This document shows positions 1 to 64,000 of a stretch of DNA of 64,000 nucleotides, in pieces. Numbering within the stretch: the stretch's first letter is position 1; each line of letters starts with the position of its first letter. Made by a program: the position numbers and the translations under genes. Source of the DNA: Octopus sinensis (lineage: Eukaryota); assembly GCF_006345805.1 (NCBI RefSeq), contig NC_043009.1, forward strand, positions 15,562,001-15,626,000. The letters are read 5' to 3'. Under the pieces are notes generated by a model, which saw only the letters and a list, made by a program, of their open reading frames with translations, was not told the origin of the DNA and searched no databases.

Positions 1-299
1 TAACAGCACATAACATCAGGTGTCTTTCGACTAAGGACCGATTAAATTAAGCTGGCGTGTGTGGAAGTAAAGCCTTACGGCAGAGATCCAAGTTTCCACA
101 GGCACAGGAAGGAATAAAGGTGTTACACTGACAGTAGTCCAACCAAGAAAGGGCAGATCAGGGCTGGCCGAACACTGGTCACGTGGGGAGAGAAGAGAGA
201 GGTAGAGGCAGAAGGATAGAAGAATTAAGGAGGGGCGAAAGAACGTGCGCCGCTACTACAGTCCCTAGAATGGACAGAATTAATTAATAGAGAACTCAT

Positions 300-1222
300 T
301 AAACAAACTGAAACGGAAAGCTACAAATACCTTCGCATACGAGAGTCTAACGAGAAAATGTAAAACGAAATGACTGAGCAAACTAAGATTAATGTTGCGC
401 TCAAAATTGAACTGATAGAATACAATCGAAGTAGCTAATACATTGGCGATAGCAACGCTTCCGTATGGAGCTGGAATTATAAAATGACAGAAGAAAGAAC
501 TGATGAATATGGATAAGAAGACAAGAAAGAACGTGACAGTGCACGGAGACTACCACGCTATGAGTGACACCGATAGGTTGTACTTGCCCAGAAGAAAGAG
601 TGGAAGTGGTTTGATCAGTTGCGAGAACTGTATCGAAGCAGAGGAAATCAGCTTAGTTTGGTATGTATATAATGCCTTGAAAAAATAAAGAGGAAAAGAA
701 CACACACACACGCAAAAAGAAACAACATGCAAGGAAAAAAATGTATGTTCAGTTTGCAAAGGATACGAACTCCAAGACCGATACAGATGACAGGTAGCTA
801 TGGATGAGGAGGAGTGAACTTGAGGATAGAGACAGACGAAGCTCAAGAACAAATAATAAGGACTAACGATATGAAGTGCAGAATCGACAACACTACCGAC
901 AGCGACACATGTAGAATGTGAACAACTACAACGATTTCAAGCGGAAATTACGAAGGTTGTGGTCAATGAGGAGAGTAGACGTGGTACCAATAGTAATTGG
1001 CGCACTTGAAAGTATCAGCAATCAACTAAGAACATAGCTCAAAAAGATCGGTGCAAAGGTAAAGGTAGAACATCTCAAAAAGTGAGCGTTGCTTGGAGCT
1101 GCAATAATGTTTTCGCTGGGTTATTGAAGCATGACCAGTATACAAGAGTCATCTTAGTCTACCGGCTGTGGGCTCCTGACACTATCCATCATACCCAGCA
1201 AAAGAAGCTCAGAGTTTACATT
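300..1222 (+). mobile_element. Decayed REL-type non-LTR retrotransposon (Dong/R4-like), 3' portion
   Basis: Broken frames give ETESYKYL, YGAGIIK..KELMNMDKKTRK, HAMSDTDRLYLPRRKSGSGLIS, AQEQIIRTN..DTCRM, LWSMRRVDVVPIVIGAL; ends in an (AAT)n tract. Confidence 0.85.
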
Positions 1223-1236
1223 AAATAATAATAGTG

Positions 1237-1296
<60 letters not shown>

Positions 1297-1325
1297 TTAA
1301 TAATAATAATAATATAATAATAATA

Positions 1326-1364
<39 letters not shown>

Positions 1365-1420
1365 TTAATAATAATAATAATAATAAATAATAATATAATA
1401 ATAATAATAATAATAATAAT
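1223..1420. repeat. (AAT)n microsatellite at the LINE 3' end
   Basis: Direct reading. Confidence 0.97.
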
Positions 1421-1598
1421 CCCTTCTACTAGGGCTAGGCGATTACATCAATCTCCAGGGCGTAGCTGGTACCTATTTCATTGACCCGAAATGATGAAAG
1501 GCAATGTTGACCACGGCGAAATTTAAACACGGAATGTAAGGACGGACGAGATGCCGCTAAGCATTTTGTCCGGCATGCTAACGATTCTGCCAACTTGC
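1421..1598 (-). mobile_element. tRNA-derived SINE, family A
   Basis: Reverse complement matches the recurrent ggcagaa..cgttagc..aaatgcttagcgg..gcctttcatc..gggtc body also at 27627 and 36055. Confidence 0.8.
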
Positions 1599-2162
1599 AT
1601 AAAAGCGGGATCGGGCAGGAAAGAAAATAGAATTATAAGGTTATATACAAGATTGTTACCAGTTCAATATTAACTCGCAGTACGTCCTCTCCAGATTCTG
1701 TGAATAAAGAGATAACCACTCCGAAGTGCTTGCCTCAAACAATTTGATTCTGAGACGCGCTAAGCTGATTTTCTTTGCTTTTACACTGTGTATCTGCAGC
1801 AAAGAAATTTCGGCATGACAAAACACGGAAAGTGAGTGTAAAAGGTTCTATGTTATGAAATACCGGCATCTTCCCCGACATGATTATTCTATGTGTCTTC
1901 CTTCTTTTTATGTAATAAAATGTGAATATGTATTTATAGCAGTTCATGCAACTACGTAAAAACTGCGTCGATGGCTTGATGTTGCCACTGATATTTAAGA
2001 TGTATATTTGCTATTTCTCTTCGGTTCTGCACTTAATGTCTTCTCTGTAACAACGCAAGATATCCGGCTCTATGTACACTGCATTTTTCTTTATCTTCAG
2101 CAGAGAAAAGTTTTTCTTGAGATTGATCATATTGCAACTCGAAAGAAATGTCGATATTAACG

Positions 2163-2173
2163 TTTTCTTTTTT

Positions 2174-2213
<40 letters not shown>

Positions 2214-2242
2214 TTTTCTTTCTTCTTTCTTCTTTCTTTTTT

Positions 2243-2298
<56 letters not shown>
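2163..2298. repeat. (TTTC)n microsatellite
   Basis: Direct reading. Confidence 0.95.
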
Positions 2299-2299
<1 letters not shown>

Positions 2300-2814
2300 G
2301 CAAACTATATTATGCGATCAGATGTCGTGAGAAAGCATTCAAGTTCTTGTTTTCTGATTTTATTCTGGAAAGAAATTGCTTCAGCATTTGGTATTGTTAT
2401 TCTGATTGTTATAAATATATCTACGGAGTATCATTATTCATGAGTGTGCACTGAATACACCATGTGGTTAGCAATCTCGGCATCTAATTTGGGTTAAGTA
2501 AATCTCAGGAGATATGAATGAACAAAAATATTCAAATGAGTCTTTATGATATAGCTAATAAGAATTCGGTTATTTAAAAGTGAAAGCATACTCGATATTA
2601 AAAAAGAACAATACATCAGACTCTGAACAAAATTATATGTATGTATGAATCTATTAATGATGTATATATGTGTGTGTGTAAGTGTGTGCGTGTGTGTGTG
2701 TTTATATATGTGTGTATATATGCATATAGATAGATATAGATATATATGTGAATGCCTGCATGTATTTATATTTATACATAATAATTATATATATATATAT
2801 ATATACGCACCCCC

Positions 2815-2851
<37 letters not shown>

Positions 2852-3341
2852 GTGTGTTTGTGTGTGTATGAGTATGTATGTATATATATATACACACGAG
2901 TGAATGGACAAACGAAAGAAAGTCGCTCTCAATACAGTTGACATGAGTTATATGTATCATTTAGTTAGTCTGACTCGACTCCATACAGCAGCCCCCTTCT
3001 ATACACACAGTTCAGTTTAGTACCACCAAATCTGGTTATGCCCACACGGAAAAGATGTCGTTCTGTACTGTTGGCTCTACATTAACCGACAACGATATTT
3101 CGCCCTACTATGTCCAAGATGTAAACCGAACTGGAAGTAAACCAGAGTCCATCAATAGAGGCTTAACATCAATAATCTTCAATTTATTTCAGTTCCTGTT
3201 ACTTGCTCTTCAAATACCTAACTAGCTACATTCGTTGAAGGAGCCTACCAAGCTTTAAGTTACACGGTGCTGTCTCAAACTATTATTAAATTATATACAT
3301 GCATATCTGTCTGTCTATCTATCTATCTATCTATCTATATA

Positions 3342-3370
<29 letters not shown>

Positions 3371-3373
<3 letters not shown>

Positions 3374-3664
3374 CACGTCACGTGACCGACTAGGTTATCA
3401 GATGTTGCTACACATCGCTGGTCACAATGCCCGTCGCATTGTTTTAGCCTTCAAATGACGCCACACCACTGACTAAGTGAGCAGGCCAACAGAAGAAAGA
3501 GTGAGAGAAAGTTGTGGCGTAAGAGTACAGCGGGGGTCGCCAACAACCTCTGCCGGAGCCTCGTGGAGCTTTAGGTGCTTTTGCTCAATAAACCCTGGGA
3601 ATCGAAACCGCGACGCTACGACCGCGAGTCGGCTGCCCTAACCACTGGGCCATTGCGCCTCCAC
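3371..3664 (-). mobile_element. tRNA-derived SINE, family C
   Basis: Minus strand begins ggaggcgcaatggcccagtggttagggcag...gtttcgattccc (A and B boxes); homologous to 37736. Confidence 0.85.
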
Positions 3665-4049
3665 ACACACTTATATATATATATATAAAGAGAGAGAGAG
3701 GGAGGGAGAGAGAATATGAGGTGTTGTATATATATACATGTTTGTATTTACGTACTATTTTGTGCATATTCCACTGACAAGGCAAAGCATTTCTTATGCA
3801 AAGCCAGAAATCCGGGATCTGGAATTATCGAATAATTTTTTGCTAGTTTGTTTTGTCTGTTTGTCTTCTCACCTGATGATGTAGGAATATTTTATGTGGT
3901 TTTAGAGTCAATTTTCTACTGCTATATGGTATCTTTTGTGATGGTATCTTTCAGATACGCTTAATTATAATTTAAAAAATAATTATATATATATATGTTT
4001 GTGTGTGTGCGTGTGTGTGTGTGTGTGTATGTGCGTGTATCTATGTATA

Positions 4050-4430
4050 AGCGCAGGCGTAGCTGTGTGGTAAGTAGCCTGCTTTATCTCGAACCCACCA
4101 AAGCCTTGTGAGCGAATTTGGTAGAAGGAAACTGAAAGAGGCCCCATGTATATATACATGCACACACATGTGTGCGTTTGTGTGTGTATGTGAGTGTGTG
4201 TGGGAGTGTATTATGTGTGTGTGTGTGTGTCTGTCTGTGTCTGTGTCTGTATTTTCTATTTGTCCCTCTATCATCGTTTGATAACAGATGATGGTGTGTT
4301 TACATCTCCGTAGGCTAGCGGTGCGGCAAAACTATTCAAAGAGTAAGTCCAAGGATCGAGTTTTTCGACTAAAGGTGTACTCAGGCATGGCCGCAATCAA
4401 ATGTCCAAAGCAAGTAAAAGTATAAAAATA
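4050..4430 (+). mobile_element. SINE family B with internal microsatellite, internally deleted
   Basis: gcgcaggcgtagctgtgtggtaagtagc head, ccaaagccttgtgag..ggaaactgaaag, gcatggccgcaatcaaatg tail shared with 14181 and 46221 copies. Confidence 0.8.
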
Positions 4431-4451
4431 TAAACGAATACACACATATAC

Positions 4452-4484
<33 letters not shown>

Positions 4485-4584
4485 TGTATGTATGTATGTA
4501 TGTATGTATGTATGTATGTATGCATGTATGTGTGTATGTAAGTATGTTTGTATGTATGCAAGTATGTTTGTATGAAATGATATC

Positions 4585-5050
4585 ATCAACAGTATCGTAG
4601 GAAAATTCTTGGGGTAAATTGGCAGAAGTGATAGGAGAGTGGAATCGATGGATCTGCAAAGTCCTTTGCGGTAGGGTGGACATCTGGTGAGAATGAATGA
4701 TGAAAGACTTCCTGAACAACTTTCATAGTGAGCTGGAAGATGGTAGGAAACGAGCATAGCACACACATCCAGAAGGAATTTCAAGGATTGACACAGGATT
4801 GCTCTGTCACAGTTAGGAGCTTCAATTGTTGTTTGGGAGAGGAGGGTACAATACCGAAATGGATGAAGAAATAGAGTGCACAGTGATTTTTCGAAGTTTG
4901 ATAGAATGAAGCACAAGAAGATCAAGTGAAGGCTTATAAAAATGAACCTGTGAAAAATAAGGGAGTGCTGCTTCTTATGTGTGCGACTTGTGGAAGGAAA
5001 CGTTTGAATGATGCAGGCCTAGTCCGCCATCGGAGAAGTCATTGGAATCA
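4585..5050 (+). mobile_element. RTE/BovB-like LINE 3' fragment
   Basis: RKILGVNWQ, GGHLVRMNDERLPEQL, SELEDGRKR, RNFKD and C-terminal C2H2 finger CATCGRKRLNDAGLVRHRRSH. Confidence 0.8.
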
Positions 5051-5639
5051 ACTCCCTGTACATTGTGATACGGGTTATGTTCACAACAGAAAATGTACAA
5101 CTGATTGCATCACTTGAAATAATTCAAGACGTAAGTAATCTCATAGTGCTACAATTGAAATCACAGAAACGTTACAGATATATTCTGAAAAGCAAATGTG
5201 ACCCGGGAATTGAAGGACACAGAGAAATATGTGTAAAATAGTCCAATCGGAAGGGTGCCGTCTTCTCTCAAGTCAATACAACAGCTCATGCTTCCCTGCA
5301 AATCCAGCAAAGGACGGTTCACCTTGGCTGAGATGTTCTACTTCACTCATTGTACTCATATCGCCTTCCACTTTCGGATTACCATTCATATTGAATCCTA
5401 CCGAATGTTCTAATTGAGGAAACTTCAGTTCTTTGAAAGACTGCAAAATCGTTAGACCAGTTGATGTTCCAGAAAGATGTAAAGTTCTGGGAGGATTAGA
5501 ACATGACACCGCCTCAAACATAGGTAGAGATTGTTAAACAAAATGTTGTTTTTGAAATTGAAAGTTACTAAAAAAAAACATTACTTTCCAACTGAATATT
5601 TATGTATTTCTTGTAAATTCATTCAGCCTCTTCCTTCCT

Positions 5640-5830
5640 ACCATTTCATCATGCTGAACCCCGCTAAATTCCACACAGTTTTTCTCTCTCCGTATTGTTT
5701 TCAATGTCTCACCGTTTTTTGCTTTTTAATCCTTTCTGTCGAAGAACGTAGGTTCGAAACGTAAAATACTTTTCCATTTTCCCGTACGTTAAACTAATGC
5801 ACCTGCTTTTTGTTTCTACACCTGTCTTTT
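5640..5830 (+). mobile_element. Probable Penelope-like pLTR remnant with degenerate minimal hammerhead (5733-5766)
   Basis: ttt-CTGTCGA-A-GAAC-gtag-GTTC-GAAAC-GTA-aaa. Confidence 0.55.
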
Positions 5831-5871
5831 CTTTTCTGGCGTGAGTGTGTGTGTACTTAAGTGTCTGCATC

Positions 5872-6281
5872 TTTCTTATTTCTTATTTCTTTACTACCCA
5901 CAAGGGGCTAAACATAGAGGGGACAAACAAGGACAGACAAAGGGATTAAGTTTACATCGACGCCAGTGCGTAACTGGTACTTAATTTATCGACCCTGGAA
6001 GGATGACAAGCAAAGTCGTTCTCGGCGGAATTTTGAACTCAGAACATAAAGACAGACGAAATACCTATTTCTATACCACCCAGAATGGGGCTAAACACAG
6101 AGAGGACAAACAAGGACAGACAAACGGATTAAATTGATTATATCGACCCTAGTGCGTAACTGGTACTTATTTGATCGACCCCGAAAGGATGAAAGGATGA
6201 AAGTCGACCTTGGCGAAATTTGAACTCAGAACGTAGCAGCAGACGAAATACTGCTAAGCATTTCGCCCGGCATGCTAACGA
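5872..6281 (-). mobile_element. Two tandem family A SINE copies
   Basis: Repeated ..ggggctaaaca(t/c)agag(g/a)ggacaaacaaggacagacaa..atcgaccc..ggatga..gaactcagaac units starting near 5872 and 6066. Confidence 0.9.
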
Positions 6282-6885
6282 GTGTGTGTATGTTTCGTTG
6301 TGGTGCAACTGTCAGTCGACACTTCCGATTCATTATCACTGCAATCTACACAACTAGGACTTTGGCTTGGCCTCCAAAATGATATCTCATGCATTTTCTT
6401 TCAAGAGAGAACAATAAATCTTTACAATATTTTTGCCCGTTACGATCGAATTTCTTGCAATCAATTTAAGTAACTTATGTTTCTTTAACATCTCTATCAC
6501 AGTTCACCCGTGTTCTCACACTACGTTACACTGAGCCTTCCATATAAAAATTCAAACCATTTGCGAACAAATACGTATATCAACTATTCTCCTCCCTCTT
6601 TCACACAAAATATAATTCGATACTTATACATATGCGCACACATAAATCTACATAACTCGCACCTAATATATCGCCCACATGCAGCCTAGAAAGCTACGCA
6701 ATCTCTAACGCATGCTACTATGCTAAACTCTTATTACTTTCCTCATCCCCAAATAAATTATAGATATTTAATTATACTAACATAGCTGAATGCTCTTCAT
6801 ATCCTCTTTCGTTCATCTCGACAAATAGTTTGTGATTACAAATTTCTTCACAGAGTTCAATGTCTATCCCTTTATTGCTTTATTT

Positions 6886-6945
<60 letters not shown>
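6886..6945. repeat. (CT)n microsatellite
   Basis: Direct reading. Confidence 0.95.
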
Positions 6946-6950
<5 letters not shown>

Positions 6951-8820
6951 CTCTCTTTCTTTCTTACTCTCTTTCATTGTGTTTCTGCATCCCATTTTCT
7001 TTCTGCAGAAAAACAAGACTATATATATACATACGTACAGAGGGTAGAATAAATTCACTTTTGAAATTGGAGAATTGTAAACAAATTTCTGAATTCATAG
7101 ATATAGCAATCCTGAATCAACCAAGCTTGTTTCATTGAAAAATGAGTTGATGCTTATATTCCAATATACAATTATTACTTCATAGCATATTCTCCAAGAA
7201 TATAGAATAAAGAGATTTTATTTTTCTACTCCTTGGAGAAATGTATACGAAGTGTGTTATCCAAAGCAAAAACTATTTAGACACATATTTTCCAATTAAT
7301 AAATAGTTTCACGTATTCCATTGATGATTCACATATGTAAAGGCTTGTCTGGTGCAACGTTTACCAACTGAAACACATTTTACGACTAATTATGTAAATC
7401 CCCACAGGAAATTTTCAATGCCTTACTCGTAATTATTTTCATTCTTTTCTGTCGATCACTACTCTTATCAATCCAAGAAGAGCACTTATAAAAGAAATTC
7501 CAAATTCTTTAAAGTACAGAGGACTATGTCAAAGCCAGAGGTACGAAAGAAAATTGCATTACTCGATGAAGTATTTTTCTTCTGACAATCAACTAGCGCA
7601 CTCTAACAAGATTTCAATGTGATGTAAGTTATATTTTTCGATCCATTTTTTTTCTTCATTAGATGTATGTCTTAATAAAATAGATATTACCAGACAATAT
7701 TAACTCCTGCATATGCCAAACATATTTTATTGAATACTACATTTATTTAAATACATAGACGTGTGCGTTTCTCTGTAACTGTGTATGCGTGCGTGTATGT
7801 ATGTGTGTATGTGTCCGTGTGTGTGTGATTGAAATTTTCATGAGAATGAGCAAACCGAAAGTTCGATGTCAATGGCGACTTTTTCCTTGTAAAAGTTAAT
7901 TAAATGGTACACTATCGAAGGGCAAGGAGTAATCGGTGCGCATAATAATACTCTCAATAAATAGAGAATACGTAAGTAAATGATTCAGTGTACGGCACTC
8001 TGTTAGGGTGAAAGAACTTGATATTAAATTCTTGATATTAAATTTTAAAGAATATAAACGTAATTTCTTGGTAGACATTAAACGAGGTCATATCAATGCT
8101 ATTAAAATACACTAGAAAAACCAGTGAGGTGAACTTCGATGCAATTAATTATGAATTTAAGTTATCTACTATTCTTAATTTCTGTGGAAACAGTTATACT
8201 GTAAGAAATTGTTTTGATAATTTACACAAACATAGAGATTAATCCACACAATTTAATTTCTCCCCTTCTGTACAGGAGAGCTCTTTAATGAAAAATATTA
8301 CAATTGTTCATTGATATGGAACCATAATATATTTGGACATTGTATATAGTTGAAAATGATTTCACTCTTTCAAAGAATATTTCCGGTAATGTTTAACGGT
8401 TCAATGTTTTCGATGTTGCTATGGACTGATTTGGAAGACTGGAACTGAAAAGGATTATTTGCTTTGGGCAGCTTGCAACCAAATTTAATTTTGTAGAAAC
8501 AGGGGCGAGAGTCTAAATTGACCGTTGAGAAAAAAACACACCAGAAAAACAGAGGTAGAAGAGATTGAATAAACACTTTTTCGTGTGTGTGTAAGTGTGT
8601 GTGCATAAATACATATATATGTGTGTTTGTTAGTGCGGGGGGTGGGTGCCTGCGTGTGTGTTACTTAGGGTACCTAGTCGTTTAGATGAACTGTGAACTA
8701 AATCCCTATACGTTGTGCGCGTGTGTGTGTATACATATACATATGTGAGTGTATATATATGTGTATACACACACACACACACGCACAGACACTCACACAT
8801 AAATATATATATATACATAT

Positions 8821-9641
8821 ACAACTTCCAGAGATCCCTGGCCTGGCAGTGCTGCCCGTTCGGGATAAGCTCTACAGACACGGCTCCAGAAAGACGGGGC
8901 CGACCTGCCCGAGATGCGGTCTGAGCGACGAGACCGCTCTGCACGCACTCGTGCAGTGTCCAACAATTTCCGACCTGTGGGCTTATGTCGAACGACTGCT
9001 GTGACGTGTGGGACGAGTCGGTTTATCAGCCGAGTGTATCGTCAATATTGTTACGCCTCCTTCCTTCAAACAGGAAGGAAGAGCTATTTTCATCATTCTT
9101 GTGGCTATGGCGAAAGAATGTATCTGGTGGACGCGTCTGAAAGAATTGGAGACAAACACTTTCCTCTCTGGTCAATCTCTCATCAACTTCTTTGAGTATC
9201 ACTTGAAAAGGAAAGTGAGAGTAGAGAGGCAAGTTTTGTCTAGCGAATGTTTTAAAAAAAGATGGGTGAATGTAGCAAGGATGGCACGTATGAATGACGA
9301 AGCCACCTTGAGCATAATCCTATGAACCCGAAAAATTCAAAACAGAGGGTTACCTACTTGCAAACAAATGTGTTAACATGTAACACTATTGACCGAGGTT
9401 ACCGTGGTCTTTTCCGTAGGCTTTTCTTTCCACGGATAAACCCTATCTGCTTCCCCCTTTACACTTTACATCATGGCATTTCTGTAATACACGATCCGTA
9501 TTGATCGGTTTTTCTTTTTCTTTTTGCTTTTTTCCTTTTTTTCTTTCACTTTTACGATCCCCTTTGATCGAAAACCTACCCCATTTTTCTCCCCATAAAA
9601 GCTCTACTTTGTAATCTGTCCCGTCTTTGGCTAATAAAGAA
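8821..9641 (+). mobile_element. 5'-truncated Tx1/L1-clade LINE: ORF2 C-terminus (zf-RVT) and 3' UTR
   Basis: LPVRDKLYRHG..CPRCGLSDETALHALVQC..LW..AKECIWWTR, open to the stop at 9325 apart from one internal stop; pyrimidine-rich UTR; AATAAA at 9633; similar acacata..tacatat flanks at 8795-8820 and 9642-9665. Confidence 0.88.
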
Positions 9642-10282
9642 ACACATATATATATATGTACATATATATTACAATTAGGAGTTGGGATAACAATTAAGAG
9701 TTGTTTGCAATGATCTGCATATTTGTTTATTTATTCAAAAATCTGGCACGTCCTTGTGTAGCTTCATAGTTTTCTCAGATAGAGACGGGTACCAAAGTCC
9801 ATGTGGTGCAGGCTTCATACGTTTTTGTTCATATTAAGCAATAAATATAAAAGATTTTCATTAATTAATTTAAACAATATTTTTTTGTCTATTAATTTCA
9901 AAAAATAAAGAGTTATTGGATTGAAGATGTAATTGTTTATATATTTTTGCTGCAGTTATACATAGGGGAACACTTAGATACTTAATAATTATATATATAT
10001 ATACACAGCTAACTGCTTGTTATATGTTGTGGTGACGAGGGACTCTCTTAGACATGAATAGGTTTCGATTGGTATGTGTTTGAGATGTAATGAAATAAAT
10101 TCCGATGGTTGCGGATTATGTCGTCCGCAAGAGTGTTTTTGTCGCTTTTTTAATTGTAATTGACGTATGATGGAATAGTTAACGCTAACGCTCATAATAC
10201 ATAGATATTTGAATTAATTGTCACAGCCCAGTCGTCATTTCCCACAGAATGTCGTCCATCTTTAAACCGCGACCCTGAAATG

Positions 10283-10318
<36 letters not shown>

Positions 10319-11499
10319 TACATATATATCAGAAAATGTAGATAAATCGAAACAATTTGTCGGCCTTTAAGTTATTTTTTAAATAATTTTTTTCATGTCA
10401 TATGATAAAATGTTATATTATATTCATAGTATATCCTGTAATATTATAATATAAATAAATTATTGAATTGTCAATAGTATCTCTCTTATCAATGTATCTA
10501 GCGATGCATTAAATATTTATAAACCCCATCCTACAATTATTGTTATTATTATCATTTTCAACCTACATTATAACGGTATGGCCATGATGCAACCGCAAAA
10601 CTCTGACTCACTACGCAGTGTCATTAGATGGTAGACGGCATGATGAAATAGGAACTGTACTTGCATACACTAAACACTACCATAAACAAATTTAAAGGAT
10701 ATATATATGTAAGTATGTATGTATGTATGTATGTATGCATGTATGTATGTATTTATGTATGCATGCATGTATGTATGTATGTATTTCTGTATGTATATGC
10801 ATATTCAAATAGATCCGTTTATGCATACTTTCCCATATATGCCTGTGTATGTGCACTTGTATGTGCATATCTATCTCTCTAACATGTTCCTGTTTCCCTG
10901 TGTCATGCGTGTGTGGATGTATTCACCACCGATTACAACATTCGCTTTGTGCCAAAACGCAAAATAACCGATTTCTAAAACATACTGTGATTAAACAAGA
11001 ATAAAAATTAAATAATTAGCAGAGTCGTTATGATTAACTAAAATGTATGCAAGCGCACTACTGCATTGATACAGCCCATTGGATGAAACCTATAACTGGA
11101 CATAAAATGGGTGCGGTGAACTAGTACCCAGACTTGTGCATAAAAGGAAGTAACTCTACTTTTTATGTCATCGCTATCAGATACAGACTCCCTCACTCAG
11201 TCACAGTTTCATGCACTCGTACTCCTTTTCCACACGCACACACACATACACACACAAACACACACACAGACACACACACACACAGGCACACACACACAAA
11301 CACTCATGTATATCTAGTTTACAACTTGCCAAATTGTGTATTAAAAATAATTTATTACATCTGGAAGTTTCTACGTTTGTAACAGTCGTCAAGTGAATGC
11401 TTGCATAACAATAGCATTTATATCGAGGTTTCTCTTCTTCTAACGACATTTGAATCATAAAGATTACGACATAGGAGGATTAAGAAATTTTTTATTGCT

Positions 11500-12700
11500 A
11501 CATATTTCTGAATGAATACTGTATGGATCTACTATTTACTGATTGTGTATTCGTATGTGCTATGATAAGGAATTTCTACTCTGGTCAATATATATTTTAT
11601 CTTAATTGAGATATTTGTTTGAATAAATTTAATATCATCTCATATTGTCTTAGCAAAGATTTTTTTCTGGTAGTCTTTGTATTAATATGATATATAAACT
11701 GCATGTATAAAATATGTACCATAACGATTGTCACTATGTTTGCATATGGTTAAGTTGCGATCGCTGTTTAAATACAACTTTGACTGTCTTAAGATTTGTT
11801 TTAGTATTTTGGATTGTAATACGATTTGAATAAATATTCGATCTTTAATTAAATCCTATAATTTATCTTACACTCTGCTAAGAAGCTAATGTGGTAAGAT
11901 GATATTAGAAAAATCCCGTTGATGTTGATTATATGTTAATGTATCCTTCTTTCTTGCATTGCTCGAAGTTGTTTTACATGTATTCGTTTTCTATAATCTA
12001 TAACATTTTGTATAAGTAAGTTTGAATATTTATAATGTAGAAATCTCTTAAGGATTGCGACGTTTTGTTTTCGGGTATTTATTTTCCTTCACTGCTCGAT
12101 ATTGGATGGATGCTCTATATGTTGCCTGGTGCGATTTAAAACACATTATTGATTTTCCCTCATTCTTTAAAAATATATATATCGGCAGTAATCTTTGTGT
12201 TAGTTTAATCACGCTTATTGGAGAAATGATGATTTCATGGTGCTTATCTCATTTGGAGAAGACGGTTTTCGTTACTGTTGAATTCCAAATTAGCCAGAAA
12301 TTTTATGTAACTTAGAAAAACCGAATAATATCTACAACTATTTTACATATAACCTCTCTATATTTTCTCAAAATTCCGTATCACAATTTTCACTATTCCC
12401 GAGTACACATTTGTTAGAACAAATTTGGTTTGAGAAATAATATATCGTTCTCATCGATGATACTGAGACTGGCTACCTACTTGAAATTGCCTCTCAGCGA
12501 TTTTTGACTGACTATTTGATTCCTGTTTTCCTCATTAATGTGGAATCATTTGTGTGAAGGTTTGCTACAATAAATTCAATTTAGAATAAAAGATAGCAAC
12601 ATTATTCCTAATGTATTTAGTTTCTCATGTAGCTGGAAACTGGTTTGAAAACAGTGTTAATTAAATTATTGAGATGTTGAATAGATTATTGAGTACCAGC
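11500..12700 (-). mobile_element. Possible very old Dong/R4-like LINE remnant
   Basis: Only a weak motif (IHPISSSEGK*IPENK, cf. HPKSxxERLYIPRK) near 12060-12130; boundaries guessed. Confidence 0.3.
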
Positions 12701-13039
12701 TATGATCGGCGTAAAAATGACATCTTTCACTTTCAGCCACTTTATAGTTTCACTGCATTGCTCTTTTAGTTCATTACGAGGGGGTTTTGTATAAGTTGGC
12801 GATAAAGATTTATAGATTTTGTTTCAAATTTATAGTCATTCTCCTTAGTGGTAAGTGAATTACGATGTTTTAAAACAATGTTGGTAGCTGTTGCATAATG
12901 CGGCGATTTATATTGCAAGTATTTCTGAATAAACGTTTGTATCATTCATCTGCTTAGCAACTAAATACCGATAATGTTCAAAGACCATAATCACAACAAC
13001 ACTTTGAAAGATTTAAAGGAACACGTTGACTTGTTTTTA

Positions 13040-13205
13040 TATTTAATCCTGGTACTTATTCTGTCGTACATTTCGGCAAATCACTAAGTTCCGTGAATGT
13101 AACCAAGCCGGTTGTCAAATGGAGAAGACAATCACAAAAACGAGCGCACACATGCACTCACTCACGCGCGCACACACGTACATACACACTCACACTTACA
13201 CACAC

Positions 13206-13281
<76 letters not shown>

Positions 13282-13435
13282 GGGCACGCACACGCACATA
13301 TAAATATAAACGTAGGGTATACAGTTTCCGTCAACCAAATTCACTCACAAATTCTTGGTGGGCTCGAGATAATAGTGAAAGACCCCTGTCAAAGGTTCCA
13401 CGCAGCCGGACCAAAAGCAAAAGTACGATATTGCA
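13040..13435 (-). mobile_element. SINE family B with internal (CA)n
   Basis: cagtttccgtcaaccaaattcactcacaa matches the reverse complement of the family B body. Confidence 0.7.
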
Positions 13436-13869
13436 CACCAACAGGCTGAGATGTAGAGTATTTTTCCCAATAATCTTAAAAGTGTGCAAATATTTCCAAT
13501 TTGTCAACTTGGGAAGAATATCACTTTCGTGGTGTATTTTCCCATTTCTTTCTTTTGGTGGAATATATTTTGATTCATTCTTTATAATATATCTATCATC
13601 TCAGTGACATTCTTAGCGAACAGTTCAACCAATTGTATTTCCCAGCAGAAAAATAGATATACTCTCTTCCAGCTCTTGATTGTTAGATTCTTTTTTATTT
13701 ATTTTGCCATTGTAGTGAGTAGGGTCTTCCTTAGATACATTTTGAAGTCTCATATCTCTCTTGCGCTTTATTATCCCACGCAATAAATGTATATGTATAT
13801 CTACTACATAGATACGTGTATATTTCTACATATTTATATATACACGATCCTTTCTAACAATGACTTTGC

Positions 13870-14070
13870 TCGTAAACGAGAAAGCACCTTGCACGTGGAA
13901 TTTTGGTGATCTTTCTTTCCTTCTTTGGCCTTTTCTGATGAACTTTTCTGTCGCTTGTTTCCGAAGAAGAGCTTTGCTCGAAAGGTAAGACAACCACTAT
14001 TTCTTTCCTTCTCCGTGTGTTTTATTAATACTGTGCATGTACCACGTTCACATGTTGTTTTTTCTTGATT
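13870..14070 (+). mobile_element. Probable Penelope-like pLTR remnant with degenerate minimal hammerhead (13957-13991)
   Basis: gttt-CCGAAGA-A-GAGC-ttt-GCTC-GAAAG-GTA-agac. Confidence 0.5.
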
Positions 14071-14109
14071 TTTTCTCCTTTTTTATCAATTATATATATA
14101 ATATATATA

Positions 14110-14177
<68 letters not shown>

Positions 14178-14180
14178 AAA

Positions 14181-14948
<768 letters not shown>

Positions 14949-15549
14949 ATATATACATGCTTACACTCACAAAATATGGGTACATATATTTCCACACAAA
15001 CTCACACACATATATATGTATACATTTACATATACAACTGTGAATTCATGCATATACATAAGTTTTGTATGTGTATGACAATCTGTGTAGGGCGTGGGTG
15101 TTTATTGAAATTTTTTTGTCGTCCACATATTTATATAAACATATGTGTAACAGTAAAAAAGAAGCTTCTATAATTTGTGTGCAGCACATTTGAAGATATA
15201 TTTGGAGAATATATATTGTCCCATGTAATTTTATTTTGAGAAATATATATATATATATTATATACGTGAAAAAGCGAACATTACCGGAATAATATATTGT
15301 TTGGATTTATGAATATTCCCTTGCATGTCATACTGAGTTTCTTGATTTCATTATCTTATCTCCAATTTTTTCTATCATTCCGCCTTCAGTTGCTGTCTTT
15401 TATTACCCATCTCTCACAATATCACTCCTTCACATACCCCGTCTCTCTCCTACCCTATCTCATACTTTGATTTTGATTACCTGTTTACAGTCCAGTGGAT
15501 TCTTGTTGTACATGAAGTGAGTATTTATTATTTTATTTTAACTTTAGTC

Positions 15550-16450
15550 AATATATTCCATTTTCGATGCATTGAAACATATATTAGACAGGAAAAATAT
15601 CTGCTTTAGCTTTTGTACTTTCATAATACACAGCAATATATTTCCTAGAATGTTGCTGCAACAAATATTTACATTTTGTGAGCTAGAAGATATTTTATTA
15701 AGAAATACATAACTTAGTGAATTGTACATAATAATATTATGGCTATTTTACAACATAGATTTTTGCTTATATTGAAAATAAGCTGAAAATTTAAAGGATT
15801 CTTAAGCTTTTTTCTTTTGTATCTGCAGTAATCTTCCATGATTTGTTAATTATCATAAGTATAATCGATCGACATCATTTTCTTGGATTCTATGTAATAC
15901 TTCTAAAGTGTTATTTTTGATATTTTCAAGATAATATCTTGGGGTATTTTCAATTATTAATTTTACGAACTCCGTTTCCCTCCATCGCGTTACTACAATT
16001 GAATTTTTATAAACCTGAAAGGACAAATAACAATATAAATCAGAAATACCAAACGCAAGTATTATTACAAAGGACATTAAATATATTTGATAATGCAACA
16101 TGGGTTCTGAAATCCGTGCAAGAAATTTTAATATTATGTCCTCACAAAATCAGGAGATCTATTGTAAAGTTAATTTGATAGGATATTTTCTTTCTGTTTC
16201 TATCGGTATTTCATTTGGACACAATGTCTTTTGGACACCTAAGGCTTTTGGACATCATTTGGACATCTCTGTATTTTTCTCTGATCATATTAAATGCTTC
16301 ACACATACCCAGATTTTGATTGTTATAAAAATTAATTCAGTGTAAATGATAGATTTTATTTACGAAAATTTACTAGTGAAAACAACTGAAATATGATCGA
16401 CTGAATATTTAGAATAGTCATCACTGTAATACATTCTCTAGAAATCATTG
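15550..16450 (-). mobile_element. Old Dong/R4-like LINE remnant
   Basis: ORF 15853-16101 contains VVTRWRETEF..TPR..QENDVDRLYL, the thumb-region motif also seen at 503-688. Confidence 0.5.
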
Positions 16451-17899
16451 CGCCAAAATGTACATCTCTAATTGCTTAGGATTGTTTACGAGGGTTTGAT
16501 CTCCATATTACCTCTAGTTTTAAGAGAGATGAATATCGTGAACTTGCAGCTGATAAAATGGATGTTTGTTTCTTCTTTATATGACGCAAATGGTACTGAT
16601 AAAAGCGTGTGCATCAGACTCGTTTTTGCACCTTATAGTTCGGTACCGCGTATCATTCATCCAAATTTCTTAATGTTTTATATTTCTTTACTCACTCAAG
16701 TTACAAGGTTTTTTCTACACTCTAGTTAGGGCTAACAGAATGATTGTGGTACATATTACAATGCTTACGTGATATACGAAATGCACGGTCGGTATCTACA
16801 CCCACGTATCAACATGAGATGCTTCTTCGTGCTTGCTTTCCAGAAAACACTAGAAACATCTGTTGTTGTTTATAAATAAACATGATCATCCGTAAAGTTG
16901 ACTCGTACTCACACGCGTAGCACTTCAATGATTTGCCTTTTCCAATAACTGATCTCCTCTTTTTAGCATATGTATAACTGTTTCGTAGGCATGGCATTTT
17001 CGAGTAGAATATGTATATCCATACGGAAATGAACTAATGACTTGCTTTTTCCCCAGTTCTTTAACCAAACTACAGGTTTTAGCTCCCATCAATATCTGTA
17101 GCTCTGACGCTTAACTGCACTCAAAGTTTACCACCACTCACATCGTATATACAAGTTCAATAACCAACACCACTATTGCATTATCATAACTTGGTAGAAA
17201 GAGTACGGTTCCAGGCGCAGAATATGGACAATGTTCTTTCAGATTCCTTTTTCGAAAACATATGGACTATCAGCATTTTTTCAGCAAAATCTGTATATCT
17301 CTTTCTCTTAGCCGGTTTTTGTTTTCAGGTTTATTTTTTGTTTTCTGTTTGGTGGGTCAGCGGTAATTTTTTAGTGAAGGACGCATTTCTTTTGTAATGT
17401 TCATCTTACACATTTTTCGGGAATTTTGTGCCTCGGAACACGTTTTGAATTGAAACGCTAATAAAAAATTATTGTCTATTCTGTTGTTATTTAACTAAAT
17501 GTTTCTTGTGCTTTTAAGCTGTAACAGTAAATGTTTCATTTTGAAGCTGTGCTTGTTTTATTGCAACTTTCTACTTGTAAGAAACTTACAAGGGACATCG
17601 CTTTCACCATCAAACTACTACTATGACTGTAGCATCTACTCTTCTTACCACAGGCATAGCCAATACAGGGATCGTCAAAATGTATACATGTTTAACAAAA
17701 ATGATTAAATAACAGCTTATTCTATCGCAGGAAATGGAGCGAACACTTCAATAATATAAAACCATTTTGCTGTATAAGTTAAGTAAAAATACTGCCTTTG
17801 CCTTTCATTCAGTGAATCGGGAAATCTCCCTCACCTTATGAGCGTTGGTTCTTTTGAACGCTTTCCTTCGCGTGAACAATCGAAGTGAATAATAGAAGT

Positions 17900-17951
17900 G
17901 GCAGCAGCAGTAGCACTAGTAGTAGCAGCAGTAGTAGTAATAATAATAGTG

Positions 17952-17985
<34 letters not shown>

Positions 17986-17986
17986 C

Positions 17987-18059
<73 letters not shown>

Positions 18060-18190
18060 AAGTTGTAGTAGTAGAAGTTGTAGTAGTAGCAGCAGTAGCA
18101 GCATTAGTAGCAGTTGTAGTTGCAGCAACAACAATAATAATGATGATGAAGATGATGATGATAATAATGATAATAATAATAATAATAATA
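17900..18190. repeat. (AGT)n/(AAT)n compound microsatellite
   Basis: Direct reading. Confidence 0.95.
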
Positions 18191-18585
18191 GTTCAACTCT
18201 AACAACACTGGATAAAAACAACAGGAAAGCGCCTATATAAGAATATCTAAATAGAATACGAAATCAACTTGAGAGAGGAAATGTAAGAAAAAAAAAACCC
18301 GAAATAATAGAGAAAGTAAAAAGGAAATAAGAGAGTATCGGAAGCAGATTCACAGAGTCACACACAACCACATACATGCAAAGAAGAAAGCACAAATAGA
18401 TAAAAATCAATCCAAGTGCAACTAATAATGGCTGAATTGTTCTGTAAGTCATGCAAGTAGAATAATTAATTGGAATGTGTATCGTTATTTTGATGTTGCT
18501 CTTTGTCTTACATCACATTCTCACCATCACCATCACCACCAAACCAATAAAAGCAGCACTAGCACCTACACCTGAAACAAAACCC

Positions 18586-18608
18586 TACTACTACTACTAC
18601 TACTACTG

Positions 18609-18652
<44 letters not shown>

Positions 18653-18691
18653 GCAACAACTACTACTACTACTACGACGACGACGACAACG

Positions 18692-18734
<43 letters not shown>

Positions 18735-18955
18735 TCTTCTTTTTCTACTATATCTAGCAATAATATCACGTCAAATGGTACCACTCTTTTCAGTACGACA
18801 AGCTCGTCTACTACTATCCTTAGTAACAATAATAATACTTGAAATGACACCACCACGGCCAAGTTCACAAACACCGCCACCACCACTATCACATCCGCAC
18901 CACTACTACTACCACCACCACCACCGCCAGTACTACTGTTATTACTACTACTACT
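18586..18955. repeat. (ACT)n/(ACC)n compound microsatellite
   Basis: Direct reading. Confidence 0.9.
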
Positions 18956-19535
18956 GACAAACGCTTATTAGTAGCAATTATTCGCAAAACACTAAAGCGA
19001 ATGAAAAGAGTACGACAACTCTATCATTTCTGCAAATACTATACTGTCACGATCACCCTCATCACCGCAAATAAGATTCGTACCGATGTAATTTGCTATG
19101 TACAGTTTCTCGAAAGCTTGTAACGACAGGAAGAAAACATGTTGGCCATAATTAACAAATCTTTAGAATGAGATTCTGATGTCTGCAATATAGAAAGAGA
19201 TATAAAACGTATAAGAGAAGGGATTTGAATAGTGCTCAGAAGCAATATATGTATTTTGCAATACAAATACGGTGAGAAAATGAGGAAAAATTAAACAAGA
19301 GAAAAGAAGTTTAACATAAAAACATCAAAATCAAGGTAATAAAAGCAAAAATAATGGAAAAACCAGAACGCATCTTAAAGAATTTTATCTGCTAGGAGGA
19401 TTAAGGTGACTCTTTAATTGAGATTAATTCATTTGATGTTTCCTTACTTTATGTTTCTTGTAATTTTAAATTAAAGTAGATGCGGTTTTGAGTCTTCACG
19501 CTGAATCATTTAGAACACATAGCAATATATATATA

Positions 19536-19578
<43 letters not shown>

Positions 19579-19580
19579 CG

Positions 19581-19640
<60 letters not shown>

Positions 19641-20135
19641 CACATATATATATATACGCACATTTCGCCCTTAATGTGTTTCAGAGCAGTTTCTTGAACA
19701 CGAGACTGTAAACACAAATATGGACGCTAGCACATAAAATGCCAAACATATTGAAATGACAAAAATGCCTTACGCAAACACACATAAACACGCCATATTT
19801 ACACAACATTTTGACGTACCACAACGTGTTATACACACACAAAATGTGTGTAATATATGTATATTTGAAAAATGCATTAAATTAGAATCGTAATATGAAC
19901 GCCAGAAAACACGCTTCAAGTCACACGCAGGAAACATCCTGACACATATACACACAGTATAAATCGCTTCTCATAAGATACACACTTGCAAAACTAGTCA
20001 CAAATACACTCCGCATATGCACACGTATAGAAATGCACGCTGTAAGCAAATGCGAATTGATTTCATTTTTTATATAACAATGAAACGTTTAATCGACATA
20101 ATTAAACTTTTGAGTTGGACAAATTTCCTGAATCT

Positions 20136-20640
20136 TCATCACCATCATCATCATCATCATCGTCGTCGACGTAATCATCATCATCATCATCATTACCATC
20201 ATCATAATCGTAATCATCACAACCGTTATGACCATCGCTATATTTATTGTCCTCAACAATATTATCATCGTCTTCATCGTTGAAATCACCATAACATTCA
20301 CCAAAATAATTACCATCGTCTTCGTTCACATCATCGTCATCATCAGTATCCTTAGCAACACCGTCACCTCCATCACCTTCATCCTCATAATCACTGTTAC
20401 GCGCGCTCTGATATACTTTTCACTCTCTCCTTTTCCTCCTTTGCCACATCGTCAGCATTATTTTCATTACCATTAACATCCCCGTCCCCATTCTTGATAT
20501 AAACGTCAGCATAATTAACATGGTTATTACCATGGACATTCCTTTGCTAACCATCGACACCACCACTGACACCGTCCCAACAACCACCACCACCACCACC
20601 TGCTCCATCATCATCATCATCATTATCATCATTGTGTTGA
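20136..20640. repeat. Degenerate (CAT)n/(CAC)n low-complexity tract
   Basis: Direct reading. Confidence 0.8.
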
Positions 20641-22299
20641 TCATCGAAACATATAGCAGAAATCTTTCCTACTCGACCTACTAGAAAAAGCAACTATATT
20701 TTCAAATCACAATAAGAATATGTTAATAAACAGAAGGAAATAAACAAAATAAACAAAAGGAAATTTTTGGATAATCACTAGTATAAAATCTTACTAATGG
20801 GGTTGACAACAATAATACTTGAATATATTTTAACGTAATTGGACCGATAACCTCAGTTAACTCTTGCCTCTTCTAGACAGACTTTTTTCAGTCTGAGATT
20901 GGTTTTATGAGAGATTGTGTATGTCATTAGATTAATATTCATTTTAATTGTATTGTTATTCTTTATTCATTTCATTTATTTCTCCTTCTTTTTTCTGGCT
21001 TTCGTTTTGAAATTCATGTTTTTCTTATTTTCTTCTCATTGATTTTTTTTTATGATGCTTCAATATATCTATTATTCTATGCATTTTGTCCTTGATATTT
21101 TCCTTGTTTCTTTCCTTTTCCATTGTTTCTTCCTACTCGTGCCATTTAAATCACCCTTTACTTTTCCACACCTTCAGTTTCTAAACATTTTCTTTCCAGC
21201 CATTCTTTGCCTCCTCTCATATATTTATTTCTTTTATGTACTTCCATTAGACAAAGTAACATTTGTTTTCTTTAGTCATTGATTTTCATCAGATTATGTC
21301 TCCGAATGTTCCTTCACACAAATTGTCTTGTTAAAAAATTCCAAACTTCTCCAACTATCAACAGAAAATTCTTCCTACTCTTCAGGCAACTCTAAACAAC
21401 GCACATATATTCAAAACTCATTTGATATTTTCTCATATGAAAACTGTGACCAGAACTATAATTATTTCTGCACATATTGAATCAACTGACCAAAGTTTTA
21501 TTATCACTATCGAAACTATATATGCATGCTTCTACAAAGTAATCCCCACTTGCGAACACTATAGTACTTATATTCTAATGATTTCTCGGAGTCTGCTATT
21601 TCTTTTGTAACTGCCCTGTCAGAAACAGTGTTTCAACAAAACCCCGTTAGAAATATCTTAGCAAGTGAGTTAACCACCCTACCAAAGGTTTTCGTCAACA
21701 TATTATAGGTAAAAGCTCAAAACACATAGAGACAAGTGTTTTCACAAAAGTAGTGATCTTCATGTTCAGATTATGACGCAGTATCGACATTAACGTATAC
21801 ACTTCAATTGATCTAAACCAATTTATGTTTTACACCGAATGTATGAAAGGCGAAACTGACATTAGTCGGGCGTGGATAGTGGATGTAAAGTGCCTGAACT
21901 ACCAGTGCAACGTAATTTGTGCAACGTTCTAATGATTAAGCTGACCGACAAGAAAACAGCACACTTGTCAGAATAGTAATATGAAATATTTCCTTACTTT
22001 CGGTAGAAAAGACTTTTCTTATGCATGATATTTAGTAACAAACCATATTCCTACTCAGTTCGTGTGAGCTACTGGACTTTAGTATTCAAATTGTCTTTGT
22101 TTTAAAACCTTAGGTTCCTCACTATCACATTTACAATGCAGCATACCAGTGTAGTGTGATATCAAGGGTTACATATTTTGGCGTAGGAGATTATGTTTAT
22201 GTCAGTATATGTCTTGCTATGTTGTGGGTTTCTGTTGCTGATGTTGTTACTTCCTATGTTCTAGTGGCAATCGATGGTAGACTAAATTCTCTTGTTTTT

Positions 22300-22960
22300 A
22301 CTTGCTGTTCCTGACGCTTCCGGACTTGTAGTTAGTGCTTAAATCGCTTAACTTGCGGTTGTTGTAGTTGTTGTGGATGTTCCTCAGTGTTTTCTACGTG
22401 TAGCCTTTGTGGTGTTCGCAGTTGAAAGGGACTTCTTTCGGAAGTTCTTTTTGATGATCTTCTGGCAGATAAACTTGGAGTTTCTGCCCTCCGCAGAACT
22501 CTTTTATTGTGGTCTAATGGTCATATTTGTGCCTATGTCGAGTTCTGAATAACTTGTCACCTCTCAGTCCCACTTTGGCACATTCCTCCACTCCCGTATT
22601 AATCCCAATATCCTTGCTGAAAATACGGACGACTTTTTAATGAATTCTACTCAGTGGTATTCTTGGTGAAAATCCTTAAGGCATCCATATATAGGAAATG
22701 GTTTGTAGTTTGTCTATAGTATTTGTAACTCATCGGGACTTCATCTCAGAAGTTTGTTTGTGGAGTCAAGACAAGGTTGAAAAGTAGGTGGTGACAACGC
22801 GTCTCCTTCAAACTTTATCTTCTTATGGGTGTGGGACAGCAGTTGATGACTCGTAACTTATGTTTCAATGTTATACTGATTTTCTAATTTCTCATTGCAC
22901 GATTGATATATTTTAGTAGATTTGGAGCTACTTTATTTGTGGTAAATTATTTTATTGGAT
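22300..22960 (-). mobile_element. REL-LINE reverse-transcriptase core remnant
   Basis: Minus strand FEGDALSP and TNHFLYMDALRIFTK (cf. GIFQGDSLSP, NHLLYMDDLKLF). Confidence 0.7.
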
Positions 22961-22979
22961 ATTTGCTATGTAGAGCGTG

Positions 22980-24670
22980 TCTTGTGTTTGTGGATTGTTT
23001 TATTTGGATTGTGGTCTAATGCTCATATTGAGAGTGCCTTGCGTAGAATGTGGGATGTTCCTAGCAAGGCTATTTTTTGAATAGGGTAAAACATTCAGGA
23101 GCCAGATATAGCTTCTACGTTTTTGTTCACATGTATTTTGTTATCATGCCCCATACTCCAATTATTACTGGTAGTTTTTTCATCTTGAATACTTCAATTT
23201 CGAGGTTTTTGTACTTGGATAATTTCTCCACTTCTTTCTGTACAATATTTTGGTCAAAAAGAAATGTAATGTAAGTAGGTGCTTTTGTTTCCAATCCTTG
23301 ATTATTATGTCTGGAAGACCAGCCTTTAACTCTTTGTCGGTTTAAATAGGCATATCCCAGATAGTTGTTGTCTGTTATAGTGTTGGCATATTGTCCAGTG
23401 AATATAATTATTTATTCGGTCATTTCTGTTCAGATTTGGCAGGGATCGGACATCCAGAGATGATGTGGTTAACTGTCTCATTGCGCTGGTTGCACATTCT
23501 GCATTTGGTTTTAGGACCTGTTTTCATTATTTTGCATTTTTAGTTGTTTGTAGTCAGACATTAATGATGAGCAGAGAAAGTCTGTCTTTCTGTTTAAGCT
23601 TTTGAGCCATTGTTGGCTTTTACTTAGGCTCACTTTCTCTCTGTCAAGCCTTGCAAGGTGATGGCCATGGAGTGATTTTCCTCTCCATTTCTTCTTTAGT
23701 ATGTTCTGTAGTTCTGTTTTGTCTGACTGTTTCTTTGATGTTGTCAACTGAGGCCACTGCATCAGTGTAGTTTGATTCTGTTGTGTATTTTGTCGCCTCC
23801 TTCTGTATAGAAAAATGCATTTTCTTTTTTCTTGTTGCCTTATTACAAGCAATAGTCTCCTCTTTTTTCTTTCTAAGTACTTTTCTTGTCCAAGTTTTGT
23901 TATTTTATAGTAGTTTTCTATCTATATCAGGCTACGGCCTCATTCTGTATATTGTGACTTTCTGTCTGCATCTGTTTTCGAGTGGTGAGTTCGGTTTGCT
24001 GCAAATAGTTTTCTGGGTTTTCCAAGTTTCTCATTTCACTGATCTTCCCGTTTATTATGTTGATGCTACAATTTATGATTGGTATGGCTACCATGTTTAC
24101 TCTCCTTATCTTATTGTTAGAATTAAGTTCATTGTTTTAAGCATTGTGTGTTTAACATTTGTGTAACTCTTCTGTAATACTCTCCTAAGTTTCTCTTTCT
24201 GTAAGTTGTATTTTAGTTGTTGCGGCTATTCCTAGATATTTGAAGGGCGATTGTGTTCTACTTTCCTGGTTTCTGTGTCTACATCGAGTGCAATGATTTC
24301 AGTTCTGATTAATTTAACTTTTCTCGGTGTTGCTTAGGTACATTTGTCCAGCCTCATGCATACCCCAAAGTTCTTGCCGAAAATATGGACAATTTAAAAA
24401 TTTTATCTATTCCGTGGTATTTTTAGTGAAAGTTTTAAAATCATCCATGTACAGGAGATGGTTCATTGTTTGTCCATAGCATTCATAACCCATCGTGGTT
24501 TCATTTAACAAGTTTATTAGCGTGGTCAGAGAAAGGCAGAACAGCAAGAGTGACAGTGAGACTCCCTGGAAAATCCCCCTTCATATTTGTAGAGGGCAGG
24601 TTTTAATGACTTGTGATTCATTTTTCAATGTTATACTAGTTTTTCAATTTGCCATTACATATTTGATATA
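22980..24670 (-). mobile_element. Dong/R4-like LINE from RT to 3' end, decayed
   Basis: RGIFQGVSLSLLLFC, MNHLLYMDDFK, KKWRGKSLHG, CCHC finger KCRMCNQRNETVNHIISGC, IQKIALLGTSHILRKAL*. Confidence 0.9.
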
Positions 24671-24793
24671 TTTTAGTAGTGTTATTGCTATTATTATTAT
24701 TATTATTATTATCATTATTATCATCATCATCATCTTCGTTGTCGTCGTTGTCGTCATCATCATCATCACCAACATCATCATTATCATTATTCG

Positions 24794-24895
24794 ATAAGTT
24801 CTTCGATAAGTTCTAATTCTTTTTTTCATTATTCTTGTTCTCCTACAATCACTGGTATTGAAACCGCCTTGAGATATCACGTTTGTTCAATTTCA

Positions 24896-24897
<2 letters not shown>
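24794..24897 (-). mobile_element. Short REL-LINE fragment nearly identical to 26240-26340, between two (ATT)n tracts
   Basis: tcttcgataagttctaattc..tcctacaatcactggtattgaaaccgcctt..gatatcacgttt occurs at both sites. Confidence 0.8.
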
Positions 24898-24974
<77 letters not shown>

Positions 24975-24981
24975 TATTATT

Positions 24982-25625
24982 GAATTGTCTTTGCACAGCT
25001 TCTAACGCCAGAGATGTACTACCAGTGAACTAAGGTACCATCCATTACTTTTTGAGCAACATCCGGAGTATTTGAGCGGTTCCAAGCAGTGTTGTTTTCT
25101 GCAGGCGCTCCACCCTTATCGCAGCCCCTATTTGTTGCATGTACTTCTCAAACTTTTTACCCACAGTTCCCATGACTTCGATAGTTATTGGTACTACTAC
25201 CATTTTGTCCAAGGACCACAACCGCTTAACCTCCCATGCTAAAATGTTATATATATCGACTTATCTTTCTTCCTTATCGCATACCTTGTTGTCAGCTGGG
25301 TATGCTATATCTATCATCCAGCATCGTTTGCTTTCTGTCTCAATTAACACTATGTCTGGTTTCCTATTCTCTATCACATGGTCGCACTGAATCATAAAAT
25401 GCCATAGGATCTTTGCTTTACCATTTTCGATTATACCTTCGGGTTATGTTCGTAACGCTTTTTGCTCGGTCAAGTCCATACTTTTTTGGAAAGTGCCCAA
25501 TGGACAATACGTGCTGTGTTGTCATGATGTCCCTCATATTCTTTCTGACTAGTGGGGTATATTGACTTGTAATATGCCATACGATTTCACCATTTTGTCC
25601 ACAAATCCAGCACCTATCACTTTCA
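24982..25625 (-). mobile_element. Dong/R4-like LINE 3' end (REL domain) with (AAT)n tail
   Basis: DHVIENRKPDIVLIE..CWMIDIAYP; LQKTTLLGTAQILR; 3' UTR shared with 32975-33052. Confidence 0.9.
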
Positions 25626-25699
25626 GAGTTTTAAAACAAATAAATTGGGGGAGAGGAAAGAAAATTTAAAGTGACAATGCTCTTCTCAATACGTGTGAC

Positions 25700-27130
25700 G
25701 TACCAGTTGAGATAATCTTTTGCAATTCCTGTATGGATGGTAAGCCAGGCATCATTCTTAAATGATTTTCAGTTCCTTTTTTGGCCATTCCAAGTGCTCC
25801 TAGAATCACTAGTATTGTAAACGACGTGAGATGTCACATATTTTCGATTTCGATTAGCAGATCTTTATATTTTCTGAGCTTATCAAATTATTTTTCCAAG
25901 ATGTTATGCTCACAGCTTATGCTCATGTCAATCAATAAACAAACCTATTATTATTATCATCATTATTATCAACACCCATTTCTATTATTATTATCATCAT
26001 TATTATCAACACCCATTTCTTACCGAGTGCCATCCCGACACCTAGGTCAAAGAAAGTCACAATATACATTCGTCAGACATTAAAATGAACACATCACATT
26101 GTTCATTTACAAAATCAAATGCAGTTGTGTAGAAAAAATATATTCCCATTTAATGATGTAGTTCTCACAGCGACAATAAGTGTGGCGTGGCAGTGAAAGC
26201 AATATTTGCACATTTTGCATGGATAGTAAACCAGGCATCTTTCTTCGATAAGTTCTAATTCTTTTTTTCATCATTCCTAGTTCTCCTACAATCACTGGTA
26301 TTGAAACCGCCTTCAGATATCACGTTTATTCAATTTCAATACGCAAATCTTCACATGTGCTGAACTTCTCAAATTCTTTTACCACAATATTATGATCACA
26401 AACTTTATTGCTTTGTATTTTGCAACAATATCCGGCTTATTGGCTTTGATAGTCCTCTCTGTATTTGCAGGGAAGTCCCGGACAATCGCTACATTTTCTC
26501 CCTCAGCTATAATGTCAGGGTATTATTTATACCACTTGTCAACAGTTTTGATTTTATAATACCAACATACTAACCAGTGTAGATATTGACCAACTCTGGA
26601 ATGTCTTGCTTCTTATACTGCTACTGCTAAAACTTTATATCCAATGCTTAAGTGGACCAGCTTCAATCTTATCATATGACTTTGCTTTTATCATTAATTT
26701 TACTTTCATTCCGGCAACAGTTGCCATACTTCCTTCAAACTGTTCGACTTGGCTATCATTCACGAAATCAGTAGCAAATATTTTTCTCTCCTTCAAGATA
26801 GAAGGAAGTTCCGACGCCTCATTTTCTTTTCAACTGATGTTAGCATCCAGTTGTTAGTCATTTCAAGATATTGGGTCCGTCCAATTCTGGTAGATTTGTA
26901 AGGAAATTCAAACAGGATCTAGCCTCCTCAAGCTCTGAGAAGGTAAAGATGATCCACGTCTGCATTTGGGTGATGCAGTTTTATTACATCTCAGCGGTTT
27001 ACGAATTTTCTATTTTTCTTTTTTTTTTCACTGATATTCCAGTTTAACACATTGAAGCTATAAGTAGCAACTGGAAACGCTAAAGAATCCATGGTTAGCA
27101 CTTTATAACATGCATTTTGCTCATATGTCA
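25700..27130 (-). mobile_element. Two or more Dong/R4-like LINE fragments
   Basis: LVILGALG near 25800; ANKPDI near 26440; IPVIVGELGMMKK; HHPNADVDHLYL..GG near 26920-26980. Confidence 0.8.
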
Positions 27131-27626
27131 GAACTGCCCGAAATCTGCCATAACATTACAGCCTGATCTTGTAATTTCTGCTTGCATGCTAGATGCTAGA
27201 ACCTTCATTTATTGCTAGCCATTTACAGGTTTTGTTGTGTGTGGACGCCCCCACACGATGAAGTTGGCTATCCCAATACGTAGATATAAAGGGAGAAGTT
27301 TAGACATCGGGAGTTGAGTAGAGGTCATCGGAAAATACGATATAACAGGTTTGTTCTTGCTCAACTCTTTCAACATCTAACATGACTAAATTTGAGCTGG
27401 TTAATTTCCCTTTCTCGAAAGTGGCCTCAGCACAGTAATGAAGGCCTTAGTGCATCCCAATGTCATCATTGAATGATTTTGCATTACGTAACAAGGCTTC
27501 AATATCTTATCATTTTATTTTGCTTCATCCTTGTATGTCATCCGTATAAAATATAAGGCTTATTTTCTAGTCAATTTTATAATTTTATAAACATACACTG
27601 TTCTAAGTTCACTTGTAAGTGGTATT

Positions 27627-27853
27627 AGAGCTGGCAGAAACGTTAGCGCGCCGGGCGAAATGCCTAGCAGTATTTTGTCTGCCGCTACATTCTGAGTTCA
27701 AATTTCACCGAGGTCGACTTTACCTTTCATCCTTTCGGGGTCGATTAAATAAGTACCAGTTACGCACTGGAGTCAATGTAATCGACTTAATCGGTTTGTC
27801 TGTCCTTGTTTGTCTCCTCTATGTGTAGCCCCTTGTGGGCAGTTAAGAAATGG
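27627..27853 (+). mobile_element. SINE family A, near full length
   Basis: gagctggcagaaacgttagcgcgccgggcgaaatgc..gagttcaaat..gaggtcgactttacctttcatcctttcggggtcgat..agccccttgtgggcagttaagaaa. Confidence 0.9.
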
Positions 27854-28426
27854 GTATTAGAGCTTTTCTACTACTACTACTACTGCTACTGCTGCTGCTG
27901 CCATTTTTGGTATTTGCTTTTACAATGAGAATTTATCCATTCATGATCTAAATTATTATCAAATATTTATTTATCAAGTTAACACAGAATTATTCATGTT
28001 TTAGCAGCTCAATAATAATGCCTTAAATAAAATCAAATGCTGTTATACAACAAAAAACACACTGGTTCATTTAGTTATTTATATTTACATTAATTATTAC
28101 ATAAAAAAGCAGATTTAATCATTTAATTGCTAAATTGTTTACATAATATTGTTTCACTTCAGAATTTTTTATGATTTAATTGTATAATAATAGTTTATTT
28201 ATTCATTAACATAAAAGACTAACATTTTCCTCATGATTTGATTCTATGAAAATTATGCCATAATTATTAATAATAATTACTCATTTAAAAGTGTTCATAA
28301 CATTTGTACATTATATTGAAATTAGCAATGTCAAGTCTAGTTCTTCTCAAATGAAGCCAGCATTACGGAATGGCATGGGATTGTTATGCGGAATGCTGGT
28401 GTTTAACTTGCTCGTTGTTCTTCTAA

Positions 28427-28803
28427 TCTATATATACATATAAAGCTGAAGTTGTCTGTGTGTTCAACTAACACTATCTCCCCCGAGACCCTGCGGCGCA
28501 AGTTGACCGAAATTGAGTATATGATAGAAGAAAGCTTGCTCTTCATTCCGTGGAAGATCAAATTCAAATTGGACCATGTTAAGACCAAAAATTATTTACT
28601 GCAAAAAAGTAATTTTTTTCTATGAAAATCCCTATGTTTTATGATTTTCTGACTGTTGTGTCGCCATTTTTCGGTGTATTTCAACCAGAAAAATGTTCTC
28701 TTAAAGAGAATAACTAGCTACATAATGCGAAATTTTTACTTTTCAAAAATTCCATTTCTAAAGGGTCGAAACAAACCCGAGCGACACCGGGCGATACTGC
28801 TAG
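28427..28803 (+). mobile_element. Non-autonomous Helitron
   Basis: 5' TCTATATAT start, subterminal hairpin CCCGagcgacacCGGG (28776-28791), CTAG end, inserted between A and T without TSD. Confidence 0.85.
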
Positions 28804-29799
28804 TAATATCTAAATTTGATAAGATATTTATATTTTAAAAGGAAATTTAACATAACTCATGGAGATCCGGCAGATTTCATAACACATGGAGATCCGGTAG
28901 ATTTCATTACGTAATTCTTTAATTCTTTTAGCATTTTATACAAATACATTTAACATAGGGGGCTTTAATCTGCACAATTATTTTAAACAAGAATAACATC
29001 TGAAGAGGATAGTTTAAGAAAATGTGAATCAAATTAACTGCACTATATTAGCAATAGCATAGTCAAGATGGTGTGACTAAATAGGTAGAATAGTATGTTG
29101 GCAAGGGGCCTAAACTATCGACGTTGAGAAGCACAAATCGTTGTTTTGCTGGAGCTTGCTGTGGGTAGCAACATGTGTAGACAGAACGGATGGAAGGAGG
29201 TAGTGAACACACTGACCAAACAAAATGTGTATTTCTGAGCACAATACACTTTTATTTGAACCTAGTATGTGAAAATAATTTTCAGCGATGTCCTGTGTGA
29301 GTCTAATTAGTTCGTCCAATCGAGTATCGTAACTCTACCTCTGTATGTGAGCAAACAATCCAAGTGACGTCTTAATCCCCTGCTATCCACTTCCAAAATT
29401 CATGTAGTAAAAATTAGTTGGAAAACACACCAGTTACGAAATAGCTCTTCTTAAGCAACCCTATCTTATTAGATCCCTCGAAATTTCCCCAATTCTTGAA
29501 TTCTTTGAAAAATATAATTACTCTTTTACAGATTTGTTTTCGTAACACATTGTAAGGATCAAAGAAATTCACTCCTATAAGTTTTATGATGATACTCATT
29601 CTTTCGTTCACTTTTGTCATAGCAATAATTCATGGGAAAGTAAATAGCGGTTTATAAAGAAGAGGATTGACCTTGTTCGATCAGTTTATAGCATTTTAGG
29701 AGTATGCGTTCACATTCCTCTCATATCTTTAAAACATAGATTACATTTCAATTTGTTTCGCGCTTTCACACTCACACATGCATAACGACAAGCATAACA

Positions 29800-30350
29800 A
29801 CACACACACACGCACGCACACACACACACACGCATAAAACCCCACTTATATATTCCAATAATTCTCATGACGCATACGAAGGTAGCTACTAATTGAGGCT
29901 GGTTGAGATATTAGCAAAATCTGATCACAATTGTTTCAACCATCTTGAGATATTTGGAAATTATTAGAAACATCAAACGACTGCGCTGTATGCATGTAAA
30001 TTTATAGATGATAAGAATATGCATGAATTTCTGTGCTAATGCATTGTTATCAATTAATAGATAACCTATTGGATGCTAATAGAACTAATTTCATATACAC
30101 ATGCACACCCACACACATATATGTCACCAAAGCCCTTTCTGTTATTGTCACCTTGCTGCATCCCCTACAGCATCTACATAGATCAAATTTGGCAAACAGG
30201 AAATGTGTTTGTAACCCAACTCAGCGATCAGACACACCAGCTAGATATTCATAGCAGCTTAAAACTTATTCAGTATGTGCTATCTATTATATTCCTCTGA
30301 AACATTCCCACTTGGTCATCCGGTATCTTCGTTATCGATAAGGTGCTTAA
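29800..30350 (+). repeat. Direct duplication, copy 1 (copy 2 at ~33520-34100)
   Basis: Near-identical unique-looking sequence, e.g. ORFs 30033-30254 and 33770-33979. Confidence 0.93.
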
Positions 30351-30475
30351 ATTACATGTGTGTATGTTTGTATGTATGCATTATGTGTGTATGCCGGCAT
30401 GCATGTATGTATGTATGTATGCTTGCATACATGTATGCATGCATGTACGTATGTATGCATATATGTATGTGTATA

Positions 30476-30693
30476 TACGAAAGAATGATGAAAAGTTCTT
30501 GGTTTCAAGGGTATCGTGAAAGCGTATTGGTGTAACATCCTTCCGAGTTCTTTAAGATGGCTCAAGAAACTGAAGGATCGCTACAATAAGTGTGTGAATC
30601 TGAGAAGGCAATATGTTGATTAAAATCAGAATAAAATGATCATCCTGTCTTTTCTTTTACTCAAGGCCAGTAACTTTTCAACAACCCCTCGTA
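30476..30693 (+). mobile_element. Mariner-derived MITE / internal deletion derivative
   Basis: Imperfect TIRs tacgaaagaatgatgaaaagttcttgg / ccagtaacttttcaacaacccctcgta; transposase C-terminus KKLKDRYNKCVNLRRQYVD*. Confidence 0.8.
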
Positions 30694-30738
<45 letters not shown>

Positions 30739-31094
30739 GCATATATATTTACATACATAACTACATTCATACATACTTACATACATACATACACACATAC
30801 ATACATATATACATACATACATACATACATCCTAGAAGCGTATACCTTCGTTGCCGAGCAATTTTCACAATAAAATGCTTTAGCGGACTTTCGGAACAGC
30901 CCATCCACATAAGTTGGATTTTCTCCGGGGACTTAATCCAATTTATTTTTCACCACACTCTTGCAATTTATGGGACGAGGCTTTTTATGATAATAAATTG
31001 TTAAAAATATATTATTCCACCACTACCAGAAAAGTTTTTTACCAGAAAAATATTTGAAAATTTTGGGGTTGATGACAATAATAAAAATACACTG

Positions 31095-31327
31095 AAATTT
31101 GGGGGATTATATCGACCCCAGTGCGTAACATATATCGACCCAAGTGCGTAACTTATATTGACCCCGGTGCGTACTTATTTCATCGAATCCCGAGAGGATG
31201 AAAGGCAAAGTTGGCCTCGGTGTAATTCGAATTCAGAACGTAGCGGCAGACGAAATACCGGTAAGCATTTAGCTTGGCTTGCTGAAGATTATACTAGCTC
31301 ACCGCCTTAATAATAATAATACTAATA

Positions 31328-31403
<76 letters not shown>

Positions 31404-31665
31404 CAACAACAACAACAACAACAATAATAATAATAACAACAACAACAACAACAATAATAATGATAATAATAATAATAATACTATAGGCACAAGGCATGAA
31501 ATTTTGGGGAATGGGCAGTCAATTATATCGACCAAGTACGCAACTGTTACTTAATTTATCGACCCCGAAAGGATAAAAATAAAAGGACCTCGGCGGAATT
31601 TGAACTCAGAATGTAAAGACAGACAAAATGCCGCTAAGCATGTTGCCCTGGTAGCTCGCCGCCTT
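31095..31665 (-). mobile_element. Two family A SINEs separated by (AAT/AAC)n at 31308-31480
   Basis: Both end in agctc(a/g)ccgcc on +; the first has a triplicated tatcgaccc.agtgcgta motif. Confidence 0.85.
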
Positions 31666-31689
31666 AATAATGATAATACCTGCAGCGAG

Positions 31690-33052
31690 TAAGAAAAATA
31701 TTGGTTTGAAAGTTAAATGTTAGAAACATAATTTTGGCTATAAATTCACGCGCGGTCACAGCATCCTGAAGTGGACAGAGGAGGAGATAAAAGAGATGGA
31801 CAGGAAATCAAGAAAGTGCTAACAAAGCATAGCGCCCATCATCAACGGAGACAATAATCGCCCATACATGAAGAGAGCAACTGGAGAAAGAGTTATCATA
31901 AGTGTGGAAGACTGCGTGCGTATCGAACTCGAGAGCCTAATGAGATATCTAGCCTAAAGTGAGGAATCTTTGCTAGTGACAGTTAGGAACAAGGGAGTAT
32001 TGAAAGCAGAGAAAAAAGAAGGAAAAATAAAGGAAGAAATAAGAAAATGACATGAAGAAAAAAAAACAAGAAGAGACTACACAATCAATTCCATGTAGCC
32101 ACAACAGAAGTTGCTAAAAAAATCGGTGGGTTGGCTGCTGAAAGGAGCCCTAAAGAAAGAAACCGAGGGCATTATAATGGCAGTGCAGGGCACAGCACTG
32201 GTCAATGACTGGAGGGTCAACTTGAGGAATGAGCAAATGTCTTCGCTGTGCCACATCTACAATATAGTGGATGAAACTATTGCCCATATCACGAACGAAT
32301 GCCCTAGACTTGTCCAAAATCACTACAAGTTGAGGCGATACGACCAGGTAGCGAAAGTGCTACACTGGAAACTGTGCAAAAAGTGGGGGAGGGGCTAGAG
32401 AGAGAAGCATGACATGCTATGAGGACAAACCGCTAAATGAATACTACTAAGCATTTCACCGGCATGCTACACATTCTTCCAGGTCCCTGCCGACGCCATG
32501 ACAGTATAGGAAGGCTTTCCATTGGACACTTTGCAAAATGTGTGAACTTGAGAGAGCAAAAAAGCGGTATGAACATAAGCCCGAAGGCATCATCGAAAAT
32601 AATAATGCGAAGAGCCTATGACATTTTATGATTCAGTGTGGCCATGAGATAGAGAATAGGAAGCCAGACATAGTACTAAGTGAGAAAGAATGCAAACGAT
32701 GCTGTATTCATAGATGTAGCATGTCAAGCTGACAATAACGTATTCGATAAGGAAGAAAGAAAAGTCGATAGATATGCCTGGTTAGCTTGGGAGGTTAAGC
32801 AGTTTTGGTCGATGAAAAACTTGGTAGTTGTATCAATAATTGTCGGAGCCCTGGGAACAGTAAGTAAAAATATTGAGATGTATATGGAACACATAGGGGA
32901 ACAGATAAGGATGGAGCACTTGCACTACTTGGAACCGCTCGAATACTCCGGATAGTACTCGAAAAATAAGGGATGTTTCCTTAGTTCACTGGTAGTGAAT
33001 AGCTGACACTGTAGCAAATCTCCAGCGTTAGAAGCTGTGCAAAGAAATAAAA
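31690..33052 (+). mobile_element. Dong/R4-like LINE 3' region: two joined pieces with a SINE scrap near 32440-32480
   Basis: WTEEEIKEMDRK, LKKETEGIIMAVQ, CHIYNIVDETIAHITNECP..RYDQVAKVLHW, NRKPDIV, FIDVAC, IIVGALGTV; followed by (ACT)n/(AAT)n to 33223. Confidence 0.9.
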
Positions 33053-33118
33053 TACTACTACTACTACTTCTACTACTACTACTACTACTACAACCACTAC
33101 TACTACTACTACTACTAC

Positions 33119-33204
<86 letters not shown>

Positions 33205-33519
33205 TAATAATAATAATAATAATTCCAAAAGAACATTGTGGGCGTGCTTCGACAAGCTTCTTGTGAGATAACATTTGATCTGAGACCATGGCTAAACTGC
33301 ACTTCAGAAACCTCACTATTATTTCTTCATTATTGATAAGAAATCTATTATTGATACCATTCACACACGCATACATACAAAATTCCAAAGTATTAGCGAA
33401 TTTCTTTTCCTATGAGCCAGTAATTTAATCATTTTAACCTCTCATATCGTCAACACACTGAGTACATTTGTTTCCTTTTTTGTTTCCTCACGATGTCACT
33501 AGAATACACATACACAAAC

Positions 33520-34100
33520 ACTTACGTACACACACACACGTGCGTACGCACGCTTGAAAACACACCTACGCTCACGTATACACATATTTCAGTAATACTT
33601 ATAGCACATACTGATGAAGTAGGTACTGATTGAGGCTGGTTCAGATATTAGCAAAATCTGATTACAATTGTTTCAACAATCTTGATATATTTAGAAATTA
33701 TTAGAAACATCAAATGACTGCGCTGTATGCATGTAAATTTATAGATGATAGGAATATGCATGAGTTTCTGTGCTAATGCATCGTTATCAATTAATAGATA
33801 ACCTATTGGATGCTAATAGAACTAATTTCATATATACATGCACACCCACACACATATATGTCACCAAAGCCCTTTCTGTTATTATCACCTTGTTGCATCC
33901 CCATCAGCACCTTCATAGATCAAATTTTGCAAACAGGAAATGCGTTTGTAACCCAACTCAACAATTACACACCAGCTAGATATTCATAGCAGCTTAAAAC
34001 TTATTCAAGATGTGTTATCTATTATATTCGTTTGAATTATTTCGACGGTGTCAACCGGCATCTTCAGTAATCACTAATCGTTACCGATAACGTGCCTGAA
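33520..34100 (+). repeat. Direct duplication, copy 2
   Basis: See 29800-30350. Confidence 0.93.
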
Positions 34101-34354
34101 CTTCATGTATGTATGTTTGTATGTATGTATGTATGTATGTATGTATCTATGTAGGTAGGTAGGTAGGTAGGTAGGTAGGTAGGCAGGCAGACATTGTAGA
34201 TCTTTAGCTCGGTTAAAAAGTCATATTCGATCACAGCACCAATAACAGTTAAGCTTCGTGCAATGGCCATACTCGATAACGAGGAGGCAGTCATCATCAT
34301 GTATGTATGTATGTATAAATGTATGTATGTATGTATGTCTTTTATTTTTTAATT

Positions 34355-35170
34355 ATTTGAAATCTTCCACTGAGGATGGAGTCAGTTTCTAACAAAGGTA
34401 CAAGGCTCCCTCTTTGGGATGTAGCTAACACAGACAAATTTACATTTGGAACTTGAGAAAAGTCTTGTATATTTTCACTGTTCCACTCACAGATTGGAAT
34501 TGGAATCTAGTAATCAGCCGCTCAGTTTATCTTTCTGAAATCCCAGTTTATCCAGCTTGTCTTTTAAGCATTTACTGACAAAACCTAGAGCTCCATTTAT
34601 TATTGGTATGAATATGAATCCATAGTCTGCATGTAGAAGCTGGAGGTTTCGAAGCAGTTGTCCATAGATATCCCTTTTGCATTGATTTTTAAAGATATAT
34701 TTATACGTACATGGCCGCTAACCTCTATGATGGTACATACCTTTGCCCCTCTGTTCCAAATAGTAACCGGCCTGCTATGCTTACAATTTACTGAGTCTTT
34801 GATGGGAATATTCCACCAGTATTCCTTGAGTTGGTGTTTATACCTACACTATTAGAAACAATTATTCTATTCCCGGTTGTAAGGGTAAGATTTGTTGTTC
34901 ATGTCTCTGTGAGTCTCTCTATATCAGCAATTAAGATAGTAGGTACCTTTGCACTTCAACAGCCATGGATAAGGGATAGAGTCGAATGCCTTCCTATAGT
35001 GAAGCCATACTCTCACAAGGTTTCTGCGTTGTTTTCTTCCTTCAGACAGTACAGTTTTGCTTATTAAAAGTTGTTCGGCACATCCCCACATTCCCTTCTT
35101 TTCAGCAGCCGACTCTATAAATACCAGCGGTCTGTCAACGGAGATCTTAGTCCACACAGCATCAAGGTAC
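34355..35170 (-). mobile_element. REL-LINE remnant, RT piece joined to endonuclease/3' end
   Basis: GMWGCAEQLLISK..VWLHYRKAFDSIPYPWL; KHSRP..CTIIEVS; FIPIINGALGFV. Confidence 0.82.
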
Positions 35171-36054
35171 AATATAATATATATGTAACATATGGCATTG
35201 TTTTTATTAATTTCTCTTAAACATTTTCCAAATTATTAAATTACTCTTATTATAGACGTTTATCTTGATGCATTGTACGTATATGTACATGATACTATTC
35301 ATGAAAATATTTGAAATAATCTAGCTCTAAACGAATGGAGAATTTGATATATCTCACGCTAAGTATGTGCAAATCTGCGTATAATGCACAAAGAACATAA
35401 AAAAGACATCTCTGAAAATTACGTGTTGAATACAATGTAGATTGACCAGTCAGTTAACAATCGAATGAATAACACCCACATGTTATATATAAATATTTCA
35501 TATCCATGCATGAATGTATATATGAGTGAATGTAAGTATGTATTTAGAGGTGTGCTTTCATTCGTCATCTGAGGTAGTACGTTTGCTAAGTTCTCTCTAT
35601 TTGCAATGCTGTCATATCGCAGTTTATTTGGTATTTACGTTTCGTTAAAAGTCTCCATTCGTTGAATAGGATGGTATGCTAGAAAAGATTGCATTTAAGC
35701 ATTATAGATTGGCATTGTCAACCAAATACTAAGTAAATGGTGAATTGTTCAGGAAAGTTGTTTCAATAATTGCATTAAGTAGAATATTTCATTTGTGTTA
35801 AAAGTGATAAAATTACGTAATTTAGTTAATTTAAAATCAAAATGGCGTAATAAAAAGTAATTCGATTGTAACGAGTTGGAGCAATTTTCGCGTAATACTT
35901 ATCGTAGGTTAGATCGATCAAAGAATATTGACCATAAGAGGTGAAGCTATTATTCAAATAAGTGAGATGAGATAAGGAATAAAAATTAATAGTACAAATA
36001 TTTCGTCCAATATCTCACTGACTTTTCTTCCACATATATGTGTATGTATGTATA

Positions 36055-36245
36055 TGCTTAGCGGTATTTCGTCTGTCGTTACGCTCGGAGTTCAAATTCC
36101 GCCGAGGTCGACTTTGCCTTTCATCCTTTCGGGGTCGATAAAAAAAGTACCAGTTTCGTACTGGGGTCGATATAATCGACTTAATCCCCTTGTCTGTCCT
36201 TGTTTGTCCCCTCTATGTTTAGCCCTTGTGGGCAATAAAGAAATA
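36055..36245 (+). mobile_element. SINE family A, 5'-truncated
   Basis: tgcttagcggtatttcgtctg..gccgaggtcgactttgcctttcatcctttcggggtcgat..cccttgtgggcaataaagaaat. Confidence 0.9.
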
Positions 36246-36574
36246 TATATGTTATGTATGTTTGTATGTATACATATATATATAATTACATGTGTGTGAT
36301 TGTCTGTGTATCTGTGTCTGAATCTGTGTTGTATATGTGCGTAAGCTTGAGAGTGTGTGCATGTTTGAGTGTTTATGTGTATATATTTTCATGATAGTGT
36401 TGTGCATTCGGAGCTTACTTGAATATATATGTGCAATTATCATGAAAAAAATCTGTATTTAAAATATTTATGAATTTGAAGATGAAATTCCTCTTAATTT
36501 TATATGCACATTTCTAAAGGAGGACCATATCTCGTGCAGTCACACCTGATATACATTCCTAATTTTAATGAGCT

Positions 36575-37536
36575 ATGATGGTCATGCTGTGTGCTTCTGG
36601 ATGGAAGAACCACACCTGGTTCAAGGGACGTAACAACATCCTCTTCTAGAAAACTGGGCTTAGCCTCGAGATCTGCTTATGAAACTCAAAATTACAGTTA
36701 TCTAAAATACTTTTAATTATTTGATAATAACTTTTAAAGAGGGACCTAGAAACCGGCATTCGCATCACCATCTGTGGTAGTGGAATTCGAAAACCATTAA
36801 ATTAAGAACAGTCTCTACATTGCTAATATGTAATTTTGAGGCTATAAATGGCAACAAAATGCGAAAGCCCAGGTAAGCTTTGATGAAAGATAAGACAAAA
36901 TAGAAGTAACAAGAGAGTGTTAGTGTAGTCTGTAAACATGACTTGGCATCGAGATCAGTAAGAGTTGGTGAGGTATCCATATTAAGAGCCTATAGTGCAG
37001 GGTTGAAATGTAACAGGAGATGATCACTGTGTAAAAGTGATAGGATTTACTTTACATGAGCAACCGATACACTGACAACATACACTTAGGTGACCACTGT
37101 CCTTGAGAGAACACTGGAATATTGACCAGCGAAAGTTCTCCTTCTTTGTGCTATTGGTCCCCTCTTGCCTATCTAATCCCAAATTATCATAAAATCTATA
37201 CAAAAGAAGTCTCATACGCAGAGAACATTGACCAGGTAAAGTAGGACATTGGAAGTAGGGAAATGGAAATAGAACAGAGATATAGTCCTAACCGGATCAA
37301 AGTTGTAGACCCTACAGAAGATAAGGTGAAGAAGCAACATCAGATTTCTTACGCAAGTTGATATGTTTCATAATGCACACTCAGTTTGGAAATGAATTTC
37401 TACATTGCATCAAGCTTCTGACTCTGTGGAACAAGCAGATCTCGAGGCTAAGCCCAGTTTTCTAGAAGAGGATGTTGTTACGTCCCTTGAACCAGGTGTG
37501 GTTCTTCCATCCAGAAGCACACAGCATGACCATCAT
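36575..37536. repeat. Perfect 104-bp inverted repeat (36575-36678 / 37433-37536) with a 754-bp spacer
   Basis: Base-by-base reverse-complement match. Confidence 0.93.
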
Positions 37537-37735
37537 GGCGCAACTCATAGTGCCCTGGGTGGATTGATACATAAACTAAATCCGAATCTGTATTGAAATC
37601 TGCTACAGCTGTTTTCTAGGAAATCACCTTTTCTTTTTCTTTTTTCCTTGGGTGAAGTTTAGCATCCGAAAATTCCCATCTCGAGCAGAACTTTGTTGTG
37701 GTTGAAAAGGGAAGTTATATAAACATATATATATG

Positions 37736-38011
37736 TGGAGGCACAGTGGCCCAGTAGTTAGAGCAGCGGATTCGCGGTTGTAGGGTCGCGGTTTCGATTC
37801 CCAGACCGGGTGTTGTGAATGTTTATTGAGTGACAACACCTAAATCTTCACGAAGTTCCGGCAGGGGGGGATGGCGATCCCTGTTGTAATCTTTCACCAC
37901 AAAATTCTCTCACTCTTCCTGTTTCTGCTGTACCTGTATTTCAAAGAGCCAGCCTTGTCACACACTGTGTCACGCTGAATCTCACCGAGAACTACGTTAA
38001 GGTTACACGTG

Positions 38012-38012
<1 letters not shown>
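37736..38012 (+). mobile_element. SINE family C
   Basis: tRNA-like head ggaggcacagtggcccagtagttagagcag..gtttcgattccc; body homologous to 3371-3664 with a different 3' part. Confidence 0.85.
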
Positions 38013-38076
<64 letters not shown>

Positions 38077-38078
<2 letters not shown>

Positions 38079-38198
38079 CGTGGCTGTATTGTAAGAAGTT
38101 CCGGGTTCAGTCCCACTGCCTGGCTCCTTGGACGAGTGTCTTCTACTATAGCGTCGGGCCGACCAAAGCCTTCTAAGTGGAAATAAGAGAAGCCCATC

Positions 38199-38245
<47 letters not shown>

Positions 38246-38300
38246 TGTATATTTGCTTGCCTGTCTGTGTACCATCGCGAACGTAGCGGTTCGGCCGTAG
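38077..38300 (+). mobile_element. SINE family B, partial
   Basis: gttccgggttcagtcccactgc..ccttggacgagtgtcttctactatagc..ggccgaccaaagcc. Confidence 0.8.
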
Positions 38301-39099
38301 AGTACATGGGTATGTATCGATATCTACAAATAGAAGGAGAGAGAGAGAGAGAGATGTTTGTGTATTGGAGAATTTGTATGTTTGCCCAAGGTGTTTTTCA
38401 ACCGATGAAAAAACATTTCGTTTTAATATAGGAAAGCTTCACTATTTTGAAGGTGATGCAGAGATTGTGAGCTGCAGCTGATGATTGAATCTATAATCAT
38501 GAATGTTTTATTTTATTGGCGGCACAAAGCAGAAAAATAAGTTTATAAATTGGTAAACAAATCCAATGATAGGTGCGGGAAATTGTGTAGATGAAGAAAT
38601 ATAAGAAATGACCATATTAAAGTGTCATAAATACACACACAGACACAACGCACGCCCTCGTGCTTACATACACATACACACTGACACTCACTCACACATG
38701 ATTATATAAAAGTTAGTAAATCTAAGTGACAATAAAAATGACGTTAGTAAATAAATCATAAAGAACACTACAAATCGATAAAAATATTTAAGTAAATGAA
38801 TGAAATAGATGAGTGCTTGATTGACACTTATGTACACACGTGTGTGCAAAGTGAGACTAGTTTTCATTTATATCTGTATTTAAATTTCATTAATTATACG
38901 CTTTATAATTGAATGGAAATATATTTTAACATTAAACCAATTTTTTTTTTTGAGAAACTTATAAATTGAAATTACTAGTAATTAGTCTTTTAATACGGCG
39001 TATATTTGTAAAAAACTACCATACACACCTACGAACGTATATAAGTCACAAACACATATTCAGCCATGTTCCTACATAGACACACATACACATGTATAT

Positions 39100-39199
<100 letters not shown>

Positions 39200-40906
39200 C
39201 ATGAAAACATATTGCAGTAGCACTCCCGCTCATTTTAAGCATATGAATATATCAAATATTTTTTTCCCAAAAATGTGCTAGTGTAACTAGTACATTTAGC
39301 TAATAGATTTATGATCTCAGGTGATTTTTACACTCGGTTGGCTAATGACTTGGATTTATTTATATATGCAGGTGATAATGTGTATTATATATTAGTGAGA
39401 TACTATTTCTTTGTTGTATAGCAGCGGAGACTGATGTAATGCTTGTTCAATGTATATATTATTCTAATTACACAAATGAGTTTAATCCTCCCCAAAGCTA
39501 CTTATTTCACTCTAGTATTCTCACGGTCATACATACACGCCAAATATCTACAATCTGTGTTTTCACGAAAACAACAAGTCTAACTACTTGGTCTCTGCCC
39601 TTTCGCCCGCTTTCTTCTATTGCATTTTCCTAGTAATTCCCTACGAAGCAGCCACTTTTGCTACACATTTGGAGATGCAAATTAATCTATATATTAGCTT
39701 GTCTCATTTTAACGGAATGTCGAAACTGACTTGATAAAATGACCTAGCACACTAAAGTGGTGTGACAGCTATTGAATAATTGTGCACAGAAGAATAAGAC
39801 GGTGCCACATAGAAAGATAAAAAAGAAAAGATAAATTCTTGTATATGGTGGACATGATTTTAATTTCCGCAACGCATTCCAAACCAAATCTTTGGCCACA
39901 ATGCCACAATATCAACACAATAGGTCACAACTTTACTTACATCACCTTGATCATTTTCCCATCATCCACAAATTGTATTGAATACGTTTTCTTATGTCTT
40001 CAGTACATCCATTTCGACAAACCTCTCTGATATTTGCTATTTTATTAAACATAGGATACGGATATATTTTTACATATGTATGAATTCTATGAATATTTCC
40101 ATGTATACATGCAACGCATTAAATTATATAGAACGAGTGAAAGCATATAACTTGAAAGATTTCTGTATAATTTCTAACGACAAATTCAACACCATTAAAT
40201 GCCTTCATGATACTTATGCTTAAAACATTTTTCTAATTTGACATCCATTTACTCTTTCCTCTTTCATATGTAATGTTTTAATATCTTCAATGCATGGATA
40301 TAAGACATAATGTTATAAAACAGAAAAATATGTTGGCGAAAGTGTAGTCCAGATATTAAATGCAATACGTTTTATTTCATTTTACATTTAATTAATTCAC
40401 ATATTATGGATCCCATTGATAATAAAACATTAAAATGAACACATAATATTTATTACTACTGTGTAAATATATGCTGCAGCATAAATAGAAATATGTGCAC
40501 AGAATATCGATGTGTAAATCAAGCTTACATATCATATAGGTTTTAATATACATCTGCCTTTGAATCGGACGTGGTTGTTGGCATCTATTCTATTTCAATG
40601 AAGTTCAAATACCTATACAAATACTTTGTATATAAAATGAAATAAAATACTTTTATAAACAAGCAAAGAAGCACATACAAATGTTTACACATATGTGCAT
40701 ACATATCTATAAATACATGCACACACTCTTCTACAGAATATCTGTAGAAAAAAAAGGTAATGATAAGCACAAGATGCAATATATATCATTTATTTCCGAC
40801 CCACTGTTTTGATGGAATCCGAACACACCCGTGAAAGGATAAATGAACGGTTTTGAAACGCATAAGTACGCATAAGTACTGGAGATATCACAAGAGTCGC
40901 GTAGCC

Positions 40907-41916
40907 CTCATCTCTTTGGTTAGTTGTTCGGGTTAATAACTGTTGAACTGTTATTTTTGTGTGTTTAAAAACACCTTGTTTTGCTGTCTTTCGGCAGTGT
41001 TGTTGACACTCTCCCCCTTGTTTGAAGTGGGAAGCGCTGTATTGTTTGTGTCTTCATAATGGAATACGAAAATTTGAGTTCTTCAGACTTAACGTCGTCG
41101 GAAGAGGAGCTGCTAAGTGCAATAGAGGCCTTTGAGGGGAAAATAGAAAAAGAAAGAAAAAAGATTTTGTGGCTGTGATCAGAGGCAACAGTGAAGAAAT
41201 AAGCGTTGAGAGGAGAGACCTGAAGAAGTTCTAGGAAAAGTTACAAATGGAGGGGTAAGAGGTTACGGTGACCCCTCTCAACAAATTACAAAGACAACCA
41301 AAGAATAAATAATTTACAGAACATACTATATAAAATTGAAGAAGATAGAAATAACGGGTATGAGCAAAAAGGGCACGAAAAAACGTACCCCAAAGCCTAC
41401 AACTTGAAGCACAGGGAGAAAGCTAGTATACAGCAGGAGATAATGGAAGAGAAGAAGAGGCAGGGGAGACAGAGAAAGACTCACCGTCTACTTCAACGAC
41501 TACAGAGTGGAGGGAGAAGCAGGAGGAAGAGATGGTGGAAGGAAAGAGGAAGAAGCACTTCTACAGAGGTAAGTAGCGGTGAATGGCAGTTTGCGGGAAG
41601 GAAGAGAAAAAAAAGAAAATTACTCGTTCTCTCCCTCCCACAAACAAAAAAATACCAAAACTTACAAGATGTTCAAACAAGGACACACATGAACATTTAA
41701 CAACAGAAAGAAACGAAAAAATTAAAAATGAAGAAAACACAAAATAAAAAACTGTTGCCCCGCCGCCTACGCAAAATCATTGAGCACGTTTCGTCCTTTT
41801 CATTTATTAACCATAAATTTTCTCATACAATTTTTATTTTATTTTTTTCGGCTCCACTTGTAATGGCCTGTATCGTCCCCTCTTTGTGTAGTCCCTTGTG
41901 GATAATAAAAAGAATC
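40907..41916 (+). mobile_element. ORF1-only (HAL1-like) retroelement, copy 1, heavily deleted
   Basis: 5' UTR hairpin and MEYENLSSSDLTSSEEELL (ATG 41059) homologous to copy 2; 3' UTR ends cccttgtggataataaaaag. Confidence 0.7.
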
Positions 41917-41934
41917 AAAGAGCGTCGTACGCCC

Positions 41935-43554
41935 TATTTTTTAGTTGGACGGTGTTTTTATTGTAAGTTAAACCATCTTATTAATTGCTAAATTGCTGTT
42001 AATCTATTGTTTCGTGTTTAGCAGTGTTGATGACGTTTTCCCCTTTGTTTAAAGGGGAAGCGCTGAATGATGGATTACGAGAGCTTGAGCTCGGATGAGA
42101 TGACATCCTCAGAAGAGGAACTGTTGAGGAGTATCAACAATATCGATAGACAAATGAAAGAAAGAAGGATTTGGGGGTTGCGGCCGGAAGTTTGAATAGT
42201 ATGGGTGGCAAGAAAAAGATGTTTGCAACAGTGACTGTTACGAAGAGAGATGAAGTGAAAACTAAAGCATTAAATCTCGAACAATAACAACGAATACTGC
42301 ATAGGGAAGGCCACAGAGTCCGTGTACCCCACCCTATGAAGTGGCTCAAGAGACAGCAAGAACGACAGTCACATTCAGAAGTTTCAGCAAAGAAGAGAGA
42401 AGAATTAATGTTGCAAATAAAGGGGAAATATGGAAGTGTTTGGCTCCCATCTGTGCGGACATAACATACGAGACAAACGGAGTCAAATACACAACGATGG
42501 AAGTGAGATTTGCCCTGAAGAAGAAGGCCAGGCAACACGCCATGTCTATGTTATCTACAGCAAAAATAGTACTCCTTCCGACTTACCATGGGAAGCGCGT
42601 CTCCGGGGTTAAAGTGGAGGAGGCACCACAGGAAGTGAACGTAGCGTGGATAATTACAGATATAAGTACTGAGCCAAGAGGAAAATATAACAGCCCTCGA
42701 AAACACCAGGGAGTAATTGAATAGACCAGATCCTGGAAATGCTTATCTAAGCCGCCCTGGATGCCCTGGACAACATTGTAGCCACCATAGTGGTGAGTGA
42801 AAGGAGGCAAAGAGTGATGATGGCGAGCAGGAGGCTGGGGTGTTTCCAGTGCGGAAAGCTTGGACACATGAGAGCGAATTGCTCCCTACCCCCGTCCTGT
42901 GGAAGTAACCAAAGAAGTGCCGATAGACTGCAACTCCTCCTATCTATTTCTTTTCTGCTCCTATCATGGCGTCCAAAGTAGCGAGTGAGTGCAACGAGAA
43001 ACAGTAAGAAGCAACTAGATAGTGGACAGAGGCAGGCAAAAGGAAAAATAGAAATAGAAGGAGGCAACAAACAAGTGATGATGACCCCCAACCGCACTCG
43101 CCATTCCCCACCCGTCCCACCCTAACCCGCCTTACCTCTGCATACACCAAGCCTCGTCCTGTCTCACCAAACGCTGCCCCTGACACTACCCTAATAACAA
43201 AACAAGCATTCAAAAGTCAAAATCTGCCCAGCACCCTCACCGTGAAAAGAGCCACGTAGTAATATTCAACAAGTCAGCTAATAAGCTGGTGAAGGGGGTG
43301 GAGAAAACGGACAAAGGAGTTGAGAATGAGCAAACAAATATTGTGACATGAGTATAATTGTTTGAAAATTTTGTAAATGTTTATAAAAAGTTTAAACGCG
43401 GTCTCTCAGAGTGTGAGGTTCGAGTGGCTTCCATTCCGTCCATTCATTATTTCATACCATCTTTCTCATTCGTTTACTTTTTCCCCCACTTATGTGTTTA
43501 TCTGTCATACTGTTTTCACCTCTCTGTCAGGCCTTAATGGCTGAAATAAAATTA
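41935..43554 (+). mobile_element. ORF1-only (HAL1-like) retroelement, copy 2, with gag-type zinc knuckle
   Basis: MDYESLSSDEMTSSEEELL; LLPTYHGKRVSGVKVEEAP; CFQCGKLGHMRANC (42841-42882); no EN/RT motif before the pyrimidine-rich UTR and AATAAA. Confidence 0.78.
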
Positions 43555-45265
43555 AAGAACGCGCAGCCATATATTATACAGAAAGTTGTAGGAGCTATTA
43601 AGAAGAGATATCGTTCGGTTACGTGTTGGTGAACGAATATACAATAATTTCGCAACTACATTAAAACATCATAACGCCTACGCTTCTCCATTTTGATTAC
43701 TTGCCTTCCCAGTTGTGGGTGTTCTTCTGTATGCAAGGAAATATTGAAGCACAAGAGTTATCAGGGTAAAAATTTTATTAAATTACACAAATTAAATTAT
43801 GTAAACTTCATCTTATCATTATCATATGTATGTATGAGTGTATGTGTGTGTGTGTGCAAACGTGTGTGTACGCACGCTCACGCACAAACTAGTATAAATA
43901 TATAGATTTTTATTTTTGTGAATATGTAGCTTGGGAAGATATTTCTACGTGCCCAATGTTATGCAAGCTGTACCAAGAACAATGTCACACACACTGAGCA
44001 AAATTCAATTTGAACGTCGAATTGTACATACTAATCAGCTATAGATATGTCACCTCTACAAATAACTATATTCTAATCTTTTTTCTGTTGTGAATTACCC
44101 TCATTAATGTTTCCCTCTCGTGGACTCTTTAAATTATAAAGCAATAACGTCACGTTGGCATTCTTAGATTAAAGTATAATTTTTACATTGTAAGCCCATA
44201 TGAAATTCAGAGTTGTGCAAATTGATAGGCATGGTATAAAATTGATAATATGTTGTGTTACAGTATACATAAATATTTTTTCAGATGTCTTTGGGAAAAG
44301 GCAAGCTAAGTAATAAAAATTATCCGTCACCCCAAGGCTTGAATTGTTTGTAATTAAATTTCTTGAAATGTTAACATACTATATGCAGTTTTTCATCATG
44401 ACCGGTATAGTTTAGATTTATAGAAGGCAATAACCGTAAGAATTTTATAGGAAATATCATAGCGTATATAATACCTGTAATGTGATCGCACGATTTTCAA
44501 CTTTCTTCTATTTCATCATCTGACACGCCTGGCACTAACGCTAAATAGATTTAACAATAAAATATATAAATGGAAAGCAAACGCGTATATTTGATAATGA
44601 AACGAATGTTTTCCGATAACGTTTCCTGAAATCATATTGAGGGTAATATTATAGAATTTAGTAGTTCACACTGTAATTTATCATTTTTGAAATTATCGCA
44701 ATGTTTGCTTCATCGTAATAGAGAAAGTAAAGAATGAAACACATAAAAATAAATTCAAAAAATTAACAGCTAAACGGTCATACATAATTTACATTTATAT
44801 AATGAGATAGATATGTATTTAGGTGTGCATTTGGAAAATGCATATCTAAATAGAGGACATACTTATGTATCTGTTGCTTATTAATTTCATTTTATTTTTG
44901 TATCACGGAAAATTGTAATGACATCCCGGATTCAGAAATATGTATCTCTACAGCTATTGAAATTTTGAAGTATTATTTACTTTAATTGATTATCAGTTAA
45001 TTCATTAAACTCGAAGCATAAAATAAATATCAAATAATATTAATGGAATAACCAACTGCGAGAAACGCAGTACATGTGTTTTAATAACATCAATTTTTAT
45101 GTTATACGGAGGAAAATAAACATTTATCAGCATGAAAAACTATGGGCATAAATATTAATTACAACATTAGGAAGTTATATAAAGATACCCACACACTCCT
45201 TATTCTATATTATTTGGTTTTCATTAAATTCTAAATGTTTGGAAAACATGAGAAAAACATAACCA

Positions 45266-46600
45266 GGCACAGGAGTTGCTGTGTGGTAAGAAGCTCGCTT
45301 CCGGTTTATGGTTGTTCGGTTGCATTGTTAGATTTGTGTGAGATAGACGTGTTTTTTTGGCTGTGCGACGTTTTCCCTCTTGTTGTGAAGGTTTGAGTTG
45401 TTCTGCTTCGAGCATTGAAGGCTGCCCTTCCTCGGACTATATGTCGTCAGAGGTGGAGTGCCTGGAGAAGATAGACAAGGCTTTGGACGAAAGAAGCTAT
45501 GGTGCAGTGACGGAGGAGAGATGCGAAGAAATAAGGTTGGAGGATGTATACAAGTATAAGTGAATGCCGAAAAGGGAGGAGAACGAAGAAGTCGTAAAGA
45601 TAACAGCGGAAAGATCGATAGTTTATAGGACGTACTTGATGGCAGCTGGAAAATTGAAAACATGTCTACCGTACAGATAGAAAAAGGCGTTAAGGCCAGT
45701 CTGGCAAGGGATCTCGTATCTTGCCAAGAATAAGATTGGAAAGATTGAGTAGGTGCAGTTCGAAAAGGTGACCACCGCCAGGCTGCACCCAGTAACATAC
45801 TGAAAACAAATGAGGTAGGTCTTCTACCCATATACCTTGGGAGATATACTTCCAGGGTTAGGGTGGAGGAAACACCCCCAGGGGGTGCACGCTATATTAC
45901 TTGCAATGGAGAAGGTGGTGTTCCTATAGGCAACCGGAACACTTCATAGGAACTGGGAGCGACAAACCCTTAACATGTTGGTGCAAATTGCGAACTTGGC
46001 GATTGGATGCCTTTCCTTCAGTCACACATTCCACAATTTGCAACGATCATCAAGTTTAACTGAAATTTTAAGAAAATTATATAATTTTTAACAGCATGGC
46101 ATTTATATTTTATCTTACGAAACATTCTCATTCGTAATAAGCAACTTCTTCCCCCTCTACGTTTGTCTCTCCTTATTTGTCCAGATCTATGTACGGCTTC
46201 CTGAGCCAATTTATAAAATAAAGAAGCTTGCTTCACAATCACATGGTTCTGGATTCAGTCACATTGCGTAGCACCTTGAGCAAGTGTCTTCCATTATAGC
46301 TTCAGGCTGACCAAATCTTCTTAGTGAATTTAGGAGATGGAAACTGCTAGAAGCGCGTCGTATACATATGTATATATGCGTGTGTGTGTATGTATTTGTG
46401 TATCTGTGTTGTCCCCACCAAACCATCACTTGATGTTAGTCTGTTTACGTCCCTGTAACTTAGTGGTTCGGCAAAAAGTAAGTACAAGGCTTACAAAGAA
46501 TAAATCTTGGGGTGGATTTGTTCGACTAAAAAAGGCATTGCACCAGCATGGCCTCAGTCAAATGACTGAAACATGGAAAAGAATAACGGAAAAGAAAATG
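45266..46600 (+). mobile_element. SINE family B split by an insertion at 45302-46220
   Basis: Head 45266-45301 resumes at 46221 with aagaagcttgcttcacaatcacatggttc..ccttgagcaagtg. Confidence 0.88.
45302..46220 (+). mobile_element. ORF1-only retroelement, copy 3, with 14-bp TSD
   Basis: GLLPIYLGRYTSRVRVEETPP homologous to copy 2; TSD AAGAAGCT(C/T)GCTTC at 45288-45301 and 46221-46234; AATAAA at the 3' junction. Confidence 0.82.
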
Positions 46601-47028
46601 CATATCATTAGCGAAGCGTTTTCCAGTGGCTCTAATATTGTGATATGACCTGCATTAATAAGTCTAAGCATTGCGTTCTCCACTCATTGAATGCTATTAA
46701 CAATCTTTACCTTTATCACGTAAAATGTTTGAAAATATTACCATATAATTTCATATTCAATTGCTTGATTAACGTTAATGTTTTACATCTTCATTATAAC
46801 CGTTATGGTTTTTATAATGCGTACGCGCGCATATAAGCACACACTCACGCATACAAATGCACACACTGATACACACATACAAAGATATGTGAGAGGGTGC
46901 ACAACCATACACATATTGGCGTTGGTGGGAAGATGGCCAATTCAATGCCAATAAAGAATTCAAAGTGCTAGGCATCAGCGAAAATAAACAGAGGGAAAGG
47001 AAGATAACAAGTTTGAAAGGCAGAAGGA

Positions 47029-47061
47029 TTAGGGTTAGGGTTAGGGTTAGGGTTAGGGTTA
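47029..47061 (+). repeat. Interstitial (TTAGGG)5TTA
   Basis: Direct reading. Confidence 0.95.
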
Positions 47062-47749
47062 CCACATTGCTATTGGTGATGGTGGGTGATAGAATGGATG
47101 TTATTGGTATTAAATCTAATGGCGGTGGAGCTAGCTGTAAAGCGTGAGGTGGTTGTGGGTTTGGTGGATATTGTAGTGGCGTGGGCGTATTGGAAATGAT
47201 TGTGATGAAAATAAACACAATGATGATTGTAATGCTAGTATCAGTGTTTATAATGAGTGACACTGGCGATGATTAGCGGGTAGAAATTGTGATGGCGATG
47301 ATCATGATGGTGTTAGATGATGCTGATGGTCATGGGCGTTGAGGAGGTTGGGGTCGTGTTAGCCATAATTACATTGAAATTAACGACGACATCGACAATG
47401 TGGGGGAGGAGGATGATGAAAGTAACCATGAAGAAGATGCTGATGATGGTGATTTTACGATAGAGGTAACGCTGGTTCTGACGGATGTATCGGCAGCTAG
47501 GTGTTTATTTAAGTTTCAAGTGTGGAAATGGTGACACTTGTGATGTATATGAGGATGGTTGACAACGGGGAGGGATGAATTAAATATCGTGGTTGTCTGT
47601 AATACTAAAAACAGGATTGCAGCACCACAAAAAAAAAACACAATTAAATTGTTAATATGCAAGTGCAATCAAAAAATTCGTACAAAGCTCATCGTTCTCA
47701 CTCATCAGTCAGGATATTGCAAGAAGGTAACACTTCCTATCCCACCGTT

Positions 47750-49200
47750 ATTTTCCTTTCCGATGGAAACATGAAAAAGTTCCCGAGCGCTTGGTCAGAG
47801 CAAAGGGTGTCTGTATTTAGCTATTCCTTACACAACCTCTTCCGCCAAACCCACCAAACAGATAAAAGCTGACTGCTCGTACCGATCAAAAGTAGGCAGA
47901 GGAATGGTATAAGTAATGCTCAGTCATGAGATGAATGCGTGCACAACCGGTTCATCATTGCACGAACAGATCGCAGGACCTGCTCGCCGATAGCTCTGCT
48001 TAGCCAGAGATTTCCGGAACTTACCCAGATCCTGGAACGAAAGTACTCTAGATATGGACAACCAGTTGATTATCATGAACGTTCAGAGTTTCTCTGAGAA
48101 TACGGTTACCTTTTCCCGACACTAGCTAGCTAGAGGACCTCAATGTGGAATTTTCACAGACCCCAATGTGGACTTTTCACAGACCCCAATGCCTGACTGG
48201 ATGAAGGTTGGGCGTGCTTGATGGCATTTCACATGCCAAGCACCAAATCTCGGCCTCCGATTGGCTTAGAACCGCAACTATGTCAAAGAAACATGAAATT
48301 GATAAAGTTACCACACATATTCACTGTTAAAAGGTATCGCTTGATGATAATACCTCGGCGCGGCACTAACCATTGTATGCCCAGCATCAAAGTAGCGGTT
48401 GTTTGCTGCAGAGGAATAGTCTGATTAATAGAACGTATCCATCTTACAAAAGCCGAAATATCAGGCACACCAATCGGAGCAGTGGTAACTTGAGACAAGG
48501 CTAGGCAGTCAGGCAATATATGAGTTCATTACTTCTCCTTGACATATAAGGAATGGTTCCATCACAATTGCTTTCGGGGAGAGCGGCCAACCTTCTCGTC
48601 ACATGGTTTCAGATTTTGTTCACTTAAAGACTTTGAATATACCAAATCTTAAGGAATTTAGCTGGTGTGTCTGTCTAGAATATCACTGGACAGCATGGTC
48701 TACTTCTCCAGATGCCCACATGCAAGCAAATCTACTTTACCTGATAAATATTGGCTCTTGTCACTCGTGTCATTGTTTCGTTGCAGCTTAGAACCTTGCT
48801 TGTCACCTTAATGCCTACCCGAAAGAACATAAAGAATCTACCACGCGACCCTGATCGAGTTGGAGAGGTGTACACACCATAGTAGTCAATATAGTGTATA
48901 CCGTTGTACGTCGAGTTGGTACAGTTTCTGATAAAAAGACAGGAACTGGCTGTAACAAAGGTGACTTCGAAGTTTAGATGGTTTAATCTATCAATGTCGT
49001 TCTATTGACCCAAATAGGAAAACACTTAAAAAGTCGGCAAGGAAATTTTCTCCAATTCAGCGTAGGAAAACGAGATCTTCTCAACATCTCTCACCTAATT
49101 AGCTACACAGCACGGTGGAAACGCTCGTGGGAAGCCAGTCAAAGACTCTATATGCCCGGAAATAATGAAAGTGTAAAAAAGAAGCAAACAACGTAGAATA
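47750..49200 (-). mobile_element. Highly decayed Tx1/L1-like ORF2 (RT region)
   Basis: Motif relics in the expected order on minus: FDWLP, LQLDQG, REGWPLSP..MEPFL, PDISAFV, PIGG..LGM. Confidence 0.5.
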
Positions 49201-51097
49201 CTTGATATCCTGCTGAAATTGTTCAAGCACGCCCTGATGTGTTATGTTATGCCAAGGACTTGTTATATTTCCCGGTCTACTGTTAAATTTATTTTTTTAT
49301 CAATTTGTATTTACAAGAGACTAGTTTCATATACAAATACAAATTTTAAAACTAGTAACCGATCAATATTTATGCAGTAAGTATATACTTACATATGCAT
49401 GTGTGGGTGCTTGCATGTAAGTATGTAGGTATGTGTATCATATATCTTTATATACATGTACACATATATACACACAAATACACACACATACACTCGTTTA
49501 TATATATATAAATTTTGAAGTAATAGACAAAATTATTTCAAGTACACAGACTAAATTAAGATGTGGGATATACAGTACACACCTTCCTCTACACCGCTTG
49601 CTTGCATACATCGCTATTAGATATTTTCAAATGTAAGTAAAATTATAACTGGTTTTAAGTTCCAGTTACTATGCAAGAAAGATGGTCATATTTTCCCCAA
49701 AAGCAATTTTCAACAAATTTCTTTGCTATTAATTGAAAATTGCTTATAATAACGCCGCGGGAAATATATCAAACACTTAATTGCATTTCAGTCCATTAAC
49801 CAACATATAGCTTGAAATGCAGTGTTTAAAATGGAAATTTAAAATGTTTACTGGAGAATTCCCCGTGTGTACCGTACCTTAAAACACTATCTACAACTCT
49901 AATTTCTAAAACTACATTCTTCTGATTTAAAATTCGATAATCTAAATGACCTGTGAAATTATTCAGCAATTGTATGCAACTTTTCGAATATTCGAAGTTT
50001 TGTATTTTGCTAAAAGAAGTTCCCACATTAAACATTACCGCAGTTTAAACGGATTATTAAAGCAGCGCTTGATCTTGTAGATTCTTAATAAGTCGCCAGG
50101 TACGGAAGTTCATTGGTGTATCCTTGGTGTTTCATGTTTGGGTGTAATGTATCCTGCCTCAGTTTCACTATGTTTGACCATTTTTTGTTTATGTTCAGAG
50201 ATACTTATCCATTATATCTGGTGGATTTGACTTGAAATTTCTACCTTTTACCTTTACCAATGTAAATTATATCTCCTACATGGATTCCATGTTAACTGTA
50301 CAAATAAAACTGTACAGAAATGTCAGTGCAAGAACTTTAGGAGCATGATATGCGCATACATTTTCTTTTATGAGGTGTCACATTAGCATTCATTTTAAGG
50401 CAAAAATCCTCTGAGGATGTTAATTGTATTTATAGTTGTTCTCTTTTTTCCAACTCAAGTGATTGATAGAGACGAGTGCATTTTTTCTTAATTTGCTCTT
50501 AACTTAATGCTAATCGTTTTAACTCGTATTTAGTGTTTGTTTTCAGTTGCCAGCCGTACTTTTCTTTACAATTTTTATTATATTATAACCTTTTATTTTG
50601 TATAAATTGCTCCATACTGTCTTAGAAATGAGCCACAAATTTGCGTGTGATGTGAGATATAAATCAAAGAAATATTTTATTACGATTTATCGTTAATGTA
50701 TTGAGTTTATTTACTTTTACTCACATGAATATTGTACATCATATGTTGGTCATCAATAATTTCAAATGAAAATTAATGTCTGTGGACATGAAACTTCTAC
50801 GATTTGTTATTTATTTGAACAGTGTATAAATCTATAAACAAATACCTCATGCTAATCATTCTGATAAGATGGTCACTCCTAGCTACTCTGCCTAAATAAG
50901 AAACTTGCCGTTATACTCTTTAACAGCAGGTACAATTTCAATGCTTTTATTATAGGAATTGATCATTAGCATTTTACAGAAAGCTGCGTCGTAGCCAACA
51001 TATTCAATGTACTATTTCAACAAGTTGAAGAACATGCCTTACATTTAATACATTTCTTTAGCTTTACATCATCTTGTCATTATTTACTGACGTTCAG

Positions 51098-51295
51098 GTG
51101 GTGAGGTGACAGAATCATTAGCACACCACGCAAAATGCTTAGAGACATTTTGTCTGTATTCACTTTCTCAGTTCAAATTCCTCCGAAGTTGACTTTGCTT
51201 TTCATCCTTTCGGAGTTTGTAAAATAAATGCGAGTTGAACACTGGAGTCGATGTCGTCAACTTGTTGGCCTTGTGCCAAAATTTTAAACCATTAT
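51098..51295 (+). mobile_element. SINE family A, diverged, alternative tail
   Basis: gttcaaattcctccgaagttgactttgcttttcatcctttcggag..ggccttgtgcc. Confidence 0.8.
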
Positions 51296-52133
51296 TAACT
51301 ATACGTCACAAAAGAAATTGGTACAATAATGCAATAAAATTTAATGTTTTCAAAAAACCATTACTTGTATACACAATGAATAGCAGATAAAATATATTTT
51401 GATATCAGTAACACATTTAACAATTTAAGTCCCTACATTTGAATACACTCTCACCCTTGCAGAAACATTTTTTAACCAAATAATCTTTTCCGTCCACTCC
51501 ATGTAATTTGGAATTACGAGTAGTGATTGAATATGTTCGAATGAACTAGTCTTATTATTCACGTTTAGGTATTATTAAATTACTTTGATAGACCATTATT
51601 TTCACTTCAGTTTATATTACTCATATTTTCTGGAATGAAGATGTAACGCATATCCCACTTACTGCGTATACTGTCAGCAGAAATGCCTAAATTTAGAAGA
51701 TTGTCAAACAAGAATAACGTTGCTTAGTACATAAACTCATATTATCTGAATGGAAAATTAATGCATTGAGCTCCATATATTATAGTCCATCTAAATTTGT
51801 AAGTCAGTACTTAATTAACTTAAATTACATGAAAGACACAGAGATGCAAACACGCGTATTTAATCAATTTCGCCCAAAAAGGTTTCTAAATTCAACAGCA
51901 ATTTAAGTTACATTCTTTTTTTTTTATATTTTAGCCATATTAACTGGAACCATGCTGCAGCACCGTCTTTAGTCAAACAAATCGATCGCCGGACTTATTT
52001 TTTGTAAGCCTAGTACATATTCTATCGGTCTGTTTTGCCGAACAGCTAAGATACGGGGATCTAAACAAACCAGCATCGGTTTCAAGCGTGGTGGTGAGAC
52101 AAAGACAAATACACAAATGCATACAAGTATGCG

Positions 52134-52169
<36 letters not shown>

Positions 52170-52170
52170 A

Positions 52171-54529
52171 TAAATATTAGGGAATAAATCCAAATTTAGG
52201 ATTAAATCCAATTTTATAGTAACATATTATATAATATTAATTAGAGACAAAACCACTATTTTGAAAAACAAACAAGGAAAGACTTAATCAATACATAGCG
52301 CACACGTATACATGCGTGAGGCACACGCGCACGGCATGTGCGTGTGCCCCCTCACATGTACATATGCATGCTTACTGGGCTCGATATGTGCAACGGTGTG
52401 TTCGCGCCCGCACTCATGCAGATGGGTGAATTGCACAACTAAAATACGCACACGTGTGTGTGTGCGTATTTTGGTTGTGTAATTTGTTTATCTGTGTGAG
52501 TGTGGGTGTGAGCGCATTGTTGTGTATGTCGGGTTTGGTACGTATGTATATGGATATGTGGGGGGGGGTGTACGTATGTGTTGTGTGTGTGTGTTTTGCG
52601 TATGTGTGTTTGTGAGTGAATGTATATATGGGGATTGCTATGTGGGTGTAATTGTGTAGGGTGGGGGGAGTTTTGTCATTGTATGTGTGTGGTTTTCATT
52701 TGTCATGATGGTTTGTTGGTGATTTGTGGTAGGTTCTGTATATTTGGGTTGATTATGTATTGTTATTGTGAGTGCAATTGTATACATGCATGATTGGTGT
52801 GCGTGGGATTGCGCCCATTTTTGGGGATGTATGTGTTTATTTGTCTGTGTGGAGTGGGAGTGGGTTTTTGTTGTATATATTGAGGTTTATACGTATGTAT
52901 AGGTATGTGTGAGTGAGGTGGGTATTTGTATATGTCGTGGGTGTGTGGTTTACGTGTGTGTATTTGTGTGTGAATGCATAGGTTAGGGGATTGCTATATA
53001 GGTATGTTATAGAGTTTAGTAAAGGGAAGTTTTATCATTATATGTATTTATGAGTTTTAGTTTATCATGGTAGTTTTATTAAAGAATTCGCAGTAATTTA
53101 TGTCTATTTATGATGTTTGTTATTTTATTACATTATTCCATTCATAATTTTTAAGTAATGTCCGTTTACAACGTGAATATAATTTTTAATTCCATTTATT
53201 CCATTTCTCCATTCATAATTTTAAATGACGTTCGTTTCCAGAGCGCGAATACTTTTTATACATATGTTAGGTTCCTATGGTAACGTAATTTTGTTTGACG
53301 TTTTTAACGGCTAGAGTTTCAATTTCACTTCATAATTTGAAACTGACTTGAAAGTATGTATATTTTTTCTCCTTGTGTTAATCTTGTTACTTATGATATT
53401 CTGGTTACCTATGAAGTATTTTATATATCGTATTATGTGTAGTAATGTTGTTTTTCTTTTGAGTGTTTATGTATGTGTGAATGTGTGTGTGTGTGCGTAT
53501 TTTAGTTGTGTAATTTATTTATCTGTATGAGTGTGGGTGTGAAAATATTATTGTATATATCGAGTTTAGTAAGTATGTATATGTATATGTGAGGGGGTAT
53601 ACGTATATGTTGTGTGTGTGTTTTACGTATGTATATTTGTGTGTGAATGTGTATATGGGATTGCTATATAGGTGTAATTGTGTATGGTAGGGGGAGTTTT
53701 ATCATTATATGTATGTGGGTTTCATTTATCATGATGGTTTATTGGTGTTTTGTAGTAGATTCTGTATATTTAAGTTGATTATATATTATTCCATTCATAA
53801 TTAAAAAAAAAAAAAAAAACGTTCGATCACCACGTGCAAAGAATTGTTTATTTTGCTTTTGAGTGTTTATGTATGTGTGAATGTGTTTGTGTGTGTGTGT
53901 GTGTGGGATTATTTGCGTAATTTATTTATCTGTATAGATGTGGGTGTGAATATATTGGTGTATATATCGAGTTCTGTATGTTTGTATATGTATGTGTGAG
54001 CGGGTATACGTATATTGTTTATGAATGTGGGTTGTATGTGTGTGTGAGGGAGTATGAATAACTATTGTGTTGAAGTATTTGGCTATTTTATTTATTTATC
54101 GTTGCCTAGACGTTTTTATGTGTATGTATAGGGATATATATATAGGTGTGTGAGTTAGTGTATGTGTTTTGATATGGTTATATATAATTAGTTATATGTG
54201 TATGGGTGTATATATAGTTTATTTTTATTTTGTTTTATATTTAATTGTTGATAGGTTTATTTTAGTTTATATATTGATTATATATGGATTATATATAGGT
54301 TATATATAGATTATATATTTATATTTTTTCATTGATACTTTAATTATTTTAAGATTATTTTTTATACTTATATTTTAAAATATTGATATTTTAGATCGGA
54401 AATCCACCTGAAAATTGTCGATCAAGACATGAAACAATTGTAGTGGCGTTTTTTTTAATTTTATTAAAATTTTATGTATTGATTAAGTCTTTCCTTGTTT
54501 GTTTTGCAAAATAGTGGTTTTGTCTCTAA

Positions 54530-54542
<13 letters not shown>
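52171..54542 (+). mobile_element. Penelope-type/retrozyme-like non-coding insertion: ~70-bp inverted ends, GT-rich internal repeats, internal hairpin, hammerhead motif
   Basis: IR 52228-52297 / 54473-54542 (1 mismatch); repeat units starting near 52460, 53490 and 53890; hammerhead-like 54404-54446. Confidence 0.7.
54404..54446 (+). ncRNA. Minimal type I hammerhead ribozyme-like motif with G8 changed to A
   Basis: CCAC-CTGAAAA-T-TGTC-gatcaa-GACA-T-GAAAC-aatt-GTA-GTGG: stem I, stem II, palindromic stem III, GUA site. Confidence 0.65.
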
Positions 54543-54576
<34 letters not shown>

Positions 54577-56279
54577 AAGGGTTTCTTCCAGTTTCCGTCC
54601 ACCAAATCCACTCAAGGCTTTGGTCGGCCCGAAGCTATAGTAGAAGATACTTGCCCGCAGTGGACTGAACTCAGAACCATGTAGTTGTGAAGCAAGCTTA
54701 TAACCACACAGACAATCCCTCGCCTAATTTTTATACAAGCAACATTTTAATTTACTATTCTGAAACTTATTGTTTTGGATTCTCCATACTTTGCTGAAGA
54801 GCACTAGTGGTTTTGACCTGAAGTTAGTAATTTCGAAAACATATTCAACATAACATTATATTGTATATAAGTAGCTCAATAGTAGATAACAACTGGACAT
54901 TTGACAGACATTTTAAAGTCTATAGCAAGCAATGAACTACTACTCAAAAGTAGTACATGAAGTCACTGTTAAGAAGAACTACACATGATATTTGGTTTAA
55001 AATGATAACTCTACCTAAGAATGGTAATTATTACAAACAAATATTTTACAAGGTTTAGAATGCTACATTCTACAATAATGCAACGTATGTGTACTTTTAA
55101 AAATTCGGAAATTCATTAAAATATTTAAAGTTATATGAAATCGAGAATCTGAAATGAAAGACCCGCCAACCGCGTCATTCCAGTATGACGGTATTTGGTC
55201 TAATTTAAAATATCATGTTGACATCCCTAAAATTTCTTTAATATTTGCATATTTTATAACTATACAATTTTTAATTTCTTGTCATTTATTGTTCCGGATT
55301 TTATGCCTGCTTCCGATTTTCTAGTATATGCAAACTGTGTTTATATCCATAGAGAGCACTTTGTTTTTATAGTGAATATTCAGTTTTAATGTGATAAATT
55401 TTTACATCTTAGCATTCATATTTCTATTTTTTCAAAAGCAAGTTAGTAATCGATAATATAATTGACGTAAATTTCAAATGCTAAATATTTAATAACTTGA
55501 GATATTCAAAAGTGCTGGCATTAATTTTCCCAATGTTTCCACATCACCTCATTGCGTATCGATGCAAATTCTTTCAAACCTATGTATATCTATGCGTATC
55601 TCGTTCGTGTCTTTTTACGCATAGCCATTGGCGCGCGCACTCGTGTCTATATATGCATTTAAATTCGCAGCAGGGCTTCTCATGTAACACTTTCTGCGTA
55701 TTGCTTTTATGACGTTCCATCACCCCTCGAGTATTTCTATTCATTTTCTTTATTGTTGGGACAATATTTCATTAACAAGAACGGTTCAGAGATTAGGTTC
55801 TTCTTCACCTCATTTATTTTTAGTTGTATTACGCTCTTACCTGAAGACATATCGTATTTACAGTTATTCTTTAGCTCTCCATTTTCTTTTTGCATTAAAT
55901 TTGCTTTCAGATATATGGGCTTACGCTTCGTTATCTGAGTCTATCAACTTGACATATTACACTGTCTTCTTTCCTTCTTCTATGTATTTCATTGTCAGCT
56001 CTTATTTCCACTGACACTTTTTATATACTGTCTATCATACACACATGGTTTTGCGAGCTATTCCTTATCAGTTACTTTTAGTTTCATCCCATTATATTGA
56101 ACTGTGTCATTTCCCTTTATTTCATCTTTTCTTAATTTCATTTTTTGTATACTAGCATTTCAACATTTCACTATACTTTGCATCTCATGGTTTTTCGTCA
56201 AGATATATTTTCGCTTTTTTTCGCCACTATTAAGTAAATTTTCTCTATCAAAGATATGTATCGTTAATCTGTAAATAAA

Positions 56280-56530
56280 TTGTAGCTGAATGGTTCAGAC
56301 GTTCTCTCTTAGCAACCAGAAAATCTGGGTTCAAACCCGCAAGTGTTCTTAGGTAAATGATGTTTTTATAACCTCGGATCAAACTATACATTTTTAATGA
56401 AGCTGGGTAGACGGAAACTGTACAGAAGCCTATCAGACATATTGCAGCTGTAATTCAAATGTCTCCGTCATGTCGCACACGGTGTCACGTTACATCTGCC
56501 CGACAATTACGTTATGGACATATTTGCATG
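56280..56530 (+). mobile_element. Decayed SINE: family B head/body plus family C-like tail
   Basis: tagctgaatggt..gggttcaaaccc..ggtagacggaaactg..gtcgcacacggtgtcacg. Confidence 0.6.
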
Positions 56531-57484
56531 TAGTATACTAACTAGCATATACTTAATTCAGAAGCAGGGTATTGAATTGATCAAACAAATGAATAATCGC
56601 TGATCGACAGAATTCCTTCACCACTTCGATCTTCCTCGCTCACACGTATACTCTCCACTTCTGTACTCATCATTTGAACTCCCGTCCCAAAATTTTACTT
56701 TCTTCTCACAATGTCGTGTATAATCACACATATTCACAGACACGTGCTGTTCCTTCCTTTTCTATCTCTCTTCATCTCCCTCTCTCTCTCGGCTTCTCTC
56801 TTTCTCTCTCTTTAAATTATATACGTTCAACAACGACCAGCCCCAGTTAAGCCTTGTATAATGTCAGCTGCTGTTTAAGACAGGAATAACTTTTATCCCC
56901 GAAGTTTTAGTCTTAGTTATGCTGTCGTAGTCATGCTAAGGATGTACTTTACCCGAAAGAAATTTGTCTGTTGCAGTACGGCCCACTAACTGAGCGACTG
57001 TGAGAGAATTAGCAGAGTGCCGACCACGAATGGATAGTGTGCAGTGTGGTGGTTTTGCGTTTTTTGCTGTTAATAGATATCCAGTTCTCTGTCGAATTGC
57101 TTCACAGTCTCGAGCGAGCTCCATCAGAGCCTGTCTCAAAAACTTAATAGGAAACTACAAAAAGAAGAGTTGAAAGAAGAGGGAAGATCGTAGAGTGGAC
57201 GTTTGGAAAGAACATTTGCAAGGTATTCGGGTCGAAAGCTTTGTTAACGTTTATTGCTAAGACATTACGTTAAAGGAACGTCTATATGGTGAGAAATTAT
57301 CATTGAGTGAGATGGGGGAAAGAAAAAATAACAGGCTGTAATAACTGGACCCTCAGAAATATACTAAGAAGTCTTTGACATTTCGTGGCAACGTTCTTCT
57401 ATAGAGAAGAAAAAGGAGGAAAAACAAAACAGATGGAGAGGGAAAAATGGAGTAAAAATGTGCCTGAATTCACAATTACATATG

Positions 57485-57519
<35 letters not shown>

Positions 57520-57560
57520 AACACAAATACACACACACACACATACATACATACATACAT

Positions 57561-57609
<49 letters not shown>

Positions 57610-57613
<4 letters not shown>

Positions 57614-57910
57614 TGGATGACGTACAGGTATTTTATATTACAAGAAATGAGGTTTTATATTTACAGATATTTATTTATTTGTATATTACATGTTTTATAC
57701 ATCATATATCATGTTTCATATACCATATATCAGCGCTTTTGTCCATTCTAGTGGAGTTGTCAAATTGAACTCCACTAGAATGGACGAAAGCGCTATTTAT
57801 GATATATGGCATATGATATATGATGTACAAAAACATGTAATATACAAATAAAAAATATCTGTAAATAGAAAAGCATCCGAATTTCTGAGTACCTCATTTT
57901 TTCTAATAAA
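57610..57910. repeat. Palindromic fold-back (MITE-like) element between two (TA)n tracts
   Basis: agcgcttttgtccattctagtggagtt / aactccactagaatggacgaaagcgct, extending imperfectly over 57658-57867. Confidence 0.85.
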
Positions 57911-57959
57911 TATATATATATATATATATAAGCAACAGGTCCAGTTCGCTACATAGAAA

Positions 57960-58270
57960 AATCAATGTTGAAGAGGAACAACACAAGTTGAAAAGATAGA
58001 CGGAACTATAACAAAAGGGAAACTGGAAAAAAAACATGATACAAAAAATATTGGCAGGTAATTTCCTCTTCACCCAATGACCTAGAAGTCGTAGCCGTTT
58101 CACACATTTATCATTAACATTACTCGAACCCGACTTGCACCAGAACATTAAGCTTCTGCAAAAAGCTAACGCATGAATAAAGGACAAATACAAGAAAGCT
58201 AAGATAATAATGATAATAATAATAATAATAATAATAATGATGATAATAATAATAATAACAATAATAATAA
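57960..58270 (+). repeat. Unclassified (AAT)n-tailed repeat, copy 1
   Basis: Homologous to 59390-59633 (-) and 60680-60920 (+). Confidence 0.75.
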
Positions 58271-58521
58271 ATGTAGCAGTAAGAGAATTATAGAATTATA
58301 ACAGAAAAAACGCGTTTCGATTATACAAGAAGAGGAGAATAAATATACATACACAACGAAAACAATAGAAAGAGAATTTAGGCCATGAAACGAGCGTAAT
58401 GAGTTAGAGAAAAGGACAAATAGAAAATCTTAGCGGACGGAAGGAAGCGTTGCAGTTCTGTTTTGGCCTAACTGCGCCCAGAATAGATACGATTGCTGTA
58501 GCACTTATTATTATTATTATT

Positions 58522-59050
58522 ACTGAGTGAGAGAGCAGTGCATTCCATCAAAGTGACACTGGGGTAAAATATACGAAGCCCAGCATACACATCGTGGGGG
58601 TACACTAGGCACATGCATCACAACCATATGTGCGCGACATGGTGATCTCATATCAAGATAGACAGCACATGACCTTGCAGGTGGGGTCCAGTTGGAATTT
58701 TGCTTCTGGTCGAGTAACCTATCCCACTCTAAAGGTCCCTGAATAAGGATTGTTTAAGGATGTTGAACGAAACACCCATGTTTCCAGAGGTGAATTATTC
58801 AAACCCCAAAGAATCCCTCTCAACACATGGCTATGATGCTCCCCCAATACTTCTGCTCATATCGTCAGCCACTAAGTGACATGCTCAACAGGTTAAGGTC
58901 AAACAACTGACAAGCAAATATGTGGTATTGAGCAGAATATTTGCTGTAGCCCATCTTTTATACCAAGACAAAACAATGTGGATGATAACACTTCCAAACA
59001 GTTAAAATCAGAAGCCATAAGAGTAACTGCCTTGTACTGCATCAGGGCAT
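58522..59050. mobile_element. ~530-bp insertion flanked on both sides by (ATT)n
   Basis: Sharp compositional boundaries inside a trinucleotide tract; no recognisable ORF. Confidence 0.5.
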
Positions 59051-59092
59051 TTATTATAATAATAATAATAATAATTATTATTATTATTATTA

Positions 59093-59151
<59 letters not shown>

Positions 59152-59162
59152 TATTATTATTA

Positions 59163-59253
<91 letters not shown>

Positions 59254-59266
59254 CTATTATTATTAC

Positions 59267-59361
<95 letters not shown>

Positions 59362-59391
59362 TATTATTATTACTATTATTATTATCATTAT
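59050..59391. repeat. (ATT)n microsatellite
   Basis: Direct reading. Confidence 0.97.
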
Positions 59392-59633
59392 TTTAGCTTT
59401 TCTTTTTTTGTTGCTGTACACATTCTTTTGCTTTTCCCAGAAGTCTAATTCTCTGGTGCAAGCCGAATGGAGCAGTCTCAATGTTAAATGCGCGGAACCG
59501 CTGCGACTTATCGATCACTGACTGAAGAAAAAATTAGCTGTGAATATTCTTTGCATCTTGTTTTTGTCCAGTTTCACGTTTGTTATGGTTTGTCTAATTT
59601 TCCTTATATTGCGTTCTTTCTGTTCAACCCTTG
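59390..59633 (-). repeat. Unclassified (AAT)n-tailed repeat, copy 2
   Basis: Minus strand ..ctggacaaaaacaagatgcaaagaatattcacagctaatttt..agtcagtga..gaaaagctaaaataat. Confidence 0.8.
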
Positions 59634-59636
59634 ATT

Positions 59637-59727
<91 letters not shown>

Positions 59728-59759
59728 TGTGTGTTTGTGTGTTAAAGTCAGCCAAAATA

Positions 59760-60030
59760 ATGTTTCTGTCCAGGGAAAAAAAACAGCTGCAGAAAGGGAA
59801 GCATACCAAGAAACGAACAGACTGCGCAGTACTGAAGTCAGAGCACATCAAAGTGATTAACAAAGGTATGCACGGCTGATAAGGAATAGGATCTCTACTG
59901 CAGAACAAAGAGCAGTTGTAACAGTTCTTATGATCCAGTAGTTCGTTATGCAGATGACAATAGAGTTTCCATTGGTGCAATAACAACTGAGTGCATACAA
60001 TGTAAAGCAAGGAAGTGCCCAATTTTTAGG
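59760..60030 (+). mobile_element. Helitron RepHel N-terminal remnant
   Basis: Charged repeats (EREAYQETNRLRSTEVRA / QRYARLIRNRISTAEQRA) followed by YDPVVRYADDNRVSIGAITTECIQCKARK, resembling the YDP..IG...CxxCxA zinc-finger lead-in. Confidence 0.65.
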
Positions 60031-60329
60031 GTAATTAACTAAGTGTACAGATTTAAGTGAAATTTTTGAAGTTATTTCTGTCAGTAAATTATGAACTTAC
60101 TTTTATCAGTAATTATACAATTATAGATACAGAGAGATAGATAGATAGATATAGATATAGATCGATATAGATATAGATAGATATAAGTATAGATATATAT
60201 ATAGAAAGATACAGGTGCTTACACTTATCAAGTATTCACTGTAAATTTGCAGTACCTACTTAATATACAGAGATAGATAGATATAGGGATTAGAGATGGA
60301 TAGAGAGATATAGATAGATAGATAGATAG

Positions 60330-60622
60330 ATATAGACGTCACTGACGCCAGAAAACCGGAAGTAAATATTTAAAAGAAACTCTCGAAGACGTGAATCTAA
60401 TACAAAAAAGAAATATTTACCTGGCTTTTCCACGTAACCAGGGACGGGTGTTTCTGCCCACAGTGGAGGTGGGGTGTTACTCATTATGTAAAAGCTTTTA
60501 TGAGTCTAAAACCATCCCTGGAATATAAGTAATGTATGTTCCCAGTTTGGAGAAAATCAGTTGAAAAATACAGCTGTTATAATCTTATGCATACACATAG
60601 AGAAAGGGAATTATATTGTAGA
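60330..60622 (-). mobile_element. Possible non-autonomous Helitron 5' end
   Basis: Minus strand a|TCTACAATATAA...ctgattttctccaaact; no 3' CTRR end identified. Confidence 0.35.
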
Positions 60623-60679
60623 TACGCACACACCCTTTCACAGACACACACGCACGCACAAAGACACATACGTAAGTGA

Positions 60680-60920
60680 TGGGTTGAACAGAAAGAATGC
60701 AATAAGGTAAAAGATGAGACGAAAACACATCAACCAGAGAACAAACAGGAAACGCAAGATACGGAAAATTAGACGAAACCATAACGAACGAGTAACTGGA
60801 CAAAAACAAGATACAAGAAATATTCGCAGCTAATTTCCTCTACAGTCAGTGACGGATACGTCGCAGCAATTTCGTGGACTTACCAGTTATACAGCGACAA
60901 CAACAAGAAAGCTAAAATGA
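60680..60920 (+). repeat. Unclassified (AAT)n-tailed repeat, copy 3
   Basis: gggttgaacagaaagaa..ctggacaaaaacaagatacaagaaatattcgcagctaatttcc..agtcagtga..aagaaagctaaaat. Confidence 0.8.
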
Positions 60921-60926
60921 TAACAC

Positions 60927-60979
<53 letters not shown>

Positions 60980-61132
60980 TTAATAATAATGAGAAGAAGA
61001 AGTAGAAGAAGAAGAAGAAGAAGAAGAAGAAGAAGAAGAAGAAGAAGAAGAAGAAGAAGAAGAAGAAGACGAAAAATGTATAATAATAATAATAATAATG
61101 ATGATGATGATGATGATGATGTTGACAATAAT

Positions 61133-61752
61133 AATAGGGTACGACAGTATTTATATTGGAAAAATCTTAACACTACTAAATCATCCTGAGCCAGTAGCTG
61201 GCTGAAGGTAAATATGTCACTAGCGTCTGGAATTTTCCAGTCAACACTGACAGAACGATTAAGGCTAATCGACTAGACATAATTATTAAAGACAGGGAAG
61301 AAAATACTTATAAGACTAATAGATGTAAGTGTTGCCACTGATAAAAGTATACCTGTCAAGGAATTTGACAAATTATGTAAATCTAAGTACCTGGAAGTTA
61401 AAATAAAAAATATGTGGCATCTTAAAGCCAGAACTGCTCCTGCTATTTTGGATGCCCTTGTTATGATAAAAAAGGAATGCCAGAAACATCTAGATAATAT
61501 CCCAGGAGAACCACATCTCAGAGAAATTCAAAAGATGGTGCTGACAAGTATTGCCCACATCCTTAGGTAAACCCTATCTATTTAAATATCTGTGTTGTAT
61601 TACATGGAGATAATCGCTACTGCCCTCGTTACGCCCTCATCCCAAGCTTTCAGTCATAGTTTAACATCAGTTATCCTTTAGTTGCCTTAGGACGCTGGTC
61701 GTGTCTCGGTGTGTGAATGTAACTAACATACAGATTAAAAGTAAATAATAGT
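61133..61752 (+). mobile_element. Dong/R4-like LINE 3' end (REL domain)
   Basis: RVRQYLYWK, WNFPVNTDRTIKANRLDIIIKD, LIDVSVATD, EIQKMVLTSIAHILR; preceded by (AAT)/(AAG)/(GAT)n. Confidence 0.9.
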
Positions 61753-61873
61753 AAGTGCTACAACAAACGTGTCTATTCTGCGCGCAATCAGGTCGAAAAA
61801 GAACTGCAAAACTCCTGTTCACTGACATTTTCCATGTCTCCTTTCCTTTTCCTCATTAAGTTCGCCTGATGGC

Positions 61874-62295
61874 CTATAAGGTGAATTCAAAATAACCCAT
61901 TATTAGGTTCGCAAGACCAGGAGCTGCTTTCGGCCCCATCGCAATTCCGCATTTCTGACGATAGCATGTGTCATCAAATAGGAAATAATTGTTCTGAAGT
62001 ATAAATTTTAAGGATTCAATAATAAAGATCTGGTTTATGCGTTGTGGGAGTAATTCGGGGTACCTTTCCAACCAGAATTTAATTGCTTTTATTCTATAGT
62101 CAAGGGGGGTGTCGGTGTAAAGATTGATAATAGCGAGGGTAACCAATATTGCCTCTTCATTAATTGTTTTTGGTAGGTGTTCTAGCATGTCTAAAACATC
62201 CCTAATGAAGCTTTTGATGTATTTCAGCAAGGTTTTCAGTAGGATGTCTAGAAATTTGCTTAGGCGGTGGGTTTCACTGGCTGGCCCATCTACAT
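61874..62295 (-). mobile_element. Penelope-like element reverse-transcriptase fragment
   Basis: [69 protein letters not shown]; abuts (TA)n. Confidence 0.9.
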
Positions 62296-62300
62296 GTATA

Positions 62301-62407
<107 letters not shown>

Positions 62408-62711
62408 GTACGTATGTATGTATGTATATATATATATATATATATGCATATATATGTATGTAAGTATGCATGTATATATGTATGTATGTGTCTATGTATG
62501 AATGAATGTATGCATGTATGCATGTCACACCCCACGAAAACTTTATGGAGGACTAAGTCTGTTTGCATATTCTGGTAAACTTCATCTGCCAACAATATGG
62601 TGGAACTCCGACCCTCTGAAACTGCAATCGAATATGTAGCATCATACTTTCTCCCAATTTTTGATGTGTTTCTATCCTGTTTATTGTTGCTGCGTACATA
62701 TATATGTATAT

Positions 62712-62801
<90 letters not shown>

Positions 62802-62993
62802 AAATTAAAATCAAAATGAGGGTGAAAAATTGGATATTAATTTGATAACATCAATTTTTAACACCAGTGGTCTAGAATATAAGAAAATGAGATTCAGTAA
62901 ATTCAGTGGTTGAGACCATAGCGGATCTTTTTCTAGCATAAGGGTTTCTACATAGTGGTTAAAAATTCCCTCTTATATTTATGTATGAAATAC

Positions 62994-63124
<131 letters not shown>

Positions 63125-63127
63125 AGT

Positions 63128-63235
63128 GAATTGAAGAAATGGAGTTGAACGAAGATTGAACGAAGATTGAACGAAGATTAGAATGCAATAAAAGGAATTC
63201 TGTTCAATCTTCGTTCAACTCCATTTCTTCAATTC
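63128..63235. repeat. 34-bp inverted repeat next to (TA)n, with an 11-bp unit repeated three times
   Basis: gaattgaagaaatggagttgaacgaagattgaac / gttcaatcttcgttcaactccatttcttcaattc. Confidence 0.9.
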
Positions 63236-64000
63236 GTGGAGGATTTAAGTAAAATTATACAAATATTTCCAACTGATTAAATAAATTCTATTTATTTACG
63301 CAGCTGAAAATAGCCCTGCATTTAAATTGATGTAATGACTGCATTGTTCAATTAAATGGAGCTGCTTGAAACGGTTGTACTGCATCACCTCTGGATATCC
63401 TGTTGCTAACCATATTTTGAATTTGTACGGTTAATACCGCTCTAATCTTTGGTGCTTCAGCCTAGGTACCTAATTCCTCTGAATCTCAAAAACCCTATTC
63501 TGTAGAAAGATTTGGCACTCAGCTACAGTAACCCACGCCTACATGAACACATTATGAGTGCGTGTCTGGTGTCGGTGAGGGTGTGAGTGTGGATGAGTGT
63601 GTTTGCTGAAATATGTGTGAAATACTTTTGCAATTGCTACTTTTATTTCATTTATCTTGCGCATAGACACTCGATAAATCAATAAGCAATTCAGGTTCTT
63701 TTTCTTCCAACATACCAAATCCTCATGTTACACAGAGGAAGCACAGAAAAAAAAATAATAACCCAGTGTACCATCCAGAAAAGCAAAGGTCCACAGATAT
63801 GTTCGTAAACCGAAATAATTTCCATAAACTATTACATATAAATCATCAAATTCTGACACACGAGAAAGCGGTGGTGGGAGGACAAACGAGATAAAGCAAT
63901 TTACTTTGCTTTGAACAATATTTTGAAAACATGCTGCCTGTGTGCTTATCACCATCTCAATAAACGTGTGTGTTGGTTTGATTTGATTTGTTTTTGCAGA

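Follow-up and report, generated by a model that had tools for sequence, protein, structure and literature searches.

Introduction

Long RNA duplexes are substrates of ADARs, for which published accounts describe editing of up to 50% of adenosines and an avoidance of those that follow a G (PMC4693238, PMC8586724). The closest precedent for the locus reported here is found in the avian retroviruses, where ADAR-type A-to-G hypermutation was described in the U3 region of RAV-1 (Felder 1994) and in an inverted repeat of avian leukosis virus (Hajjar and Linial 1995), as related in two reviews (PMC12925331, PMC8586724). In the reviews' accounts, as at our locus, an inverted repeat in a retroelement RNA had nearly 50% of its As changed to G, and the changes were recovered via reverse transcription. 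Unlike these exogenous retroviruses, however, the element studied here is a non-viral Penelope-like retrotransposon with its putative edits in the host genome, amplified to about a hundred copies and bearing a second layer of changes that followed an inversion to the other strand.

Footprints of another deaminase family, the G>A changes left by APOBEC, are fixed in vertebrate LTR retrotransposons and, in the summary given by Knisbacher and Levanon (PMC4866542; also PMC2873906), absent from 19 invertebrate genomes. The pattern described below resembles those footprints (PMC4866542) in being a strand-biased hypermutation of the host-deaminase kind, fixed in genomic retroelements and polarised by a subfamily consensus. 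The APOBEC changes, as presented there, are sense-strand G>A from cytidine deamination of cDNA and independent of stems, whereas ours are A>G, confined to a stem and found in an invertebrate. Somatic hyper-editing of inverted repeats in transcripts, known from Alu pairs and from the repeat-directed editing of coleoids (PMC4693238, PMC9068888), shares the kind of substrate and the signature, but as described it concerns RNA only, while here the changes are in DNA and inherited. The available sections of PMC5974252 and PMC9068888 likewise treat repeat editing at the RNA level only.

The element itself has its nearest described relatives among the C-terminal EN+ Penelope-like elements of the Neptune, Nematis and Hydra types (Craig et al., PMC8557442; Frangieh et al., PMC11167929). 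It shares with them, in the traits those papers outline, a single RT plus GIY-YIG ORF, a pseudo-LTR, 5' truncation, inverted 5' pieces, an optional tail, (TA)n targets and a hammerhead-like core. It differs from the elements as outlined there in its long, repeat-built, G/T-rich 3' UTR with an inherited, apparently hyper-edited internal hairpin, and in its tail of about 85-90 nt as against 30-40. A full-text literature search, with most subscription papers outside its reach, returned no account of ADAR footprints that had become fixed in the germline of a host within a Penelope-like element or any other non-viral retrotransposon, and no germline-amplified, strand-switching case.

Results and Discussion

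A hairpin within a Penelope-like retroelement's 3' UTR

The window analysed here is a 64,000-nt stretch of Octopus sinensis DNA. It contains an insertion of ~2.4 kb (52171-54542) that is marked by an outer inverted pair (52228-52297 and 54473-54542) and by (TA)n on both sides, the repeat listing placing the target microsatellites at 52136..52170 on the left and 54543..54574 on the right. On the minus strand at 52171..52297 is an inverted piece of the element's 3' end, optional tail included: 52228-52297 is 99% complementary to 54473-54542, and the tailed 3' end recurs in other copies. This piece is a 5' inversion of the kind that Penelope-like elements make on insertion. The pseudo-LTR with the fixed 3' end occupies 54136..54542 on the plus strand, the same sequence being found upstream of the ORF in the long relative L063. 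Within it, a degenerate hammerhead-like motif (54404..54446, plus strand) has one core base altered, whereas the core in the L063 pseudo-LTR is intact; Rfam run on the window gave no hammerhead match and only generic miRNA-hairpin matches far below the gathering score.

Searches of the octopus genome with the repeat unit and with the hairpin yielded 1,466 and 1,296 candidates, the best 40 of which matched at 89-100% and 82-100%, respectively. The 3' end of family copies is fixed and borders on (TA)n, the tail being present or absent; the copies are variably truncated at the 5' end and frequently carry an inverted 3'-end piece. In the longer loci an ORF lies on the strand that corresponds to the window's plus strand, with a copy of the 3' end ahead of it (L063). 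This ORF, with RT motifs and, towards its C-terminus, those of GIY-YIG, was found on the same strand in L063, L062, L075, L076 and L078, and the plus strand is therefore the RNA strand. It carries RT motifs (PMG..S...DL, YRDD) followed by a C-terminal Zn-knuckle, VVY..YIG, R and H, and aligns with 23 homologues of ~700 aa; the single RT-then-GIY-YIG arrangement of C-terminal EN+ elements is thus seen in the ORFs of the relatives. The frame is shifted in the copies that were read and is absent from the window copy. An Atlas search with the ORF gave a first match at 0.98 and clusters with PF26215 and RVT_1; among 25 aligned ORF members, RVT_1 matched in one and GIY-YIG in one, and Pfam scans and PDB sequence searches with the element's own ORF pieces returned no RT match.

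A pseudo-LTR or partial tandem, truncation at the 5' end, an inverted 5' piece and an optional tail, which are structural traits of Penelope-like elements, were all found, and the 5'-truncated Penelope-like element spanning 52171-54542 has the hairpin in its 3' UTR. A DNA transposon or MITE, which the 70-nt terminal inverted pair might suggest, would have terminal inverted repeats of fixed length. Some copies lack the inverted end piece, which in others reaches about 3 kb, and truncation at the 5' end differs from copy to copy; this reading was rejected because of these varying lengths and the presence of the RT ORF.

Other retroelement sequences were also seen. A 191-aa open frame with RT-like motifs on the minus strand of the window (61874-62449), beside a TA-rich array, belongs to a fragment of another, probably Penelope-type retroelement, and L073 holds in reverse orientation, at about 3350-4515, a second, different Penelope-type RT ORF adjoining a copy of the present family. 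Three cephalopod proteins named "GATA zinc finger domain-containing protein 14-like" (P0003, P0045 and P0051) are homologues of the ORF described here and are likely misannotated.

A>G changes in both arms of the window hairpin

Within the UTR, 52347-52453 and 52460-52566 form an inverted pair and a third copy of the unit lies at 53491, all where the sequence-only reading had put them. Its counts were reproduced exactly: compared with the reverse complement of 53491-53597, the left arm differs at 22 sites, 20 of them A>G, and the right arm at 15, 11 of them A>G. As a polarity reference we took the majority of 8 long hairpin-less copies (L073-L080) over the non-coding region. Against this majority the surviving left arm (52298..52453, plus strand, 156 nt) showed 37 substitutions, of which 35 were A>G (35/73 As). 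The right arm (52460..52895, plus strand), which consists of a unit copy and the start of the next unit and is separated from the left by a 6-nt loop that the inverted-pair analysis placed at 52454..52459 on the plus strand, showed 59, with 48 A>G (48/107 As). The sequence beyond the stem had 12 substitutions and a single A>G in 143 As, the 3' UTR at 52896..53484 (plus strand) being essentially unedited.

For the whole stem, 83 of 180 As read G compared with 1 of 143 beyond it (Fisher p=6.5e-25). About half of the stem adenines have thus changed to G, and they have done so on the element's sense strand only. An APOBEC-edited retroelement, whose signature is sense-strand G>A, was rejected as a candidate on the stem counts of 1 G>A vs 83 A>G. 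The sequence-only reading had followed the A>G changes to at least ~52770, past the surviving left arm; the extension past the arm was correct, with the last changed site of the stem located farther on, at 52864, and the run of changes ending with the original stem (52895).

The third unit copy (53485..53790, plus strand) belongs to the same element and is in a near-ancestral state, with 8 A>G changes in its distal part (53600-53800) that likely came from alternative pairing with the left arm. An older, diverged unit copy at 53848..54060 (plus strand) served as an outgroup in the comparison of paralogous units. When the rest of the window was scanned for inverted repeats with G:U-biased mismatches, this element was recovered, and the remaining candidates coincided with simple-repeat arrays.

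A is the ancestral state, and a palindrome alone is not enough

At the edited sites, A is the base in the 8 hairpin-less copies. The older paralogous units have A at 31/40 and 13/15 of the right-arm G sites and T at 70/78 and 30/34 of the left-arm sites. Together these establish A as ancestral, and the reverse polarity, with G in the family consensus, which the sequence-only reading had named as a result that would refute it, is not what the family copies and older units carry. An unedited hairpin or tandem precursor was sought at 8 loci chosen by the ~1 kb spacing of the unedited motif and was not found; these loci proved to be further-derived flipped or related copies. The unedited state is therefore a model joined from hairpin-less copies.

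In a control region comprising the ORF and proximal UTR of L063, only 3 of 745 As had changed to G over 1,821 columns. Inverted arms made by integration showed no G:U bias, with counts of 1 vs 2 over 3,163 bp in L062, 1 vs 0 in L009, 0 vs 0 in L078, 1 vs 2 in L068, 12 vs 13 in L065 and 14 vs 12 in L067. A palindrome in the DNA is therefore insufficient by itself for the A>G pattern. Five loci (L062, L065, L067, L068 and L071) are head-to-head palindromic insertions with arms of 1.3-3.2 kb, free of the editing bias, that would be strong sources of dsRNA if transcribed.

The original stem was about 437 bp

Right-arm edits that lacked a partner in L063 predicted a longer left arm. The predicted segment was found, in full in L032 and nearly so in L036 and L044, as a 437-nt inverted copy of the entire right arm, so that the original stem measured about 437 bp. 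Of the left arm, the window copy retains no more than the final 156 nt, and this loss accounts for the edits past its surviving part.

In L032, 161 of 303 stem As are G, vs 0 of 141 beyond the stem, and the pair changes comprise 109 A:T>G:T, 50 T:A>T:G and 1 A:T>G:C. The rate depended on the 5' neighbor (A 46/69, 0.67; U 79/133, 0.59; C 28/70, 0.40; G 8/28, 0.29; p=0.009 for a 5' G), although the rate after A lies above that after U, a caveat to the ADAR bias. A 3' G gave the highest rate (15/21, 0.71), and the triplet extremes were UAG (5/5) and GAU (2/14). L036 also showed the avoidance of a 5' G (p=0.012). The sparing of As after G, claimed earlier for the window hairpin, thus held in the full-length sister arm; in the window alone (6/21 edited, p=0.10) it was not significant. 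The left arm was more edited than the right (56% vs 48%), and the predicted fold of the L063 hairpin had a z-score of -30.8. In sum, the copies show what an ADAR footprint should show: changes in both arms that are A>G and fall on the RNA strand alone, confinement to the duplex, low rates after G, high rates before G and a level of about 50%.

ADAR spares 3' ends. In the L032 stem each strand is spared at its 3' end, the left arm for 20 nt next to the loop and the right arm for its most distal 31 nt (window-equivalent positions 52434-52453 and 52865-52895), and the edits start 8-13 nt from the strand 5' ends.

The edited hairpin is a shared, amplified and genomic feature

Exact matches in the genome number 111 for a 17-mer of the edited hairpin, spread over many contigs, as against 564 for its unedited counterpart, and the reversed controls gave 0. 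In a comparison of six unflipped copies, all six have G at 71 A sites and keep A at 72 others, so that a single main event was passed on, followed by minor later changes. With or without masking of transitions, the tree leads from the unedited model through the window copy to the other unflipped copies and finally to the flipped copies described below. Because the copies share descent, they represent roughly two main events plus small increments rather than a hundred. The window copy is a 5'-truncated, early-branching member of the unflipped subfamily, and most of its edits are common to that whole subfamily, inherited from a master Penelope-like element that supplied the reverse transcriptase.

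In three DNA-labelled runs from three studies, contigs cover 30/30 bins of 52180-53000 at a likeness of at least 92%, left-arm stretches of 80-170 nt showing 2-7 differences; no contig spans the window copy's own junction. The edited arms, whose absence from raw reads the sequence-only reading had named as refuting, are present in these independent DNA data. In run X10, whose RNA type is a guess, contigs cover 26/30 bins and none of 52320-52431, which weighs neither way on expression.

Besides A>G, the left arms of three unflipped copies (L033, L035 and L038) show 6-9 C>T on their own RNA strand. In the left arm of derived flipped copies (L050-L060, L083-L090), G>A changes number about 20 and C>T changes 2-3 when read in window orientation, which is again a gain of C>T on their own RNA strand. 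Such C>T drift, together with A>G, could explain the C-poor, G/T-rich UTR.

A second A>G layer after a switch of strand

In a derived subfamily, a ~1-kb segment bearing the hairpin has the opposite orientation with respect to the ORF (L063 6365-7358 corresponds to L070 5443 to 4450), and in 4 of 8 long loci the flipped segment is directly preceded by ORF-side sequence. The inversion makes the opposite DNA strand the RNA strand of this subfamily. Each of the 21 flipped copies examined shows 32-53 T>C changes, in window orientation, within ~200 nt that have become a new inverted arm. Of the 102 As on their own RNA strand, 48 have changed in half or more of the copies, with 0 of 8 after G, and the other strand has none. 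A predicted RNA fold pairs the new arm with downstream direct repeats; these partner repeats gain 3-7 A>G per 100 nt on the RNA strand, compared with 0-1 for most of the intervening sequence. In the old stem of the flipped copies, A:C mismatch sites changed more often than A:U pairs (28/106 vs 10/86, p=0.011; pairing taken from one predicted fold), in keeping with the preference of ADAR for A:C mismatches. The flipped subfamily is a built-in control that links the direction of mutation to the RNA strand.

Origin of the changes

From the sequence evidence, we consider it very likely that the RNA of a retroelement was hyper-edited by ADAR, that the element's own RT fixed the edits and that they were then inherited. 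An inverted duplication, perhaps a 5' inversion, would have given a master copy its 437-bp perfect stem, of which the arms are present in the genome. The master transcript would have folded in vivo and been edited in both arms, as the pattern suggests. Reverse transcription reading through inosine as G, followed by integration at (TA)n, would have fixed the edits, presumably by means of the RT/endonuclease that the relatives' ORF encodes. The edited element kept moving, and about a hundred copies share its edits. In one descendant the ~1-kb flip turned the other strand into RNA, after which the new stems and the A:C mismatches were, to judge from the second layer, edited in turn. The sequence-only reading had proposed a hyper-edited, reverse-transcribed hairpin RNA, and its direction, strand, ADAR-type neighbor bias and RNA-to-DNA route are borne out, with the refinement that the edited transcript did not come from this locus, most edits being subfamily-wide and inherited from the master element. 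The adenosine deaminase domain (PF02137) has 17 matches in the genome, a count in which ADAR is not separated from ADAT or ADAD. Two of the matches (C2502:263721-264758 and C8702:808433-808852) have several internal stops and are possibly processed pseudogenes.

A process at the RNA or RT stage other than ADAR acting on dsRNA would likewise track the RNA strand and switch with the flip. It could be misincorporation by the RT of C opposite A while unwinding the hairpin, another adenosine deaminase, or ADAR acting on an RNA:DNA hybrid, an activity raised in the review PMC12925331. Yet a plain bias of the dNTP pool would neither stop at the stem ends (0/141 beyond) nor spare the ORF, deamination of the cDNA strand should appear as T>C on the sense strand, and the ~50% level, the avoidance of a 5' G and the preferences for a 3' G and for A:C mismatches are ADAR traits. 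We therefore regard this family of explanations as unlikely. An artefact of assembly or base calling, such as polishing with edited RNA reads, could be suspected from the window copy's junction, which no contig of the three DNA runs spans, but it is at odds with the 111 exact matches over many contigs, the nested subfamily structure and the edited arms in DNA-labelled runs from three separate studies, and it is barely conceivable.

A change at the DNA level would have a G+C-rich ancestor lose C or G by cytosine deamination, or would invoke mismatch repair of a cruciform or hairpin with conversion from arm to arm. Some of its ingredients do exist: CpG decay is seen in derived copies, where 6 of 23 edited Gs in CpG have reverted, G:T repair could account for the flipped subfamily's T>C changes opposite G, and C>T drift occurs on the RNA strand. 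However, hairpin-less copies and older paralogous units have A or T at the sites, the C+G-rich copies are the most derived in the tree even with transitions masked, and large palindromes made by integration lack the bias. Moreover, the Ts of the new arm hit by the second layer had lacked a G to pair with, and intermediate copies gain Cs yet keep their own Gs, which conversion would not give. Outside CpG, reversion is equal at edited and original Gs (7/106 vs 6/100); the idea that hairpin repair betrays itself through G>A reversion in the derived copies was rejected on these equal rates. The DNA-level explanation is largely refuted and in our estimation very improbable, which leaves ADAR editing fixed through reverse transcription as the strongly preferred reading.

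Significance

If ADAR is the source, patterns of A-to-I editing cross into inherited DNA in an animal. Hyper-edited retroelement RNA would then remain open to reverse transcription and spread, a point relevant to whether editing is a means by which ADAR restricts retrotransposons. Screens of transposons for deaminase footprints have sought G>A, and stem-confined A>G would make a simple second screen. The fossil may further document, site by site, how a long, perfect duplex was edited in a coleoid cephalopod's germ line or early embryo. Going beyond this locus, we lean, with modest confidence, towards a model where Penelope-like elements record ADAR activity in heritable form: inversions made by integration would yield, in the next RNA stage, long stems that are hyper-edited and written back into the genome, and host editing would thereby be a recurrent, stem-targeted germline mutagen that founds subfamilies while their mobility is kept, and that may have shaped the G/U-rich UTR of the family.
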